NCBI GenBank assembly: GCA_034416335.1
Contig: DAOULV010000024.1
Span: forward strand, 30,652-94,651
Reading direction: 5' to 3'
Origin: Dehalococcoidales bacterium
GTDB lineage: Bacteria > Chloroflexota > Dehalococcoidia > Dehalococcoidales > UBA2162
DNA length: 64,000 bases
This document shows, one piece after another, positions 1 to 64,000 of this stretch. The notes beneath the pieces are model-generated. The model made no database searches. It saw only the letters and a list, made by a program, of their open reading frames with translations, and had not been told where the DNA came from. Numbering within the stretch: the first letter of the stretch is position 1; every line of letters starts with the position of its first letter. Position numbers and translations under genes: made by a program.

Positions 1-438
1 GGCGATATACCCCTGTTCTCTGCCCTCATCGAAAAACCTGTTGACACTCTTGTTTGCTTCAACCATATACTCCGATTCGAGAAACCGGCGTATTTCAGGA
101 TCGTCCGATGATGCGGCAAGCATGAATTCGGCATGAGTCGCGGCAGCCATATCCGACTTGAAAGAAAGCAGGTCCCGGAATTTTTCTTCAAACGGTTTGT
201 CGGTCTCAAGAACGCTCCTGTATTCTTCGAGGGCACGTCTGTACCAGGCTTTTACCACCTCACGTACCAGAGCATCCTTGCTGCCGAACCGGTTATAGAC
301 AGTTGCGGGAGTAATACCTGCTTTCTGTGCTATATCACTTATGGATACTTTTTTAATCCCTTGAGTCTGGAATAACTCCAGAGCGGCTCCAAGAATTTTC
401 TGTCTGTTCTTTCCAGCCCTTTCTGTCCTGCCTGCCAT
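1..438 (-). CDS. TetR/AcrR-family transcriptional regulator (3' end runs off window; absent from ORF track)
   Basis: Manual translation from ATG at 438: MAGRTERAGKNRQKILGAALELFQTQGIKKVSISDIAQKAGITPATVYNRFGSKDALV, a classic TetR HTH. Frame is open to position 1. Confidence 0.9.
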   Translation of the reverse strand, partial: MAGRTERAGKNRQKILGAALELFQTQGIKKVSISDIAQKAGITPATVYNRFGSKDALVREVVKAWYRRALEEYRSVLETDKPFEEKFRDLLSFKSDMAAATHAEFMLAASSDDPEIRRFLESEYMVEANKSVNRFFDEGREQGYIA

Positions 439-848
439 ATCGCTGCCCTTTTACCACCATATTATTTTGTAGTATTTATATATATTATATTCATTTTATA
501 TAAATTGTCAAGCAAATATCTCAGGGCATTGCGATAAATATCGGAGTAGATAGATTCTTATCTAACCGAAATGATATTGTCTCTGTACAGATATATCGAT
601 GATTGTACATATATTGACATCAACGATTTTGGTATGTAAAATCTGTTCAATTTCATCGGCTCTGCTTCAGGGAGCCATGTACCTGATAGGGGCAACACTT
701 GGTTTCTGGATAGTAAGACCAAGCAATATATTCTGCATTTTCATGTGGGACCTCAAAAGTTTTATTACACCAGAAGAAGCAATCACACCCCTACTCCCTT
801 CAGGTTTTTCAACTTTCATGATACTGGAAGAAATACTATAATACCTAC

Positions 849-1898
849 GTGAGAAATGCAGAAGTTGAAAGATTTATCAGTAAGTTTTGTAACTTGATTA
901 GCAAACGTAATTCTATCCCTTCTAGAAGCCGTCGATTTATTCCTTCTACACTTAGAAATATTATCTACCAAGAGCTACCGAAGCGTGATAATGATAGGGA
1001 ACTAGAAGTTCGAGAATTAGCTAACTCCAACCAGCTTAACGTTTACTATGACTTAAACGACATTACGGTGTGTAAGAACTCAAGGGGAAAACTAGTCGTA
1101 GGTGTACTTGCTCCATTTTGGTCTAGGGGTCTAAGACCATTTTGCAGAGACGATTTTATATACGACGAGGTTTCTTGGTTCTTACACTTTTCAAGACAGT
1201 ATGTCGCCCGGTCTAAATTCATTGAAGTAGTTGGCTCAATCGCTTTGTCTTATAATCGAGATACTCATTTCCGAACATCAAATCTGAAATTATTTCAAAT
1301 TAGCGATTTTGGTTATGATATTAATACCGCAAAGCGCAAAGCCTTTGGTAGAAAAGCATTATCTCCCAATAATCAGTCTTCTAGACGACAAAGAGAATTC
1401 TTGTACTGGATTAAAATGATAAACGGCTTAGACCCTTTCATTCATCGGATGCTTTTCAACTATTCCAAAGCGTTACAGCTTCTACACGCTTATTTCGATG
1501 AAGAAGCAATTACTGCATTAGATAAGACCATAAATATCGCCGAACAATTTGTTCTATATCGTTTAAAACAACACTCCAAAAACCAAAGAGAACTTCTTGC
1601 AAATATATGCGGTCTTAATGCTTCGGAAAAAAATCTGCTTATCGAAATATATAAAATTCGTTGCCACTTTGGAGCCCATCCTTCTAGTAGTAAGTGGTGG
1701 GATTTTCCCGAGATATTTGACGAAGAAGACTTTGTCAGCATGTTTGAAGTTTCCAAACACCTTATACAAAAGCTCTTGTTACTTGAAATAGCCAACAGGG
1801 TAGTGGAAAAGCATCCTAGTTCGTGGTCAGACTGGTTTATGAAAAATATTGATGTCTTATATAATTCAATTTGGTTCTCTCAATATCCTTACATTTAA
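849..1898 (+). CDS. Hypothetical protein with putative C-terminal HEPN RNase domain
   Basis: 349-aa ORF in AT-rich DNA. Helical C-terminal half contains YKIRCHFGAH (R-x5-H). TATAAT at 837-842 lies 6 nt before the GTG start. Confidence 0.55.
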   Translation: MRNAEVERFISKFCNLISKRNSIPSRSRRFIPSTLRNIIYQELPKRDNDRELEVRELANSNQLNVYYDLNDITVCKNSRGKLVVGVLAPFWSRGLRPFCRDDFIYDEVSWFLHFSRQYVARSKFIEVVGSIALSYNRDTHFRTSNLKLFQISDFGYDINTAKRKAFGRKALSPNNQSSRRQREFLYWIKMINGLDPFIHRMLFNYSKALQLLHAYFDEEAITALDKTINIAEQFVLYRLKQHSKNQRELLANICGLNASEKNLLIEIYKIRCHFGAHPSSSKWWDFPEIFDEEDFVSMFEVSKHLIQKLLLLEIANRVVEKHPSSWSDWFMKNIDVLYNSIWFSQYPYI

Positions 1899-2028
1899 TT
1901 ATCTGCGTTCCAGTCTATCGAAATAATCCGAGCAGCAGTAGAATTTTCCTGTGCGTGTTTTTGATTTCGATAATTCGCGGTGATACAATACGCTCAAACG
2001 ACCGGAGAGGATATAGACGGAGGAACGG

Positions 2029-3078
2029 ATGGCGGAAAAGAAGAATCCCCGGCTGACTGAGAGCGTAAGAGGGGCAGGCTGAGCCTCGAAGATAGGTCCG
2101 GGCGACCTGGACAAAGTACTCTGCGACCTGCCGCTGCTGAGCAACCCGAATGTCATCCGCGGTATGGAATCTCTGGACGACGCGGGAGTCTACAAACTTA
2201 CCGACGAGCTGGCTATCATCCAGACCGTCGATTTCTTTACGCCCATAGTCGACGACCCGTACATGTTCGGCCAGATTGCCGTCGCCAACGCCCTCAGTGA
2301 TGTTTACACGATGGGCGGTAAGCCGCTGACGGCGATGAACATCGTATGCTTCCCCATCGACAATATGGACCTGTCGATTCTCAAGCATATACTGCTCGGC
2401 GGAATCGATAAAATGAGGGAAGCCAGTGTTACGCTGGTGGGCGGGCACAGTATCAATGATAACGAGCTCAAGTACGGGCTTTCGGTCACGGGCATGGTAC
2501 ACCCGGATAAAATGATAACCAACTCCGGCGGCGTGAAGGGAGACAGGATAATCCTTACCAAGCCCCTCGGAACCGGGATTATCAATACGGCTGCCAAGTC
2601 TGAAAAGGCGGATGAAAACACCATAAGGACGGTAACCGCGAGTATGGCGGCGCTGAACGATAGAGCATCCGCTCTCGCACAGGAAGCAGGGCTTCACGCC
2701 TGTACTGATGTAACCGGGTTTGGCTTCCTCGGCCATACTGCCCAGATGGTCAGAAACAGCGGGATAAGTATAGAAATAGATTCTTCGGCGGTCCCGCTTT
2801 TCCCGGACGCGGCGGAACTGGCATCGCAGGGAATGCGTCCGGCGGGACTCAACAGGAATCGGGATTTTTACTCGCCGTACGTGGAGATTTCCGATAAAGT
2901 GCCGTCCAACGTACAGGACGTGCTGTACGATCCGCAGACCTCCGGCGGACTGCTGATTATCGTCGAACCCTCAAAAGCCGACAGTCTGGTGAAGAAGATG
3001 AAGCAGGCCGGAGTAAAAGACGCAGTCGTCATCGGTGAAGTGACCGGAGAATCGAGCGGAAAGATAACCGTAAGTTAA
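2029..3078 (+). CDS. selD: Selenide, water dikinase (selenophosphate synthetase), selenocysteine-containing
   Basis: RBS GGAGG precedes ATG 2029. MAEKKNPRLTESVRGAG-UGA(2080-2082)-ASKIGPGDL continues in frame into the 2164 ORF (DDAGVY, QTVDFFTP, DPQTSGGLL). The UGA sits at the catalytic Cys/Sec position. Confidence 0.95.
2083..2112 (+). promoter_or_regulatory. Putative bacterial SECIS hairpin
   Basis: AGGTC-CGGGC-GACCT stem-loop (2094-2108) begins 11 nt 3' of the in-frame UGA and has G residues in its apical loop. Confidence 0.6.
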
Positions 3079-3159
3079 CCTGTTTTTACGGTAAAAGATA
3101 AATAAATAACTATACGGTCGGTAGTTGCCGACCGTACGGCTTTAGAAAGATACCGGATA

Positions 3160-4341
3160 TTGGAAACTTCGAAAAACAGCCTGTTCAAAGATAGAAACCT
3201 GCTGATAGTGTTCGGGGTAACCCTGATGGCGGTACTCGGGGTAGCCAGCGTGACGCCTGCGTTCCCAACGATACAGAAGGAACTCGGGATAACACCCAAC
3301 CAGGTAGGTCTGCTGATTACGTTTTTCACCCTGCCGGGAGCGCTATTGACTCCTGTGATCGGGGTGATGGCTGACAGGTACGGCAGGAAGAAAATACTGA
3401 TACCATCACTTATCCTGTTTGCCGTAGCAGGAACAGCCTGTACTTTCGTCCGGGACTTCAATCTCCTGCTCTGGATGAGGGCTCTCCAGGGTATCGGTGC
3501 CGCATCCCTTGGCTCGATAAACAGCACCATAATAGGCGACCTTTACGACGGAAAGAGACGCGTCGAAGCGATGGGGCTGAATGCCAGCGTGCTGAGTATC
3601 GGTGTGGCTTCATACCCTTCTATCGGCGGCGCAATGGCCCTGCTGGGATGGCATTATCCTTTCCTTCTCTCCGCCCTCGCTTTGCCGATAGGAATACTCG
3701 CCCTGATGTTTTTAAAGAACCCCGAACCCCGGACTTCACAGACCATAAAAGAATACCTCAGCGGAACATGGGGACACCTTAAAAGCCTGAAAATACTCGG
3801 GCTGTTCTCCGCCGGCATGCTTTCGTTTATTATCCTTTACGGTGCCTATCTAACCTATTTCACAATCCTGATGGGAGAGAAGTTCAATGCATCCTCTCTT
3901 ACCATCGGTATCATTATGTCGGTGGCATCGTTGAGTAATGCCGCCACCGCATCACAGCTTGGCAGAATAAACAGACGATTTTCCCTGCCGACTATCATAA
4001 AATTCTCTTTTACCGTCTATGCTATATCGATGTTTATCGTGCCTTTCGTTTCCAACCTCTGGCTCCTCCTGATACCCGCAATATTCAGCGGTATTGCCAA
4101 CGGGGCAACCCTGCCAAGTATACAGACGTCGGTAGCCGAGCTAGCTCCGATAGAGTACCGGGGAGCATTCATGTCTCTGAATAATATGATGCTGAGACTG
4201 GGACAGACCCTCGGACCGCCGCTTATAGGAATCGCCTACGTATACGGTGGAATCAACGCTACTTTTTTCACGGCATCCGCTATTTCCCTGCTGGCACCGA
4301 TTACGGCTATTGTGTTCGGCATGATAAGGAAAAACCGGTAA
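3160..4341 (+). CDS. MFS transporter (DHA1/Bcr-like)
   Basis: About 12 hydrophobic segments and MFS motif A (GVMADRYGRK). Confidence 0.9.
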   Translation: METSKNSLFKDRNLLIVFGVTLMAVLGVASVTPAFPTIQKELGITPNQVGLLITFFTLPGALLTPVIGVMADRYGRKKILIPSLILFAVAGTACTFVRDFNLLLWMRALQGIGAASLGSINSTIIGDLYDGKRRVEAMGLNASVLSIGVASYPSIGGAMALLGWHYPFLLSALALPIGILALMFLKNPEPRTSQTIKEYLSGTWGHLKSLKILGLFSAGMLSFIILYGAYLTYFTILMGEKFNASSLTIGIIMSVASLSNAATASQLGRINRRFSLPTIIKFSFTVYAISMFIVPFVSNLWLLLIPAIFSGIANGATLPSIQTSVAELAPIEYRGAFMSLNNMMLRLGQTLGPPLIGIAYVYGGINATFFTASAISLLAPITAIVFGMIRKNR

Positions 4342-4447
4342 GAATATAAACCTGATTCCAGTAGTTGACCGAACTGGTCGATTATAGCAATCCGGATTCT
4401 GTTATGATATTCTAATACTATCAACGGGATATATATGAGGAGGCTAC

Positions 4448-5233
4448 ATGCAGCTCGATGATGTAATCATATCAAGGGCGATAACGGAGACCTTTATTAA
4501 AGATTTTACCGACGCCATGGATGTAGATGTTGCTGTAGTCGGCGCCGGACCGGCGGGAATGACGGCAGCCTACTACCTGGCTAAAAGCGGTGTGAAAACC
4601 GTGCTGTTCGAGAGACAGCTTAAGGTCGGCGGAGGTATGCCCGGCGGCGGAATGATGTTCAATCACATCGTGGTCCAGAAAGAAGGTAAAAAGCTGCTAG
4701 ATGAATTCGGTGTCGCCACCAGGGAATATGAAAAAGGGTATTATACGGCAGATTCCGTTGAAGCTACAGCCGTTATCTGTTCGAAAGCAATAAAGGCCGG
4801 AACCAAGATTTTCAATCTGATAAGCGTGGAAGACGTGATGATAAGAGAAGAAGACAGGGTGACCGGCCTGGTATTGAACTGGAGCGCTACTACAATCGCA
4901 AAACTGCATGTCGATCCTCTTTCCATCCGGGCTAAGGTGGTAATCGACTCGACCGGACACGCCTGTGAGGTGTGCCACATCGTCGTTAACAAGATAGGTC
5001 CGAAACTCCGTACGCCGAGTGGCCGGGTCGAGGGTGAAAAGCCGATGTGGGCGGACGTGGCGGAAAGCATGATAATGGACAATACGAAGGAAGTATACCC
5101 CGGGCTGATAGTAGCCGGTATGGCGGCAAATGCTGTCAGCGGCACACACCGGATGGGACCTATTTTCGGCGGAATGCTGGTTTCAGGCAAGAGAGCGGCG
5201 GAAATTGCGCAGGAAATCCTGGCAGGCAAATAG
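4448..5233 (+). CDS. thi4: Sulfide-dependent thiazole synthase, non-Cys (His) Thi4
   Basis: [49 protein letters not shown] motifs. Confidence 0.93.
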
Positions 5234-5259
5234 CCGGTTTCACTCTGTAGACAGGAACT

Positions 5260-6345
5260 ATGAATAAAAAACGCGCAGCGGTGGCAATGAGCGGGGGTGT
5301 CGACTCTTCTGTTGCCGCCGCTCTTCTTAAGGAAAAAGGATTCGAGGTAACCGGCGTAACAATGAAAGTCTGGGATGGTGAAGAAACTCCCGAAGTACAG
5401 ATACGAGATTCATGTTACGGTCCCGGTGAAGCGGAAAATATAGAAAACATTCGTAAGGTGACCGATACCCTCGGCATTCCCTTTCATGTTATCGACCTGA
5501 GAGATGAATTCTGTAAGGAAGTGCTGGAATATTTCAAAGCCGAGTACCTGTCAGGCAGAACACCGAATCCATGCCTGAGGTGCAATACCAGGATAAAGTT
5601 CGAAGCCCTGGTTAAGAAGGCTGAGGAAAGTGGAATCGAATTCGACTATTTTGCTTCAGGACACTACAGCAGAGTAGAATATAATAAAGAGATTGACCGC
5701 TATCTGCTGAAAAAGGGGAAAGATAAAAGCAAAGACCAGTCTTATTTCCTTGCTTTCCTGACCCAGCACCAGCTCAGCCGGGCTCTTTTCCCGGTCGGAG
5801 AATATACCAAGCAGGAAGTAAGAGACCTGGCCCGGAATTACGGGTTGAGTGTAACGGAAAAAGAGGAAAGCCAGGACTTTATCGCCGCCGGATACCAGTC
5901 GATTATTAAAGAAATGCCTCCCGGTGAGATAAAGGACGGAGAGGGAATTGTTCTCGGTGAACACCGGGGAATTCCGAACTATACTATCGGACAGCGAAAA
6001 GGACTGGGAATATCTACCCGGGAGCCTCTATACGTAACGGATATAGACGCTGACACCAATGTCATTACGGTGGGACCAAAGGAAGACATCTATAACGATG
6101 AACTGGTTGCAGCGGGCTTTAACTGGATTGCTGTTGACAAACCGGAAAGTGAGATGGAGGTTAAGGCAAAAATAAGATCGTCGCAGGAGGAAACGGAAGC
6201 GACTCTTATCCCGATTAATAGTGACAGGATTAAAGTAAAATTCAGAGAACCACAGATGGCAATAACCCCCGGTCAGGCGGTCGTATTCTATAACGACGAC
6301 ATTGTCTTGGGAGGGGGAACGATAGAGAGGAGCGGCGGAGATTAA
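5260..6345 (+). CDS. mnmA: tRNA 2-thiouridine(34) synthase
   Basis: AMSGGVDSS PP-loop, TPNPCLRCN, ASGHY, KDQSYFL, YTIGQRKGLG, ITPGQAVVFY. Confidence 0.95.
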   Translation: MNKKRAAVAMSGGVDSSVAAALLKEKGFEVTGVTMKVWDGEETPEVQIRDSCYGPGEAENIENIRKVTDTLGIPFHVIDLRDEFCKEVLEYFKAEYLSGRTPNPCLRCNTRIKFEALVKKAEESGIEFDYFASGHYSRVEYNKEIDRYLLKKGKDKSKDQSYFLAFLTQHQLSRALFPVGEYTKQEVRDLARNYGLSVTEKEESQDFIAAGYQSIIKEMPPGEIKDGEGIVLGEHRGIPNYTIGQRKGLGISTREPLYVTDIDADTNVITVGPKEDIYNDELVAAGFNWIAVDKPESEMEVKAKIRSSQEETEATLIPINSDRIKVKFREPQMAITPGQAVVFYNDDIVLGGGTIERSGGD

Positions 6346-6346
6346 A

Positions 6347-6781
6347 ATGGCAAAGATACTGGCAGTATGCAAAAGCAGGCAAAAGGGTACGAAGAAAAAT
6401 GATGTCAAGGAAGGTGTATTCCTCGTGGACTACGGTATGGAGGATGACGCACACGCCGACTCAACCAGTCACCGCCAGGTAAGCCTGATGGCTATCGAGA
6501 GTATCAAGAAAATGCAAGACCTCGGGCTGGATGTGGGCCCTGGCGATTTCGCGGAAAACCTGACCGTTGAAGGTATGGACATGGTATCCCTGCCCATAGG
6601 TACGGAGGTCGCGGTAGGAGACGAAGTCAGGCTGGAGATAACGCAGATAGGCAAGGAATGCCATACCAAGTGCGCTATCTACCGCCAGGTCGGGCAATGT
6701 ATAATGCCCGAAGAAGGAGTTTTTACAAGAGTTATACAGGGTGGAAAGATAAAAACGGGAGACGAGATTAAGGTAGTATAG
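6347..6781 (+). CDS. MOSC domain protein
   Basis: GMEDDAHA, RQVSL, PGDFAENL, ITQIGKECH..C, MPEEGVF motifs. Confidence 0.9.
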   Translation: MAKILAVCKSRQKGTKKNDVKEGVFLVDYGMEDDAHADSTSHRQVSLMAIESIKKMQDLGLDVGPGDFAENLTVEGMDMVSLPIGTEVAVGDEVRLEITQIGKECHTKCAIYRQVGQCIMPEEGVFTRVIQGGKIKTGDEIKVV

Positions 6782-7579
6782 ATGGGTTCCGAGACAGAAA
6801 AGATTCAAATATTACGCCTCACGGAAGAAAGCCGGGAGAGTATCGAAGATACCATAGTCAGGGAATCTCCGATTACCATTATGCTGAATAACGAGGAACT
6901 GGTGACGATGCTCTGTTCGCCCGAAAATTTCGATTACCTCGCAGTCGGATTCCTTTTTTCGGAAGGTATTCTCGAATTAAAAGATGAAATAAAGAACGTA
7001 CTGGTGGATGAAAACAGAGGTATAGTACGGGTCAGCACAAAGGAAGATAAAGACTACAACAACGAGTTCCTTTTCAAGAGAATGATTACCTCCGGCTGCG
7101 GCAGAGGTGCTTCTTTCTACAGGGCGACCGACGCTGAAAACCGCGAGCAGATAAAGTCCGGTACAAAGATATCCACGGGAGAAGTACTTTCCCTTATGAA
7201 GGAATTCCAGCATAAATCGGAAGTTTTCAGAGAAACAGGCGGCGTCCACAGCGCCGCCCTTTGCGATACGAAGAACATCCTGATATTCCGGGAGGATATC
7301 GGCAGGCATAATGCCATCGATAAGATATTCGGCGAATGTGTAATGGAGGATATCCCCACCGAAGGACGGGTGGTGGTTACCAGCGGCAGAGTTTCATCGG
7401 AGATACTGCTGAAGGTTTCGAGGAGAAATATCCCTATTATCATCTCCAAATCAGCTCCCACCAACCTGGGAGTCCGGCTCGCCAGCGAACTCGGTATGAC
7501 ACTGCTTGGATTCGCCAGGGGAAAACGGGTAAATGTCTACACCAACGACTGGAGGATAACCGATGATGGAAGCCGGTAA
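6782..7579 (+). CDS. fdhD: Formate dehydrogenase accessory sulfurtransferase
   Basis: LAVGFLFSEG, TSGCG, TGGVHSAAL, EDIGRHNAIDK, TSGRVS motifs. Confidence 0.95.
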   Translation: MGSETEKIQILRLTEESRESIEDTIVRESPITIMLNNEELVTMLCSPENFDYLAVGFLFSEGILELKDEIKNVLVDENRGIVRVSTKEDKDYNNEFLFKRMITSGCGRGASFYRATDAENREQIKSGTKISTGEVLSLMKEFQHKSEVFRETGGVHSAALCDTKNILIFREDIGRHNAIDKIFGECVMEDIPTEGRVVVTSGRVSSEILLKVSRRNIPIIISKSAPTNLGVRLASELGMTLLGFARGKRVNVYTNDWRITDDGSR

Positions 7580-8483
7580 TCCGGGAATCATTGAGAAAAT
7601 ACAGAAGCTGAAAAAGGATAGAAACGCGCTTCTCCTGGTACATAATTACCAGCTCGGTGAGGTACAGGACATAGCCGATTTCTCCGGAGATTCGCTGGAA
7701 TTAAGCAGGAAAGCGGCGGCCAGCGATGCCGATGTAATCGTCTTCTGCGGAGTCCATTTTATGGCTGAAACGGCCGCCATACTCAATCCGGACAGGACGG
7801 TACTCCTTCCGGATTTACACTCAGGCTGCCCGATGGCGGATATGATAACCGCCGAGCAGTTAAGAGAACTGAAAAAACAGCACCCGACGGCAAAGGTTAT
7901 CTGTTACGTGAATTCAACCGCCGAGGTAAAAGCCGAATCGGATATATGCTGTACCTCAGCTAACGCAGTTAAAATAGTCGAAACGCTCAAGGAAGCCGAA
8001 GAAATCATTTTCGTCCCCGACCAGTACCTGGGAAGCTATGCCGCCGAACAGGCCGGACGAGAGATGATTCTCTGGCCCGGATACTGCCCTACCCACGCCA
8101 GGATATTACCCAGTGATATACAGAAGAGAAAAGAGGAGCACCCGAACGCTGTTGTAATAGTGCACCCCGAGTGCAAAGTAGAAACAAAAGCCCTTGCCGA
8201 CGCAATACTGAGTACCGGACAGATGGTAAAATACGCCCGGGAGACAGATGCCAGAGAGATAATTGTCGGAACTGAAATCGGATTACTGCACCGTCTCCGC
8301 AAAGAAAATCCCGGGAAGACCTTCATCCCGGTTACCGAACAGGCAGTCTGTCCCCGAATGAAACTCATTACGCTTGAAACCGTGTTATGGTCGCTTGAGA
8401 ATATGAAGAACCGTGTCGAGGTACCGAAAGAAATCCGGATAAAAGCGAAGAATGCGGTAGACAGAATGCTGGAGGTCCGGTAA
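7563..8483 (+). CDS. nadA: Quinolinate synthase
   Basis: VHNYQ, VFCGVHFMAE, GCPMAD, YVNS, CCTSANA, HPEC, GTE, CPRMK motifs. Confidence 0.96.
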   Translation: MMEAGNPGIIEKIQKLKKDRNALLLVHNYQLGEVQDIADFSGDSLELSRKAAASDADVIVFCGVHFMAETAAILNPDRTVLLPDLHSGCPMADMITAEQLRELKKQHPTAKVICYVNSTAEVKAESDICCTSANAVKIVETLKEAEEIIFVPDQYLGSYAAEQAGREMILWPGYCPTHARILPSDIQKRKEEHPNAVVIVHPECKVETKALADAILSTGQMVKYARETDAREIIVGTEIGLLHRLRKENPGKTFIPVTEQAVCPRMKLITLETVLWSLENMKNRVEVPKEIRIKAKNAVDRMLEVR

Positions 8484-8508
8484 TTTAAATTCTGTAGAAG
8501 GCTGGCAA

Positions 8509-9306
8509 CTAACCTCCCACTTCCTTGAGCTGATACCTGAGTTTTCCCGCCGGAGCGTTAATCTCTACCATTTCACCCGGTTGTTTACCGATAACGGCTT
8601 TGCCTATGGGAGAAACGCTTGAAATTCTACCGGCGGCAGGGTCAGCTTCCCTGGGGCCGACCAGCGTGTAACGTATTTCAGTCCCTTTTTCAGCATCGGC
8701 CAGGACGAACGTCTTACCGATATCAACTCCCTGAGATGCTTTTTTAGTATCTACTATCACGGCGGCTTTCAGGGTCGCTTCTATCTCGATAATACGGCCT
8801 TCCAACATACCACGTTTTTCTCTGGCGGCATGGAGAGGTGCGTTTTCACGAAAATCCTTATCCGCTGCCGCTTTCGTCATTTCCTCGATAGCTTCCTGCC
8901 GCTGCTCTTTGAGTGACTCAAGCTCAGTCTGGAGCTTCTCGTACCCTTCTTTAGTAACGGATATGGGTTCATAGGTTTCCTTTCTAACAGCCGGTGCAGC
9001 TCTGGTTTTTCCCTTCTTGGCTTTAAGATGAGTCCCCAGGTTGGTTTTGGTCCATCCTTTCTTCCTGGCGTAACTGAGGAAAGTCCTCACCAGTGCCAGT
9101 TTTTCGGCATGATTTGCGTCCGAGCGTGATGCATGTTCGGCATAGTTATCGATTTCCGAAGGATTCAGGCTGTCAATAACTTTATCTCGACCGAACCAGC
9201 GTATAAACTTGTAAATTTCCTGTTGACTCGCCCCTCTGTTTTCAGCTTTAAGACTCGCCAGAAAAATACTGGCAGCTTCACCGAGGTTAGGGCTCCGGTC
9301 GTTCAT
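8509..9306 (-). CDS. greA: GreA-family elongation factor with an extra N-terminal helical (integrase core-binding-like) domain
   Basis: C-terminal half: VTKEGYEKLQTELE, DFRENA, ISSVSPIGKA. About 100-aa N-terminal helical extension followed by a Lys-rich linker. Confidence 0.85.
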   Translation of the reverse strand: MNDRSPNLGEAASIFLASLKAENRGASQQEIYKFIRWFGRDKVIDSLNPSEIDNYAEHASRSDANHAEKLALVRTFLSYARKKGWTKTNLGTHLKAKKGKTRAAPAVRKETYEPISVTKEGYEKLQTELESLKEQRQEAIEEMTKAAADKDFRENAPLHAAREKRGMLEGRIIEIEATLKAAVIVDTKKASQGVDIGKTFVLADAEKGTEIRYTLVGPREADPAAGRISSVSPIGKAVIGKQPGEMVEINAPAGKLRYQLKEVGG

Positions 9307-9332
9307 TCAAATACCTCCGGAAATATAAATAT

Positions 9333-10520
9333 TTAATTTCTCTTTCCTGACGGAAAAGGAATCTTCATGGCTTTTAGAGTTTTTATTAGAGCTTCGTGTC
9401 CTATAAGCTTGAGTATAACGAATCCGTGTGAATCGAACCTGATATCGTTATTTTCAAGGAGCGTCTTATCGATACCGCTGGATAATATTATGTCAAATAT
9501 ATTTTCGATACGGTCGTCACTCAACCGCTCAAAGAATTTACGGCCCCAGTGACCGAGCTTGATTTCGCGTCCCAGTGTCTGCTTCCACTGCCTGTCATAT
9601 GAAGCCAGACCTTCAGCAGTCAGATTATCACTTTCCAGTGCCCGATGCAAATTATCCGCGGCAATATCGGCACACATCATGCCGTAGTATACGCCGCCGC
9701 CTGTAGCTGGTTTTACCTGACCGGCTGCACTTCCCGCCGCAAGTATCCGGTCCGTACTCGTCCGGGTTAAGGTGTTCAGGGCAACTCCGGCAAATCTGAT
9801 ATTAGGTTCACCCGGGCGGATTTTACCCTGCCCGGTTAGGGCCGACAGCAGTTTTGTCATATAGTAATTCGTTCGGCTGCGCGATATCAGACCTACCAGT
9901 GCCCGGCCCGGCACGGTAGGTACCAGCCAGGCAAAAAAACCGGGAGCGATGCTTCTGCCGGTATATACTTCGACTTCATCAATTCCGGCGGTTTCCACTT
10001 CCGCCTGTACTCCCATCGCGAAATCACCGACTTTTTTCAGACCCGCCTGTTCGGTAAGGACAGAACCGAATCCGGCGGCAATAATCGCAGCCCGGGCTTC
10101 GAGTAACTTCTTTTTCGATTTCCCGTCTCCTGTCTCGATAACCACCCTGTCCGGTTTCTTTTCGATATTATGAACGCGTCTCTCAAGAAAATATTCGGCG
10201 CCCTTTTTCATTGCCTGTCCGGCGAGATAGACATTGAGAGCAGCGCGGTCGATGATATATGCCTGGGTTTCTTCCCGTTTGACGTGAAGAATTTTTCCCG
10301 AGGGGGAATATATACTGGCGCTGTTTGCTTCCCTGAAAATTACGTCACCTGGTATGCCGAACTCTCTGACACATTCGGCACTGACAATGCCGGTACAGCA
10401 GACAGGCTCTCTCAGGTCTGCTTTCTTTTCAAGGACCGCGATCCTGTGTCCTTTTTCGGCTAATTCAAACGCTGCCCTGCTTCCGACGGGTCCGGCGCCT
10501 ATTATCACTGCATCGTACAA
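9333..10520 (-). CDS. Geranylgeranyl reductase-family FAD oxidoreductase
   Basis: YDAVIIGAGPVG, CCTG, GFFAWLVP, GSAAGQVKPATGGGVYYG. Confidence 0.85.
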   Translation of the reverse strand: MYDAVIIGAGPVGSRAAFELAEKGHRIAVLEKKADLREPVCCTGIVSAECVREFGIPGDVIFREANSASIYSPSGKILHVKREETQAYIIDRAALNVYLAGQAMKKGAEYFLERRVHNIEKKPDRVVIETGDGKSKKKLLEARAAIIAAGFGSVLTEQAGLKKVGDFAMGVQAEVETAGIDEVEVYTGRSIAPGFFAWLVPTVPGRALVGLISRSRTNYYMTKLLSALTGQGKIRPGEPNIRFAGVALNTLTRTSTDRILAAGSAAGQVKPATGGGVYYGMMCADIAADNLHRALESDNLTAEGLASYDRQWKQTLGREIKLGHWGRKFFERLSDDRIENIFDIILSSGIDKTLLENNDIRFDSHGFVILKLIGHEALIKTLKAMKIPFPSGKRN

Positions 10521-10553
10521 CTGGAATCTCCCTCGACCTAATGCCGTCCGGCT

Positions 10554-11150
10554 CTAGGTTATAGTGCCCTGCCTGATAAATCTGATTATACCTCTGCTTC
10601 CGATAATTTTATATGCCAGGTACAGGGTTACTATCAGACCGATTATCTCCGGGATATATACCTCTGGTAACCTGAAAAGGTTTTCCCATATGCCGGACAG
10701 CCAGCCTTCGGTATCCCCCGGGGCAAACTGTCCCAGTAACGGCCAGAACAGTACCGCCGGACGCTCCCATATTCCGTCCAGAATAAGATGACCGATGCTT
10801 GCAAGCCCAAGAGTAAGCAGCCAGGGCTTCTTCTTTTTTATGAGAAATAAACCGGCTAAAATCAGCAACACTGAAAACAGCAGCGTATGGGCATAACCGC
10901 GACCGCTGACTTCAAATCCTCTGTCTCGAAGCAGCAGAAAGACCGGCTTGTCTATAATATCCGGCAGCATGGAACCGAGAATAACCATCCGGTAGTCCAG
11001 TCTTCCGGTACTGTCTCTAAGTCGATTAATCAGTAGTGATATCCTGTATCGGAAACCTGTTTCGTCTCTTCCGATGTTTTCGGGAGGAAATATAACGTCG
11101 CCGACTTTGGCTGCCGCCGCTGTAATTCCGACGTGGCCGAAAAGCAGCAT
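10554..11150 (-). CDS. Membrane metal-dependent hydrolase (YdjM-like)
   Basis: GH, GSMLPDIIDK, RGYAHTL and HLILD motifs with hydrophobic segments. Confidence 0.8.
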   Translation of the reverse strand: MLLFGHVGITAAAAKVGDVIFPPENIGRDETGFRYRISLLINRLRDSTGRLDYRMVILGSMLPDIIDKPVFLLLRDRGFEVSGRGYAHTLLFSVLLILAGLFLIKKKKPWLLTLGLASIGHLILDGIWERPAVLFWPLLGQFAPGDTEGWLSGIWENLFRLPEVYIPEIIGLIVTLYLAYKIIGSRGIIRFIRQGTIT

Positions 11151-11935
11151 CAGTCCTTTTTCTCACCTTCGGTCGGCAGTACCGTATAGTCCTCGGAGGG
11201 TATCTCAATATCGTCCGGAGGTTTAACTCTTGCCTGCCTGATTATCTGCCGGTAGCTTGCCGAAGCACTGCTCGAGAGGAACCAGCCTATGAATGAAATC
11301 CATAGTCCGTCGAACCAGGTCATGCCAAAAGGACGTATAATAATTATCAAAATCCCACCGATTATCAGCAGGTAGCCGAAGCCCTGTCCTATCATAGTAG
11401 CAATACGGCTGGCGACAAGGTAGCTTCCGGTAGTCCGCCATAATACCGACCGCAGTACCCGTCCTCCATCGAGTGGAAATCCCGGGATGAGATTAAATGC
11501 TGCAAGCACTCCGTTCATTATAGCCAGCCAGGTAAGCATAACTGCTACCGGTCCGGTCACCGCCGGGATTAATAGCAGCAGGCCGAGTAAACCGCCGATA
11601 ACAATGCTGCAGAGAGGTCCGGCGATAGCCATTTTAAACTCGGCGCCCGGTCTCCTGGCTTCGTTCTTCATCATGGCGACACCGCCGAAAATGAAAAGGG
11701 TTATATTCGATATGGGAATACCATTTGCCCTGCCGACCAGACTGTGGGAAAGTTCATGGGCCAGGACAGAAGCAAAAAACAGGAGACTTGCACAGATACC
11801 CAGAAGCCAGTTAAACCAGCGGTCATAATTCGGTTCTACCAGCAGCAGAGTAACCAGAAAAAATATTATGAACCAGGTGAAGTGCAGTCTGAATTCAATG
11901 CCGAAGAGTTTACCGATATAAAATGTTCTGCCCAT
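11150..11935 (-). CDS. Site-2 protease (peptidase M50)
   Basis: HELSH (HExxH), AIAGP, FNLIPGFPLDGGR. No CBS domains. Confidence 0.92.
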   Translation of the reverse strand: MGRTFYIGKLFGIEFRLHFTWFIIFFLVTLLLVEPNYDRWFNWLLGICASLLFFASVLAHELSHSLVGRANGIPISNITLFIFGGVAMMKNEARRPGAEFKMAIAGPLCSIVIGGLLGLLLLIPAVTGPVAVMLTWLAIMNGVLAAFNLIPGFPLDGGRVLRSVLWRTTGSYLVASRIATMIGQGFGYLLIIGGILIIIIRPFGMTWFDGLWISFIGWFLSSSASASYRQIIRQARVKPPDDIEIPSEDYTVLPTEGEKKD

Positions 11936-11945
11936 GCCGATTTAT

Positions 11946-13145
11946 CTAACCCGTACCAAGAAGTGATTCTCGCAGCTCGAAAAGAATGGTGGCAGTCACG
12001 TACTGGCGCCTGCGCGGCCTGCTGACAGCCCTGCTTCCACCGGCATCGGCGATACCTATGAAAGTTGTCCCCATCGGATTATCTCGGGTAACTTCATCTG
12101 TTCCCGCGGTAGCTATTCCTATGTCGGCGTCCAGGAAATGTCTTGCTGCTTCAGCCATCGCTCCGGCTAATTCCTGGCTGGCTTTCCTGCCTGAAACAGC
12201 CACATCAACGCCGAAAGCTTTCATAGCATCACTGGTCGTGGCGAGAAGCCCTCCCTTAAAAAATCTCCCGCTGTCGGGAATCCCGTTAAATGTCGGACCC
12301 AATGTCCCGCCGCTGGCGTCCTCCATTACTGCCAGGGTCAAGCCTTTATCGACAAGCAGATTACCTACTATCGATTCAAGTGTTTCATCATCGACTCCCC
12401 AGATGTGGCCTTTCATTATCTCCCTGATACGAGTTTCACCCTCTACAAGCATTTTCTCGGCTTCTTCCCTGGTTTTCGCCTTGGCTGCAAGCCGCAGGTG
12501 AATACCGTCCGGTTTGGCGTATATTCCGAGTGTGGGATTGGATGCGGCAAGCATATCGGCAACCATCTCCCCGGCGCCTCCTTCCGAGTAACCGAAAGTC
12601 TTGAAAGTCCTAGGGACAAGTACCGACTCGGCCTGCCGTTCCAGCCTGGGCTGAACGGTCTCCTGCCATACAACATTAAGTTCTCTGGGAGGTCCGGGCA
12701 TGGTGATAAGAGTGCGGCCGTCTCTTTCAACCCACCAGCCGGGAGCGGTACCCGCTGGATTGGGAATGGTTTCCGCGGAGGGAATAATGGTAGCCTGCTT
12801 CAGGTTGCTCAGCGGCATATCGAAACCGTATCGGCCGAACCTTCCACGCAGCGTTTTCTCCAGGTCGGGATCGGTCTTCATCTCCTCGCCCAGCATTTCG
12901 GCAATCGATTCCCGGGTTACATCATCGGCGGTAGGACCGAGCCCACCGGTTATGAATATTATATCCGACCGGTTCCAGGCACGCTGCAGTACTTCGATAA
13001 TACGGGCTTTATTATCGCCTACCTGTGAAACCCAGTAGAGGTCGATACCCAGGAACGGCAGCTTGCCGGCAATATAGGCGGCGTTAGTATCCGTAATTTC
13101 ACCCAGCAGTATTTCCGTGCCGATAGAGATGATTTCAGCTTTCAA
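11946..13145 (-). CDS. cinA: CinA-family protein (MoCF-like N-terminal domain + degenerate PncC domain)
   Basis: IGTEILLGEITDTNA, VGDN, TGGLGPTADD, NPAGTAPG, MPGPPRE. Confidence 0.9.
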   Translation of the reverse strand: MKAEIISIGTEILLGEITDTNAAYIAGKLPFLGIDLYWVSQVGDNKARIIEVLQRAWNRSDIIFITGGLGPTADDVTRESIAEMLGEEMKTDPDLEKTLRGRFGRYGFDMPLSNLKQATIIPSAETIPNPAGTAPGWWVERDGRTLITMPGPPRELNVVWQETVQPRLERQAESVLVPRTFKTFGYSEGGAGEMVADMLAASNPTLGIYAKPDGIHLRLAAKAKTREEAEKMLVEGETRIREIMKGHIWGVDDETLESIVGNLLVDKGLTLAVMEDASGGTLGPTFNGIPDSGRFFKGGLLATTSDAMKAFGVDVAVSGRKASQELAGAMAEAARHFLDADIGIATAGTDEVTRDNPMGTTFIGIADAGGSRAVSRPRRRQYVTATILFELRESLLGTG

Positions 13146-13177
13146 GTGATTACCATCCGGAAGTATTCAATGTTAGT

Positions 13178-14476
13178 TTAACACCTGGAGGCCGAAACAC
13201 CCAAATACTCGTTGACAAGCTCCATTGCGCAGAACTTCCCGCACATACTGCAGGCTGACCCGGTAGTAGCGTGCTGTTCGTTGTGGACGCTACGGGTTCT
13301 CTCCGGGTCCAGCGCCATTTTTGTCTGCTGCTCCCAGTCAAGACTCTTCCGGGCGATGGACATCTGCCTGTCCCGTTCGGCGGCTCCCCTGACACCCTTC
13401 ACTATGTCACCGGCATGTGCAGCGATACGCGACGCCATAATGCCGCGCCTGACATCGTCAGGGTCGGGAAGGGACAGATGTTCAGCAGGTGTCACGTAGC
13501 ACAGGAAATCCGTACCTGCCGCGGCGGCAACCGCTCCGCCGATAGCGCCGGTAATATGGTCATAACCCGCCCCTATATCGGTTACCAGCGGGCCGAGGAC
13601 GTAGAAAGGTGCTCCCCGGCACACGGATTTCTGGAGTTTCACATTAGCTTCGATTTGATCGAGAGGCAGGTGACCGGGACCTTCCACCATCACCTGGACT
13701 CCGGCATCCCAGGCTCTGTCAACCAGTTCGCCGATTGTGAGTAATTCTTCGATTTGTGAGCGGTCGGTAGCATCGGCAATGCAGCCAGGACGCATCCCGT
13801 CACCCAGGCTCAGGGTAACGTCGAACTCCCTCGCCATATCGAGAAGGCGGTCGTAATATTCATAAAGAGGATTCTCGCATTCGCTGTTCAGAATCCAGCC
13901 CATCATAAAAGCCCCGCCACGCGATACCACATCGGCAATTCTGCCCTGCTGCTTGAGCCGGTCGATAGCCGAACGGGTAACGCCGCAGTGAATGGTAATA
14001 AAGTCCACACCATCCCTGATATGTTCTTCGATCGAATCGAAGATATCGTTCACCGTCATCTTGATAATGGCACCGTGTTTTTCGATTGCCCTGATTCCTG
14101 CCTGATAAATCGGGACCGTGCCGATGGGTACAGTGCTGGCATCGATGACGGCTCTTCGTATTGAGGATATATCCCCGCCTGTAGAAAGGTCCATTACGGC
14201 ATCGGCGCCGGCATCCACGGCTATTCTAAGTTTTTCCAGTTCTGTATCTATATTGCCGTAGTCGGAGGAAGTGCCGATATTGGCATTTACCTTGGTGCTG
14301 AGCCCCCGGCCGATACCGCAGGGGACAAGTCTGGAATGACGCGTGTTGGCCGAGATGACTATAGCTCCGTCGGCGATTCCCTGCCGGATGAATTCCGGTT
14401 CGACATTTTCGACTTTCGCGACCGCTTCCATCTCAGGTGTTACGATGCCCTTTCGGGCTGATTCCAGCTGTGTCAT
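13178..14476 (-). CDS. thiC: Phosphomethylpyrimidine synthase
   Basis: [10 protein letters not shown] start after [59 protein letters not shown] riboswitch upstream. Confidence 0.95.
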
Positions 14477-14493
14477 AATTCCCTCCCTGAAGT

Positions 14494-14525
14494 AAAAATC
14501 CAGGGGTGAATATCCGCCCCCTGGA
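14494..14525 (-). terminator. Intrinsic terminator (expression platform of the TPP riboswitch)
   Basis: Minus strand reads CCAGGGG...CCCCTGG followed by ATTTTT, between the aptamer and the thiC RBS. Confidence 0.8.
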
Positions 14526-14534
14526 CTCGGAAAA

Positions 14535-14620
14535 TACTGCTTCCCTACGCTCGAATTAACGAGGTCAGGTTCCAAGGGTTGGCTTCAACCGCCTCTCAGC
14601 TATGAGCACCCCTAGCGGTA
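14535..14620 (-). ncRNA. TPP riboswitch aptamer
   Basis: Minus strand reads GGGGTGCT..GCTGAGA..CCCTTGGAACCTGA..GTTAAT..GCGTAGGGAA, the TPP consensus blocks, upstream of thiC. Confidence 0.95.
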
Positions 14621-14729
14621 TGATATTCGGTTATCTAAATTCTATCACCGGAGTCAAGAGAATGGCAAGGACAACATCACTTATTTCAAGATTGAGGTTT
14701 TCAAAGAAATAGTTGTAAAATACATCAAT

Positions 14730-16316
14730 ATGGAAAATACTGAGAAATTTACCATAAAGCAAGCTAGTGAATGGGCAAGTAGATTCCTTAAGAGAAACGT
14801 CTCTCCTTCGAATATCTCATATCTAATACAGTATGGAAGAATAAAGAAAATACAGAATAATGGCGATACGTTTGTTAGCAAACAAGATTTAATTAACTAT
14901 TACAAATCACATTTAGGTAAGAGAGAAACTAGGTGGACTAAAGTCCTCGGAGAAGATATCAATTGGGAATTATCTTTCGATTACTTAAAAGAATCCGAAA
15001 GAACAAAACACGTTCATAGGTTACATCCTTATAAGGGTAAATTCATACCACAACTAGTCGAATACTTTTTAGATTCACACACTGATCAATATAAAAGAGA
15101 AGTTTATTTTCAACAAAAAGATATTATTCTTGATCCTTTTTGCGGGAGTGGTACCACATTAGTACAAACAAATGAACTTAGGATGCATGCAGTAGGTATT
15201 GATGTCTCCCCATTCAACGCTCTAATAAGTAATGCAAAGGTAGCAAAATATGATCTCTTCGAACTGCATAATCATATTAAAAATATCACTGTATCAATAA
15301 AAGAATTTAGTGCTGCTTCAAAAATATTAGAGTTCGAATTAAAACTACTTGAAGCACTTGCAGATTTTAACAAAAAGTATTTCCCTTCACCTGAATTTAA
15401 GATAAAAGTTAACTCCGGAGAGATTAACGAAACGGAATATGGTCGAACCAAAGAAAGAGAATTCGCACATATATATAAAGCACTCTTGACTATCTATGGT
15501 ATCGAACCTAGACAAAACAATAATTCAAGTAATTTTCTTGACGAATGGTATACGAAGCATGTAAGAGAAGAAATTGAACTAATATATACGCTAATCGAAA
15601 GTATCCAAGAAAAAAGCATAAAAACAGCTCTGACTCTGATACTTAGCCGGACGATCCGATCCTGTCGAGCTACAACACATTTTGATTTAGCTACATTAAA
15701 AGAACCTGTATATAATACCTATTACTGCCATAAACATGGAAAAATATGTAAACCAATATTTTCTTTAATAGGTTGGTGGTCAAGATATGGCGAAGATACA
15801 TTAAAGAGATTAGCTCAATTTGACAAACTAAGAACCGATACATATCAGTGTTGCTTAACTGGTGATTCACGAAATATCGATATAGTTAATGGAGTTAAAT
15901 CAATCAACCGTAAATTTGGTGAGATTATTCAAAACAAAGGTATAAAGGGTATATTCTCAAGCCCGCCATATGTCGGTTTAATTGACTATCATAACCAACA
16001 CGCTTATGCATATGATTTATTTAAATTCCCCCGTAACGATGAATTCGAGATTGGGAAATTATCTCTTGGTCAAGGTGCTGAAGCAAGGCAATTATACATT
16101 CAGTCTATCTCAGAAGTCCTTATTCATTGTACCAAGTATTTATCTCCAAATTACGATGTTTTTCTTGTTGCGAATGATAAGTTCGGCATATATCCAATAA
16201 TTGCTGAAAAATCAGGAATGAAAATAGTACAGAGGTATCATCGTCCAGTATTAAATCGCACGGAACGCGACAAAGCTGCCTATTCAGAGACTATATTTCA
16301 TTTGAAGGAAGCATAA
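14730..16316 (+). CDS. Type II amino-methyltransferase (likely m4C) with N-terminal HTH
   Basis: HPYKGKF, DPFCGSGTT (motif I) precedes FSSPPY (motif IV). N-terminal ~55-aa HTH-like segment. AT-rich. Confidence 0.9.
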   Translation: MENTEKFTIKQASEWASRFLKRNVSPSNISYLIQYGRIKKIQNNGDTFVSKQDLINYYKSHLGKRETRWTKVLGEDINWELSFDYLKESERTKHVHRLHPYKGKFIPQLVEYFLDSHTDQYKREVYFQQKDIILDPFCGSGTTLVQTNELRMHAVGIDVSPFNALISNAKVAKYDLFELHNHIKNITVSIKEFSAASKILEFELKLLEALADFNKKYFPSPEFKIKVNSGEINETEYGRTKEREFAHIYKALLTIYGIEPRQNNNSSNFLDEWYTKHVREEIELIYTLIESIQEKSIKTALTLILSRTIRSCRATTHFDLATLKEPVYNTYYCHKHGKICKPIFSLIGWWSRYGEDTLKRLAQFDKLRTDTYQCCLTGDSRNIDIVNGVKSINRKFGEIIQNKGIKGIFSSPPYVGLIDYHNQHAYAYDLFKFPRNDEFEIGKLSLGQGAEARQLYIQSISEVLIHCTKYLSPNYDVFLVANDKFGIYPIIAEKSGMKIVQRYHRPVLNRTERDKAAYSETIFHLKEA

Positions 16317-16317
16317 A

Positions 16318-17097
16318 ATGTCTATATCGAAAAAACAGATTACAGATATAGAAGAAGTTATTACAACAAGCCTCAGAAATAAGTTCCACAATTACAATCC
16401 AGAACCAGCATCAATGCCGTTCCACACAAGGTTACTTGGGAAAGACCGACTAGCATTATATTCTTTCATCCATTCACTCAATACAAATTTTGGTACTGTG
16501 ATATTCGAACCTGTTGCAGTGGCATTAGCAAAAGATAAATTTAAAGAGGCCGAATCGCATATAAGATCAGGCAACAAGATATCGGAAGAAGCACTATTCG
16601 AAATTCAAAAAATCATAAACAATCTAGAAACTGCAACAACTTTTCCTAACAAACCAGAAGAAATTGAAATAATTAGGAAAGTCTGCCGTTCCGGCGAATT
16701 GAGAAATGTAAAACCAACACGAGTAGATTTATTCCTGAAAGATAAATCAGGTAGGCTATTTTTGTTTGATATTAAAACTGCAAAACCAAACGTAGGCGGT
16801 TTTAGAGAATTTAAAAGGACTCTCCTTGAATGGGTAGCATCAACTTTATTATCGGATCCTGATATAGAAGTCACTACTGCTATAGCTATTCCTTATAATC
16901 CATATGAACCTCAACCTTACAATCGATGGACCATTCGCGGAATGATAGATTTAGATCACGAATTAATGGTGGCGGAAGAATTCTGGGATTTTCTTGGCGG
17001 AACTGGAGCCTATGAAATCCTACTCGGTTGCTTTGAACGTGTAGGAATAGAACTAAGAGATGAAATCGACGAATATTTTTCAAAATTCAACGTATAA
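16318..17097 (+). CDS. Type II restriction endonuclease, TdeIII/MjaII-like
   Basis: SFIHSLNTNFG, VDLFL..FDIKTAKPN (PD-(D/E)xK), AIPYNPY, EEFWDFLGG. Starts 2 nt after the MTase stop. Confidence 0.82.
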   Translation: MSISKKQITDIEEVITTSLRNKFHNYNPEPASMPFHTRLLGKDRLALYSFIHSLNTNFGTVIFEPVAVALAKDKFKEAESHIRSGNKISEEALFEIQKIINNLETATTFPNKPEEIEIIRKVCRSGELRNVKPTRVDLFLKDKSGRLFLFDIKTAKPNVGGFREFKRTLLEWVASTLLSDPDIEVTTAIAIPYNPYEPQPYNRWTIRGMIDLDHELMVAEEFWDFLGGTGAYEILLGCFERVGIELRDEIDEYFSKFNV

Positions 17098-17164
17098 CAA
17101 ACACCGGAAATATCATTAATTCTATTAGCTTCATTTCGTTGGATATGAAATTATGAAAATCTCG

Positions 17165-17836
17165 CTATTCCAGAATATCGCCGCTGACGAAATCAATCTC
17201 ATTCAGGGGATATACAATTCCGGACGCGATATTGCTGATGTGGGAATTTATCCGCTTGAAATACCTGGACAGCATCGCCGTCACTACAGCCTCATTGGGT
17301 GACACTTCCTGCTCGAAGAGTTCGTTGAGAATTTTATCGCAGTCACGCTTTATTGGCGTATAGCTTCTCAAAATCTGCTGGGCAAGTTCTATATCCGACT
17401 TTTTAAAGGCCTTTGCCAGGACCGGAAAACTATCCGAAATTTTTTTCTGGGTAGGGATAATTCTCTCATAAAATTTAATATCTTTAATGTTCCCTTTGTA
17501 TAAAATACCAGCTTCGAAGACGTTCTTGGAATAGTCCCCAATTCTTTCAGCATCTTTTATCAGGCTCATCAAAGCCAGGCAGCCGGAAGTATCGTGTCCG
17601 GGACGAATGGAGAGATGTTCGAACAGCAGCCTGCGGATTTCTTTTTCCTGGTTATTTACCTCGATATCTTTGTCGTAGAAATACTGTGGAATACGGTCTA
17701 TTGTATCCTCGGTGGTTATTACACGCCAGGCTTCGTTATACAGGTATTCATCGCCGTTTATCATCTTGATAAACAGGTCAATCGCCTTTTTAACCAGATC
17801 GGACCCACGAAGCATATTTATTATTTCACTTGCCAT
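17165..17836 (-). CDS. PhoU-domain protein
   Basis: Two helical repeats: IKDAERIGDYSKN and RYFKRINSHISNIA. Downstream of a Na/Pi transporter. Confidence 0.85.
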   Translation of the reverse strand: MASEIINMLRGSDLVKKAIDLFIKMINGDEYLYNEAWRVITTEDTIDRIPQYFYDKDIEVNNQEKEIRRLLFEHLSIRPGHDTSGCLALMSLIKDAERIGDYSKNVFEAGILYKGNIKDIKFYERIIPTQKKISDSFPVLAKAFKKSDIELAQQILRSYTPIKRDCDKILNELFEQEVSPNEAVVTAMLSRYFKRINSHISNIASGIVYPLNEIDFVSGDILE

Positions 17837-17870
17837 CTATCTGTCACCTCCCGGAAAATCTTCCCGTTTC

Positions 17871-19022
17871 CTACCGGGTAATAAATAATACCAGTAATGG
17901 TAAAAGGAAAAATACACCTGCCACAAATATAAACGCCCATTTTTTCGACTCGGCAGCCAGGTTTCCCAATTTTATTGAGCAGTATATAGGTAACTTGCGC
18001 AGCGGTAAAAATATGATTGTACCATAAATATTAAAAACCAGGTGGCAGAAAGCCACCGTCAAACCTACCGTACTTACAGCCGAACCGGTTTCTGAACCTA
18101 TCGTCGCCAGCGAAGCGAGTATCGCCGTAATTGTAGTCCCGATATTTGCGCCCAGGGTGTACGGATAGGCACGGTTCAGCCCCAGAAAACCGGCGGCTAC
18201 CAGAGGCACAACCATCGACGTGGTAACTGAACTGCTCTGGACTACTGCCGTAAGCAGCATTCCCAGAACCAGCGCGGTAAAAGTGTTCCTGAATATGTAT
18301 TTGTCAATGACACGTTCGGTGGTGTTGATAACCAGGGAACGCATTGTCTTTACAAGGTAAATCAGTGAAAAAATTACCAGGGCGACCGCCAGCACCAGCA
18401 AAATAATCCCGACAACTACGTCCGAAATTCCCATGGTATCCGAAAGGAGATGCTGGAGTCCTTTCGTCACGGGATCGATAACCGTTTTCAGAGGACTGGT
18501 AAAAGTAACACCGCCGACGTTCTGAAAAATATCGGTAAGGAAGACGGCTGATTTCTCGATTATATGGAAAAAAAGTTCAAGCGGCAGAAACAGGGCAATG
18601 GTAAATAGATTGAAAAAATCATGCATGGTGGCAGCGGTAAAAGCACGCCTGAAGTCCTCTTTTCTTGTGATAAAGGTAAGTGAGACAAGGACATTGGTGA
18701 TGGTTGTCCCCATATTTGCTCCCATAACCATCGGTATGGCAGCCTCTACGGAGATAACACCGCTTCCAGCCAGTCCGACAATCAGTGAAGTGGTCGTGGA
18801 AGAACTCTGGATAATACTGGTAACGAGTATTCCGGTAAATAATCCGCAGAACGGATTGGAATACAAACTAATAAGCTGTTCTGCAAAATCTTTGCCGAAC
18901 AGCTTGAATGAAATTCCTGTAAATTTTATACCGATTAGAAAGATGTAAAGTAAAACTAATACGAGAAGGATTTTAAGAACTGTGGAAAGTCTCAGTTTAG
19001 CGGCCAACCGGACCTTCTCCAA
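17871..19022 (-). CDS. Na+/phosphate cotransporter (NptA-like)
   Basis: Two QSSS repeats and GANMGTT/GANIGTT motifs. Confidence 0.92.
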   Translation of the reverse strand: MEKVRLAAKLRLSTVLKILLVLVLLYIFLIGIKFTGISFKLFGKDFAEQLISLYSNPFCGLFTGILVTSIIQSSSTTTSLIVGLAGSGVISVEAAIPMVMGANMGTTITNVLVSLTFITRKEDFRRAFTAATMHDFFNLFTIALFLPLELFFHIIEKSAVFLTDIFQNVGGVTFTSPLKTVIDPVTKGLQHLLSDTMGISDVVVGIILLVLAVALVIFSLIYLVKTMRSLVINTTERVIDKYIFRNTFTALVLGMLLTAVVQSSSVTTSMVVPLVAAGFLGLNRAYPYTLGANIGTTITAILASLATIGSETGSAVSTVGLTVAFCHLVFNIYGTIIFLPLRKLPIYCSIKLGNLAAESKKWAFIFVAGVFFLLPLLVLFITR

Positions 19023-19136
19023 TTAACGGACTTAGTAAAGTACACATCCGTAACCTATTTTATAAAAATTGTGTGTCATTTTCAAGTGCAGACCTGTGTA
19101 TTTCCCCACTCGTAGCGGTATTAATTTTAGATTGAT

Positions 19137-20663
19137 TTAAACGGCAGTTTCGTCGAGATAACTGCGGTTACCGCCCTCATTTTTAGCTTTATAGAGAGCG
19201 GCATCAGCAGCCGCTACGATATCATTGGCTTCGGTACCGTTCGCCGGCCAGCTCGCCAGCCCGACACTGGCGGTTACGGTCATATCATCGACAACCAGCT
19301 TCGCAGCCAGCTGTTTCCTGACGCGTTCGGCTACCCGGACAGCCGCGCTGACGGGAGTGTTAGGTAGAAGTATGGCGAACTCGTCGCCGCCGTATCTGAA
19401 AGCCTGATCCACACTGCGTACGGACTTCTGCAGAATTACACCGGTCCTCGACAGCAGACCGTCTCCGGCAAGATGCCCGTACTGGTCATTTATCTTCTTC
19501 ATCGAGTCGAGATCAAGCAGGATTATTGAAAATACACCGCCGTATCGTGAGTGACGGTTCACCTCGCTTATTATCTGTTCATCCATCGAACGCCGGTTAA
19601 GAAGGCCGGTCAGTTCATCGTACCTGGATTTTTTCAGTACTTCCTCGAAAAGCTGGGAATTTTCAATCGGTCTGGATATCTGCAAGGCCAGTTCGCGGAG
19701 AAATTCTACCTGTCGCGGACTGTAGGCATTGGGTTTTCTGTTAGCGATAATCAGACTGCCGATAACCCTTTCATCGTAAATAATTAATGGAACGCAGACG
19801 ATTGAACGTATCCCCTGTTTACGATGATATACATCGGTAACGAACAGGCTGTCTTTTTTAAGGTCGGATTCCACCAGCGGCAGTCTCGACGCGGCAACCC
19901 ATTCGGTAGCTGTACCCTGCATTGGCATTCTGTCCCCCGTCTGCCAGTTCGAACCTATCTCCGAATAAAGAGCCAGGACATACAGGCTCTTACTCTCAAT
20001 CAGAATCAAGGCTGTCCACTCTAAATCGACTATCCGCTTTAACTCCGAGACGAAGGGCTGATACACGTCCTGGATATACAGGCTGGATGATAATATTGAA
20101 CTGCACCGATTGAGGATGGTTAACTCATTTTTACGTTCATCGAGCTGTCCACGAAGATATTCCTTTTCAAGCCCCGGCGCCAGCCGGCTGGATATATCTT
20201 TCAGCATTTTAATCTCTTCGGGTGTATAGCGGCCGGACTCTCTGCCTTCAAACAGTAGAATACCTATCAACCTGCCGCTGCTGATTAATGGCAGGATTAT
20301 TTCAACGTCGCCGGGGGCGATATTATGGTCGTCATCAGAAAACAGGCCTTCGATAATCGATTCAGCCGCTGGAGTATCGCGGGTTATCGGTCCCTGCGTC
20401 TTGAGAAGCTGGTCTATTACCGGGTTCTGCGCATGAACGATAAGACCGGAGAGGCGGTTGTTTCTCGATACGGGTTTACACGATGCCACGGTGAATCTCT
20501 CCCCGATACTATCGAGAAAGAGCAGACATACGTTCCTGCTCTTAACGGATTTTGCCACCAGTGACACAAATGCCTTGGTCTGTTCGTCCAGACCGAAAAG
20601 ATTGTTTATATCAAGGGTAACTTCTGATATTTTCCGGGCGTCCATTATCTCCTTTTCCGGCAA
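19137..20663 (-). CDS. GAF-GAF-GGDEF diguanylate cyclase
   Basis: DELTGLLNRR, DQYGHLAGD, RSVD (RxxD I-site)-QAFRY-GGDEF. Two GAF-like segments upstream. Confidence 0.92.
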   Translation of the reverse strand: MPEKEIMDARKISEVTLDINNLFGLDEQTKAFVSLVAKSVKSRNVCLLFLDSIGERFTVASCKPVSRNNRLSGLIVHAQNPVIDQLLKTQGPITRDTPAAESIIEGLFSDDDHNIAPGDVEIILPLISSGRLIGILLFEGRESGRYTPEEIKMLKDISSRLAPGLEKEYLRGQLDERKNELTILNRCSSILSSSLYIQDVYQPFVSELKRIVDLEWTALILIESKSLYVLALYSEIGSNWQTGDRMPMQGTATEWVAASRLPLVESDLKKDSLFVTDVYHRKQGIRSIVCVPLIIYDERVIGSLIIANRKPNAYSPRQVEFLRELALQISRPIENSQLFEEVLKKSRYDELTGLLNRRSMDEQIISEVNRHSRYGGVFSIILLDLDSMKKINDQYGHLAGDGLLSRTGVILQKSVRSVDQAFRYGGDEFAILLPNTPVSAAVRVAERVRKQLAAKLVVDDMTVTASVGLASWPANGTEANDIVAAADAALYKAKNEGGNRSYLDETAV

Positions 20664-20719
20664 TCCCTCTGCTCGACAGGTCCGGGGGATAAGCAGTAAA
20701 GATACCTTCTCCGGTTAGA

Positions 20720-21793
20720 CTATTGCATGAAGGTGCCGCCACCCATTAGCTTGTTAACCTCATCCTGTTCATTACAGAAAGCCAATACCGATTCACGGGT
20801 AATAGTACCTTTCTTAAACAGATTGACTAAAGCATGGTCGAGAAGCATCATTCCCTGTCGGGTGTTTGTAAGTATCGTATTCGGTATCTGGTGTATTTTC
20901 CCGTCCCTGATGTTGCTTCTGACTGCCGCGTTGGCAAGTAAGACCTCTATCGCAGCAGCTCTGCCCTTACCGTCGGCGGTGGGAACGAGGGCCTGGCACA
21001 GGATACCGTTTAACAGGGATGCGAGACGCGATTGTACGGTGGGCCTTTCATAAGGAGGAAACAGGTCTATGATACGCTCTACTGCCTGAGAAGCACTCGG
21101 TGCATGACCGGTCGTAAGAATCAGATGACCGGTTTCGGCAATGGTAAGTGCGGCAGACGCTGTTTCCTGGTCTCTCATCTCACCGACAAGTATAACATCC
21201 GGGTCCTGTCTCAATACATGGCGAAGTGCCTCTGCAAATGATTTCGTGTCACCACCGAGTTCTCTCTGGGTTATGGTACATTTTTCGTTTTTATAAACGA
21301 ACTCAATTGGGTCTTCGATAGTCACGATCCTACGGTTTTCGGTACTGTTGAGATAATTAATCATCGCGCTTAAAGTAGTCGATTTACCGCTGCCGGTAGG
21401 TCCGCTGATAATCACCATACCGCGAGGTCGTAATATCATCTGTTTGCAGACTTCAGGCAGTCCCAGTTCGTCGATAGAAGGTATCGAGTCCGGCAATAAA
21501 CGTATTACAAGACTGGTGCTGCCGCGTTGTCTGGCTGCATTGCATCTGATTCTACCGACCCCGGGGACCCCGTAACCGAAATCAAGCTCGAAATCACGGT
21601 CGAATGTAGCACGCTCTTCTTCTGTCGATATCTGTTTAAGGCATTCATCAACATCACCGGCAGAAAGCGGCTCCATATCTTCCACCGGCTGCATTGAACC
21701 CTTAACTCTCAGCAGCAGAGGTTCATCAGCAACGATATGCATATCGGAAGCGCCTTTTTCCGCTGCCAGACGAACCATCTCCAGAATGTCCAT
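20720..21793 (-). CDS. pilT: Type IV pilus retraction ATPase PilT/PilU
   Basis: GPTGSGKST, TIEDPIEF, LRQDPDVILVGEMRD, AVRSNIRD (AIRNLIRE-like). Confidence 0.92.
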   Translation of the reverse strand: MDILEMVRLAAEKGASDMHIVADEPLLLRVKGSMQPVEDMEPLSAGDVDECLKQISTEEERATFDRDFELDFGYGVPGVGRIRCNAARQRGSTSLVIRLLPDSIPSIDELGLPEVCKQMILRPRGMVIISGPTGSGKSTTLSAMINYLNSTENRRIVTIEDPIEFVYKNEKCTITQRELGGDTKSFAEALRHVLRQDPDVILVGEMRDQETASAALTIAETGHLILTTGHAPSASQAVERIIDLFPPYERPTVQSRLASLLNGILCQALVPTADGKGRAAAIEVLLANAAVRSNIRDGKIHQIPNTILTNTRQGMMLLDHALVNLFKKGTITRESVLAFCNEQDEVNKLMGGGTFMQ

Positions 21794-21797
21794 CTTT

Positions 21798-23516
21798 CTA
21801 CTCTCCTGTTTCTCCGGTTTCTCCGATTCTTATTACGATGGAGAAACCCCTTTCTCCCGTTTCCAGTTTTGTGATATTTGATATGGTTATTTCTCCGAAT
21901 TTTCCGCTGCTGTCGAGTTTGTTCAGGTATATCAGCAGGATTTCTTCATCGGGAGCTATTCCGTCCAGAGTTAACGCACCTATGGAGGTACTGACTGCAG
22001 TCAGTTGAATAGTACTTGGCAAATTGCCCAGTATTACTTCCATACTGCTTACCCATTCGCTCTCTATCATAACGCTGCCGACCAGAGTAAAAGCCGTAGA
22101 ACCATCCTCCAGTATTTCCGTATCGGCCTTTATCTTGCCGGCAAATCTTCCGGTACTTTCGAGAGCAAGGATATAGGAAAGCACGGTTTTCTCACCGGGT
22201 GCGACACCGCGGATGGTAAGTATTCCCTCGTTGTGAACCACGCTGGTTAACCTGACACTGCTGGGAGCCTCATCCATCGTTACTTCAATGTCACGATTCA
22301 AACCGACGCTCTGCAGTTCAAGGTTACCGAGAGCATCCGTAAAATTCTGCTGCAGCGTTTCCTGAGTTTCTATCTGCCCTTCAAGGTCGGTCAAATTCTT
22401 ATTCAGTATCTGAACCTTAAGCTGGTTCTGTGTAAGCAGAGCTTTGGAAGACTCCAGTGATTCTTTCTTGCTGGCAATACTCGATGTCGTATTCTGGACC
22501 ATGAATATCACTGCGGCTAAAACTATGATAGCAGCAGCAACGCCAAGAGCCTTAAGGATATTGGTCGATGAAACAGGCTGAGGTTTGTATGCCGCCGGCA
22601 GATTGTTAAGGTTTACAACCGAATTTCCCGCATTCTTCGCCAGGGTTGTATCCTGCAGAGCCAGACTGATATTAGCCATATACATCGAAGAGTCGAACCC
22701 TTCGGGAACGTCTATTTGCGAAGGTATCGAAACGGCATTTCTCTGGATTTCCTGCGACAGCATCCGGCAGAACTCGGCTTCATCGCCCAGCTGACCCGAT
22801 ACGTAAACCGGTACGTCATTTTCAACGGCGGTTTCCGGATTGTTCGTATTATAAAAGGTTATCGTCCTGTCCAGTTCATCCCTGATAATAGGCAGTTTAT
22901 CCTGCCACGAGAGGTTTTCGCCGGGGAAAGGAATTGAACGTATGGGTTGAGGTACACCGTTTACCATCACGATAATATCGAAGTCCATCCCCTGGACATC
23001 CACCATAATTGCCGTCTCTTCTCCGGCAAGCCTCGCCAGGAGAAGTGGTTTCAGGTCCATAAACACCGGCTTGAATCCAGCCTGGGTGATTACATTCATC
23101 AGAGGATTTACCGTTCCGCGTGGAATCGCCGCCAGGAATACCTGGGTCTTATCTTCCGGTCCTGGTATTGTCTGCCAGGTCAGATACAGTTCATCGAGAG
23201 GTACGGGCAGCAGCCTTTCTGCCTCCCGCCTTACCGCTTCATCCAGTATTTCCTTGGGAAGCTTCGGAAGGAGTATAGGTCTGGTAAGACACCGTATTCC
23301 GCTGATACCTACAAATACCTTCCTGGTTTTTATTGCCTGGATATCAAGCAGCTGCTTTATCTTCTGCGCTACGGCTTCTTCATCGACTATCGCATTATTT
23401 TCTATCAGTCCCGGTTCGAACTGCATTTCAGCCCATTGTTGAATCTGACTGCCTTCGGTCACCATTGTCCGTACGACAGTATCAGATATATATAACGTAA
23501 CTATCTGTTTCGGCAT
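21798..23516 (-). CDS. PilM-PilN fusion with two PilN-like domains
   Basis: Actin-like PilM N-terminal part (EAVRREAERLLPVPLDELYLTWQ), single TM, coiled coil, then two similar PilN-like repeats. Confidence 0.8.
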   Translation of the reverse strand: MPKQIVTLYISDTVVRTMVTEGSQIQQWAEMQFEPGLIENNAIVDEEAVAQKIKQLLDIQAIKTRKVFVGISGIRCLTRPILLPKLPKEILDEAVRREAERLLPVPLDELYLTWQTIPGPEDKTQVFLAAIPRGTVNPLMNVITQAGFKPVFMDLKPLLLARLAGEETAIMVDVQGMDFDIIVMVNGVPQPIRSIPFPGENLSWQDKLPIIRDELDRTITFYNTNNPETAVENDVPVYVSGQLGDEAEFCRMLSQEIQRNAVSIPSQIDVPEGFDSSMYMANISLALQDTTLAKNAGNSVVNLNNLPAAYKPQPVSSTNILKALGVAAAIIVLAAVIFMVQNTTSSIASKKESLESSKALLTQNQLKVQILNKNLTDLEGQIETQETLQQNFTDALGNLELQSVGLNRDIEVTMDEAPSSVRLTSVVHNEGILTIRGVAPGEKTVLSYILALESTGRFAGKIKADTEILEDGSTAFTLVGSVMIESEWVSSMEVILGNLPSTIQLTAVSTSIGALTLDGIAPDEEILLIYLNKLDSSGKFGEITISNITKLETGERGFSIVIRIGETGETGE

Positions 23517-23518
23517 AT

Positions 23519-24076
23519 TTACTCACCCTGATAATTGTAAATAAGCAGTGAAATGGAAACCGTCGGGCTGGTATTACTGCTTGTTTCAGGAATATTCATA
23601 TCTACAGACTTGATTACTCCCGTTGCCAGATAATTGTTCAGCCTGGTGATGAAATCGACCAGGTCACTAACACTACCATCTACGGTTGCCTCGAGTGATA
23701 CTACCGTGCACGGCACGTTTTCCAGCACTTGCGGCGACGCGCTGGGCGAAGATAACCAGACTATGTCGACCCCGGTTGTGTCTGCGATGTCAAACACGAT
23801 GGTACTGGCAGCGACATTGGCAATTTCCTGCGACATCATATTCTTCAGGGTATCGGTCTGAGACGAAACTTGTGACAGCTGGTTTTCAAGTTCCAACTTC
23901 CGGTCGTCCAGCCTGGCCGGATTTAACTTATCGAGATTGGTTTGAATCGAAGTCAGTTCTTCACTGACTGCATCTTCTTCATCCATTTTCTCGAACATTA
24001 TAAAGCCGACGGCTGCAGTTACGATTACATATACGCCTATTCCCAGATATATCAGAGTTTTTTTACTTATTTTCAA
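23519..24076 (-). CDS. PilO-like alignment-complex protein
   Basis: N-terminal TM, coiled coil, ferredoxin-like C-terminus (VDGSVSDLVDFITRL). Lies within the pil operon. Confidence 0.7.
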   Translation of the reverse strand: MKISKKTLIYLGIGVYVIVTAAVGFIMFEKMDEEDAVSEELTSIQTNLDKLNPARLDDRKLELENQLSQVSSQTDTLKNMMSQEIANVAASTIVFDIADTTGVDIVWLSSPSASPQVLENVPCTVVSLEATVDGSVSDLVDFITRLNNYLATGVIKSVDMNIPETSSNTSPTVSISLLIYNYQGE

Positions 24077-24199
24077 AAGATACCCCTGATTATTTTCGTA
24101 TGGGTATTTCCGTTATCATATTATTTATTTCTATGTTTCGCTTCGTTTTTCCCGTTTAATTCCTCAACGACACATTTATCCACTCTGGAATTTACGCCG

Positions 24200-25408
24200 T
24201 TAAAAGGCCTGTCCGTACATGGATGTCATCGCCGACATCAGCGTCATAGCTACAAGACCTACCACTCCGCCGATAATTATCGTCATTGTCGGCTGGATAA
24301 GACCGATAAGATTTTTCATCTTGTCTTCAGCCTCGGTTTCGAAACTATTGGATACGGCTATAAGAGTGGTATCAAGACTTCCCGTTTCTTCTCCGACTTT
24401 CACCATCTGTACCATCATGGGCAGAAAAAGACTATTTTTCGCCATCGGTCCCGATAGTCCTTCGCCTTTAACCATATCGGCATGTACTTCCATCAGTGCC
24501 TCTGACATTACCTTGTTTCCACTGCTTCTCGATGCCAGCAACATTATCTCTGGCAGAGGTAAGCCCGAATTGAATAAGAGGGCCATGCTCCTGCAAAAAC
24601 GGGCTAACTCACTCAGGAGCCGGATTCGGCCCATAAGAGGTAATTTAAAAAGCAACTTATCAAGATTATACCTGCCACGCGGGGTTTTCACATACACGTA
24701 GCCGACCACAGCCGCTATAACAAGGCCGATAAAAATATAAAGGCCGTTTGCCTTCATGCCTTCCCCGAGATTAACCAGGAATTTTGCTACTGCCGGCAGT
24801 TCCGCTCCCAGAGATTCATACATTCCGCTGAAAGAAGGCAGGATAAACATTATCATCAGCAGTATAACTATTACGGCTATTACCGATGTAATAGCCGGCA
24901 TCATCAATGCCCCCTTCGTCTGCTTGCTGGTAGTCATTTCTTTCTCCATGTAATCCGCGACCTGCCGCAAAACTGTCTCGAGATCTCCGCTCTGTTCACC
25001 GACACTTATCAGCTTGCAGTATACCGAGGGGAATATTTTGGGATGTTTTTCCAGGCTTAAAGATAATTGACTCCCTCCGCGGACATCGGCTACGACCTCA
25101 CCCAGGACTTTACTCAACGCACCGTTTGACACCTGCTGCTGTAGCAAATCCAGAGCGGCTGCAATATCGGTACCGGAATCCAGAAGCATTGCCAGCTGCC
25201 GGTACAGGAGTATGATATCGGTAGGTTTTACCTGAGTAAACTGGGAGGAAAGGCTGCCCATCGTAAAAAAGGGCGTGTAGGGTTTAAGGTTTATTGCTTT
25301 AAAGCCCGCATAGTCGAGCAGTTCATTCGCAGCCTGGTCATTATCAGCCGTAAGTTTACCTTTTACTACCTCACCTTTAGAATTATAGGCTACATACTGA
25401 TAAATCAT
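24200..25408 (-). CDS. pilC: Type IV pilus platform protein PilC/GspF
   Basis: YQYVAYNSKGEVVKG, RQLAMLLDSG, GEQSGDL, VGEETGSLD, IQPTMTIIIG. Confidence 0.93.
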   Translation of the reverse strand: MIYQYVAYNSKGEVVKGKLTADNDQAANELLDYAGFKAINLKPYTPFFTMGSLSSQFTQVKPTDIILLYRQLAMLLDSGTDIAAALDLLQQQVSNGALSKVLGEVVADVRGGSQLSLSLEKHPKIFPSVYCKLISVGEQSGDLETVLRQVADYMEKEMTTSKQTKGALMMPAITSVIAVIVILLMIMFILPSFSGMYESLGAELPAVAKFLVNLGEGMKANGLYIFIGLVIAAVVGYVYVKTPRGRYNLDKLLFKLPLMGRIRLLSELARFCRSMALLFNSGLPLPEIMLLASRSSGNKVMSEALMEVHADMVKGEGLSGPMAKNSLFLPMMVQMVKVGEETGSLDTTLIAVSNSFETEAEDKMKNLIGLIQPTMTIIIGGVVGLVAMTLMSAMTSMYGQAF

Positions 25409-25461
25409 TCAGGCCTCATATTCCCGGCGACAAATTTGACACCATTCACCGGGGTAAATAA

Positions 25462-26985
25462 TTAGTCCGAAGTATAAGCATTACGCAGCACTTCGGCGGG
25501 AGTAGTAATGTTCTCCTTTACCTTTAACATTCCGTCTTTTATCAAAGGCAGCATGCCTTCTTGAATCGCACGATCACGTATCTGATTGGCATTCGCCCCT
25601 TCGAGTATCATCGTTCGGATATGGTCACTCACCTTCATTATCTCGAAAAAGCCAATTCTCCCCTGGTATCCGGTGTCCGAACATGATTTACACCCTTTTC
25701 CGGTAAGAAACTGTGTCCTCTCTTCTCCCGTCTCCTTGGTATAGGCATGCTGCTCGACTACCGGAACCTCGGTCATTTCAGCACATCCCGGGCAAACTCT
25801 TCTTCCCATTCTCTGGGCTACCACTCCTATGAGTGCCGATGCAATTAAGAATGGTTCGATTTCCAGGTCGAGTAGACGTGATATTACTCCGACAGCGTCA
25901 TTGGCATGAATGGAAGAGAGTACCAGGTGCCCGGTTAGCGCCGACTGCACTGCGATATTGGCTGTCTCGGCATCTCTGATTTCACCGACCAGTATTACAT
26001 CCGGATCAAGACGTAATATCGATCTTAGTCCGGCAGCAAAAGTAAGGCCAGCACGCGTGTTTACCTGAATCTGGTTTATATTCTTAAACCGGTATTCAAC
26101 CGGGTCTTCGATGGTAAGTATATTCCTGCCTTTACGGTCGATACTGTTCAGTGATGCGTACAGGGTGGTTGTTTTTCCGGCGCCGGTAGGTCCGGTAACC
26201 AGTAGCATTCCGTAAGGAACCTTTATCATTTCTTCATATCTTTCAAGGCTCTGGGGAAGAAAGCCCAGCTGGGGTAATGTCATTACTGCCTTTGATTTAT
26301 CGAGAAGACGGAGGGCGGCCATTTCACCGTGAACGTTGGGAATTGTACCCACACGTATATCTATCGCCTGGCGATCCTTGGGCTTGACAGAAAGTTGTCC
26401 GTCCTGCGGGCGGTGATGGTCCGCAATATTCATCTTCGCCAGAATCTTGATTCTGGAAATCAGCGGGACAGCCGTCTGTAACGGTAGGGTATGCTTTTCA
26501 TGAAGTGTACCATCGATACGATAGCGTATTCGCAGACTGTCTTCCTCCGGCTGAATATGAATATCCGAAGCTCGTGATTTTATCGCCTCGTCTATAATGA
26601 GTGTGAGAGCCTTGGCAATCGGAGCATCGGCCGCAGTATCGGTAGTTATTTCTTCGATAGTTGTCTCACCGTTCGACGTTGAAAGACCGGAAAGGTGCTT
26701 CTCAATCTCTCCGTACGAAGACTGGTAATGAAAATCTATTGCTGCCAGCACGTCGTCCGGATCAGCTGCTACTGTCTCCACGCGCATTTTCGTCCGACTT
26801 TCTACCGCTTCGAGCGCGTTAATGTCGGAGATATTCGCCATTGCTATCTTCAGGGTATTCCCTTTTACTTCAAGGGGAATCACGTTATATGTTCGTGCTA
26901 TGGTTTCAGGTATCAGCTGCAGTGTTTCAGGTGTTATAGAATCACGCTTCAACACAAGTTTCTGGACCTGAGGGGGACCGGCCAT
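25462..26985 (-). CDS. pilB: Type IV pilus assembly ATPase PilB/GspE
   Basis: RASDIHIQP, PQDG, GPTGAGKTTT, EDPVE, LRLDPDVILVGEIRD, and the tetra-Cys Zn motif. Confidence 0.95.
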   Translation of the reverse strand: MAGPPQVQKLVLKRDSITPETLQLIPETIARTYNVIPLEVKGNTLKIAMANISDINALEAVESRTKMRVETVAADPDDVLAAIDFHYQSSYGEIEKHLSGLSTSNGETTIEEITTDTAADAPIAKALTLIIDEAIKSRASDIHIQPEEDSLRIRYRIDGTLHEKHTLPLQTAVPLISRIKILAKMNIADHHRPQDGQLSVKPKDRQAIDIRVGTIPNVHGEMAALRLLDKSKAVMTLPQLGFLPQSLERYEEMIKVPYGMLLVTGPTGAGKTTTLYASLNSIDRKGRNILTIEDPVEYRFKNINQIQVNTRAGLTFAAGLRSILRLDPDVILVGEIRDAETANIAVQSALTGHLVLSSIHANDAVGVISRLLDLEIEPFLIASALIGVVAQRMGRRVCPGCAEMTEVPVVEQHAYTKETGEERTQFLTGKGCKSCSDTGYQGRIGFFEIMKVSDHIRTMILEGANANQIRDRAIQEGMLPLIKDGMLKVKENITTPAEVLRNAYTSD

Positions 26986-27057
26986 ATTTATAATTTACCT
27001 CCCGTTAAACGAAACTTCACCTTTACTACATCTATATTTACGTCTGTTCCTTCTGTG

Positions 27058-27086
27058 ATGTTATATTCTGACTTTTGCTTTGTCAA
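27058..27086 (-). promoter_or_regulatory. Sigma70-type promoter for the pil operon
   Basis: Minus strand TTGACA-17 nt-TAACAT upstream of pilB. Confidence 0.65.
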
Positions 27087-27172
27087 GTTAACCCTCTTTT
27101 CACCGGCACCGTTAATGACGGTAATTACGATGTTTACTATAAAATTAACGATCTCCAGAGTTTACAAACCGG

Positions 27173-28291
27173 TCAGTCACCGAACAGGTCCGAAAGGTCG
27201 GCTTCCAGGTCGCCGGAGTCCGAGTCCGAAGACATAAACTTCCAGAAATTAAGTTCCTTAACGATTTCTTCTTCGATAGATAAAAACGCCGCGGCAACAT
27301 CGGGATCGAAATGAGTGCCTGTATCCTCCCTGATAATCGCCATCGCTTTTTCAAGCGGAAAAGCCTTTTTATAGGGACGTTCCGATGTAAGAGCATCGAA
27401 CACATCCGCCAGAGCAACGATACGCCCTGCCAGCGGGATATCCTCACCTTTCAATCCGTTGGGATAGCCACCGCCCTTCCATTTTTCGTGGTGACTCACA
27501 GCAATATCCTGGGCCAGTTTAATGAAGTCGGCATCGGAGTCTTTTAGTATCTCCCCGCCTATTGTCGTATGCTGTCTCATTATCACCCATTCTTCGTCAT
27601 CGAGTTTACCCGGCTTCAGCAATACGCTGTCGGGAATGCCGATTTTCCCGATATCGTGCATCGGAGCGGCCCACAATATGTTTTCAATATATTCGTCATT
27701 GAGTTTCATGGCACGGGCGATGGCGCTCGAATAGTGACTCATACGTTCCACGTGTGCTCCGGTATCTTCATCTTTATACTCGGCGGCGCGGGAAAGCCGG
27801 TACACGGTATCCAGGGAAGCTATTTTCACCTTTTCGAAGGCCAGGGTAAGTTGCTCCGTTCTCTTCGTTACTTCGGACTCGATGTTTTTATTGATATCGA
27901 GTTCGTAGCTGTTGTATGCCTTTACTTTCAACAGAGAGGTCGCCCGTGCTCTAATCTCAGTCTCATCCTCGGGATTTATAAGGAAATCATCCGCCCCTTT
28001 TTCAAATGCCTTTTCACGGAGCCTGGCGCTGTCTTTAAGAGTAATAACGGCGACGGGTATCTGCGCCGTACCCTCTTCTTTTTTCAGCTGGTCTAACAAG
28101 TCCAGTCCATCTGTTTCTGTAGATATCATGTCCAGAAAAATAACGTCGGGAGAAAGCTCCGCAATTTTCTGAAGGGACGCCTTATCATAGCTGAGTGATG
28201 TTACATTATATTTTTGCGAACGAAGTACGGCTCCGACCCTATCCGGACCCGTATCGTTACCGATTATCAATATTACTGCGCTGTTTTCCAA
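27173..28291 (-). CDS. Response regulator with HD-GYP c-di-GMP phosphodiesterase domain (RpfG-like)
   Basis: REC (IFLDMI), then EDTGAHVERM, HDIGKIG, HHEKWKGGGYP, ALADVFDAL. Confidence 0.93.
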   Translation of the reverse strand: MENSAVILIIGNDTGPDRVGAVLRSQKYNVTSLSYDKASLQKIAELSPDVIFLDMISTETDGLDLLDQLKKEEGTAQIPVAVITLKDSARLREKAFEKGADDFLINPEDETEIRARATSLLKVKAYNSYELDINKNIESEVTKRTEQLTLAFEKVKIASLDTVYRLSRAAEYKDEDTGAHVERMSHYSSAIARAMKLNDEYIENILWAAPMHDIGKIGIPDSVLLKPGKLDDEEWVIMRQHTTIGGEILKDSDADFIKLAQDIAVSHHEKWKGGGYPNGLKGEDIPLAGRIVALADVFDALTSERPYKKAFPLEKAMAIIREDTGTHFDPDVAAAFLSIEEEIVKELNFWKFMSSDSDSGDLEADLSDLFGD

Positions 28292-28308
28292 AATACTCCA
28301 TCTTCTCG

Positions 28309-29394
28309 TTATTCAGGAATGAAAGTCAGCAGTAGGTTCTCTCCCTCAAAACGGCTTTCCGCCGGCTTCATCTCCGTATTCATCATCTCAGAAATTATCC
28401 CGCAGAGTTCCCCTGTCAGGAATGAAGTCATCTCAATTAATTTGTCAGTACCTGAAGACTCGGCGCATTCTCTGATTTTCAGATCCAGTTGCGAACTGTC
28501 TCCGTTGATTTCAACTTCAAACTCACCCAGCTGAAGATAATAACGTTCCAGTGTTTCGAAATTATCACCGCTGATAATATCGGTCAATACCGGAGCGAGT
28601 TTTTTCCCCAGGTCGGCGCCGATCTCATAGCTGCTTGAGGCATATTTCTCCGGGTCCGCCTGCAGCGTGTTGGCTACGGCAAGCTGAAGGTAACTTATAT
28701 CTACCATGTTTCCCAGAGAGCGTGCCGGTGTTTTACTGAGACTCTCCTCTGCCCGTGAAACGAGATCGGTATTCACTACCGGAGGAGTTATATAGTCGGT
28801 ATACATCCTTTTGATTTCATCCTCGCTGCTGTCACCGATAGTGAAATTGCAGGATTCGCTGCCCGTCACCTGGCAGGCTGTTTCGATACCACTAAGGTCA
28901 CGGTTGATAAGTCCCGAGAGTATCCCTGCCAGAGTACCGGCGTGATAATAACAGATACCGTGACTGAAACCTTTCAAACCAGCGCACTCGACACAGTCTT
29001 TAAAGGTAATTTCGATTTTCAACGGATCGATACTCAGGTCGACTATTTTGAGTTCACCCTCGTTAGCCTGCTTCATAATCGATGCGAATACTCTGGACAC
29101 TATTTTTTCCAGAGTGGCAAAAGCCCGTGCTTTTGGCCAGTATTCGAATTTCCAGAAATAGTCGGCAGGCATTCCCAGTTTGCCGACTATGATAGAAGCA
29201 TTCCTGCGGGCTGACTCATAAGCCGATGTATATAACTGCTGTGGAAGGTCCGGGTTAGCTTCCAACATCGAGAGCAACCTTGACTGGGGAACATAGAGAT
29301 CGATTTCGTCGCCTATCTCCGGGCGCAGCACGTTACGTTTTTTCAGAACACTCGCCAGTAATGACGCCCAGGCATTGTCGATAATATTATCCAT
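28309..29394 (-). CDS. Tandem V4R-domain protein
   Basis: DCVECAG..ICYYHAGTLAG..ETACQVTGSESCNF (V4R Cys pattern), plus a second degenerate copy (IRECAES..FLTGELCG). Confidence 0.75.
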   Translation of the reverse strand: MDNIIDNAWASLLASVLKKRNVLRPEIGDEIDLYVPQSRLLSMLEANPDLPQQLYTSAYESARRNASIIVGKLGMPADYFWKFEYWPKARAFATLEKIVSRVFASIMKQANEGELKIVDLSIDPLKIEITFKDCVECAGLKGFSHGICYYHAGTLAGILSGLINRDLSGIETACQVTGSESCNFTIGDSSEDEIKRMYTDYITPPVVNTDLVSRAEESLSKTPARSLGNMVDISYLQLAVANTLQADPEKYASSSYEIGADLGKKLAPVLTDIISGDNFETLERYYLQLGEFEVEINGDSSQLDLKIRECAESSGTDKLIEMTSFLTGELCGIISEMMNTEMKPAESRFEGENLLLTFIPE

Positions 29395-30260
29395 TATTCC
29401 TCACCAAGCAGCGCCAGTTCACCCGACATTATTCTATCCACTGTCTGGTATCCCCATTCATCCTGTTTCCGATGGGCGTATAAACCAACGGCAATAATAA
29501 GATATCCGTAAATAAACAGCACTTCCGGAATCGTTGTATACAAAAGAGAGCCTTCGGAAAGCATCCCGGGGAAAAGTGTCGTTATCAACTGGAATATATA
29601 GTCGAAAATAGTGGCGCAGACTATTCCCAGTATTATTACCGTAAAGGTCAGACTCTGCCTTTGCTGTGATTTCAGGTACTGAATATACAGCCATAAAACC
29701 GGTGCCAGGACGATAATTAAAAGGGCATCAAGCACGCGTATCGTAATCTGGAATATTCCGGACAGCTCAAGTGAAGGACTATTTTTCAACAGGTCCGCAA
29801 CCGGATATAGAGCCAGCAGCAGGCAAAATACGGCAGTCAGTACCAGCAGTACCAGTCCGCTGCGGTTAAGTCGTGTAACGTCGATTACCCGAAGCAAATT
29901 AATACAGAAAAACAGCAGCATCGCGTAAACGACAAATTGTACTCCCTGTACAATCTGTAATATCTCCGCATTCTCCAGGCGTGACTCGAGTGCAGGGATT
30001 AATAGAGGTGTATTCGACAGGAATAGAATAACAGCCAGAGCGTAAATCAGAAGAAACAGGGAAAGAAATATAAACGCGGCTTTTAACTGCTTCCGGTAAC
30101 TGAATGACACCCATAACGCCAGATACGAGCCCAGCAGGAGAGCTACCGGTTCCAGTATATCGACATACATAGTCATCGCATTCTCGGGAAGTAGCAGGAC
30201 GACCAGAGCCGGTATTGCTATCGCGGGCAGCGCTATTTTCAAAAAACGAGTGTGCGTCAT
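29394..30260 (-). CDS. Multi-pass membrane protein of unknown function
   Basis: About 8 hydrophobic helices. Stop overlaps the start of the V4R gene. Start at MTHTRF is inferred. Confidence 0.75.
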   Translation of the reverse strand: MTHTRFLKIALPAIAIPALVVLLLPENAMTMYVDILEPVALLLGSYLALWVSFSYRKQLKAAFIFLSLFLLIYALAVILFLSNTPLLIPALESRLENAEILQIVQGVQFVVYAMLLFFCINLLRVIDVTRLNRSGLVLLVLTAVFCLLLALYPVADLLKNSPSLELSGIFQITIRVLDALLIIVLAPVLWLYIQYLKSQQRQSLTFTVIILGIVCATIFDYIFQLITTLFPGMLSEGSLLYTTIPEVLFIYGYLIIAVGLYAHRKQDEWGYQTVDRIMSGELALLGEE

Positions 30261-30427
30261 ACAGTGCACCTTAATAGTTGAACATTTTACCATAAACCTA
30301 AGTTCAGCGTCCTTAGCCGAAAGTTTAAACATTCGCGTAACAATATTCGCAAATCAACCGGAGCCGTAATGTATCGATATCATTCATCACAGAGCAATGT
30401 TATAATTGAGAACGCGGGAAGGAATAT

Positions 30428-31147
30428 ATGGAAAAACTTATTGCCGGGGCTGAAAAGCTGGGGCTGACGCTGAGTCAGGAACAGGTCGGGCAGTTCGAAG
30501 ATTACTGCCGGGAAATGCTGGACTGGAACCAGCGGGTAAACCTTACGGCGATTACCGGATACGAGGAAGTGCAGGTAAGACATTTCCTTGATTCACTGGC
30601 AATTTACCCAGTGATGGACAGGTCTCAGCCGCTGAAAAACCTGCACATACTTGATGTCGGCACCGGCGCCGGACTGCCGGGACTGCCGCTGAAAATAGCC
30701 CTCCCGGAGATAAAGCTAACACTGCTGGAATCCACCGCGAAAAAGACCGCATTCCTGAAATATCTCGTCAGTGCACTGGGACTGAAAGACACCGAGGTTC
30801 TTACCGGTCGTGCGGAAAAACTAGCTCGGGAAGACAGCTACCGGGCGGGTTTTAACACCGTAATTTCCAGGGCAGTAGCTGCTCTGAGTACGCTCGTGGA
30901 ACTGACGCTGCCCTTCTGTCCTACCGGCGGAACCGTTATTTTGCCCAAGAAAGGTAACATCCGGCAGGAAGTGGAAGAAGCCCTTAAAGCAATAGATATT
31001 CTCGGCGGCAGTCTGCGTGAAATTAAGATGGTTGACCTTGATGAACTGAACGATGAAAGATACATGGTTGTTATAGACAAGGTTTCCCCGACTCCAGATA
31101 AATACCCGCGTAGACCGGGCATTCCCGAAAAAAGACCTATTAAGTGA
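30428..31147 (+). CDS. rsmG: 16S rRNA m7G527 methyltransferase
   Basis: WNQRVNLTAI, HFLDSL, DVGTGAGLPG, GRAE, SRAVA, PRRPGIP. Confidence 0.96.
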   Translation: MEKLIAGAEKLGLTLSQEQVGQFEDYCREMLDWNQRVNLTAITGYEEVQVRHFLDSLAIYPVMDRSQPLKNLHILDVGTGAGLPGLPLKIALPEIKLTLLESTAKKTAFLKYLVSALGLKDTEVLTGRAEKLAREDSYRAGFNTVISRAVAALSTLVELTLPFCPTGGTVILPKKGNIRQEVEEALKAIDILGGSLREIKMVDLDELNDERYMVVIDKVSPTPDKYPRRPGIPEKRPIK

Positions 31148-31162
31148 GATAAACAAATCAGT

Positions 31163-32095
31163 ATGAACAGTATCACCGGTGCATTACAAGAAAGCTTTGA
31201 CCGTTCCGGATATAAATTCAGGAATGTGTCCATCACACGCCTTCCGGAGATTCAGGAAGCCGTCGGAAGGCTTGTCAGAAACGGAGTCATCAGTAAGCTG
31301 TTGCATGCAAACTGGCACTTTTATCTCAGGGAAAACGATAACCTCCCTGATGCCAAAACAATCATTGTTGTTGCGATACCCCAGCCCATTACTCGCCTCA
31401 GATTCGCATGGCAGGGAACCACCTACTCCGCCGATGTCGCGCCGCAGTTTATTTTTACAGATGACGAGTCCCGCGCTGAAAAGATACTGAAAGATACGCT
31501 GGAACTCCACGGTTACAGTGTTGCCAGGGCTCATCTGGCACTGAAAACACTGGCAGCCGGAAGTGGACTGGCGGAGTATGGTCGAAATAACATCACCTAT
31601 ATTCCGGGGATGGGTAGTTTATTCAGATTGGTAGCTTTCTATAGCGACGTTCCCAACGAAGAAGATAAATGGCAAGAACCACAAATGATGGCCGACTGTG
31701 AAAACTGCTCTCTATGCAGGGAAATCTGTCCGACAGGCAGCATTTCCTCCGAACGTTTTTTAATAAGCGCCGAGAAATGTTTGGGCTCCCTCGGTGAAAG
31801 GAATCCGGATTTCGCTTACTGGGCACGACTGCAACCGGAATATCGCAGTGCATTTATCGGCTGTATGCTCTGTCAATCTGTATGCCCGGCAAACAGGTTC
31901 TACCTGGACAATATCAGCGAGGGTGCCCTGTTCCGGGAAGATGAAACCGGACTGATTCTGGACGACACCCCCCTGGAATCGCTGCCGCCCGAAACAAGAA
32001 AGAAACTGAATAATCCCTCCGATGCTTTATACCGTCGACTGCTGTCAAACCTGAAAGCGCTGATTGAAAAGCAATCAAAACCAAATAACACCTGA
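31163..32095 (+). CDS. QueG-like two-[4Fe-4S] protein
   Basis: SGLAEYGRNN, CENCSLCREICPTG, EKCL, GCMLCQSVCPAN. Confidence 0.75.
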   Translation: MNSITGALQESFDRSGYKFRNVSITRLPEIQEAVGRLVRNGVISKLLHANWHFYLRENDNLPDAKTIIVVAIPQPITRLRFAWQGTTYSADVAPQFIFTDDESRAEKILKDTLELHGYSVARAHLALKTLAAGSGLAEYGRNNITYIPGMGSLFRLVAFYSDVPNEEDKWQEPQMMADCENCSLCREICPTGSISSERFLISAEKCLGSLGERNPDFAYWARLQPEYRSAFIGCMLCQSVCPANRFYLDNISEGALFREDETGLILDDTPLESLPPETRKKLNNPSDALYRRLLSNLKALIEKQSKPNNT

Positions 32096-32198
32096 CGGTA
32101 ATCAGGATTGATAAACCCGCTCAGCTGCCGAGTCATTCTGGCGCAGGCGGGAACCTACTTTTTGCAGCCTGAATATCCACTCAATAGAGGCATTAAGC

Positions 32199-32227
32199 TT
32201 GATAAACATAACTATTGGTAGTAGAAT
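32199..32227 (+). promoter_or_regulatory. Sigma70-type promoter for pdxST-pyrE
   Basis: TTGATA-17 nt-TAGAAT. Confidence 0.65.
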
Positions 32228-32271
32228 TTACTACAGAACACAGTCAAATTCACCAGCGAAAAGAGGACAAA

Positions 32272-33153
32272 ATGGAAACCGGAACGTGGAAAGTTAAGAC
32301 CGGACTCGCCCAGATGCTCAAGGGCGGCGTGATAATGGATGTGGTCACACCCGAGCATGCCAAGATAGCCGAAGACGCCGGTGCATGCGCGGTAATGGCT
32401 CTGGAGAGGGTCCCGGCTGATATCAGGGCTGCCGGCGGCGTCGCCCGCATGGCTGACCCTACTATAATCGAAAATATAATGAAATCGGTAACCATCCCGG
32501 TTATGGCGAAATGCCGGATAGGCCATTTCGTTGAAGCGCAGGCACTCCAGGCCCTCGGAGTGGACTATATCGACGAATCGGAAGTCCTGACGCCTGCCGA
32601 TGAAAACTACCATGTCTGGAAGCACGACTTCAAAACTCCCTTTGTCTGCGGCTGCCGCGACCTTGGAGAGGCTCTCCGCCGCATCGGCGAGGGCGCGGCA
32701 ATGATAAGGACAAAGGGCGAAGCCGGTACCGGGAACATCGTGGAAGCGGTCAGGCATATGCGGACTGTGATGGACGGTATCCGCAGCCTGGTAAATGCCC
32801 CGCAGGAAGAACTGATGAAAATCGCCAAGGAAATGGGCGCTCCTTTCGAACTGGTCGAGGAAGTACACAGGACGGGTAAACTGCCGGTGGTGAACTTCGC
32901 CGCAGGTGGAGTCGCAACGCCGGCCGATGCAGCCTTGATGATGCAGCTTGGTGCCGAGGGTGTTTTCGTCGGTTCGGGAATATTCAAGTCGAGTAATCCG
33001 AGTGTCAGAGCCAGAGCAATCGTCGAAGCCACCACTCACTATGAAGACCCGGAGATAATAGCTAAAGTCTCGAAAGACCTCGGCGAAGCAATGCCGGGAC
33101 TGGAGATAAAACAGATTCCGGAAGACGAACTGCTGGCATCCAGGGGATGGTAG
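32272..33153 (+). CDS. pdxS: PLP synthase lyase subunit
   Basis: [57 protein letters not shown] precedes ATG 32272. Confidence 0.97.
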
Positions 33154-33176
33154 CGGATATCACAGAGGAAAAAGGT

Positions 33177-33755
33177 ATGAAAATAGGTGTCCTTGCATCG
33201 CAGGGAGCCTTTGCCGAACACATAGCCGTACTGAAAAAACTGGGCGTAGAAGCTTCACCCGTCCGTCTGCCCCGACAGCTGGCAGGTCTGGACGGGTTAA
33301 TTATTCCCGGCGGAGAAAGTACCACCATCAGCAAGCTGATGAAGGATGACGACCTTATATCAGGTATAAAGAAGCTTGCCGGAGAAGGAAAACCCGTATT
33401 CGGTACCTGTGCCGGAATGATACTGCTGGCAAAGGAGCTACCCGGGTCGACGGTAGAACCTCTCGGACTGATAGATATATCCGTCAGGCGTAACGCCTTC
33501 GGCAGGCAAAATGAGAGTTTCGAGACGGAACTCGACATCCCGGTACTGGGAGAAAAGCCTTTCCACGGAGTATTTATCCGGGCACCACTGATAGAAAGCG
33601 TCAACGGCACCACCGAAGTACTCGCCAGGCTGGAAGACGGTACGGCGGTAGCGGCAAGACAGGGAAAATTCCTCGTCTCCGCTTTTCACCCGGAGCTGAC
33701 AGACGACCCGAGATTCCACCGGTATTTTCTGGATATAATAGCAGGGGAAAAGTGA
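33177..33755 (+). CDS. pdxT: PLP synthase glutaminase subunit
   Basis: GVLASQG, IIPGGEST, FGTCAG, RNAFGRQ, FIRAP, FHPEL. Confidence 0.97.
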   Translation: MKIGVLASQGAFAEHIAVLKKLGVEASPVRLPRQLAGLDGLIIPGGESTTISKLMKDDDLISGIKKLAGEGKPVFGTCAGMILLAKELPGSTVEPLGLIDISVRRNAFGRQNESFETELDIPVLGEKPFHGVFIRAPLIESVNGTTEVLARLEDGTAVAARQGKFLVSAFHPELTDDPRFHRYFLDIIAGEK

Positions 33756-33761
33756 GAGTAA

Positions 33762-34292
33762 ATGGACAGAAAAGAACTGGCGGCGAAAATCTATAAAGTA
33801 TCGCACCTGACCGGGAGTTTCACGCTGCGCTCGGGGCAGGTGTCAAACGAATACTTCGATAAGTACCTGTTCGAATCCGACCCGGCGCTGCTGGCTGATA
33901 TTGCCGTCGAAATGGCGAAGCTTATCCCTGAAGGTACCGAAATCCTGGCAGGCCTGGAGATGGGAGGTATCCCCGTGGCCACGGCTTTGTCGATGAAAAC
34001 GGGAATTCCGGTTGTATACGTGAGAAAGAAAGACAAGGAATACGGGACCTGCAAGCTGGCGGAAGGGGCGGATATAAAAGGAAAGAAAATTTGCGTTATC
34101 GAGGATGTCATCACTACCGGCGGTCAGGTCGTGTTGAGTACGAACGACCTGAGAGGTTTCGGAGCAAAGGTAGAACACGTCCTGTGTGTAATCGAACGCG
34201 ATATTAAAGGCCGCGAAAACCTGAAAAAAGCAGGGCTTGAACTGCATTCCCTGTTCACCATGGATGAACTGAAATCGAGTGTCGATGAATAA
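33762..34292 (+). CDS. pyrE: Orotate phosphoribosyltransferase
   Basis: FTLRSG..S..YFDK, VRK..KEYGT, VIEDVITTGG PRPP loop. Confidence 0.9.
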   Translation: MDRKELAAKIYKVSHLTGSFTLRSGQVSNEYFDKYLFESDPALLADIAVEMAKLIPEGTEILAGLEMGGIPVATALSMKTGIPVVYVRKKDKEYGTCKLAEGADIKGKKICVIEDVITTGGQVVLSTNDLRGFGAKVEHVLCVIERDIKGRENLKKAGLELHSLFTMDELKSSVDE

Positions 34293-34318
34293 AATGAGTA
34301 TCTTGAAGGAGAATCCCG

Positions 34319-35908
34319 TTGTACGTTCCCGATAACCGACCCTGGTTTAAATTCTGGCCGGAAGGTATACCTCGCCATATAGACTACCCTGAGATACCGC
34401 TTTTCGAGTTTCTGACGTCTTCGGCTGAAAAATACCCGGACAAGCCAGCTTTCTGCTGCGGACAAGATAAAATCACCTTCGGTGAGTTAAACGACCGGAC
34501 CAGCCGGCTTGCTGCCGCACTATCTGGATTCGGGCTTAAACCGCGCGGCAGGGTTGTTGTTTTTCTTCCCAACAGCATCGAGTACGTAATCGGCTATTAC
34601 GGGATACTTAAAGCGGGAGGTGCGGTCACTCCGGTAAATCCCACCTACAAGAAAGACGAGCTAAGGCACGTGATAACCGATTCGGAAGCCGCCGTCATAA
34701 TCTGCAACAGAGATACCTATCCAGTCGTAGAAGAAATCAGGGAAGAGACAGACCTGAAAGCAGTCATAATGGCCGACAACGAAGATATACGCGGAACGAT
34801 TACGCTGGAAAGTATTATGAATGAATATCCCGCCACAGCACCGGAGGTGGAAATCGAGCCGCGGGAGGATACAGCAGCCATAGAATATACCGGCGGTACC
34901 ACGGGTTTCCCGAAAGGTGCGATGCTGACCCATTACAACCTGGTAGCCAACGCCATCCAGAACGCAACTTTCCTGAGCTGGACCGAAAACGATGTAATAG
35001 TCGGGCTGCTCCCCTTCTATCACAGCTGGGGCGCCTGCACCTGCGTCAACTCGCCGATATACGCAGGGGCAAAAGTGGTGACGATGCCCCGTTACGACAC
35101 GGACACACTGCTCGAGACTATAGAAAAGGAAAAGGTAACCCTGCTGCACGGCGCGGCGTCGCTGTACACAATGCTGCTGAACAGCCCGTCGATGGGTAAA
35201 CACGACCTCTCGAACCTGAGATACGTGAAAGCCGGGGCAATGCCTATTCCGCCGGAAATCAAGGAGAAGTGGGAAAAGAAAACCGGTGTCAAAATGATAC
35301 TCGCTTACGGACTGAGCGAAGCCTCGCCGGAAACACATACCTCGCCGCCGGACAGGATTAAGCCCGGTACCATAGGTATTCCGATTATGGATACGGACGC
35401 CCGGATTATGGACGAGGAAACCGGAACGAAGGAACTGCCGCCGGGTGAAGTCGGCGAACTGGTTCTGAGAGGACCGCAGGTAATGAAAGGCTATCTCAAC
35501 CAGCCGGAAGAAAATGCCGTCACGCTGAGGGACGGGTGGCTTCACACCGGAGACCTTGCCAGGATGGATGAAGAGGGTTATTTTTATATTGTAGACAGGA
35601 AAAAGGAGATAATAATATACAAGGGATACTCAATTGCTCCGGCAGAGGTGGAAGCTGCTCTCTACGAGCATCCTGAGGTCAGAGAATGCGCTGTGGTCGG
35701 CGTGCCGGACGACCTGGCAGGAGAACTTCCGAAGGCTTATGTGGTGCCGAGGGAAGGGTGCAGTCTTTCGGAAGAAGAACTGATTGAATTCTGTAAGGAG
35801 AAGCTTTCTCCTTACAAGAGGATAAGACTTGTGGAATTTATCGACGAGATACCGAAAACGCAGGTCGGTAAAGTCCTGAGAAGAATATTGAGAGACAGGA
35901 CACAATAA
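34319..35908 (+). CDS. Long-chain acyl-CoA synthetase (AMP-binding)
   Basis: [38 protein letters not shown]. Confidence 0.92.
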
Positions 35909-35951
35909 GCTGCAGCCGGAAACTTACATCCGGCAGCAGCGGGAGGAACCG

Positions 35952-37481
35952 GTGCAAAAGGTAATAACAGATGACCTGGATGCAATACTGAATATATTCC
36001 CGCCGCATATACAGACGCCTTTATCTCAACAGCCTGACGTCCACGAACTTATCGAAGTAATACTTGACCTGGGACGTCCGGCGGAAGCGCGTTTTCCGGA
36101 CAGGGAAATCGTCCTGTATCCGGTGGAAGTCAGTGAAGAAGATATCGAATATGTATCCTCACGGGTCGGTACCTTCGGAGATGATAACCGGGCAGGTATC
36201 GAACGCACTTTACACCGCATATCGGCAATCCGCAACCGGCAGGGACGCATCGTGGGACTCACCTGCCGCGTCGGACGGGCTGTTACCGGCACCATAAAAG
36301 TAATCGAAGACCTGATAACCTCCGGCAAGAGCGTTATGCTGCTAGGAAGGCCCGGTGTAGGTAAAACGACAATGCTTCGGGAAATAGCGCGAGTGCTTGG
36401 CGACGATTTCAATAAACGCGTGATAATCGTCGATACCTCCAATGAAATCGCCGGTGACGGCGATATCCCCCACCCGGCAATCGGTCACGCCCGACGGATG
36501 CAGGTAACTTCGCCAATCAACCAGCACGCCGTAATGATCGAAGCCGTGGAAAACCATATGCCGGAAGTTATAGTTATCGACGAGATGGGCACCGAACTGG
36601 AAGCGCTGGCAGCCAGGACCATAGCGGAACGCGGCGTCCAGCTGGTCGGGACCGCCCACGGCAACACGCTGGAAAACCTGATCCTGAACCCGACTCTCTC
36701 CGACCTCATCGGCGGAATCCAGAGCGTGACGCTGGGAGACGAGGAAGCCAAGCGGCGCGGCACCCAGAAATCGATTCTCGAACGGACGTCTCCTCCCACT
36801 TTCGATATCGTCGTCGAAATACAGGACAGGGACAGGGTTGCCATTCATCCTGACGTCGCCGAAGCGGTGGACGCCACCCTTCGCGGACAGGCCGCGCCTA
36901 CGGAGGTACGCTGGCTGGATGACGAGGGCGAGGTGGTCATCGAGAAACCGGCGCCGGTTAAGACTACGGTTAAAAGCGCGAGGAATGCACCGCAGGTCAG
37001 GGAAGGCAAGCTTCACCGGCTGTACCTTTTCGGGGTAAACCGGGGCAGGTTCGAGCAGACAGCCAAAGATATGCTGGCAAATGTGGAGATTGTGGAAAAC
37101 ATCAGGAACGCCGACCTTTTCGTAACCTCGAAACGCTACTACCGACGTAAACCTCAGAAGGTGAAGGACGCTGAAATCAGCAACCTGCCGATATACGTCC
37201 TTAGAAGCAACACTCCATCACAAATAAGGCAGTTCCTGCATACTATTACGCCGGGAAGCAGAAGCTACGAGAATTTCGAAAGGCAGGATTCTCTAACCTC
37301 GGCGCTCAAAGAAGCCCACGAAGCGGTCAACCTGGTGAAAAACGGCGAGGAAGAGGTGGAATTAAGCCCCCAGGGAGCCTATATCCGCCGGCTCCAGCAC
37401 CTCATCGCCGAACGCAATGAACTAAATTCCCAAAGCGCCGGGAAAGACCCTCAGAGACGTGTCAGGTTCTACAGGGGATAA
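35952..37481 (+). CDS. SpoIIIAA/Ycf45-like AAA ATPase with C-terminal R3H domain
   Basis: [35 protein letters not shown], and IRRLQH (R3H). Confidence 0.9.
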
Positions 37482-37512
37482 AGATTTTAAGCCATCAATC
37501 CCTATATTATTC

Positions 37513-38271
37513 CTATTCTCCCGATAATCTCTGAACTAAAGTACTTCCTGTACTGTAACCTAAAACAGTGAGTTTATAACCTGACTGCTTATTACCATCA
37601 ATCAATTTACCCCTGTATAACGAACTAATGGTATTTGAAACAGTAGATGAAGGACGGCGATTCATATCCTTATGTAATTGTGATGTTAAAATGAAATTTG
37701 GATAATAATGCAACAACAGAATAATTGCTTCTTCTTTAGCTGTACAGGATTTTAATACGAGCCTACGCTCACCAAAATCCTCCACTATAAGACTTGCAGG
37801 TAGTTGAATAAATTCAATTAATCTACCTGCAGTATCCATATCAGATGAAATTACATATCGCATCATCTCAGACATAACCCATTGAGCTGCTGCATATAAA
37901 TAACGTAGATCATAAATATTTGGGTCTATTCCACTCTTATGTGTAATACCTCTTTTATTACGCAGAGTATATATTCCACGCACAATCCTTGTCATTACTA
38001 TTTTTAGATCTTGAGATAGGTCTACTGAACGAGCTTCAGTATTTTTTAAAAAATCTTCTATCTCTCCAGTTTTAAATGTTTTTGAATATTCACCCGTAGA
38101 AATATACTGCAATATTTGTACAATAGTTTCCGCGAACTTACCTGGCGTTGCTTTCCCCAGTGTTTGTGTAATTACATCATATTTTATAGATATAAATTCA
38201 TTAACTAGGTCACTCGCAAGTTCACTAGGAATTGCAACTTTTAAAGCTTCCACTAGGTCTGATGGCATCAT
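37513..38271 (-). CDS. Putative HEPN RNase + C-terminal winged-helix protein
   Basis: IYTLRNKRGITH (R-x6-H) in a helical N-terminal domain. C-terminus TVSNTISSL..KLIDG...YKLTVLG resembles wHTH. AT-rich. Confidence 0.65.
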   Translation of the reverse strand: MMPSDLVEALKVAIPSELASDLVNEFISIKYDVITQTLGKATPGKFAETIVQILQYISTGEYSKTFKTGEIEDFLKNTEARSVDLSQDLKIVMTRIVRGIYTLRNKRGITHKSGIDPNIYDLRYLYAAAQWVMSEMMRYVISSDMDTAGRLIEFIQLPASLIVEDFGERRLVLKSCTAKEEAIILLLHYYPNFILTSQLHKDMNRRPSSTVSNTISSLYRGKLIDGNKQSGYKLTVLGYSTGSTLVQRLSGE

Positions 38272-38801
38272 TGTGATAATTCCTTAATCACCTCTGCTGC
38301 TTTAATTTCGCCCGGCTTTGTTAATTGCCAGTCTTTTCCTTTAGAAATAAATAAGTTTTTTTGTCTTTTCATATGTGCTGAAAAATTCGCAGAATCGTAA
38401 ACGGCGTGTTGTTTACACAATTCAACGAGTTCGGCTTTATTTACCATCGGTGTATTGGATTCTAGTAATCCTTTAACCCCTTGCAAAAGAGCGAGTTTTA
38501 TTTGCCCCCTAGATGTAGATTTTTCTTTAAGACTACTAACTATAACAGAATATGTTTCTCCATCGTAATTGATTACCCTTTGCCATTCTTCTTCACTAAT
38601 ATTATGTCGGCTAAAAAAGTCTTGAGCAAATTTTCCCAACGTAGTAGATAAATCGTCATAATTCAGTGTATTATCTGTAATTTTATTACCAGCTAATAAT
38701 GAGTTTAGCAGAATCTTAAAACATTGAACTTGATACTTTTCAGGGCAACTATCTGCTATGGCAATCACTTCTTTAAGGTTATCCATTATATTCTCAAACA
38801 T
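38268..38801 (-). CDS. Hypothetical protein with C-terminal winged-helix-like segment; partner of the HEPN gene
   Basis: RBS AGGGGG before the ATG. C-terminus DSANFSAHMK...WQLTKPGEIKAAEVI. Stop overlaps next start (ATGA). Confidence 0.65.
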   Translation of the reverse strand: MFENIMDNLKEVIAIADSCPEKYQVQCFKILLNSLLAGNKITDNTLNYDDLSTTLGKFAQDFFSRHNISEEEWQRVINYDGETYSVIVSSLKEKSTSRGQIKLALLQGVKGLLESNTPMVNKAELVELCKQHAVYDSANFSAHMKRQKNLFISKGKDWQLTKPGEIKAAEVIKELSQ

Positions 38802-38823
38802 TTTACACCCCCTATTTTAAGTC

Positions 38824-38852
38824 ATTATATACTTATTTATGAAATTTGTAAA
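38824..38852 (-). promoter_or_regulatory. Near-consensus sigma70 promoter of the two-gene cassette
   Basis: Minus strand TTTACA-17 nt-TATAAT. Confidence 0.7.
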
Positions 38853-38984
38853 GTAAGTCCATATATATTGATTACTCATAGGACGTTTCACTTGTGACTC
38901 AATACGCTCCATGAATATGTTATTTTGATCCGTATGATACCCCAAATATATGTTTTATTATTATGACAGGCTATAATATAGTCT

Positions 38985-40535
38985 ATGAGTCGGAACAGCC
39001 CGAAAGATGCCAGGTACAGGTTATCGCGGGAAACTGGCACGGTAATAAAAGACTGGGGCGGCAGGCTGCCGGTTGCACTCGTCTACCCTAATTCCTACTA
39101 CATCGGAATGTCCAATCTCGGGATCCACACCATTTACAGCTTTCTGAACGGCTACGATAACATCGTCTGTGAGAGAGTGTTCCTTGAACAATCCGCCAAA
39201 GACAGCCCTGTTATCCCCCTCAGCCTGGAATCGGAGCGACCACTTCCGGATTTCGCCGTCATTGCCTTTTCAGTTACCTACGAACTCGATTACTTCAACA
39301 TTGTAAACATTCTCAAAGCGAGCGGGATTCCGCTGTTCGCCGCCGAAAGAGATGAAAGTCATCCTCTGGTGATAGCCGGAGGCCCCTGCATCACGGCGAA
39401 CCCGATGCCCCTGGCTCCTTTTTTCGACTGTCTGTGCATCGGTGAAGCTGAAGCAATACTGCCGGATATGCTGCCGGTCCTTGAGGAAGGAATCGGTGAA
39501 AAAAGAGACGACCTGCTGGAAAACCTGAATAACCTGCCGGGAGTCTACGTACCGCAGATAAACGCCGATAGACCGGTGAAGCGACAGTGGGTAAGTGACC
39601 TCGATAAGTTTCAGTCCCACAGCGCTGTCCTGACACCGGATACCGAACTCGGTAAACTCTACCTTATCGAAGCCGAGCGCGGCTGCGGTCACGGCTGCCG
39701 CTTCTGCATGGTCAGTACCATTTTCAGCCCTGTGCGGTACCGTTCGGTGAACAGTATCCTGAAACAGGCTGAGGAAGGCGTAAAACACCGGAAACGAATC
39801 GGGCTGGTAGGACCAGCCGTTTCCGAACACCCGCAATTCGAGGAAATTCTGTCGGGTCTTCAGCAGGCAGGCGCCGAAATTTCCGTCAGTTCGCTACGAA
39901 TAAAACCGCTGCCGGAATCAGCGCTCGGAGAACTGGTAAAAGGAAAAGCCAGAACCATCGCCCTCGCGCCTGAAACCGGTTCCCAGCGACTGCGGGACCT
40001 GATAAGGAAAGGTATAAACGAGGAAGATATTTTACAGGCGATGAAGAAAGTTGCAGTATACGGCATCAGGCAGCTTAAACTGTACTATATGATAGGCCTG
40101 CCCACCGAGACGGAGGAGGATATAGAAGAAATGGTCCGGCTGACTCTCAAGTGCAGGCAAACGCTGGACGGGATTTCACCCGGCTGCCGTATAACGCTAA
40201 GTATCGCACCATTCGTTCCCAAAGCCGGTACTCCATTCCAGCGCCGACCAATGGCGGAATTACAGGTACTTAACCGGAGAGTAGCCGAACTGAAGAAGCG
40301 TCTTTCCCCTTCCGGTATAAGTGTCAAGGCAGACAGCCCGGCATGGAGCCGGGTACAGGGCGTTCTCGCCCGTGGCGATAGCCGGCTGGCAGAAGTACTG
40401 GCTGATACGGAAATTCTTACCCTCTCAGGCTGGCATAAAGCGCTGGCTGACAGAGGTCTCGACGAAGAATATTACCTCAGGGCAATACCCGATGAAGAGA
40501 TACTACCCTGGTCGGTCATAAACACAGGGATATAA
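38985..40535 (+). CDS. Radical SAM protein (B12-binding/YgiQ-like class)
   Basis: YPNSYYIGMSNLG, IAGGP, ERGCGHGCRFC (CxxxCxxC), YYMIGLPTET. Confidence 0.88.
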   Translation: MSRNSPKDARYRLSRETGTVIKDWGGRLPVALVYPNSYYIGMSNLGIHTIYSFLNGYDNIVCERVFLEQSAKDSPVIPLSLESERPLPDFAVIAFSVTYELDYFNIVNILKASGIPLFAAERDESHPLVIAGGPCITANPMPLAPFFDCLCIGEAEAILPDMLPVLEEGIGEKRDDLLENLNNLPGVYVPQINADRPVKRQWVSDLDKFQSHSAVLTPDTELGKLYLIEAERGCGHGCRFCMVSTIFSPVRYRSVNSILKQAEEGVKHRKRIGLVGPAVSEHPQFEEILSGLQQAGAEISVSSLRIKPLPESALGELVKGKARTIALAPETGSQRLRDLIRKGINEEDILQAMKKVAVYGIRQLKLYYMIGLPTETEEDIEEMVRLTLKCRQTLDGISPGCRITLSIAPFVPKAGTPFQRRPMAELQVLNRRVAELKKRLSPSGISVKADSPAWSRVQGVLARGDSRLAEVLADTEILTLSGWHKALADRGLDEEYYLRAIPDEEILPWSVINTGI

Positions 40536-40570
40536 ACACTGAATCTGTATAAAACCTTCCTCAAATGCTA

Positions 40571-40599
40571 TTGACAAAAACGTAGTCTATTGATATATT
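40571..40599 (+). promoter_or_regulatory. Sigma70 promoter of the pan operon
   Basis: TTGACA-17 nt-TATATT. Confidence 0.8.
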
Positions 40600-40604
40600 G
40601 GCAT

Positions 40605-40700
40605 TGGGGAGCACTGACCATAGCGGCAGCGATTTCCCGGAGAAAAAGAACCTTTTAAAATTGAGTCGCTTGGATCGGACCTGACCGAGACGGCAAAAAT
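40605..40700 (+). ncRNA. pan RNA motif-like leader
   Basis: Two similar hairpins with a bulged A: CTGACCATAGCGGCAG (40614-40629) and CTGACCGAGACGGCA (40681-40695), in the 5' UTR of pantothenate genes. Confidence 0.7.
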
Positions 40701-40719
40701 AGCAACTTCAGACAGATTG

Positions 40720-40750
40720 CCTTCTTCGGCTTGTCCGGGAAGGTTTTTTT
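40720..40750 (+). terminator. Leader intrinsic terminator (attenuator)
   Basis: CCTTCTTCGG-CTTGT-CCGGGAAGG followed by T7, upstream of the first pan gene. Confidence 0.8.
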
Positions 40751-40775
40751 ATTGCCTTTATGAGGTGATGTGAAA

Positions 40776-41654
40776 ATGACGAGAGTGGGATTTATCGGAG
40801 CCGGAACGGTAGGCACAGCCCTGGCAATCGGACTCAATGCCCGCGGCTACAAGGTCACCGCAGTTTACAGCCGCACCCGGGAATCGGCTGAAAAACTTGC
40901 CTCGGCACTTCCCGACTGCAAGGTTGTGGAAAGCAGCCAGGCTTTAGCCGACAATTCCGATATGGTATTCATCACCACCCCCGACGGCGCCATCGGCAGC
41001 GTGGTATCCGAAATCGAGTGGCAGCCCGGCAAAAGCGTGGTGCACTGCAGTGGCGCCGACTCCACGGAGGTCCTCGAACCGGCAAAGCAGTCCGGCGCTC
41101 AGACAGGCGCGTTTCATCCCCTCCAGACCTTCGCCAGCGTGAAGGAAGCGATAGAAAACATCCCCGGTTCCACCTTCGCCGTCGAAGCGGAAGAACCTCT
41201 TCTGACCGAGCTGAAGAAAATGGCGGTCGCTCTTGAAGGCAGGTACATCCAGCTTGAAGCAAGCGACAAGGTAGTCTATCATGCAGCCGCCGTTATGGCC
41301 TGCAACTACCTGGTAACTCTCGTCAAACAGGCGACAGACCTCTGGGAAACGTTCGACATTCCCTCAAAGCAGGCCAGCCAGGCACTGCTTCCCCTTATAC
41401 AGGGGACTATCCACAACATCGAGACAGTCGGTATACCCGACTGTCTTACCGGACCTATCGCCCGAGGCGATACCGGCACCATTAGAAAGCACATCGAAGC
41501 CCTGGAAAAAGCAGCCCCGAATGTACTTCCAACCTATCTTGAGCTCGGCCGCCAGACCGTTCCCATTGCACTTGCCAAGGGAAGGATAACCGAAAAACAG
41601 GCCGAAGATATGATGGAAATCTTGAAGCAGCCCAACCTGTTAATAAGCTTATAG
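40776..41654 (+). CDS. panG: Rossmann-like + DUF2520 protein (PanG-type ketopantoate reductase)
   Basis: [45 protein letters not shown]. First gene of the pan operon, and no panE is seen in the window. Confidence 0.8.
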
Positions 41655-41668
41655 AGGGAGAAATCTTG

Positions 41669-42040
41669 ATGAGAAACATGCTGAAGAGTAAGATCCACCG
41701 AGCCCGTGTTACCGGAGCAGATATCGATTACGAAGGGAGTATCGCCATAGACACCCGGCTGATGGAAGCAGCCGATATACTTCCTTACGAGCAGGTGCAT
41801 GTCCTTAATATCAATAACGGCGCTCGTTTCGAGACTTACGCCATCAAGGGAGAAAAGGGTGAAATCTGCATCAACGGGGCAGCCGCAAGGCTGGCGATTA
41901 AAGGCGACACGGTAATCATCCTTTCTTACAGGCAGATGGAAGAGGAAGAAGCCCGAACATATACTCCCAAACTCGTCCACGTTAATACCGACAACGAAAT
42001 AACAGGTATCAAAGGGTCGATAGAAGCCACTATCCAGTAG
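41669..42040 (+). CDS. panD: Aspartate 1-decarboxylase
   Basis: [12 protein letters not shown]|S cleavage site, [14 protein letters not shown]. Confidence 0.97.
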
Positions 42041-42050
42041 GAGAATTTCG

Positions 42051-42884
42051 ATGCGCGTCTCCATAAACCAGATAAAAGAGATGAAACAGAATGGTGAGAA
42101 AATAAGTATGCTCACCGCTTATGATTATACGACGGCGAAAATAGTCGACGAAGCCGGTGTACCGCTCATACTTGTCGGCGACAGCCTGGGAATGGTTGTA
42201 CTGGGATTCGACACATCCATTCCGGTGACGATGGATATAATGCTGCACCATACCAAGGCGGTAGTAAGGGGTACCCAGAACGCTCTCATCGTCGGCGATA
42301 TGCCCTTTATGACTTACCACGTCAGCACCGAAGACTGTCTCCGCAACGCCGGCAGGTTTATACAGGAAGCCGGTGCCCAGGCAATCAAGCTCGAAGGCGG
42401 TGTCACCGTCGCGGAGAAAGTACGTCAGGTAGTAAATTGCGGCATTCCGGTTATGGGACACATCGGCCTGACACCCCAGTCCATCAACCAGCTCGGTGGA
42501 CACAAGGCACAGGGTAAATCGCTTGAGTCCGCAAAAAGTATTATCGAAGACGCCATCGCTCTTGAACAGGCAGGAGCTTTTTCGGTAGTCCTGGAAGCCG
42601 TACCTTATAAGCTGGCAGCCCTTATCACGAAAAAACTGACTATTCCTACTATCGGCATCGGCGCCGGTCCCGACTGCGACGGTCAGGTACAGGTTATCAA
42701 CGATACACTCGGTTCTTACACGGAATTCGTTCCGAAACACGCCAAGCAGTACGCTCAGGTTGCCGATATTATGAGAAAAGCAATAGCCGAATACGATGCC
42801 GACGTGAAAGCCGGGAAGTTCCCCACCACGGCAAACAGCTATATTATCGATAAAGAAGTAATCGCCGAACTCGAAAAAGAATAA
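42051..42884 (+). CDS. panB: 3-methyl-2-oxobutanoate hydroxymethyltransferase
   Basis: MLTAYDY, LVGDSLGM, DMPF, KLEGG, GHIGLTPQ, GIGAG..CDGQ. Confidence 0.97.
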   Translation: MRVSINQIKEMKQNGEKISMLTAYDYTTAKIVDEAGVPLILVGDSLGMVVLGFDTSIPVTMDIMLHHTKAVVRGTQNALIVGDMPFMTYHVSTEDCLRNAGRFIQEAGAQAIKLEGGVTVAEKVRQVVNCGIPVMGHIGLTPQSINQLGGHKAQGKSLESAKSIIEDAIALEQAGAFSVVLEAVPYKLAALITKKLTIPTIGIGAGPDCDGQVQVINDTLGSYTEFVPKHAKQYAQVADIMRKAIAEYDADVKAGKFPTTANSYIIDKEVIAELEKE

Positions 42885-42911
42885 AACTGCCGTTATTAAC
42901 CTCCGCATAAT

Positions 42912-43742
42912 ATGAAAGTAATCGACACGATTTCCGCAATGAAAGAGGTTCGGAATGACCTCACCGAACCATTGGGTTTCGTTCCCACCATGGGCTACCT
43001 CCACGAAGGCCACCTCTCCCTGGTAAAACAGGCGCGCGAAGAAAACAAAACGGTTGTTGTCAGCATCTTCGTCAATCCGACCCAGTTCGGTCCGAATGAA
43101 GACTTCGAAAGCTATCCCCGCGATACCGAACGCGACCTTAAAATGCTCGAGCCCTATACCGACATCGTCTTTATGCCGACTGCGGACGACCTGTACCCTG
43201 CCGGATATAACAGCTGGGTGGAGGTCGAAGGCATAACGGACAGACTTGAGGGTGCGTCCCGCCCCGGACATTTCAGAGGAGTAACCACTATAGTATCAAA
43301 GCTGTTTAACATCGTCCGTCCGACCAGGGCATATTTCGGTCAGAAAGACGCTCAGCAGGCGACCGTGATAAAAAAAATGGTCAAAGACCTCGATATGAAC
43401 CTCGACGTGGTGGTCTGCCCAACGGCAAGAGAACCGGACGGGCTGGCAATGAGCAGCCGGAACAGCTACCTGAAACCCGACGAACGCAAGGCGGCAACAG
43501 TCCTTTACCGGTCGCTTCAGCTGGCGCAGAAGATGTACTCGGAGGGTGAAAAAGACGCTGTTAAAATCCGGCGGGAGATGACGGCACTCATCGAAGCGCA
43601 GCCGCTGGCAAACATCGACTATATCAGCATAGCCGATAACGAGACGCTTGATGAAGTGGATGAAATTACCGGACCGGTGCTGGTATCGCTGGCGGTGAAA
43701 ATCGGCAAACCGAGACTGCTGGATAACATCGTGCTGGGGTAA
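42912..43742 (+). CDS. panC: Pantoate-beta-alanine ligase
   Basis: FVPTMGYLHEGH, SIFVNPTQF, RPGHFRGV, FGQKDAQQ, GLAMSSRN, RLLDN. Confidence 0.97.
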   Translation: MKVIDTISAMKEVRNDLTEPLGFVPTMGYLHEGHLSLVKQAREENKTVVVSIFVNPTQFGPNEDFESYPRDTERDLKMLEPYTDIVFMPTADDLYPAGYNSWVEVEGITDRLEGASRPGHFRGVTTIVSKLFNIVRPTRAYFGQKDAQQATVIKKMVKDLDMNLDVVVCPTAREPDGLAMSSRNSYLKPDERKAATVLYRSLQLAQKMYSEGEKDAVKIRREMTALIEAQPLANIDYISIADNETLDEVDEITGPVLVSLAVKIGKPRLLDNIVLG

Positions 43743-43768
43743 ATCCTTGTAGTAACGATAGGAGGTTT

Positions 43769-45133
43769 ATGATTTCTAGCGTGAAAAACGACAAATCTGA
43801 CATCCCTCCGGTACAGGTTGCTCTCGACCTGATCGACCTCCCCCGGGCAGTAAAGATTGCTCAAGAGGCTGTAAAAGGAATACTTGATGAAACCGGTGGC
43901 GATATCTCGAAGGCATGGGTGGAAGCCGGGACTCCTTTAATCAAGTCCGAAGGGATGAATGCTATCCGAGAACTTCGTGCTGCGTTCCCAGAGCATACCA
44001 TCTGCGCGGATATGAAAATAATGGATGCAGGTGCGACTGAAGTTGAGATCGCTGCTAAATCCGGTGCTAACGTGGTCTTTATTCTCGGCTGCGCACCAGA
44101 CTCATGCATCAGCGAGGCAGTCCTCGCTGGAAAGAAGTACGGGGTAAAAGTAGCCGCCGACCTCATATCAGTTAAAGACCCTGTCCAGCGTGCTGTAGAA
44201 CTCGAGGAAATGGGCATCGATATAATAAACATTCACGTCGGACTGGACCAGCAGGTACTCGGAGTAAAACCGATAGACCTTGTGAAAGAGATATCGAGGG
44301 CCATATCCGGAAAGGCACAGATTTCCGCTGCGGGAGGTATAAACAGCGAGACAGCGGTGCAGGCTTACGAAGCAGGCGCCGATATCATAATTGTGGGAGG
44401 CTCGCTATATAAGGCTAAAAGCCCGGAAGAATCCGCGCGAAAGATCGTACAGTCGTTGAAATCGGGCAAACCTATCGAGACAAAAGAGTTTCTCAAGTAT
44501 GACCAGGAACATCTGCTGGAAGCCTTCATGAAGGTAAGCACCTCCAATATAAGCGACGCCATGCACAGGACAGGAGAACTCAGAGGACTGAAGCCGGTAT
44601 GGACAGGAAAGCCGGGTGAACTCAAATTCGCCGGACCGGCGGTCACGGTCAGGACATATAACGGCGACTGGAGTGCACCCGTTCAGGCTATCGACCACGC
44701 CAGAGCCGGTGACGTACTGGTAATCGACGCCTGCCAGGGCGAAATAGCGGTATGGGGTGAACTGGCTACTAACAGTTGCCTCAGCAAGGGAATCGCAGGA
44801 GTAGTGATAGACGGAGCCGTCCGTGATATAGATGATATCAGGAAGATGAAATATCCCCTGTTCGCCCGTCATTTTACACCTACAGCAGGCGAGCCGAAGG
44901 GTTTCGGTGAAATAAACACTCCGATTGAAGTATGCGGAAGGAAAGTAGAACCCGGTGACTGGATAATCGGCGACGATAGTGGAGTTGTCGTGGTTCCCCG
45001 CAACTCGGCGATGGAGATGGCAAACCGCGCTATAGATGTACTGGAAAAAGAAAACAGGATTCGTGAAGAAATTCAACGAGGTTCGACACTCGGACAGACT
45101 CAGTATCTCTCTAAGTGGGATGTAAAGAAATAG
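43769..45133 (+). CDS. Hexulose-6-phosphate synthase (OMPDC fold) fused to RraA/MenG-like domain
   Basis: QVALD, EAGTPLIK, ADMKIMDAG, HVGLDQQ, AAGGIN. C-terminal STSNISDA, AVWGEL, VIDGAVRD, PGDWIIGDDSGVVV. Confidence 0.88.
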   Translation: MISSVKNDKSDIPPVQVALDLIDLPRAVKIAQEAVKGILDETGGDISKAWVEAGTPLIKSEGMNAIRELRAAFPEHTICADMKIMDAGATEVEIAAKSGANVVFILGCAPDSCISEAVLAGKKYGVKVAADLISVKDPVQRAVELEEMGIDIINIHVGLDQQVLGVKPIDLVKEISRAISGKAQISAAGGINSETAVQAYEAGADIIIVGGSLYKAKSPEESARKIVQSLKSGKPIETKEFLKYDQEHLLEAFMKVSTSNISDAMHRTGELRGLKPVWTGKPGELKFAGPAVTVRTYNGDWSAPVQAIDHARAGDVLVIDACQGEIAVWGELATNSCLSKGIAGVVIDGAVRDIDDIRKMKYPLFARHFTPTAGEPKGFGEINTPIEVCGRKVEPGDWIIGDDSGVVVVPRNSAMEMANRAIDVLEKENRIREEIQRGSTLGQTQYLSKWDVKK

Positions 45134-45152
45134 ATAATACAGGAATTATCTG

Positions 45153-45322
45153 GTGTCATGTCTCACAAGTTCGCTGAGTAAATCATGTGGGTTCTGCCGG
45201 GCTTGCTCATGGTTCGATAAACTCACCAGGAGCGGACATAATACCGCTCGTCCTGAGCGTGTCGAAGGATGAGCCTGTCGAAGGATGAGCAGATTATTCA
45301 AGGTAATTCCGAGATGCGATAC
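45153..45322. repeat. REP/MITE-like palindromic element between convergent hps and miaA
   Basis: GCTCATGGTTCGATAAACTCACCAGGAGCGG...CCGCTCGTCCTGAGCGTGTCGAAGGATGAGC, with a tandem duplication of TGTCGAAGGATGAGC and weak outer inverted repeats. Confidence 0.65.
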
Positions 45323-46239
45323 TAGCTTGAGATGAACTCCGCCACTAATTCCCTGGCTTCTTTCCTGAAATCACCACTGATATCCAGCCATTTTATCCGT
45401 TCGTCGGTTAAACTGAACCAGTTGTACTGCCGGCGGACGAGCCGGTGGGTCTCGGTCTTTATCTGGTGAACCGCCGATTCCAGGGAAATTTCACCGTTCA
45501 GGTACATAATAATCTGCTTGTACCCGATTCCCGACATCATCGGGATATTCGCACCGTACCCCATTTTCACCAGCTTCTTCACCTCATCTGCCAGGCCGCT
45601 TTCAATCATTGTGTCGACTCTCGCATCAATCCTGCGGTAAAGCTCCTGCCTGTCTGTGCTAAGTCCTATGATAAGTGTATCAAAGGGTGGCAGCTCTTTA
45701 CTTTTTAATCCTGAAAACGGCCTGCCGGCCTGCCCGGTTACCTCCAGCGCCCGGATAACCCGGCGTACATTTCGCGGGTCTATAGTCCTGGCCGCTTCAG
45801 GGTCTACTTTCTGCAGTTCACGGTACAGGTCATCGGCGCCGCCTTCGGCCGCCTTTTTTTCAAGCCTTTGCCTCAGTTCATGGTCTGGTTCGACCTTCGG
45901 TATTCCCCAGCCTTCGATAATCGCCCAGACATACTGCCCGCTTCCTCCTGCCAGTATCGGCAGTTTTCCCCGCCGGTGTACATCTTCTATTATCCCTGCA
46001 GCCATTTCCCGGTACTGTGCCAGGCTGAAATCATCGTCAGGATTGATTATGTCAATTAGATGATGGGGGACAAGAGAGAGTTTTTCCCTGCCAAGTTTCG
46101 CCGTCCCGATGTCCATATGGCGGTAAATCTGCCGGCTGTCGGCGCTTATTACCTCACCGTCGAACTCCCGGGCAAGGTATACCGCCAGGTCACTCTTACC
46201 CGTTGCAGTCGGTCCTACAATAGCTACTAGAGAATTCAT
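45322..46239 (-). CDS. miaA: tRNA dimethylallyltransferase
   Basis: GPTATGKS, ISADSRQIY..MDIGTAK, GGSGQY, RVIRALEV, GIGYKQ, RRQYNWF. Confidence 0.96.
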   Translation of the reverse strand: MNSLVAIVGPTATGKSDLAVYLAREFDGEVISADSRQIYRHMDIGTAKLGREKLSLVPHHLIDIINPDDDFSLAQYREMAAGIIEDVHRRGKLPILAGGSGQYVWAIIEGWGIPKVEPDHELRQRLEKKAAEGGADDLYRELQKVDPEAARTIDPRNVRRVIRALEVTGQAGRPFSGLKSKELPPFDTLIIGLSTDRQELYRRIDARVDTMIESGLADEVKKLVKMGYGANIPMMSGIGYKQIIMYLNGEISLESAVHQIKTETHRLVRRQYNWFSLTDERIKWLDISGDFRKEARELVAEFISS

Positions 46240-46255
46240 TAACTATAATTTCCTT

Positions 46256-46325
46256 TGTCATTCCCGCGAAGGCGGGAACCTACTATTACGATGAAAATGG
46301 ATTCCCGGTCAGGTCGGGAATGACA
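46256..46325. repeat. GTCATTCCCG-type miniature inverted-repeat element
   Basis: Perfect 11-bp terminal inverted repeats TGTCATTCCCG / CGGGAATGACA and internal palindrome TTCCCGCGAAGGCGGGAA. Confidence 0.75.
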
Positions 46326-46390
46326 GAATCAATTATTATCGGAAATAACGAACAACACAACAACGACCGGGTGATATCGGATAATACTAT

Positions 46391-47146
46391 TTAGGTTATC
46401 TCTGACGTTTGTTTAGCTATGTTGACAAACTCGTCCGGCTTCAACGAAGCTCCGCCAACAAGGGCACCGTCGATTTCCGCCTGGCTTAAAAACTCGGCTG
46501 TATTGGCGGCGGTCACGCTGCCGCCATAAAGGACACGGACGTCTTCTGCAGCTTTAGCGTGCCACAGATTCGAAACAGTACGCCGCACCAGTCCGATGGT
46601 GTCATTAGACCGCGTTCCTGTTGCCGCTTTACCGCTGCCGATAGCCCAGACCGGCTCATAGGCGATAACAAAACCACCCGGATAAGCTATACCTGCCAGC
46701 GATTCCTTAATCTGTGTTGTTACGACTTCCTCCGTTTTACCGGCTTCGTTTTCCTCAAGTTTTTCACCGACACAGAGAATCGGCTTCAGTCCGGCATTCA
46801 GTGCCACCCGGATTTTCCTGTTCACTACTTCGTTGGTATCTCCGAAATACTGTCTTCTCTCGGAGTGGCCGATAATCACGTACTCACAGATCCCGGCAAG
46901 CATCAGGGACGAAATCTCGCCGGTATAGGCGCCCTTTTCCATAAAATGCAGGTTCTGGGCTCCGAGCTTAACCGAACTGCCTTTCAACAATTCACTTACG
47001 GAAGTTAGAGAAATGAACGGAGGACAGACCAGTTTTTCGATATTACCGATTCCTTCGAGCCCCGGCAGCATATCCTTTACCAGCCCGACTGCTTCCTCAA
47101 CGGTGGTATTCATTTTCCAGTTACCGGCAACCAAAGGTACACGCAT
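46391..47146 (-). CDS. tpiA: Triosephosphate isomerase
   Basis: AGNWKMN, GAYTGEIS, IGHSERR, AYEPVWAIG, LYGGSV, LVGGASL. Confidence 0.98.
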   Translation of the reverse strand: MRVPLVAGNWKMNTTVEEAVGLVKDMLPGLEGIGNIEKLVCPPFISLTSVSELLKGSSVKLGAQNLHFMEKGAYTGEISSLMLAGICEYVIIGHSERRQYFGDTNEVVNRKIRVALNAGLKPILCVGEKLEENEAGKTEEVVTTQIKESLAGIAYPGGFVIAYEPVWAIGSGKAATGTRSNDTIGLVRRTVSNLWHAKAAEDVRVLYGGSVTAANTAEFLSQAEIDGALVGGASLKPDEFVNIAKQTSEIT

Positions 47147-47186
47147 TTATAACTCCATTCTTGAAGGCAACCATCCGGTATATCTC

Positions 47187-48392
47187 TTACGCGCCGTATT
47201 TCTTCAGTTTGAGAGCGTTGGCCAGTGCCAGGGGCATTATATCGACAGCGTGTATTCTGCCAAGTCCGCCCCGGGCGCATGAAGATTCCGAAAAATCCAC
47301 AGCACTGTCAGTACGGCAGTATTTCGAATTGAGAAGGACCGGGACCGGGTGCCAGCTGTGGCTTTTAAGTACTGCCGGAGAGGAGTGGTCGCCGGTTATC
47401 ACCACAACGTCGGGATTCAGGTCGGTCAATGTCGGAAGTGCCCTGTCGACTTCTTCTACGGCTCTTAATTTTCTCTCGAAATCTCCGTCTTCACCCGTCG
47501 TATCGGTTGGTTTGTAGTGCAGGAAAAAGAAATCATATTCGTTATAATGTTTCTTCAGTGTTGCCAGTACATCATCAATTTCAGCCCCGGTATCCAGTGT
47601 ATCCATTCCCACCAGCCGCGCCAGCCCTCGGTACATCGGATATCCGGCAACTGCCGCCGGGTTCAGCTTATATATATCCTTCATCGACGGAAATCCCGGT
47701 TCTCCCGAGAAACCACGCAGTAATACCATATTAGCTGGTACGTGTTCCGCCAGTGTTTCCCTTGCCGAAGCGATAAATCTGTTGGCAATGTCTGCCAGTC
47801 TTCCGGATTCTGCGTTTTCAGCGGTAACTTTAAGTGGAGATAATCCCGTCTGCTGGGGGTCGGAATCACTCACCTCCGGACTGAGTCTTTTCCCCCTGAA
47901 TACAGCCACGAACCTGTGTCCCCTGACCGGGCGAACGATAACCTCAACATCGTCTATGTTCTGTCCGTCCAGAATCTCGCATAACTCGGCGCATTTCTCG
48001 GTTGAGATTCTTCCTGCCCTGCGGTCGGTTACCAGGCCCGATTCATCCACCGTACAGAAATTACCCCGCGCCGCAACGTCTCCCGGTTCGACCGGGAAAT
48101 CAATGCCTGTAGCCTCAAGTACTCCCCGGCCAATCTCATATTTCACCGGGTCATAGCCGAAAAGGGCCAGATGTCCCGGAGCGCTGCCCGGAGTTATACC
48201 CGGCGATACCGGGTCGCTCAGACCGCAGATACCCCCTGCCGCCAGCCTGTCCATGTTGGGCGTATTCGCTGTTTCCAGTTCGGTCCTGCCCGTATCCGGT
48301 GACGGCAGACCTCCCAGTCCGTCGAGGACAAGGATCATTATCTTCGAAGGAGTCGACTTTGCCAGAGTTTTGATAATTTCCTGATTATCCAT
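47187..48392 (-). CDS. apgM: 2,3-BPG-independent phosphoglycerate mutase, archaeal-type
   Basis: VLDGLGG, GSAPGHLALFGYDP, GRGVLEA, DRRAGRI, HYKPTD, TGDHSSP, HSWHPVP. Confidence 0.92.
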   Translation of the reverse strand: MDNQEIIKTLAKSTPSKIMILVLDGLGGLPSPDTGRTELETANTPNMDRLAAGGICGLSDPVSPGITPGSAPGHLALFGYDPVKYEIGRGVLEATGIDFPVEPGDVAARGNFCTVDESGLVTDRRAGRISTEKCAELCEILDGQNIDDVEVIVRPVRGHRFVAVFRGKRLSPEVSDSDPQQTGLSPLKVTAENAESGRLADIANRFIASARETLAEHVPANMVLLRGFSGEPGFPSMKDIYKLNPAAVAGYPMYRGLARLVGMDTLDTGAEIDDVLATLKKHYNEYDFFFLHYKPTDTTGEDGDFERKLRAVEEVDRALPTLTDLNPDVVVITGDHSSPAVLKSHSWHPVPVLLNSKYCRTDSAVDFSESSCARGGLGRIHAVDIMPLALANALKLKKYGA

Positions 48393-48410
48393 ATATTTAT
48401 TGTTCAGTCC

Positions 48411-49598
48411 TTATTTATCCAGAAGGGCTTCGACGCCAGGAAGTTTTTCTCCTCCGAGGAACCTGAGTGACGCGCCGCCGCCCGTGGATATGAAGGTCAT
48501 TTTATCAGCCAGCCCCATATTTATTACCACATCGGCTGTCGAACCTCCACCGATAATAGTATCAGCATCGAGGCTTGATAACAACAGCGCCATAGCCTGC
48601 GTTCCGGCAGCAAAGTCCGGTATCTCGTTTATACCCATCGGACCATTCCAGAAAACCGTTCCGGCATTCTTTAGTTCGCCGGTAAATAGTTCTATCGTCT
48701 GGCGACCGATATCCACGATACGCTGGTTCGATGCTATTTTATCGACCGGAACAATTTTTCTACCAGCGCCGGCCTTTATCTCTTCGGCTATCATCACGTC
48801 GGGTGGAAGAACCAGCCTGACTCCCGCTTTCTCAGCCTGTTTCATAAGTTCGGCGGCAGTCTCTATCCTGTCCTCTTCCACCAGTGATAAACCCACTTCA
48901 TATGATTTCGCCTTGAGAAAGGTGGCTGCCATACCGCCTCCGACAAGGATAAAATCTACCTTATCCATTATATTTTCAAGCATAGCTACTTTGTCGCTGA
49001 CCTTTGAGCCGCCGAACAGACCGCCGAAAGGATGAACCGGATTGTCCAGTATTCCACCAAGGTATTCAAGCTCTTTCTCCATCAGCAGCCCGGCAACAGC
49101 AGGGAGGTATTTCGTCACCCCCTCCGTAGAAGCGTGGGCACGGTGTGCCGTACCGAAGGCATCATCGATGTATATATCGGCCAGTTTTGCCAGACTAGCG
49201 GCGAAACCGGGATCGTTTTTCTCTTCTTCAGGATGAAACCGCAGGTTTTCCAGCAGCAGTATTTCACCTTCTTCCAGACCGTCCGCTTCGATTTCTGCTT
49301 CGGGTCCTGTGCAGTCGCTGGTCGTGATAACCGGCCTCCCGATCAGTTCCGAAAGACGGGCGGCAACCACTTTCAACCGGAGATTCTCAACAACCTTTCC
49401 GCCGGGTCTACCCAAATGTGAACAGAGAATGATTTTCGCTCTGTTTTCGATGAGGTAATCGATGGTAGGAAGCACCGCCCGGATTCGGCTGTCATCGGTT
49501 ATATTGCCTGTTTTCTCATCAAGGTTAACGTTAAAATCTACCCTGACAAGTACTTTCTTGCCGGATACATCTATATCCCTGATGGTTTGTTTGTTCAT
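48411..49598 (-). CDS. pgk: Phosphoglycerate kinase
   Basis: RVDFNV, SHLGRP, LENLRF, DAFGTAHR, WNGPMG, GGGST, STGGGASL. Confidence 0.98.
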   Translation of the reverse strand: MNKQTIRDIDVSGKKVLVRVDFNVNLDEKTGNITDDSRIRAVLPTIDYLIENRAKIILCSHLGRPGGKVVENLRLKVVAARLSELIGRPVITTSDCTGPEAEIEADGLEEGEILLLENLRFHPEEEKNDPGFAASLAKLADIYIDDAFGTAHRAHASTEGVTKYLPAVAGLLMEKELEYLGGILDNPVHPFGGLFGGSKVSDKVAMLENIMDKVDFILVGGGMAATFLKAKSYEVGLSLVEEDRIETAAELMKQAEKAGVRLVLPPDVMIAEEIKAGAGRKIVPVDKIASNQRIVDIGRQTIELFTGELKNAGTVFWNGPMGINEIPDFAAGTQAMALLLSSLDADTIIGGGSTADVVINMGLADKMTFISTGGGASLRFLGGEKLPGVEALLDK

Positions 49599-51487
49599 TT
49601 TCTCACTTCAGGGATTGGTGCGGCCACCTTTGAAGCAGGAAAAAGTTTCAGGACTTCCGCGGCAATACCGGCCGCGTCAAGTCCGTATTTTTCACGTATT
49701 AATTCCTGTGTCCCCTGTTCGATAAACTTGTCCGGAACGCCGATGCATTTAACATGGACATCGGTAACATTCTCTTCCTGCAGAAGGTCGAGGACACAGT
49801 TACCGAAACCGCCTTTCAGCGTGTTCTCTTCCACTGTAACGATATACTTAGTCCTGTCAGCAATATCCAGGAAAAGTTCCGAATCCAGGGGTTTAGCGAA
49901 CCGGGAATTAACTACCGTAGCCTCTATACCTCTGGCTGACAGTTTTTCCGCCGCGTCGAGAGCTGCCTGCACGGTTACCCCGATAGCCAGGATAGCTATA
50001 TCATCGCCCTCTCGCAGCACCTCCGCCTTTCCGATAGGTATAGTATGCAGCTTTTTATCTATTGTAACTCCCAGTCCGGTGCCGCGGGGGTAACGGACAG
50101 CCATAGGCTTGCCGCACTTTATCGCGGTATACAGCAGGTGCTGGAGTTCATTTTCATCTTTAGGCGCGGAAACTACCAGGTTGGGAATCAGCGTAAGGTA
50201 AGACAGGTCGAGAGTGCCCTGGTGAGTTTTACCGTCGTCACCGACTATACCGCCCCGGTCTATGGCAAACACCATCGGCAGTTCCTGGAGACATACATCG
50301 TGTATTATCTGGTCGAAGGCTCGCTGTAAAAAAGTAGAATATATCGCAACCACCGGAGTATACTGCTGAGTAGCCAGACCTGCAGCAAAAGTCACGGCGT
50401 GCTGCTCGCAGATACCGACATCGAATACCCTTTCCGGAAATTCAGCCTGTACTATATGAAGGCAGTTTCCCTCGGGCATTGCCGGAGTGATTACCACCAG
50501 ATGCGGGTTTTCCCTGGCGACATTCAGCATGGTACGGGCGAATACTTCGCTGTATGACGGTGTTTCGCAGACATCGCCGTTTTTACCCGATACGCCGTGA
50601 AAGTACACGGCATCACCCTCGGCAGGCTGGTAGCCTTTACCCTTGGTGGTTACTACATGAACAAGAGAGGGTTTCGTCCTAAAATCTCTTGCCTGAGAGA
50701 AAGCTTCCTCCAGCTTCCGGATATCATGTCCGTCAACAGGCCCCATGTAGGTAAAACCGAGTTCTTCCCACAAAGTTGTAGGCATAACCAGGCCTTTGAC
50801 ACCGCTTTCAAATTGCCGGCTTGCCCTCATCAGCTTGCTGCTGAACGGCAGGTGCCTCAGAATACGCCAGCTTTTTTCTTTGGCTTCGTGAAAACGATGG
50901 TGAAAACGGACTTTACCCATCAGGTTCGAAAGAGCCCCGACTGTCGGAGAGATTGACATCCCGTTATCATTGAGAATCACGGTCAGGTTAGAGCCGAGAT
51001 GCCCGGCCTGGTTCAAAGCCTCCAGAGCCATCCCGCCGGTAATGGCCCCGTCACCGATAACCGCGACAACCCTGTAGTCGTCTCCGGCAAGGTCACGGGC
51101 AACAGCCATACCGAGTGCCGCGGATACGGAAGTACTGGCGTGACCGGCACCGAAAGCGTCGTATTCACTCTCCTCGCGGCTGGTGAAACCTGATATACCT
51201 CCGTACTGGCGGAGCGTGTTAAAGCGTTCTCTTCTGCCTGTCAGTAGTTTGTGGGTATACGCCTGGTGACCGACATCCCATATTAGTTTATCGCGCGGAG
51301 CATCGAATACCCGGTGCAGGGCGAGAGTAAGTTCAATAGCGCCGAGATTCGACGCCAGATGCCCGCCGGTCACGGAGACCGTAGAGACAAGTTCGTCTCT
51401 GATTTCAGAGGCTAACTGTTCTACTTCCTGATGTGACAGGCCCTTCAGGTCCGAGGGACTGTCGATACTGTCCAACAAACGTGACAT
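49595..51487 (-). CDS. dxs: 1-deoxy-D-xylulose-5-phosphate synthase
   Basis: GGHLASNLG, WDVGHQAY, GHASTS, GDGAITGG, ILNDN, DVGICEQHAV, YSTFLQRAFDQ, DGKTHQG. Confidence 0.97.
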   Translation of the reverse strand: MSRLLDSIDSPSDLKGLSHQEVEQLASEIRDELVSTVSVTGGHLASNLGAIELTLALHRVFDAPRDKLIWDVGHQAYTHKLLTGRRERFNTLRQYGGISGFTSREESEYDAFGAGHASTSVSAALGMAVARDLAGDDYRVVAVIGDGAITGGMALEALNQAGHLGSNLTVILNDNGMSISPTVGALSNLMGKVRFHHRFHEAKEKSWRILRHLPFSSKLMRASRQFESGVKGLVMPTTLWEELGFTYMGPVDGHDIRKLEEAFSQARDFRTKPSLVHVVTTKGKGYQPAEGDAVYFHGVSGKNGDVCETPSYSEVFARTMLNVARENPHLVVITPAMPEGNCLHIVQAEFPERVFDVGICEQHAVTFAAGLATQQYTPVVAIYSTFLQRAFDQIIHDVCLQELPMVFAIDRGGIVGDDGKTHQGTLDLSYLTLIPNLVVSAPKDENELQHLLYTAIKCGKPMAVRYPRGTGLGVTIDKKLHTIPIGKAEVLREGDDIAILAIGVTVQAALDAAEKLSARGIEATVVNSRFAKPLDSELFLDIADRTKYIVTVEENTLKGGFGNCVLDLLQEENVTDVHVKCIGVPDKFIEQGTQELIREKYGLDAAGIAAEVLKLFPASKVAAPIPEVRK

Positions 51488-51586
51488 TTAAAGTTTAACC
51501 GATCGGATATGGATTTCAGGTTAATAGTATCAATCCAGATTGGATAATGTCAATTACCGAATTGAACCGGATTCTGTTTGCTTTCA

Positions 51587-51785
51587 GTTGTGATTCTCGG
51601 TTCCCCCCCTTTGTCCCCCTCAAACAGGTGCCTTATTCGGAAGAAACATTTCGATTGTTTGAGGGGGAAAGAGTTTGAGAGAGGGGTGAAGCCCCTCTCT
51701 CAAATTTTAACTCCCCTTTCCGGTTTGAAAAGCCTTTCGATCACCGTCAATGGTTCTGATCGGAAAGGGGATTAAGGGGATAGGT
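51587..51785. repeat. Three-hairpin MITE-like element (CCCCCTCAAAC family), full copy
   Basis: Inverted repeats CCCCCTCAAACA/TGTTTGAGGGGG, TTTGAGAGAGGGG/CCCCTCTCTCAAA and CCCCTTTCCG/CGGAAAGGGG. Left half is repeated at 58043-58150. Confidence 0.8.
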
Positions 51786-51915
51786 GTATATAAACAACCA
51801 AGTGCAGCAGGTAGAACCGAAACCTCCTCGTGAGAGGATGATTCAGGACTACCTGTTGTTACTTCGGCGTAACTCTGAGGTGAGTATAACAAACACCAAA
51901 ATAGCACAATATCAA

Positions 51916-51944
51916 TTGACGCTACATAAGCCATTTGCTACACT
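51916..51944 (+). promoter_or_regulatory. Sigma70-type promoter for the gene at 52005
   Basis: TTGACG-17 nt-TACACT. Confidence 0.6.
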
Positions 51945-52004
51945 TCATTGAAAGCCGGCTTTATACCGGAATCGTAATCAGTAATTACAGGGAGAATTGT
52001 ATAT

Positions 52005-52535
52005 TTGGAGCAGTTCCTCGGCCTGGATATACCCAGCATCCTTAAGGTGCTTGGACTTGCCGCGTCACCAATATCCGAACTGAGAGGAGCCATTCCCCTG
52101 GCCGTGCTGGAGTTCGACTTCCCCTGGTACTACGCCTATATCATAGCCGTTATCGGAAATATTCTGCCGGTTCCTTTTATCCTGCTTTTTCTTAACGCCG
52201 TAACACGTGTCCTGAGTAAAATCAGCGTGTTCGACAGGTTCTTTAAATGGCTGTTCGCCCGGACCAGGCAGCGCGGCACGCTTATCGAAAAATACGAACG
52301 GGTCGGGCTGGTCCTTTTCGTGGCGATTCCCCTGCCCGTCACCGGAGCCTGGACGGGGGCTATCGCAGCAGTACTCCTGGGTATGAATTTCAGCCGGGCA
52401 GCACTTTCTATTTTCCTCGGCGTTCTGATAGCCGGAGTAATCGTCACCTGCCTGACACTACTGGGCTGGACCGGCGCCATCATCGCCGGAGTAATCCTGT
52501 GTGTCCTCGCCGCCCTGGGAATCTGGCGTTTTTAA
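52005..52535 (+). CDS. COG2426-like small multidrug export family membrane protein
   Basis: SPISELRGAIP, IGNILPVPFIL, LFVAIPLPVTGAWTGA. Confidence 0.85.
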   Translation: MEQFLGLDIPSILKVLGLAASPISELRGAIPLAVLEFDFPWYYAYIIAVIGNILPVPFILLFLNAVTRVLSKISVFDRFFKWLFARTRQRGTLIEKYERVGLVLFVAIPLPVTGAWTGAIAAVLLGMNFSRAALSIFLGVLIAGVIVTCLTLLGWTGAIIAGVILCVLAALGIWRF

Positions 52536-52568
52536 TTCCCCCTGCAAATCAGGTCAATTCCGACCCTA

Positions 52569-53795
52569 TTAGTAAGCTCGGGAAGAACGCGGGATTAAAA
52601 ACGTAAGGCAGGCTCCCGCCAGATTCAAAGCAGATAATACTACGAAAGCGGGCCAGTAGTGTCCGTACTCATCGAACACCCAGCCCGTTACCGGCGGAAA
52701 CAGGCTGGCTCCGATAGTTACGAAGCTCGTAAGTATCCCGTAAATCGTCCCGAAATTCCTGGTACCGAAATATTCCCTGATAATCGCTGCCCTTACCCAA
52801 ATACTGCCGTTTCCGATACCGAATGGAATAGCGAAGGCAAGGATTAACAGAAACGGTGAATCGACTTTTATCGTCCAGAGAACCAAAAAACTGATACTCG
52901 TTAGTGCGATGGAAAACCCGATTACGTTTCTCCGGCTGACAACATCTACCAGCCAGCCTATCGGGATACGGACCGCCAGCCCGACTATAGCCACGGTCAT
53001 AACTACCAGGCTGGCCTGCGATTTGTCCATCCCCGTGTTAAGAAGGTGCGGCATCAAATGCGCCAGTATCGTGATACTGCCGCCTCCCTGCACCAGAAGA
53101 CCGAACCCTATCAACCAGAAACTCCTTGTTTTTATAGCTTCTCTGAAATTTACCCCGGACGTTTCGGGCAACTGGAATTCGAGTTCCTTCGATTCGTCGA
53201 CGGGTATGCCGTCAGGAGATAGTCCGTATTCTTCAGGCCTGTTCCTGAACAGGAACGAGAGAGGTATTATAAGTATCCAAGTACCGATAGCTGCAAACAG
53301 GAATGTACTCTGCCAGCCGTAAGAATCGATTGCTATAACCAGTAAAGGCACCGCTGTCCCACCCAGAGCTACGCTGAAACCCGTTATACCGTTGGCTTTA
53401 CCCAGGTTTTTACGGAACCACCGGGCAACAGTGGTTTGCGGAACAAGCTGAATAGCCAGTGCAGCACCGAGGCCGATTACGACATATCCCAGATAAAACA
53501 GGGGCAGGTTTGATGCCCGACTTAACAGCAGGTACCCCAGGCCCATAACGAGTCCCCCGATAATCAGCAGTCCCTTTACGGGCCATCTGTCAGCCAAGGC
53601 TCCGATAAACGGATTAAGGACTCCGGCGGTCACGGAGCGTACCGTCATCGCCAGCGTTATCTGGGAATAAGTCCAGCCGAAGGTATCTATTACAGGATTG
53701 ATAAATGAAGTAAAACCGTATACATACAGCAGGCTGTTATACCCCATAAAAACGGAGCTGGCGATAACGATATACCAACCGTAAAATATGTTCAA
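52569..53795 (-). CDS. MFS transporter (OFA/MCT-like)
   Basis: 12-TM pattern, GALADRWPVK, IGWLVDVVSRR, REYFGTRNFGTIYG. Confidence 0.88.
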   Translation of the reverse strand: MNIFYGWYIVIASSVFMGYNSLLYVYGFTSFINPVIDTFGWTYSQITLAMTVRSVTAGVLNPFIGALADRWPVKGLLIIGGLVMGLGYLLLSRASNLPLFYLGYVVIGLGAALAIQLVPQTTVARWFRKNLGKANGITGFSVALGGTAVPLLVIAIDSYGWQSTFLFAAIGTWILIIPLSFLFRNRPEEYGLSPDGIPVDESKELEFQLPETSGVNFREAIKTRSFWLIGFGLLVQGGGSITILAHLMPHLLNTGMDKSQASLVVMTVAIVGLAVRIPIGWLVDVVSRRNVIGFSIALTSISFLVLWTIKVDSPFLLILAFAIPFGIGNGSIWVRAAIIREYFGTRNFGTIYGILTSFVTIGASLFPPVTGWVFDEYGHYWPAFVVLSALNLAGACLTFLIPRSSRAY

Positions 53796-53857
53796 CTGTC
53801 AGCCTGCTGTATCCGGCGGTAGTATACTGGAGAGCCTGTAATTTCTCTTACAGGTAC

Positions 53858-54289
53858 TTATCCACCTATTTCTTCATTCGACGGAAGGATTCCGAGCTGC
53901 TGGAGCTGGCCCATAGCGTCTTTCAAACCCCAGTACTCGGCAACCTTACCGTTTTCGATACGCAGGAAAAAGCACTCCGCAATCATGAATGATTTTCCGG
54001 TCGGTGCGTATTTCCCCCACTGTCCCGTATGAACTCCGGTAACCGTCATCCGCACCGATACCTTGTCACCCTCGGCGACAATATCATCGATGCGGTTCGT
54101 ATGGTCTGAAAAGGCTTCGAGAACGCTGCCGATAAGACCCATAAAAGTCTCTTTATTGATACCTCTTTCTCCTACCATCGGCCTGAACGTAAAATCGTCG
54201 GTCGTCAGTTTATCCAGCGTTTTTACATCCGCGATTTTCATCGCATTGAAAAAATCAGCCACGACCTGTTTATTTTCTTCCAGTGACAT
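53858..54289 (-). CDS. SnoaL-like ester cyclase family protein
   Basis: EENKQVV, AFSD....DDIVAEGDKV, TGVHTG, PTGK, ENGKVAEYW. Confidence 0.88.
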   Translation of the reverse strand: MSLEENKQVVADFFNAMKIADVKTLDKLTTDDFTFRPMVGERGINKETFMGLIGSVLEAFSDHTNRIDDIVAEGDKVSVRMTVTGVHTGQWGKYAPTGKSFMIAECFFLRIENGKVAEYWGLKDAMGQLQQLGILPSNEEIGG

Positions 54290-54436
54290 CTATTACTCCT
54301 TTAATTCTTTATAAAAAGGGCACTGTCAACCACATGCAGCTTCCAGTACCCTTCTTCCTGTCATATCTGGTTTCTTCCGACTGAATATATCAGATTTCAG
54401 AATTCCCTCTAGTTTTATGTCAACAAGTGTTCTTGC

Positions 54437-55765
54437 TTAATAGACTCCGTATTCCTTGACGGCTTCCATCATCGCCCTGACGTTTTCCGCCTTCCCTGTA
54501 TCGATATTGGCTCCACCGGCAAGGATGAATCCTCCGCCCGGAGCACAGATTTCTATCAGGTCCTTACAGTATTTCTTCGTCTCCTCGGCGGTCCCCGTTG
54601 TCAATAATGAAGTGGGCACGTTTCCAGAGATACAGCATTTATCGCCGAGCATCTTCTTCGCCCTTGCCATATCCGTCTTGTCGAACAGCCAGCCGATTTC
54701 ACCTTTCTTGAATTCAGTAAAATTGTCCAAGCGGGTGTCGTAGCTGCCTTCGGCAAACAGCATCGGCATAATTCCTTCATCGATTAAGGCAAGCAGGAAC
54801 TTCCGCAGCGAGGGCCAGTAAAATTTATCGAACTGTGCCGGCGACAGGAATCCATCGGCGCCCTTATGCAGGACGAAGAAAGCCATTATTCCGCCGCTCC
54901 TGTTTACCTGAGCGATTGTGCTGTCGATGGATATATCGGCTACGACATTGATAGCTTCCAGCAGTTTATCCGGCTGCTTGAGCATATCCATCATAATACC
55001 GCGGGTTCCTCTCAGGGTGTCGCCTATCGTGTCGAACGGTGCTTTTGCCAGTGTTCCGGGCATTCCCGACGGCACGCCCGCCGCAGCCGCTTCGGCTCCG
55101 CACTTCATTACCACCTGCACCCATTTCTCCAGTTCTTCTCCGATTTCGAGGAGAGTCTTCAGCATCTTCTTGACGTCGGGCGACATAAAAGGCATGAAGT
55201 AGGAGGCTGGAGCTTCCCAGATATCGGTCAGCGACTGGAAAGTCTCCAGCGGTTTTAATACTCCGAGGACGCGGGGCAGGTAGGTCCTCATCCAGAAATC
55301 GGACGGATTTTTTATCAGCAGGTCGTATTCGTCAGCCGTCATGTATTCGCCCTCTACGTACTGGTAGCCGTCGGCATTATCGGGCAGGCCGTGTCCCGGC
55401 CAGTTATAGCCCTTGTAATCCAGAAGGTCGTAGACAGGTCCGGACATTACCAGACCCGGTGACGTAAAGGTATCCATCTCGAATTCGTCGAGATATTTTT
55501 TCCAGGCGCGATACAGCTCATCGTAGTCGTACATTACTGTCTTGAAACTGACCCCGGCGTAATAAGCAGGGAAATTCCCGATTGGCAGTGAGACCGGTAC
55601 CCTGTCGGGTACGTTCACCCTGTAGGCATCCAGTACCCTGTTCAGCCTTTCATAGTAAAGTTTTTCAGCTTCGGGACTGTTGAATGGTATTGGGGGCGGG
55701 GCAAGTAATGCTTCAAAACGTTTTTCTCTTTTTTCGGCGGGTGTTAATGCTTTTTCATTATCCAT
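54437..55765 (-). CDS. Uroporphyrinogen decarboxylase-like (MtaA/CmuA superfamily) protein
   Basis: VPDRVPV, PFDTIGDTLRG, FLSPAQFDKFYWP, CISGNVP, APGGGFIL. RBS GGAGGT precedes ATG 55765. Confidence 0.82.
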   Translation of the reverse strand: MDNEKALTPAEKREKRFEALLAPPPIPFNSPEAEKLYYERLNRVLDAYRVNVPDRVPVSLPIGNFPAYYAGVSFKTVMYDYDELYRAWKKYLDEFEMDTFTSPGLVMSGPVYDLLDYKGYNWPGHGLPDNADGYQYVEGEYMTADEYDLLIKNPSDFWMRTYLPRVLGVLKPLETFQSLTDIWEAPASYFMPFMSPDVKKMLKTLLEIGEELEKWVQVVMKCGAEAAAAGVPSGMPGTLAKAPFDTIGDTLRGTRGIMMDMLKQPDKLLEAINVVADISIDSTIAQVNRSGGIMAFFVLHKGADGFLSPAQFDKFYWPSLRKFLLALIDEGIMPMLFAEGSYDTRLDNFTEFKKGEIGWLFDKTDMARAKKMLGDKCCISGNVPTSLLTTGTAEETKKYCKDLIEICAPGGGFILAGGANIDTGKAENVRAMMEAVKEYGVY

Positions 55766-55846
55766 TTTCCAGACCACCTCCATTTATTACGAATACGGAT
55801 ACAAACAGCCAATACTGATTCATTCTAGGTATATTTACATATGAAG

Positions 55847-56653
55847 TCAAAGCTTTTCGACCGAACTGAATATCACCGGAACGTCGACCGTAATGCCATG
55901 AGAAGTACCGAATCCATCCAGTACCGAAAGGATTTCTTTCTTCAGTCTTTCTTTGTCGGCGGAATCCAGCCTGTTTATCCGGGGTCTCACGATGAGCGAG
56001 TTGCATATCTGCCGCCGGCATTCTTCTTTATCGGGGTAAACGACGGCCAGTGTATCTTCCGAAATATCTGCATTATCGAATCCGGCTCCGATAAAAATCT
56101 CACGGCATTTTTCAGGCGAATCGGTAACCAAAATAGCAGACGACGTAGGTGTTTTCTCTCCGAATTCTCGCAGCCGGTCGTCGATAAGTTTCATCACCGG
56201 CTGGAATACTCCCCTGCCGAAGGTTGAAAACACCATCGTACTGCCTGTTTTCAGGACGCGGTAGCATTCACCCAGGGCTTTCCGTGTATCACCGAACAGA
56301 AACAAAGATGAAGCGCAGATAACGGCATCGAAGCCGTTATCTGCGAATTCCAGGGTATGAACATCGCCCGATAAGTATTCGATATTCGTCAGTCCGGAAT
56401 CCGCGGCTTTCTGTCTGGCGATATCCAGCAGTTTATCGGCGATATCGATGCCCGTAACCTGTCCGGTTTCTCCCACCATTCCGGCAGCTTTCATCGCCGC
56501 CCACCCGGAGCCGCAGGCGGCATCGAGTACTTTCTGCCCCGGCGAAAGCCGGGCTTTTTCGGCAGTAAGTTCCGCCGGACCCCGGAGAAAAGTGAAACTA
56601 TCGTATATCGCCGCACCGGCGTTGAATAACGGTTCTTCCATATTTACGGGCAC
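55847..56653 (-). CDS. Class I SAM-dependent methyltransferase
   Basis: VLDAACGSG, VTGIDIA, GDVHTL, FDAVIC, RVLKTG. Start may be ATG 56641. Confidence 0.88.
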   Translation of the reverse strand: MPVNMEEPLFNAGAAIYDSFTFLRGPAELTAEKARLSPGQKVLDAACGSGWAAMKAAGMVGETGQVTGIDIADKLLDIARQKAADSGLTNIEYLSGDVHTLEFADNGFDAVICASSLFLFGDTRKALGECYRVLKTGSTMVFSTFGRGVFQPVMKLIDDRLREFGEKTPTSSAILVTDSPEKCREIFIGAGFDNADISEDTLAVVYPDKEECRRQICNSLIVRPRINRLDSADKERLKKEILSVLDGFGTSHGITVDVPVIFSSVEKL

Positions 56654-56684
56654 TTCCGGTATTTTGTAGTATTATACAATGAAA

Positions 56685-56711
56685 GCGGCACCCCTGAATC
56701 AGGGGTGCCGC
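56685..56711 (-). terminator. Perfect 12-bp hairpin downstream of the ADH gene
   Basis: GCGGCACCCCTG-AAT-CAGGGGTGCCGC, followed on the minus strand by TTTC. Confidence 0.7.
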
Positions 56712-56749
56712 ACAAAACTTATTATTCTATATCCTGGAATAAACCCGGA

Positions 56750-57907
56750 TTACCTTGCGTAGGCTTTCTTCAGGATACCCAGCATATCTTTCGCCGAGGT
56801 TTCCCTGGGACTCAGTCTCCACATCCCCTGGTCGAAAGCTGCCTGCGCCACTTTCTCCAGCTCCGATTCCTTAACGCCCAGTTCCCTGAGTGTTTTCTGC
56901 CCTATCTTCCTGTTGAAGGCTGCCAGCACTTCGGCAACCTGGGCGGCGGCTTCTTTTGGTGAAGCCGAAGCCTTTATCTTCAGCCCCATTGCTTTTCCGA
57001 TAAGCCTTATCGGTCCGGGAACTTCCCCGGCAAGGTATTCGATAATTTCCGGCATTGCTACGCCGCAAGCATTTCCGTGGGGTATATGGAATATCGAGCC
57101 GAGGGTATGCCCCAGCGAATGCCCCATGTGAGTTAACGAGTCGTTAAATGAGTATCCTGCCAGCATGGCAGCATAACTCATCTGTGTCCTGGCTTCTATA
57201 TCCTTTCCGTTCTTCACCGCTTTCGGCAGGTATTTCATTACCAGAGAGATAGCCTGTTCGCCCAGAAGGTCGGACATCGGGTTCCTGTTATTGCCCATGA
57301 TAGCTTCTGCGGCGTGGGCATAGGCGTCCATTCCCGTGTCGGCGGTAATCGACGGAGGCATTCCGACGGTCAGCATAGGGTCTACTATTGCCAGGTTGGC
57401 TCTGACCAGAGGACCCGCCATACCTTTTTTCTTGTTCTCGTCGGCGGTGTCGGTAATAACGGCGAACATCGTTACCTCGCTGCCTGTCCCCGCCGTTGTC
57501 GGGACAAGGATAAGGTTCCTTCCCGGTTTCAATGGGGTGCCCGTACCCATATAGTCCTTCACCTTACCGGGATTGTTCAGCAGAAGATTGATTGTCTTGG
57601 CGGTATCCATGGTACTACCGCCGCCTATTCCCACCACGCCGTCGACATCGGCTTTGCGTCCCACTTCCGCGCCTTCGTCTATCATCGTATCCGGCGGGTC
57701 GGCTTTCACACCGTCGAAAACGGCTACCTCTATTTCCTGTTCTTTAATATTCTCTATAATTTTGTCCGTGATACCCGTTTGCTTGACTCCCTGGTCGTAA
57801 ACAGCCAGCACTTTCTTGCAGCCCAGGGTCTTCAGCCTTTCACCGGTCTGAAGAGAAGAATCCACGCCGAACAGCGCCGGAGTCATGTGGTTAATATTGA
57901 ACGCCAT
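56750..57907 (-). CDS. Iron-containing alcohol dehydrogenase
   Basis: GIGGGSTMDTAK, PTTAGTGSEVT, DP..T, TGMDAYAHAAE, HMGH, HIPHG. Confidence 0.92.
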   Translation of the reverse strand: MAFNINHMTPALFGVDSSLQTGERLKTLGCKKVLAVYDQGVKQTGITDKIIENIKEQEIEVAVFDGVKADPPDTMIDEGAEVGRKADVDGVVGIGGGSTMDTAKTINLLLNNPGKVKDYMGTGTPLKPGRNLILVPTTAGTGSEVTMFAVITDTADENKKKGMAGPLVRANLAIVDPMLTVGMPPSITADTGMDAYAHAAEAIMGNNRNPMSDLLGEQAISLVMKYLPKAVKNGKDIEARTQMSYAAMLAGYSFNDSLTHMGHSLGHTLGSIFHIPHGNACGVAMPEIIEYLAGEVPGPIRLIGKAMGLKIKASASPKEAAAQVAEVLAAFNRKIGQKTLRELGVKESELEKVAQAAFDQGMWRLSPRETSAKDMLGILKKAYAR

Positions 57908-58042
57908 ATTCCCTTCCTCCTGTATTAATTACTTGTAATAACGATTATAGCAGGTTATCGGGAAAATGTTATCCGGAAAGATTCCTATGGCCGTGATCCG
58001 GGCGGTATCGATTCCGCAGTCTTTAGATACTATTCGGTTTTT

Positions 58043-58150
58043 GTTGTGATTTTTAGTGCACCCCCTTTATCCCCCTCAAACAACTGCCATATTCAGCAAA
58101 AATATCTCGATTGTTTGAGGGGGAAAGAGTTTGAGAGAGGGGCTAAGCCC
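58043..58150. repeat. Truncated second copy of the 51587-51785 element
   Basis: Shares GTTGTGATT, CCCCCTTT.TCCCCCTCAAACA and CGATTGTTTGAGGGGGAAAGAGTTTGAGAGAGGGG..AAGCCC. Confidence 0.85.
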
Positions 58151-58171
58151 ATGTCAATCCACTCCTCCTTC

Positions 58172-58332
58172 GTCATTGCGAGATCCCGCTTTCTCCCGTT
58201 CGTTCTGAGCTTGTCGAAGGACGAATCCGTCTCCGTCATTGCGAGGAGTCCGCCGGGGCGGACGACGTGGCAATCTCTATAATCGGACTTGGGGATTGCT
58301 TCGTCTCGACTACGCCGAGGACTCGCAATGAC
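58172..58332. repeat. GTCATTGCGAG-type palindromic element(s) with an embedded CTGAGCTTGTCGAAGG half-element
   Basis: GTCATTGCGAG at 58172 and 58235, CTCGCAATGAC at 58322, internal GCAATC/GATTGC. Segment 58197-58225 resembles 45243-45274. Confidence 0.75.
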
Positions 58333-58365
58333 AACAAGACCAACCAGGTGCACACAGAACCAGTC

Positions 58366-58394
58366 TTTACAAGGCAGGCGTATCACAATATAAT
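58366..58394 (+). promoter_or_regulatory. tRNA promoter
   Basis: TTTACA-17 nt-TATAAT upstream of the tRNA. Confidence 0.8.
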
Positions 58395-58429
58395 CAAGGT
58401 AGGCTGAAAATCCGACTTTCAGTTTTCGC

Positions 58430-58506
58430 GTCCCTGTAGCTCAGCCGGATAGAGCGGCTGCCTTCTAAGCAGCGGGTCGGGGGTTCGAATCCCTCCAGGG
58501 ACGCCA
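58430..58506 (+). tRNA. tRNA-Arg (anticodon TCT)
   Basis: Acceptor GTCCCTG/CAGGGAC, TAGCTCAG..GGATAGAGC D arm, GCTGC-CTTCTAA-GCAGC anticodon arm, GGTTCGAATCC, encoded CCA. Confidence 0.97.
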
Positions 58507-58527
58507 TAATTTAAAGCTAAAAGTAGC

Positions 58528-58560
58528 CCCGACACCTAAATCGGTATCGGGATTTTTTTT
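58528..58560 (+). terminator. Intrinsic terminator after tRNA-Arg
   Basis: CCCGACACC/GGTATCGGG stem (one mismatch) followed by A and T8. Confidence 0.8.
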
Positions 58561-58563
58561 GAA

Positions 58564-58584
58564 TGGCACTAATTTGGCACTAAT
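58564..58584. repeat. Tandem 10-bp direct repeat TGGCACTAAT (possible integrase arm-type site)
   Basis: TGGCACTAAT-T-TGGCACTAAT immediately after the tRNA terminator, at the start of the AT-rich segment. Confidence 0.5.
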
Positions 58585-58704
58585 ATTCAAATAAAGATTC
58601 TAACGGAATGGAATTGAAGGTAAAATAATAATAAAATCGCAGTGTTATATATAAATGGGGGTATGATTTTAGGAATTATTACTTTTAGTTTATTGCCGTA
58701 AAAC

Positions 58705-59985
58705 TTATATTATAGTTTGTGCTAAACTAAAAGCTTCTCGAAGAGTATTTTGAAAATCGGTATCATTCCCTCCGAAAAACTTCACAACATCCTCAAATTC
58801 TGGGAACACTCCAAATAAGAATTGACGTATTTGTTCATTGTTGAGGTACTGAACAAATTCCGGCGCATTTCTTTGAATCAAATACTCTTCCTTTGTAGGG
58901 CTCGTAGTATGGCTGATAGCTTCTAAATAAGTATAAAATCCAGACGGATTGTTTTTACAGAAATTGTGAAACTCGGGAAATCGGACTGATATTGCTGTTG
59001 AAAGAGCTAGAATTGGGTTAGGTTTGAAAATATGGAATAATGAAGGAGTTACGGTTTTGGCTAACTCCGTAAGCAGCGCAAAACTACTTGATAGACGTAA
59101 ATATAGTCGAGGATTGCCCTGTGCAGCCTGACTGATAACATACAGACAATCTTCAACTTGCATCTCATAAGGTATTAACTGTGTAAATAACTGCTTTAAT
59201 TGATCTGAAGATATTGGGGGGACATTAAAAGAATAATGGATAATTTTATCAAGGTATTCTCTATCAATCCCAGGTTTAATTCCATAATGTATTTGAATTG
59301 CTTTTTCGGCAACAGACCTATCTATACCAATGACAAACACACACGATGATACTGTTAAAAACAGCTTAAGTGCTTCCAATATTATTATTACGTTTTCTGG
59401 TAAGCATCTGTCTAGGTCATCAATAAAAATAACTAATCGCTTTGAACCATATTCTTTAAGATACGCTTTTACAGCAGCATCGAATTCAAAAGAGAATTTA
59501 TCTACTGCAGTCTGGAATCTTTTCCAATCGGCAACATCATCTTGGATTTCTTTTAGAGTAGGGAATGATATTCCCCCTGTTCCAACAATCGTTGGACTAA
59601 GCTTCATTTGTTTAACTAGTGATAATGAAATCTGAGCCCATTTTTTAGTTGCGTTCAATATCTTTGTTTTTGTGTCTTCATTTGCACTAGCATATATACC
59701 GTTAAGTATTTGATAGATAAGCGCACTCCTAACATCTTGTGTTCTATCATATTTCCAAGCTTCGAACCATATGGTGGGTATCTTGCCTCTTGAATGCTTA
59801 CTTCCACCTACTAGTCTTTTTCGTAATTGCATCATAAATGAAGACTTCCCAGAACCCCATGCGCCATATATACCGATAGTTATAGGTAAATCTCTCACCG
59901 AAGTATCTTTGATTAGTTTTTCAATGCCTATAACGTATGGTGTGAAACCCAACTTATCATTTTCGGTAGGATTGTCCAGACGCAT
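58705..59985 (-). CDS. KAP-family P-loop NTPase
   Basis: DKLGF, IGIYGAWGSGKSSF (Walker A), WFEAWKY, LVIFIDDLDRC (Walker B), FVIGID, YLDKII. RBS AAGGAGG before ATG 59985. AT-rich. Confidence 0.92.
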   Translation of the reverse strand: MRLDNPTENDKLGFTPYVIGIEKLIKDTSVRDLPITIGIYGAWGSGKSSFMMQLRKRLVGGSKHSRGKIPTIWFEAWKYDRTQDVRSALIYQILNGIYASANEDTKTKILNATKKWAQISLSLVKQMKLSPTIVGTGGISFPTLKEIQDDVADWKRFQTAVDKFSFEFDAAVKAYLKEYGSKRLVIFIDDLDRCLPENVIIILEALKLFLTVSSCVFVIGIDRSVAEKAIQIHYGIKPGIDREYLDKIIHYSFNVPPISSDQLKQLFTQLIPYEMQVEDCLYVISQAAQGNPRLYLRLSSSFALLTELAKTVTPSLFHIFKPNPILALSTAISVRFPEFHNFCKNNPSGFYTYLEAISHTTSPTKEEYLIQRNAPEFVQYLNNEQIRQFLFGVFPEFEDVVKFFGGNDTDFQNTLREAFSLAQTII

Positions 59986-60200
59986 CTTTTCCTCCTTAAT
60001 AGAAACCAGTATATCATATGAGTGCATTAAATCGGATAGTAATTCAGGTCAATCAACCCCAAAAATGACTTAATCCAGTCAACATCATCCGAATCTAATA
60101 GAGAAAGAAAGTAGAAAAATGTGGCAGATGGGAAAAGAGAAAATACGCCAGATTAGTTGATTTAAATGCCTGAATATCAGCTGTTCAAAATTGGATAGTC

Positions 60201-61016
60201 TTAGTCCTGTAGCTGGACGAAGACAGTCATAATCATCGGATGTTTTGCGTTGAACACACGCTGCTTGTTTATTATGTCGCGGGTATCGTTATTTTCAGCC
60301 AGGTTATCTTCGGTGGGAAGTATTATATCAGGTATCCTTGATATTCTTTCGTTAATTTCTTTCGGGGTGGAAGGTTTGATTAAATCGAAGGTGATGGCGA
60401 AACCATCGGATATCGTACCCTCGACCTGTTTAAATTCGCCCCCTACCGCCTCCTCCACGATACTGGTAAGTGATAACGAGCCGCTTATTGTTGCCGGCGG
60501 CAGAATCAATACTCTCAACTGGTTATATATCCTTACTTCATCCAGTATATCGGTATCACTTTTATCCGATAAATCATCCTGGTCTTCTTCCGTATCATCT
60601 TCATAATCGATACCTATCATCTGCCTGATGTTTTGATCAAATACGGTCTCCCCGGCATCCACCCGCTTTATCGCATCGACGAGGTCTTCGAGGTGAATAT
60701 CCTTTAACAGATAACCCTTGGCTCCCGCTTTCGTAGATTCGGAAACATACTGGTCGTACAGGGTGAGAACAATAACTTTACAGTCGGGAAACATTCTGGT
60801 TATCATTCTTGTCAGTTGAATCCCGTCCGTGCCGGGCATTCTGAGGTCGACGAGTATAATGTCGGGATTCACCATCGGGATTTTAGCCAGGGCTTCTTCG
60901 GCACTTGAAGCCTGGCCAACAACCTGAATTTCATTGACGATGTCGAGAATCGACGTAATGCCTTCCCGCACTATCAGGTGGTCGTCCACTATCATTACTT
61001 TAATCGGTTCCGCCAT
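60201..61016 (-). CDS. NarL-type receiver domain with a non-HTH C-terminal domain
   Basis: VMIVDDH, ILVDLRMP, VLT, GYLLKD, then an acidic linker and an unrecognised ~115-aa domain. Confidence 0.8.
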   Translation of the reverse strand: MAEPIKVMIVDDHLIVREGITSILDIVNEIQVVGQASSAEEALAKIPMVNPDIILVDLRMPGTDGIQLTRMITRMFPDCKVIVLTLYDQYVSESTKAGAKGYLLKDIHLEDLVDAIKRVDAGETVFDQNIRQMIGIDYEDDTEEDQDDLSDKSDTDILDEVRIYNQLRVLILPPATISGSLSLTSIVEEAVGGEFKQVEGTISDGFAITFDLIKPSTPKEINERISRIPDIILPTEDNLAENNDTRDIINKQRVFNAKHPMIMTVFVQLQD

Positions 61017-61057
61017 AATATCTTCAAACCTACATTAACATCCGTATAAATGTCGAA

Positions 61058-61729
61058 TCAATTATCCACCAGGTTTAAATTCTCATCGAACAAATCAGGC
61101 TGATTTCTGGCAAAAAGCGCCGCCTGGACTCTCTTCGTCATCTCCAGCTTGGTCAGAATATTGTGCACGTGAGTCTTAACGGTCTGCACGCTGATTATCA
61201 GCTCGTTCGAAATTTCTTCGTTGCTCTTGCCTTCGGCAAGAAGCTGCAGTACCTCAAGCTCCCTCGCAGTAAGCGACTTCAATTTATTATTTTCATCCGT
61301 CGTCGATATTACCATCATCAGTTTCTGGACGATTTCAGGATGAACGGCGGGCTTGCCGTTCACCACAGACCAGATTGCAGATACCAGTTCCTCCGGCAAA
61401 ATATCCTTCAGCATATATCCGTCCGCGCCGGCATTTATGGCGGGAAATACCTTATCGTTCTGCGTAAATACGGTCAGTACTATTATCTTTGTATCGGGTG
61501 AATCCTTCTTTATCTGGGTTATCGCCTGGATACCGTCCACCCTGGGCATATTTAAGTCCATCAGCACCACGTCTGGTCTGACTCTTAAAGCCATCGAAAC
61601 GGCTTCTTCACCATTTGCCGCTTCACCCAGGACCTCGAACTCTTTCTGGGTCTGCAGGTAGTTTTTCAGACCTTCCCTTATTAACTTGTGGTCGTCGGCA
61701 ATTAGAATACCTATTTTATTCTTATCCAT
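61058..61729 (-). CDS. NarL/LuxR-family response regulator
   Basis: IADDH, VLMDLNMP, GYMLKD, LTARELEVL..LAEGKSNEEIS..L.IS.QTVKTHV. Confidence 0.95.
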   Translation of the reverse strand: MDKNKIGILIADDHKLIREGLKNYLQTQKEFEVLGEAANGEEAVSMALRVRPDVVLMDLNMPRVDGIQAITQIKKDSPDTKIIVLTVFTQNDKVFPAINAGADGYMLKDILPEELVSAIWSVVNGKPAVHPEIVQKLMMVISTTDENNKLKSLTARELEVLQLLAEGKSNEEISNELIISVQTVKTHVHNILTKLEMTKRVQAALFARNQPDLFDENLNLVDN

Positions 61730-61812
61730 TTTTTCGCCTGATACCGATTTTCCCTGTCTGATTTATCATTTATCGCCTGTACTCGAATCCGTTCCTGCTC
61801 AACCTTCCGATA

Positions 61813-63372
61813 TTAATCCTGGAGATGCATTTCCAACGGCAAATCCAGCTGGACGGTTGTCCCCTGCCCGATTTTTGAACTAATGGCCAACTCTCCCTGC
61901 AAAAATTTAGCTCTTTCATTTATACTTCTTATCCCGATATGGTTTAAATAAAGACTTTCTTCATCTTCGGGAAAGGTAAAGCCTACTCCGTCATCGCGGA
62001 CTGCAACTATCAGTTTTTCCTTCTGAAACTCCAGCTTCACCTCGATTGTCGATGCCTGGGCGTGTTTCTTACTATTGGTAACCGCCTCCCTGACGATATA
62101 GTATATGGCTCTTTCGGTGCTGTACTTTAGTTTTTGCGCTTCACCGTTTACCTTCAGATAGCACTTAATTTTCCCTTCGTTATCGATAATACTGAGGTAT
62201 TCCTGTATTGCCGATATCAATCCGGACCGCTCCAGGTCCGGTGGATGAAGATCGCTGACGATTCTTCTTAAACTGTGAGTGCTTTCCAGCAAACCCTTGG
62301 CGGTAGCCAGTAGTTTTGCGTCTATCTGCTCCATATTCTCCTGAAGAAGCGCCCTGCAGGCCTGAATTGAAAACTGGGACGCCACGATGGACTGTATCGG
62401 ACCGTCATGCAGCTCAAGGGATATTCTTAACCTCTCATCCTCCGTGTTCTTGATTACCCGCCTGAGCAGGTCTTCGACCTCAAGGTGCGCTTTCTCCAGA
62501 CTGTCGTACAACCGCGAATTGGATATTGCGATGCTGCTCTGGCTGCAGAGCGTTATCAAAAAATCAATATCGCTCTCTCTCAAAGGTTTGTGAGGAGGCA
62601 TTTTCACTACTTTCAAGACGCCTATAGCCGCATTTCTGCTTACAAAGGGGATATATATTTCGTAGCCGGAGTCTATAAGGTGAATGTCCTCCCAGTCCTC
62701 GTATATCTTCACGTCACCCGTCGAATATACAATCGGTTTCATCGTGGATGAAACCTGCTGTTTCATATCTTCGCTGTTTTCCCGGGCATCTTCGGAATAG
62801 CTCGATAGAATCTTATTAGAATAATGCTTGGTCCTGTCCCGGTTTTCATCCCAGAGTGTCACCTCGACGTGGTCCCCATCCGTTTCCGCATCCACGGTTT
62901 CCAGGATAATCCCGACGATTTTTTCTTCATCCAGTTCAGAAAGCAGCCGGTTATTAAGTTCGAAAAGTGGTAATAACGCCTTGAGCCGGGCGTTTTCTTT
63001 TCTGGTATTGCCTCTGGCCATAGCGTCTTCGATACTTATCTGCAGGTCGTCGATAGTGACCGGTTTGCGCAGAAACCCGATCGCCCCGTATTCCAGGGCT
63101 TCGATGGCCGTATCCATCGTACCGTGACCGGTAAGCATCACAACCTGGACATCGGGCACTATCTCTATTGCCCGGCGCAGTACTTCGATTCCATCCATAC
63201 CCGGCATTCTTACATCCAGAAGCAGCAGGTCGAATGATTCGTTCTGAATCAGTTCAAGGGCTTCTTCACCTGATGCAGCACCACGAGCGTCGTAACCTTT
63301 CCTTTGAAGGAGTGCTACGCTGGATTCCCGTATACCTTTTTCGTCATCGATTACTAGTATCTTTTCAGGCAT
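61813..63372 (-). CDS. Hybrid REC-GAF-HisKA_3 histidine kinase
   Basis: REC (LVIDDE, LLDVRMP, LTGHG), GAF-like middle, ERLRISLELHDGPIQ, REAVTNSKKHA, VRDDGVGF, IGIRSINERA. Confidence 0.92.
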   Translation of the reverse strand: MPEKILVIDDEKGIRESSVALLQRKGYDARGAASGEEALELIQNESFDLLLLDVRMPGMDGIEVLRRAIEIVPDVQVVMLTGHGTMDTAIEALEYGAIGFLRKPVTIDDLQISIEDAMARGNTRKENARLKALLPLFELNNRLLSELDEEKIVGIILETVDAETDGDHVEVTLWDENRDRTKHYSNKILSSYSEDARENSEDMKQQVSSTMKPIVYSTGDVKIYEDWEDIHLIDSGYEIYIPFVSRNAAIGVLKVVKMPPHKPLRESDIDFLITLCSQSSIAISNSRLYDSLEKAHLEVEDLLRRVIKNTEDERLRISLELHDGPIQSIVASQFSIQACRALLQENMEQIDAKLLATAKGLLESTHSLRRIVSDLHPPDLERSGLISAIQEYLSIIDNEGKIKCYLKVNGEAQKLKYSTERAIYYIVREAVTNSKKHAQASTIEVKLEFQKEKLIVAVRDDGVGFTFPEDEESLYLNHIGIRSINERAKFLQGELAISSKIGQGTTVQLDLPLEMHLQD

Positions 63373-63389
63373 TCCACGCTCACTTTCTA

Positions 63390-64000
63390 TCAGGCTCTCG
63401 GGAGTCTAATGGTAAATCTCGTACCTTGATTTTCCTCACTTTCAACTTCAATTGTCCCATTATGCTCTTCGACAATACTCCTGGTAACCGTTAAACCCAG
63501 GCCGGTTCCGTTTAACTTGGTAGTATATAATGAATCGAATATTCTATCGATCACTTCTTTCGGCATTCCCAGCCCTGTATCGGAGATAATGAAAACAACG
63601 TTGTCGTCTTCTACTCGGGTCGAGACATCTATCCTGCCGCCAGCAGGCATAGCATCGCTGGCGTTTGCAAACAGATTTAACAGGACCTGCCTGAGCTGTT
63701 CCATGCTGGCATTAATCAGCGGAGCTTCCATTGAATAGTCTTCGTGGATTTCTATATCTTCGGTCTTGGTCCGGAGCCGGATAAGGGTAACTACCGTTTT
63801 AGTAACGTCGTTCAGGTCAATAATTTCCCTGGATGTTCTTTCTTTCCGGGCTATACCGAGAAGTATTTCAACGATATTCCGTGCTCTCAGGGCTTCGGTT
63901 TCTATAATCTTGGCGTCTTCCCGCATAGGATTGGATTCACCCAGGTCTTCATAAAGAATAGTCCCGTAATTAATCACACTCTGGAGGGAATTATTAACTT
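63390..64000 (-). CDS. Sensor histidine kinase, C-terminal part (5' end outside window)
   Basis: Frame is open to the window edge, reading VNNSLQSV (H-box tail). QVLLNLFANASDAM, ISDTGLGM, TTK..GTGLGL. Confidence 0.92.
   Translation of the reverse strand, partial: VNNSLQSVINYGTILYEDLGESNPMREDAKIIETEALRARNIVEILLGIARKERTSREIIDLNDVTKTVVTLIRLRTKTEDIEIHEDYSMEAPLINASMEQLRQVLLNLFANASDAMPAGGRIDVSTRVEDDNVVFIISDTGLGMPKEVIDRIFDSLYTTKLNGTGLGLTVTRSIVEEHNGTIEVESEENQGTRFTIRLPRA

Follow-up and report, generated by a model that had tools for sequence, protein, structure and literature searches.

A Two-Gene Cassette Pairing a HEPN–Winged-Helix Protein with a Replaceable Winged-Helix Partner in a Dehalococcoidales Genome

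Overview of the Cassette

An AT-rich segment inserted into the window (the 64,000 nt stretch of a Dehalococcoidales bacterium genome analyzed here) carries two overlapping genes, A and B, that probably constitute an autonomous, horizontally mobile two-gene module of the toxin-antitoxin (TA) or abortive-infection-like kind. The N-terminal domain of B is, on profile evidence, a divergent relative of the AbiJ-type HEPN domains (Pfam Abi_C), and it is followed by a winged helix-turn-helix (wHTH). HEPN RNases are among the commonest effectors of toxin-antitoxin, abortive-infection and CRISPR-ancillary systems. The arrangement found here, a HEPN-wHTH protein with a replaceable wHTH partner, is new in that its architecture has not been described, while the effector family is known. 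An earlier reading of the DNA from its letters alone (the sequence-only reading) had called the whole system undescribed, which applies to the architecture and the partner proteins but not to the effector domain. The features of the locus are collected in Table 1.

The Inserted Segment and Its Signals

The GC content is 0.30–0.37 (~34%) across 37500–38999, compared with about 0.50–0.63 (~52%) in the flanking housekeeping genes. Relatives with the same synteny, in which the flanking ATPase is 70–84% identical, have only 26, 193, 264 or 469 nt between the ATPase and radical-SAM genes, compared with 1503 nt in the window, and both A and B are missing from the gap in these genomes. The drop in GC and the empty site in relatives bear out the earlier suggestion of an AT-rich insert between two housekeeping genes.

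Two signals that had been read from the sequence were recovered at the expected places. The ATGA motif that was said to couple the 177 aa gene to the 252 aa gene is present where the two ORFs overlap, and a 1–8 nt overlap or direct abutment of the two genes is kept in homologous loci. The candidate minus-strand promoter (TTTACA-17-TATAAT) agrees with the consensus at 11 of 12 positions and is the top-scoring site of the region. Gene A is preceded by a Shine-Dalgarno sequence, and comparable GGAGG/GGGGG sites are present in homologous loci. No operator palindrome upstream of A is conserved in those loci, which counts against an autoregulated module, and an Rfam scan of 37300–39100 gave no match.

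The imperfect direct repeat that had been described as flanking the genes, with a warning that it may be chance, does exist. It belongs to a set of 14 comparable short repeat families found there, and an equal 11/12 match between the two ends was obtained in 44 of 500 shuffles. Since the right copy sits in the part of A's leader that runs from the −10 box to the Shine-Dalgarno sequence, and AT-rich inserted DNA runs ~140 nt past it, to roughly 38960, the repeat does not mark the limits of the insert; chance is its best explanation. It was rejected as a target-site duplication because the right copy is off the insert edge and because of the shuffling result; it thus departs from the pattern of a transposon-like element, whose repeats would stand precisely at the two ends of the insert.

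Table 1. Features of the cassette and its surroundings (positions within the window).
Feature	Position	Strand	Basis or remark
Left neighbor: R3H/SpoIIIAA-like ATPase gene	35952-37481	+	Insert begins after its stop codon
Inserted AT-rich segment, about 1.5 kb	37482..38984	none	GC and empty site in relatives
Direct repeat (11/12), left copy	37484-37495	+	Repeat family D9; chance
Gene B, 252 aa, predicted RNase toxin/effector	37513-38271	-	ORF, homologues, AF2
B residues 175-250, wHTH of MarR/DtxR type	37522-37749	-	Profile search, Foldseek
B residues about 12-155, all-alpha HEPN-like domain	37807-38238	-	AF2 helices, hhalign
RNKRGITH, Rx6H motif R104...H111, predicted catalytic site	37939-37962	-	Alignments
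ATGA stop/start overlap of A with B, translational coupling	38268-38271	-	Read from sequence/ORFs
Gene A, 177 aa, A1-type partner, predicted antitoxin/repressor	38268-38801	-	ORF, homologues, AF2
A residues 96-175, wHTH	38277-38516	-	AF2 secondary structure, Foldseek, hhalign
A residues 2-37, helical hairpin with invariant C19-P20 and C27	38691-38798	-	Alignments and AF2
Shine-Dalgarno GGGGGTG, 4 nt ahead of the gene A ATG	38806-38812	-	Read from sequence
Direct repeat (11/12), right copy, overlaps the -10 box	38814-38825	+	Within leader of A; chance
Sigma-70-like candidate promoter TTTACA-17-TATAAT	38852-38824	-	Consensus match alone
Right neighbor: B12-binding radical-SAM gene	38985-40535	+	Insert ends before its start codon

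Gene B and Its Winged Helix

Searches with B returned 153 homologues, and the family comprises 801 representative clusters (about 800 at 50% identity). The AF2 model (pLDDT 85.9) and the alignments divide the protein into an N-terminal AbiJ-type HEPN domain, a beta-hairpin linker and a C-terminal winged helix. A second ATG, at 38268, is also used by gene callers and gives a product of 251 aa. In RefSeq, every copy is labeled "hypothetical protein".

Window B had no match above threshold in Pfam, NCBIfam, PADLOC or PHROGs, and the 72 diverse B members compared with Pfam and PADLOC gave wHTH matches alone, as did sequence and profile searches of the PDB. The system could not be assigned to a named one when its sequence was first read, and these four databases likewise supplied no name. 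Within the wHTH, the B profile matched ScaR (E = 1.6e-4) and MepR (E = 3.5e-4) in the PDB, and Foldseek with the model of B retrieved MepR, ScaR and IdeR at a probability of about 1.0 but with E ≥ 0.15. The PADLOC models for CARF, Csa3 and WH touch this domain below significance. The resemblance noted earlier between the wing-helix ends of the two proteins is real: hhalign pairs residues 120–177 of A with residues 194–251 of B (probability 80.7%, P = 1.3e-5).

The HEPN Domain of B

Catalytic HEPN domains are recognized by an Rx4-6H motif with a polar residue (N, D or H) immediately after the arginine, and by an upstream acidic residue, often within Ex3[KR] (PMC3710099). B has R-N-x5-H, with a 6-residue spacer and the polar N105 after the arginine, and the upstream acidic residue is E48, though in the form E-x3-Q rather than E-x3-[KR]. 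The motif had been picked out by eye as LRNKRGITH at 37939–37962, and it stands, but that span covers RNKRGITH, and the coding positions of LRNKRGITH are 37939–37965. Its R...H pair, the basis of the original suggestion of a HEPN domain, is strictly conserved: neither R104 nor H111 varies in alignments of 26, 115 and 72 sequences, and among the 72 diverse members, which range down to about 20% identity, only R104, H111, D121 and G238 are invariant, with G44, E48, Y101, W131 and E135 conserved in at least 90%. HEPN domains are all-alpha, span about 100–150 residues and are based on a four-helix bundle; the AF2 model of B is all-helical over residues 3–155, and model confidence is lowest in the motif region (residues 101–120, pLDDT 62–69).

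The family assignment comes from the most divergent members. Their consensus matched Pfam Abi_C over the motif (E = 0.0014) and HEPN_Cthe2314 (E = 0.067), and in a tblastn search it led to a Bacillus mycoides "abortive infection family protein" (E = 5e-4). This protein (WP_215589326.1) is a bona fide member of Abi_C (PF14355, E = 3.8e-18). The diverse B profile (columns 18–148) was aligned by hhalign with the B. mycoides protein over 130 columns (89.5%, E = 2e-6) and with its Abi_C family over 129 columns (84%, E = 7.6e-6). RNKRgiaH is thereby superimposed on RNxxGDxH, and E48 falls at E157, which is invariant in the Abi_C family. The real match scored 45.3, whereas the reversed control and 15 shuffled ones reached at most 17.6. 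A relationship to an established HEPN family is thus supported at the profile level, and the HEPN domain first suspected from the R...H motif is placed as a divergent Abi_C/AbiJ type.

The link emerges only with the diverse profile, as a narrow-clade B profile gave a probability of 1.5% against Abi_C. Window B itself has no Abi_C match in Pfam at E ≤ 1, Abi_C is absent from the 25 of 63 families listed for the 72 members, and the Pfam gathering score for Abi_C (24 bits) is reached by no member, the best consensus scoring 19.1 bits. In a reciprocal search with an Abi_C-family HMM, window B ranked first of 6,934 ORFs, but at E = 0.26. Foldseek with full-length B, where the model is dominated by the wHTH, found nothing at E ≤ 0.001 in the PDB or a viral library; the best HEPN-containing structure was Csm6 (6tug), a weak match (probability about 0.6, E = 0.3, TM 0.28).

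Gene A and the Partner Types

Forty-six matches to gene A were found, none with a Pfam domain, and A itself had no significant match in Pfam, NCBIfam, PADLOC or PHROGs. In the AF2 model (pLDDT 81.9), an N-terminal helical hairpin (helices at residues 2–17 and 21–37) is followed by a disordered linker (residues 39–53) and then by a small alpha/beta unit; the C-terminus forms a winged helix, in which C129, D136, L160 and T161 are invariant. Foldseek against the PDB found nothing at E ≤ 0.001 with this model, and the winged helices of ORC2, MCM8, Sso10a and LysR were all weak matches.

Across the family, the partner of B is a protein of 165–200 aa that comes in at least three types, two of which, A1 (the type in the window) and A2, are without detectable homology. 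A remote relationship between these two was considered and is rejected at the sequence level because the hhalign probability is 0.2%. Both types terminate in a wHTH resembling that of B, and the partner has been swapped between A1 and A2 while B remains conserved. Searches of the family databases with the alternative partner types found nothing significant. The A2 type is mostly found in phyla such as Alphaproteobacteria, Actinomycetota and Acidobacteriota.

Distribution and Genomic Context

The B family is sporadic, occurring in 47 of 185,579 species genomes spread over more than 15 phyla, one archaeon included. A partner gene abuts B in 43 of the 47 genome loci, the order (A upstream, B downstream) is kept across phyla, and no third conserved gene was found around the pair. 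This compact bicistronic layout, with a small wHTH protein encoded upstream and a HEPN protein downstream, is consistent with the architecture of type II TA loci. The patchy occurrence, foreign GC and empty site agree with the sporadic, horizontally transferred nature of such loci. In 40 of 44 loci the cassette has a higher AT content than the flanking DNA, and decaying copies are seen (loci L038 and L057–L059). No copy of the window protein was found at E ≤ 1e-3 among 72,556 plasmids and 50,697 phage records, and a haloarchaeal plasmid copy, from which the partner is apparently missing, was found by the divergent consensus only. Cultured strains carrying copies include Ensifer sp. B1-9, Bradyrhizobium oropedii Pear76, Lutimaribacter pacificus DSM 29620, Sphingomonas fuzhouensis and Sphingomonas sp. 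NIC1.

Enrichment of homologues near defense genes, proposed from the sequence as a check of a defense role, was not observed: the 150 ORFs within two genes on either side in 44 loci showed none and were almost all housekeeping genes. PADLOC matches among these neighbors at E ≤ 1e-10 were few and mostly to generic domains (dCMP deaminase, AAA ATPase). Seven contexts were annotated, and apart from a restriction-modification system ~6 kb away in one (L004) and an adjacent transposase in another (L011), the surroundings were housekeeping; none of the annotated loci showed a CRISPR context.

Comparison with Known Systems

The closest relationship of B is to the AbiJ/Abi_C proteins, with which it shares a homologous HEPN core, modeled in B as all-alpha like theirs, the R-N-x5-H spacing and an equivalent upstream glutamate. 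For B as for these proteins, the predicted role is that of a metal-independent RNase in a biological-conflict module. AbiJ-type proteins carry the HEPN domain at the C-terminus, following an AbiJ-NTD domain in a single gene (PMC3710099, PMC13064643), whereas in B it is N-terminal and fused to a C-terminal wHTH, and an upstream wHTH gene is the partner. Lactococcal AbiJ is a proven Abi gene, phage escape mutants of which map to an ssDNA-annealing protein, but the mechanism of this founding member of the branch is not known (PMC13064643).

In organization, the cassette resembles the type II and type VII HEPN pairs HepT-MntA, RnlA-RnlB and LsoA-LsoB, which are also small, bicistronic, mobile and patchily distributed modules; they consist of a HEPN RNase toxin and a neutralizing partner, the roles predicted for B and A. 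The general logic of such HEPN pairs is outlined in PMC2701414, PMC7641770 and PMC8266594. There is no sequence match of the cassette to these families. Their partners are an MNT nucleotidyltransferase or RnlB/LsoB, unlike the wHTH protein of the cassette with its at least three unrelated sequence types, and the predicted toxin of the cassette differs from theirs in bearing a wHTH of its own.

A HEPN toxin is also paired with a winged-helix protein in the type IX Retron-Kva2, where WH alone mitigates HEPN toxicity, and abortive infection proceeds through RNA cleavage. The likeness is one of analogy, not homology. The retron has a reverse transcriptase and an ncRNA, whereas the cassette has neither (no third conserved gene, no Rfam match, housekeeping neighbors), and the Kva2 HEPN is a separate protein that, unlike B, is without the Rx4-6H motif. 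Kva2 WH consists of two alpha-beta-beta-alpha-beta domains plus an HTH, and as a homologue of B it was ruled out because of this different domain make-up; the one match between B and Kva2 is weak and at the level of the wHTH (36ht_B, E = 0.27). Csm6/Csx1 proteins (CARF-HTH-HEPN), which are CRISPR ancillary RNases, likewise join a HEPN RNase domain and a helix-turn-helix domain in one polypeptide, but B has no CARF domain and the reverse domain order, and the matches are below significance and confined to the wHTH.

Discussion

For the toxin-antitoxin or abortive-infection-like module that we consider the probable explanation, the RNase activity, the toxicity, the neutralization by A, the autoregulation and any trigger are what we infer. 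B would be the effector, R104-N-x5-H111 with E48 and D121 forming a metal-independent RNase center, probably across a HEPN dimer. The small winged-helix protein A, with its disordered linker, would most likely bind and silence B and repress the promoter of the cassette. If A were lost, titrated away or modified, for instance upon phage infection or stress, the RNase would be released and growth would be arrested. A toxin with its own DNA-binding-type wHTH is unusual for a type II TA system and counts against the TA reading.

Less probable is a dedicated anti-phage abortive-infection system, as opposed to a TA pair of the addiction type, in which the wHTH of B or A would sense nucleic acid or protein of an invader, the HEPN RNase would shut down the infected cell and the variable A would set the specificity of the trigger. 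It overlaps with the TA module in mechanism and differs mainly in biological role. The lack of any defense-island signal within two genes of 44 loci argues against it, as do the seven annotated contexts, which are housekeeping but for one restriction-modification system and one transposase, even though the wide, patchy distribution and foreign GC resemble those of defense genes. The effector domain has lactococcal AbiJ among its relatives, the replacement of the partner beside a conserved effector fits an arms-race specificity subunit, and Retron-Kva2 offers an analogy for a HEPN and WH pair acting as an Abi effector; against these stand the absence from phage and plasmid collections at E ≤ 1e-3 and PADLOC matches that are to generic wHTH models alone.

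It is rather unlikely that B is a nucleic-acid-sensing HEPN RNase gated by swappable sensor-antitoxins, one effector serving many sensors independently of defense islands. If it were, the invariant residues C19, C27 and C129 (with D136) of the A1 type could form a metal or redox center joining the N-terminal hairpin to the winged helix; given such a center, the RNase would respond to the redox or metal state of anaerobes, and the unrelated A2 type would sense something else.

We regard as improbable a non-toxic regulatory pair, in which the HEPN-like domain of B, like HEPN domains of the MtlR type or those associated with nucleotidyltransferases, would be a ligand or RNA sensor controlling its wHTH, with A as co-regulator. 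Both proteins have MarR/DtxR/PadR-type winged helices, typical of transcription factors, and the cassette adjoins housekeeping genes rather than defense islands, but the neighbors change from one genome to the next, which leaves a regulator without a conserved target operon, and the foreign, sporadic and sometimes decaying copies form a pattern unlike that of a housekeeping regulator. Some HEPN families are non-catalytic binding domains; these have lost Rx4-6H (PMC3710099), whereas in B the arginine and histidine are invariant at ~20% identity. Finally, it is very improbable that the HEPN similarity is spurious and that the N-terminal domain of B has a novel all-alpha fold in which R, H and D serve other chemistry, for instance that of another kind of nuclease or of a nucleotide-modifying enzyme: no match passes a curated threshold, the structure search found no significant HEPN match and the motif region is modeled with low confidence, yet three independent routes (Pfam consensus, tblastn, and hhalign over ~130 columns) reach HEPN families, two of them Abi_C, with the same motif spacing and equivalent upstream glutamate on all routes, and clean controls.

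Significance

A sizeable family, of ~800 clusters in more than 15 phyla, places an AbiJ-type HEPN domain N-terminal to a winged helix. The family escapes Pfam, NCBIfam, PADLOC and PHROGs and is thereby overlooked in current defense and TA censuses. Should the cassette prove to be a toxin-antitoxin module, the partners would represent a new class of antitoxin for HEPN toxins, and the cassette would provide a tractable system for studying the restraint and release of AbiJ-type HEPN domains.

Gene pair and insertion site

Genes A and B are coupled on the minus strand in an AT-rich segment of the window (GC 0.30–0.37 over about 37500–39000, against 0.50–0.63 on both sides). Both are real, conserved genes, with 153 homologues of B and 46 of A in a 90%-clustered database; the nearest homologues of the cassette are in Dehalococcoidales and Chloroflexota MAGs. 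An empty-site comparison used 80 metagenomic loci with relatives of the flanking ATPase. The gap between the ATPase and radical-SAM genes, 1503 nt in the window, measures 26 nt (L097, 84% identity), 193 nt (L064), 264 nt (L065) and 469 nt (L083) in the closest relatives with conserved synteny; A and B are absent from the gap in these four loci, and the insert in the window is genuine. Small ORFs occur in the gaps of L065 and L083, that of L083 being zinc-ribbon-like. More distant relatives hold an unrelated TPR-repeat gene (365–418 aa) in the gap, making this a variable intergenic site, and one that seems to have received accessory genes repeatedly.

The sequence-only reading had also described an 11/12 direct repeat flanking the genes. 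The repeat is present, but given that its right copy lies within the leader of A, overlapping the -10 box, and that an equal end-to-end match arose in 44 of 500 shuffles, it is read as chance and carries no meaning; the AT-rich inserted DNA runs about 140 nt past the right copy. Upstream of A, several cassettes have an extended -10 box (TATGATATAAT), among them L004:7285-7465, where the element occurs as two tandem copies, and L012:7279-7459; this points to a promoter type that is conserved and moves together with the cassette.

Features of the cassette, its flanks and related loci (positions in the window, or internal to fetched loci where an L number is given)
Feature	Position	Strand	Basis or remark
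R3H/SpoIIIAA-like ATPase gene, housekeeping flank	35952-37481	+	family scan
Gene B	37513-38271	minus	ORF, 252 aa
ATGA overlap of A and B	38268-38271	minus	sequence
Gene A	38268-38801	minus	ORF, 177 aa
A, winged helix with C129, D136	38277-38516		
A, helical hairpin with C19, C27	38691-38798		
Shine-Dalgarno GGGGGTG	4 nt upstream of A's ATG	minus	sequence
Promoter-like TTTACA-17-TATAAT	38852-38824	minus	11/12 positions matched; best in region
B12-binding-type radical-SAM gene, housekeeping flank	38985-40535	+	family scan
TPR-repeat genes in the gap	L089:6693-7949; L094:6804-7901; L095:6903-8009; L098:4439-5560		GC below flanks
B copy on plasmid PL131, WP_011324391.1	L062:5001-5873		DSM 2160; 290 aa, RNNRDSVH (Rx6H) kept

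Protein B

The AlphaFold2 model of B (mean pLDDT 85.9) consists of an all-helical N-terminal domain (about residues 3–155), a short beta-hairpin and a C-terminal winged helix (about 175–250). The winged helix is well supported, as a diverse B profile matches the DtxR-/MarR-type regulators ScaR (E=1.6e-4) and MepR (E=3.5e-4), which are also the top Foldseek matches of the model. Across 72 B members, reaching down to about 20% identity, only R104, H111, D121 and G238 are invariant, while G44, E48, Y101, W131 and E135 are at least 90% conserved. The motif R104-N-K-R-G-x-x-H111 has Rx6H spacing, its arginine being followed by asparagine, and E48 is a conserved acidic residue upstream of it; these features agree with the sequence criteria for a catalytic HEPN domain in the HEPN census (PMC3710099).

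The consensus of the most divergent B members matched Abi_C (PF14355, the AbiJ-type HEPN) across the motif (E=0.0014) and HEPN_Cthe2314 (E=0.067), and in a tblastn search of plasmids it found an "abortive infection family protein" of Bacillus mycoides (E=5e-4, 80% of the query), itself a genuine member of Abi_C (E=3.8e-18). With hhalign, the diverse B profile aligned to this protein at 89.5% probability (E=2e-6, 130 columns) and to a 38-sequence Abi_C family alignment at 84% (E=7.6e-6, 129 columns), with RNKRgiaH over RNxxGDxH at equal Rx6H spacing and E48 over the invariant E157. The real comparison scored 45.3, against 12.5 for the reversed profile and at most 17.6 for 15 column-shuffled ones. 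The narrow clade profile of B was insensitive to Abi_C, Foldseek returned a single, weak HEPN-containing match (Csm6, 6tug), and in the reciprocal HMM search B of the window ranked first of 6,934 ORFs, yet at E=0.26. There is thus good but not conclusive support for a predicted, divergent AbiJ-type HEPN domain at the N-terminus of B. On the B. mycoides plasmid p479, the bridging Abi_C gene has a DEAD/DEAH-box helicase gene on one side and, beginning 19 nt downstream of it, a hypothetical gene of 216 aa on the other (L061:1530-6122), an arrangement that may represent a distinct Abi_C system of several genes.

The effector domain falls within the AbiJ/Abi_C branch of HEPN, which is already known. 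B does not qualify as AbiJ proper: no B member reaches the Pfam gathering score for Abi_C, the HEPN domain is N-terminal in B and C-terminal in AbiJ, and B carries a winged helix-turn-helix (wHTH) in place of an AbiJ-NTD. AbiJ is one gene and the cassette has two. A description of this architecture was not found in the literature on PF14355 or on AbiJ with HEPN and wHTH.

Protein A

The model of A (mean pLDDT 81.9) shows a helical hairpin (residues 2–37), a disordered linker (39–53), a small alpha/beta unit and a winged helix (96–175), and its weak fold matches are all winged helices (ORC2, MCM8, Sso10a, LysR-type and MarR-type). The similarity between the C-terminal segments of A and B that the sequence-only reading had noted was borne out by hhalign, which pairs exactly these two (A 120–177 with B 194–251, probability 80.7%). 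Invariant residues of the A1 type, to which A of the window belongs, include C19, P20, C27, C129 and D136. The three cysteines and D136 are kept in 44 of 44 A1-type partners, including one of 27% identity, and could form a metal or redox site that connects the winged helix with the N-terminal hairpin. No cysteine is conserved in the A2-type sequences inspected. Where hosts are annotated for A1-type copies, most belong to Dehalococcoidia or to subsurface lineages.

Distribution of the module

Among 185,579 species-representative genomes, 47 contain relatives of B; the hosts include Dehalococcoidia, Planctomycetota, Acidobacteriota, Nitrospirota, Alpha- and Gammaproteobacteria, Myxococcota, Actinomycetota, Verrucomicrobiota, Bacteroidota, Gemmatimonadota, Zixibacteria, Lentisphaerae, a candidate-phyla-radiation bacterium and one archaeon. 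Of the 47 loci, 43 have a partner ORF of 165–200 aa whose end meets or overlaps the start of B. By sequence, the partners form at least three types: A1, A2 (39 loci) and A3, the last reached from A1 by iterated HMM search. Homology between A1 and A2 is not detectable (hhalign probability 0.2%); in both, a helical N-terminus is followed by a low-complexity linker and, at the C-terminus, a wHTH, and the C-termini of both align with the wHTH of B. No third conserved gene was seen across the B loci. In A3-type loci an extra 127-aa ORF lacking a Pfam match abuts the partner start (L006:7127-7510; duplicate L007:1373-1756), and may be a third component peculiar to that clade.

In 40 of 44 loci the GC content of the cassette is below that of its flanks, with a mean difference of 8.7 GC points. 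Several copies are decaying into pseudogenes, with B split into two ORFs in L057–L059 and the partner fragmented in L038 and L059 (by frameshift), L059 keeping remnants of both; evidently genomes lose the module as well as acquire it. B of the window had no match at E<=1e-3 in 72,556 plasmids and 50,697 phage records. The divergent B consensus matches a haloarchaeal copy, on plasmid PL131 of Natronomonas pharaonis, located beside an IS element (ISNph3 transposase) and having no recognisable partner ORF upstream, which may be a solo variant. The only mobility gene seen adjoining a partnered cassette is a DDE_Tnp_1 transposase directly upstream of an A1-B pair on one metagenomic contig (L011:5536-7266).

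Proposed function

The cassette looks like a toxin-antitoxin or abortive-infection module. This reading draws on the strictly conserved HEPN catalytic motif and on the coupled upstream small DNA-binding protein with its disordered linker, a partner that is freely exchanged whereas the effector stays. It also draws on the way the cassette inserts alone among housekeeping genes, sometimes decays, and has a patchy spread and foreign base composition. B would be a metal-independent RNase, judging from the chemistry of the HEPN family (PMC3710099), that A would bind and silence; A would probably also repress the operon, and its loss or alteration would release the RNase. Type IX Retron-Kva2 offers a precedent for the neutralisation of a HEPN toxin by a winged-helix protein: there the WH alone mitigates HEPN toxicity. 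The retron and the cassette are not homologous.

A dedicated role in phage defence is favored by the relationship to AbiJ, the mechanism of which is itself not known. Enrichment near defence genes, which the sequence-only reading had proposed as a check, was not seen among the two genes on either side in 44 loci: neighbors vary from genome to genome and are overwhelmingly housekeeping genes, and PADLOC matches among 150 of them were few and for the most part to generic domains, which speaks mildly against such a role. An EcoO109I-type restriction endonuclease with an N6/N4 methyltransferase, about 6 kb from one cassette (L004:14473-16255), is the only clear defence system seen near any copy. 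The module may serve in addiction, in a stress response or in defence against phages.

An exhaustive profile search gave 801 representative clusters of the B family at 50% identity (469 at E<=1e-10), and full-length members are nearly all about 250 aa. The sequence-only reading could not match the cassette to a named system, and scans of Pfam, NCBIfam, PADLOC and PHROGs gave no significant match for A or B, nor, among the matches listed, for the 72 diverse B members; the partner proteins match no known family. None of the 153 B and 46 A homologues has a Pfam domain, and all those named by their source are hypothetical. The family is sizeable, phylogenetically broad and unseen by current annotation and defence-finding tools. 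RefSeq copies, all "hypothetical protein", occur in the cultured strains Bradyrhizobium oropedii Pear76, Ensifer sp. B1-9, Lutimaribacter pacificus DSM 29620, Sphingomonas fuzhouensis and Sphingomonas sp. NIC1, and such copies in culturable strains are open to direct testing.
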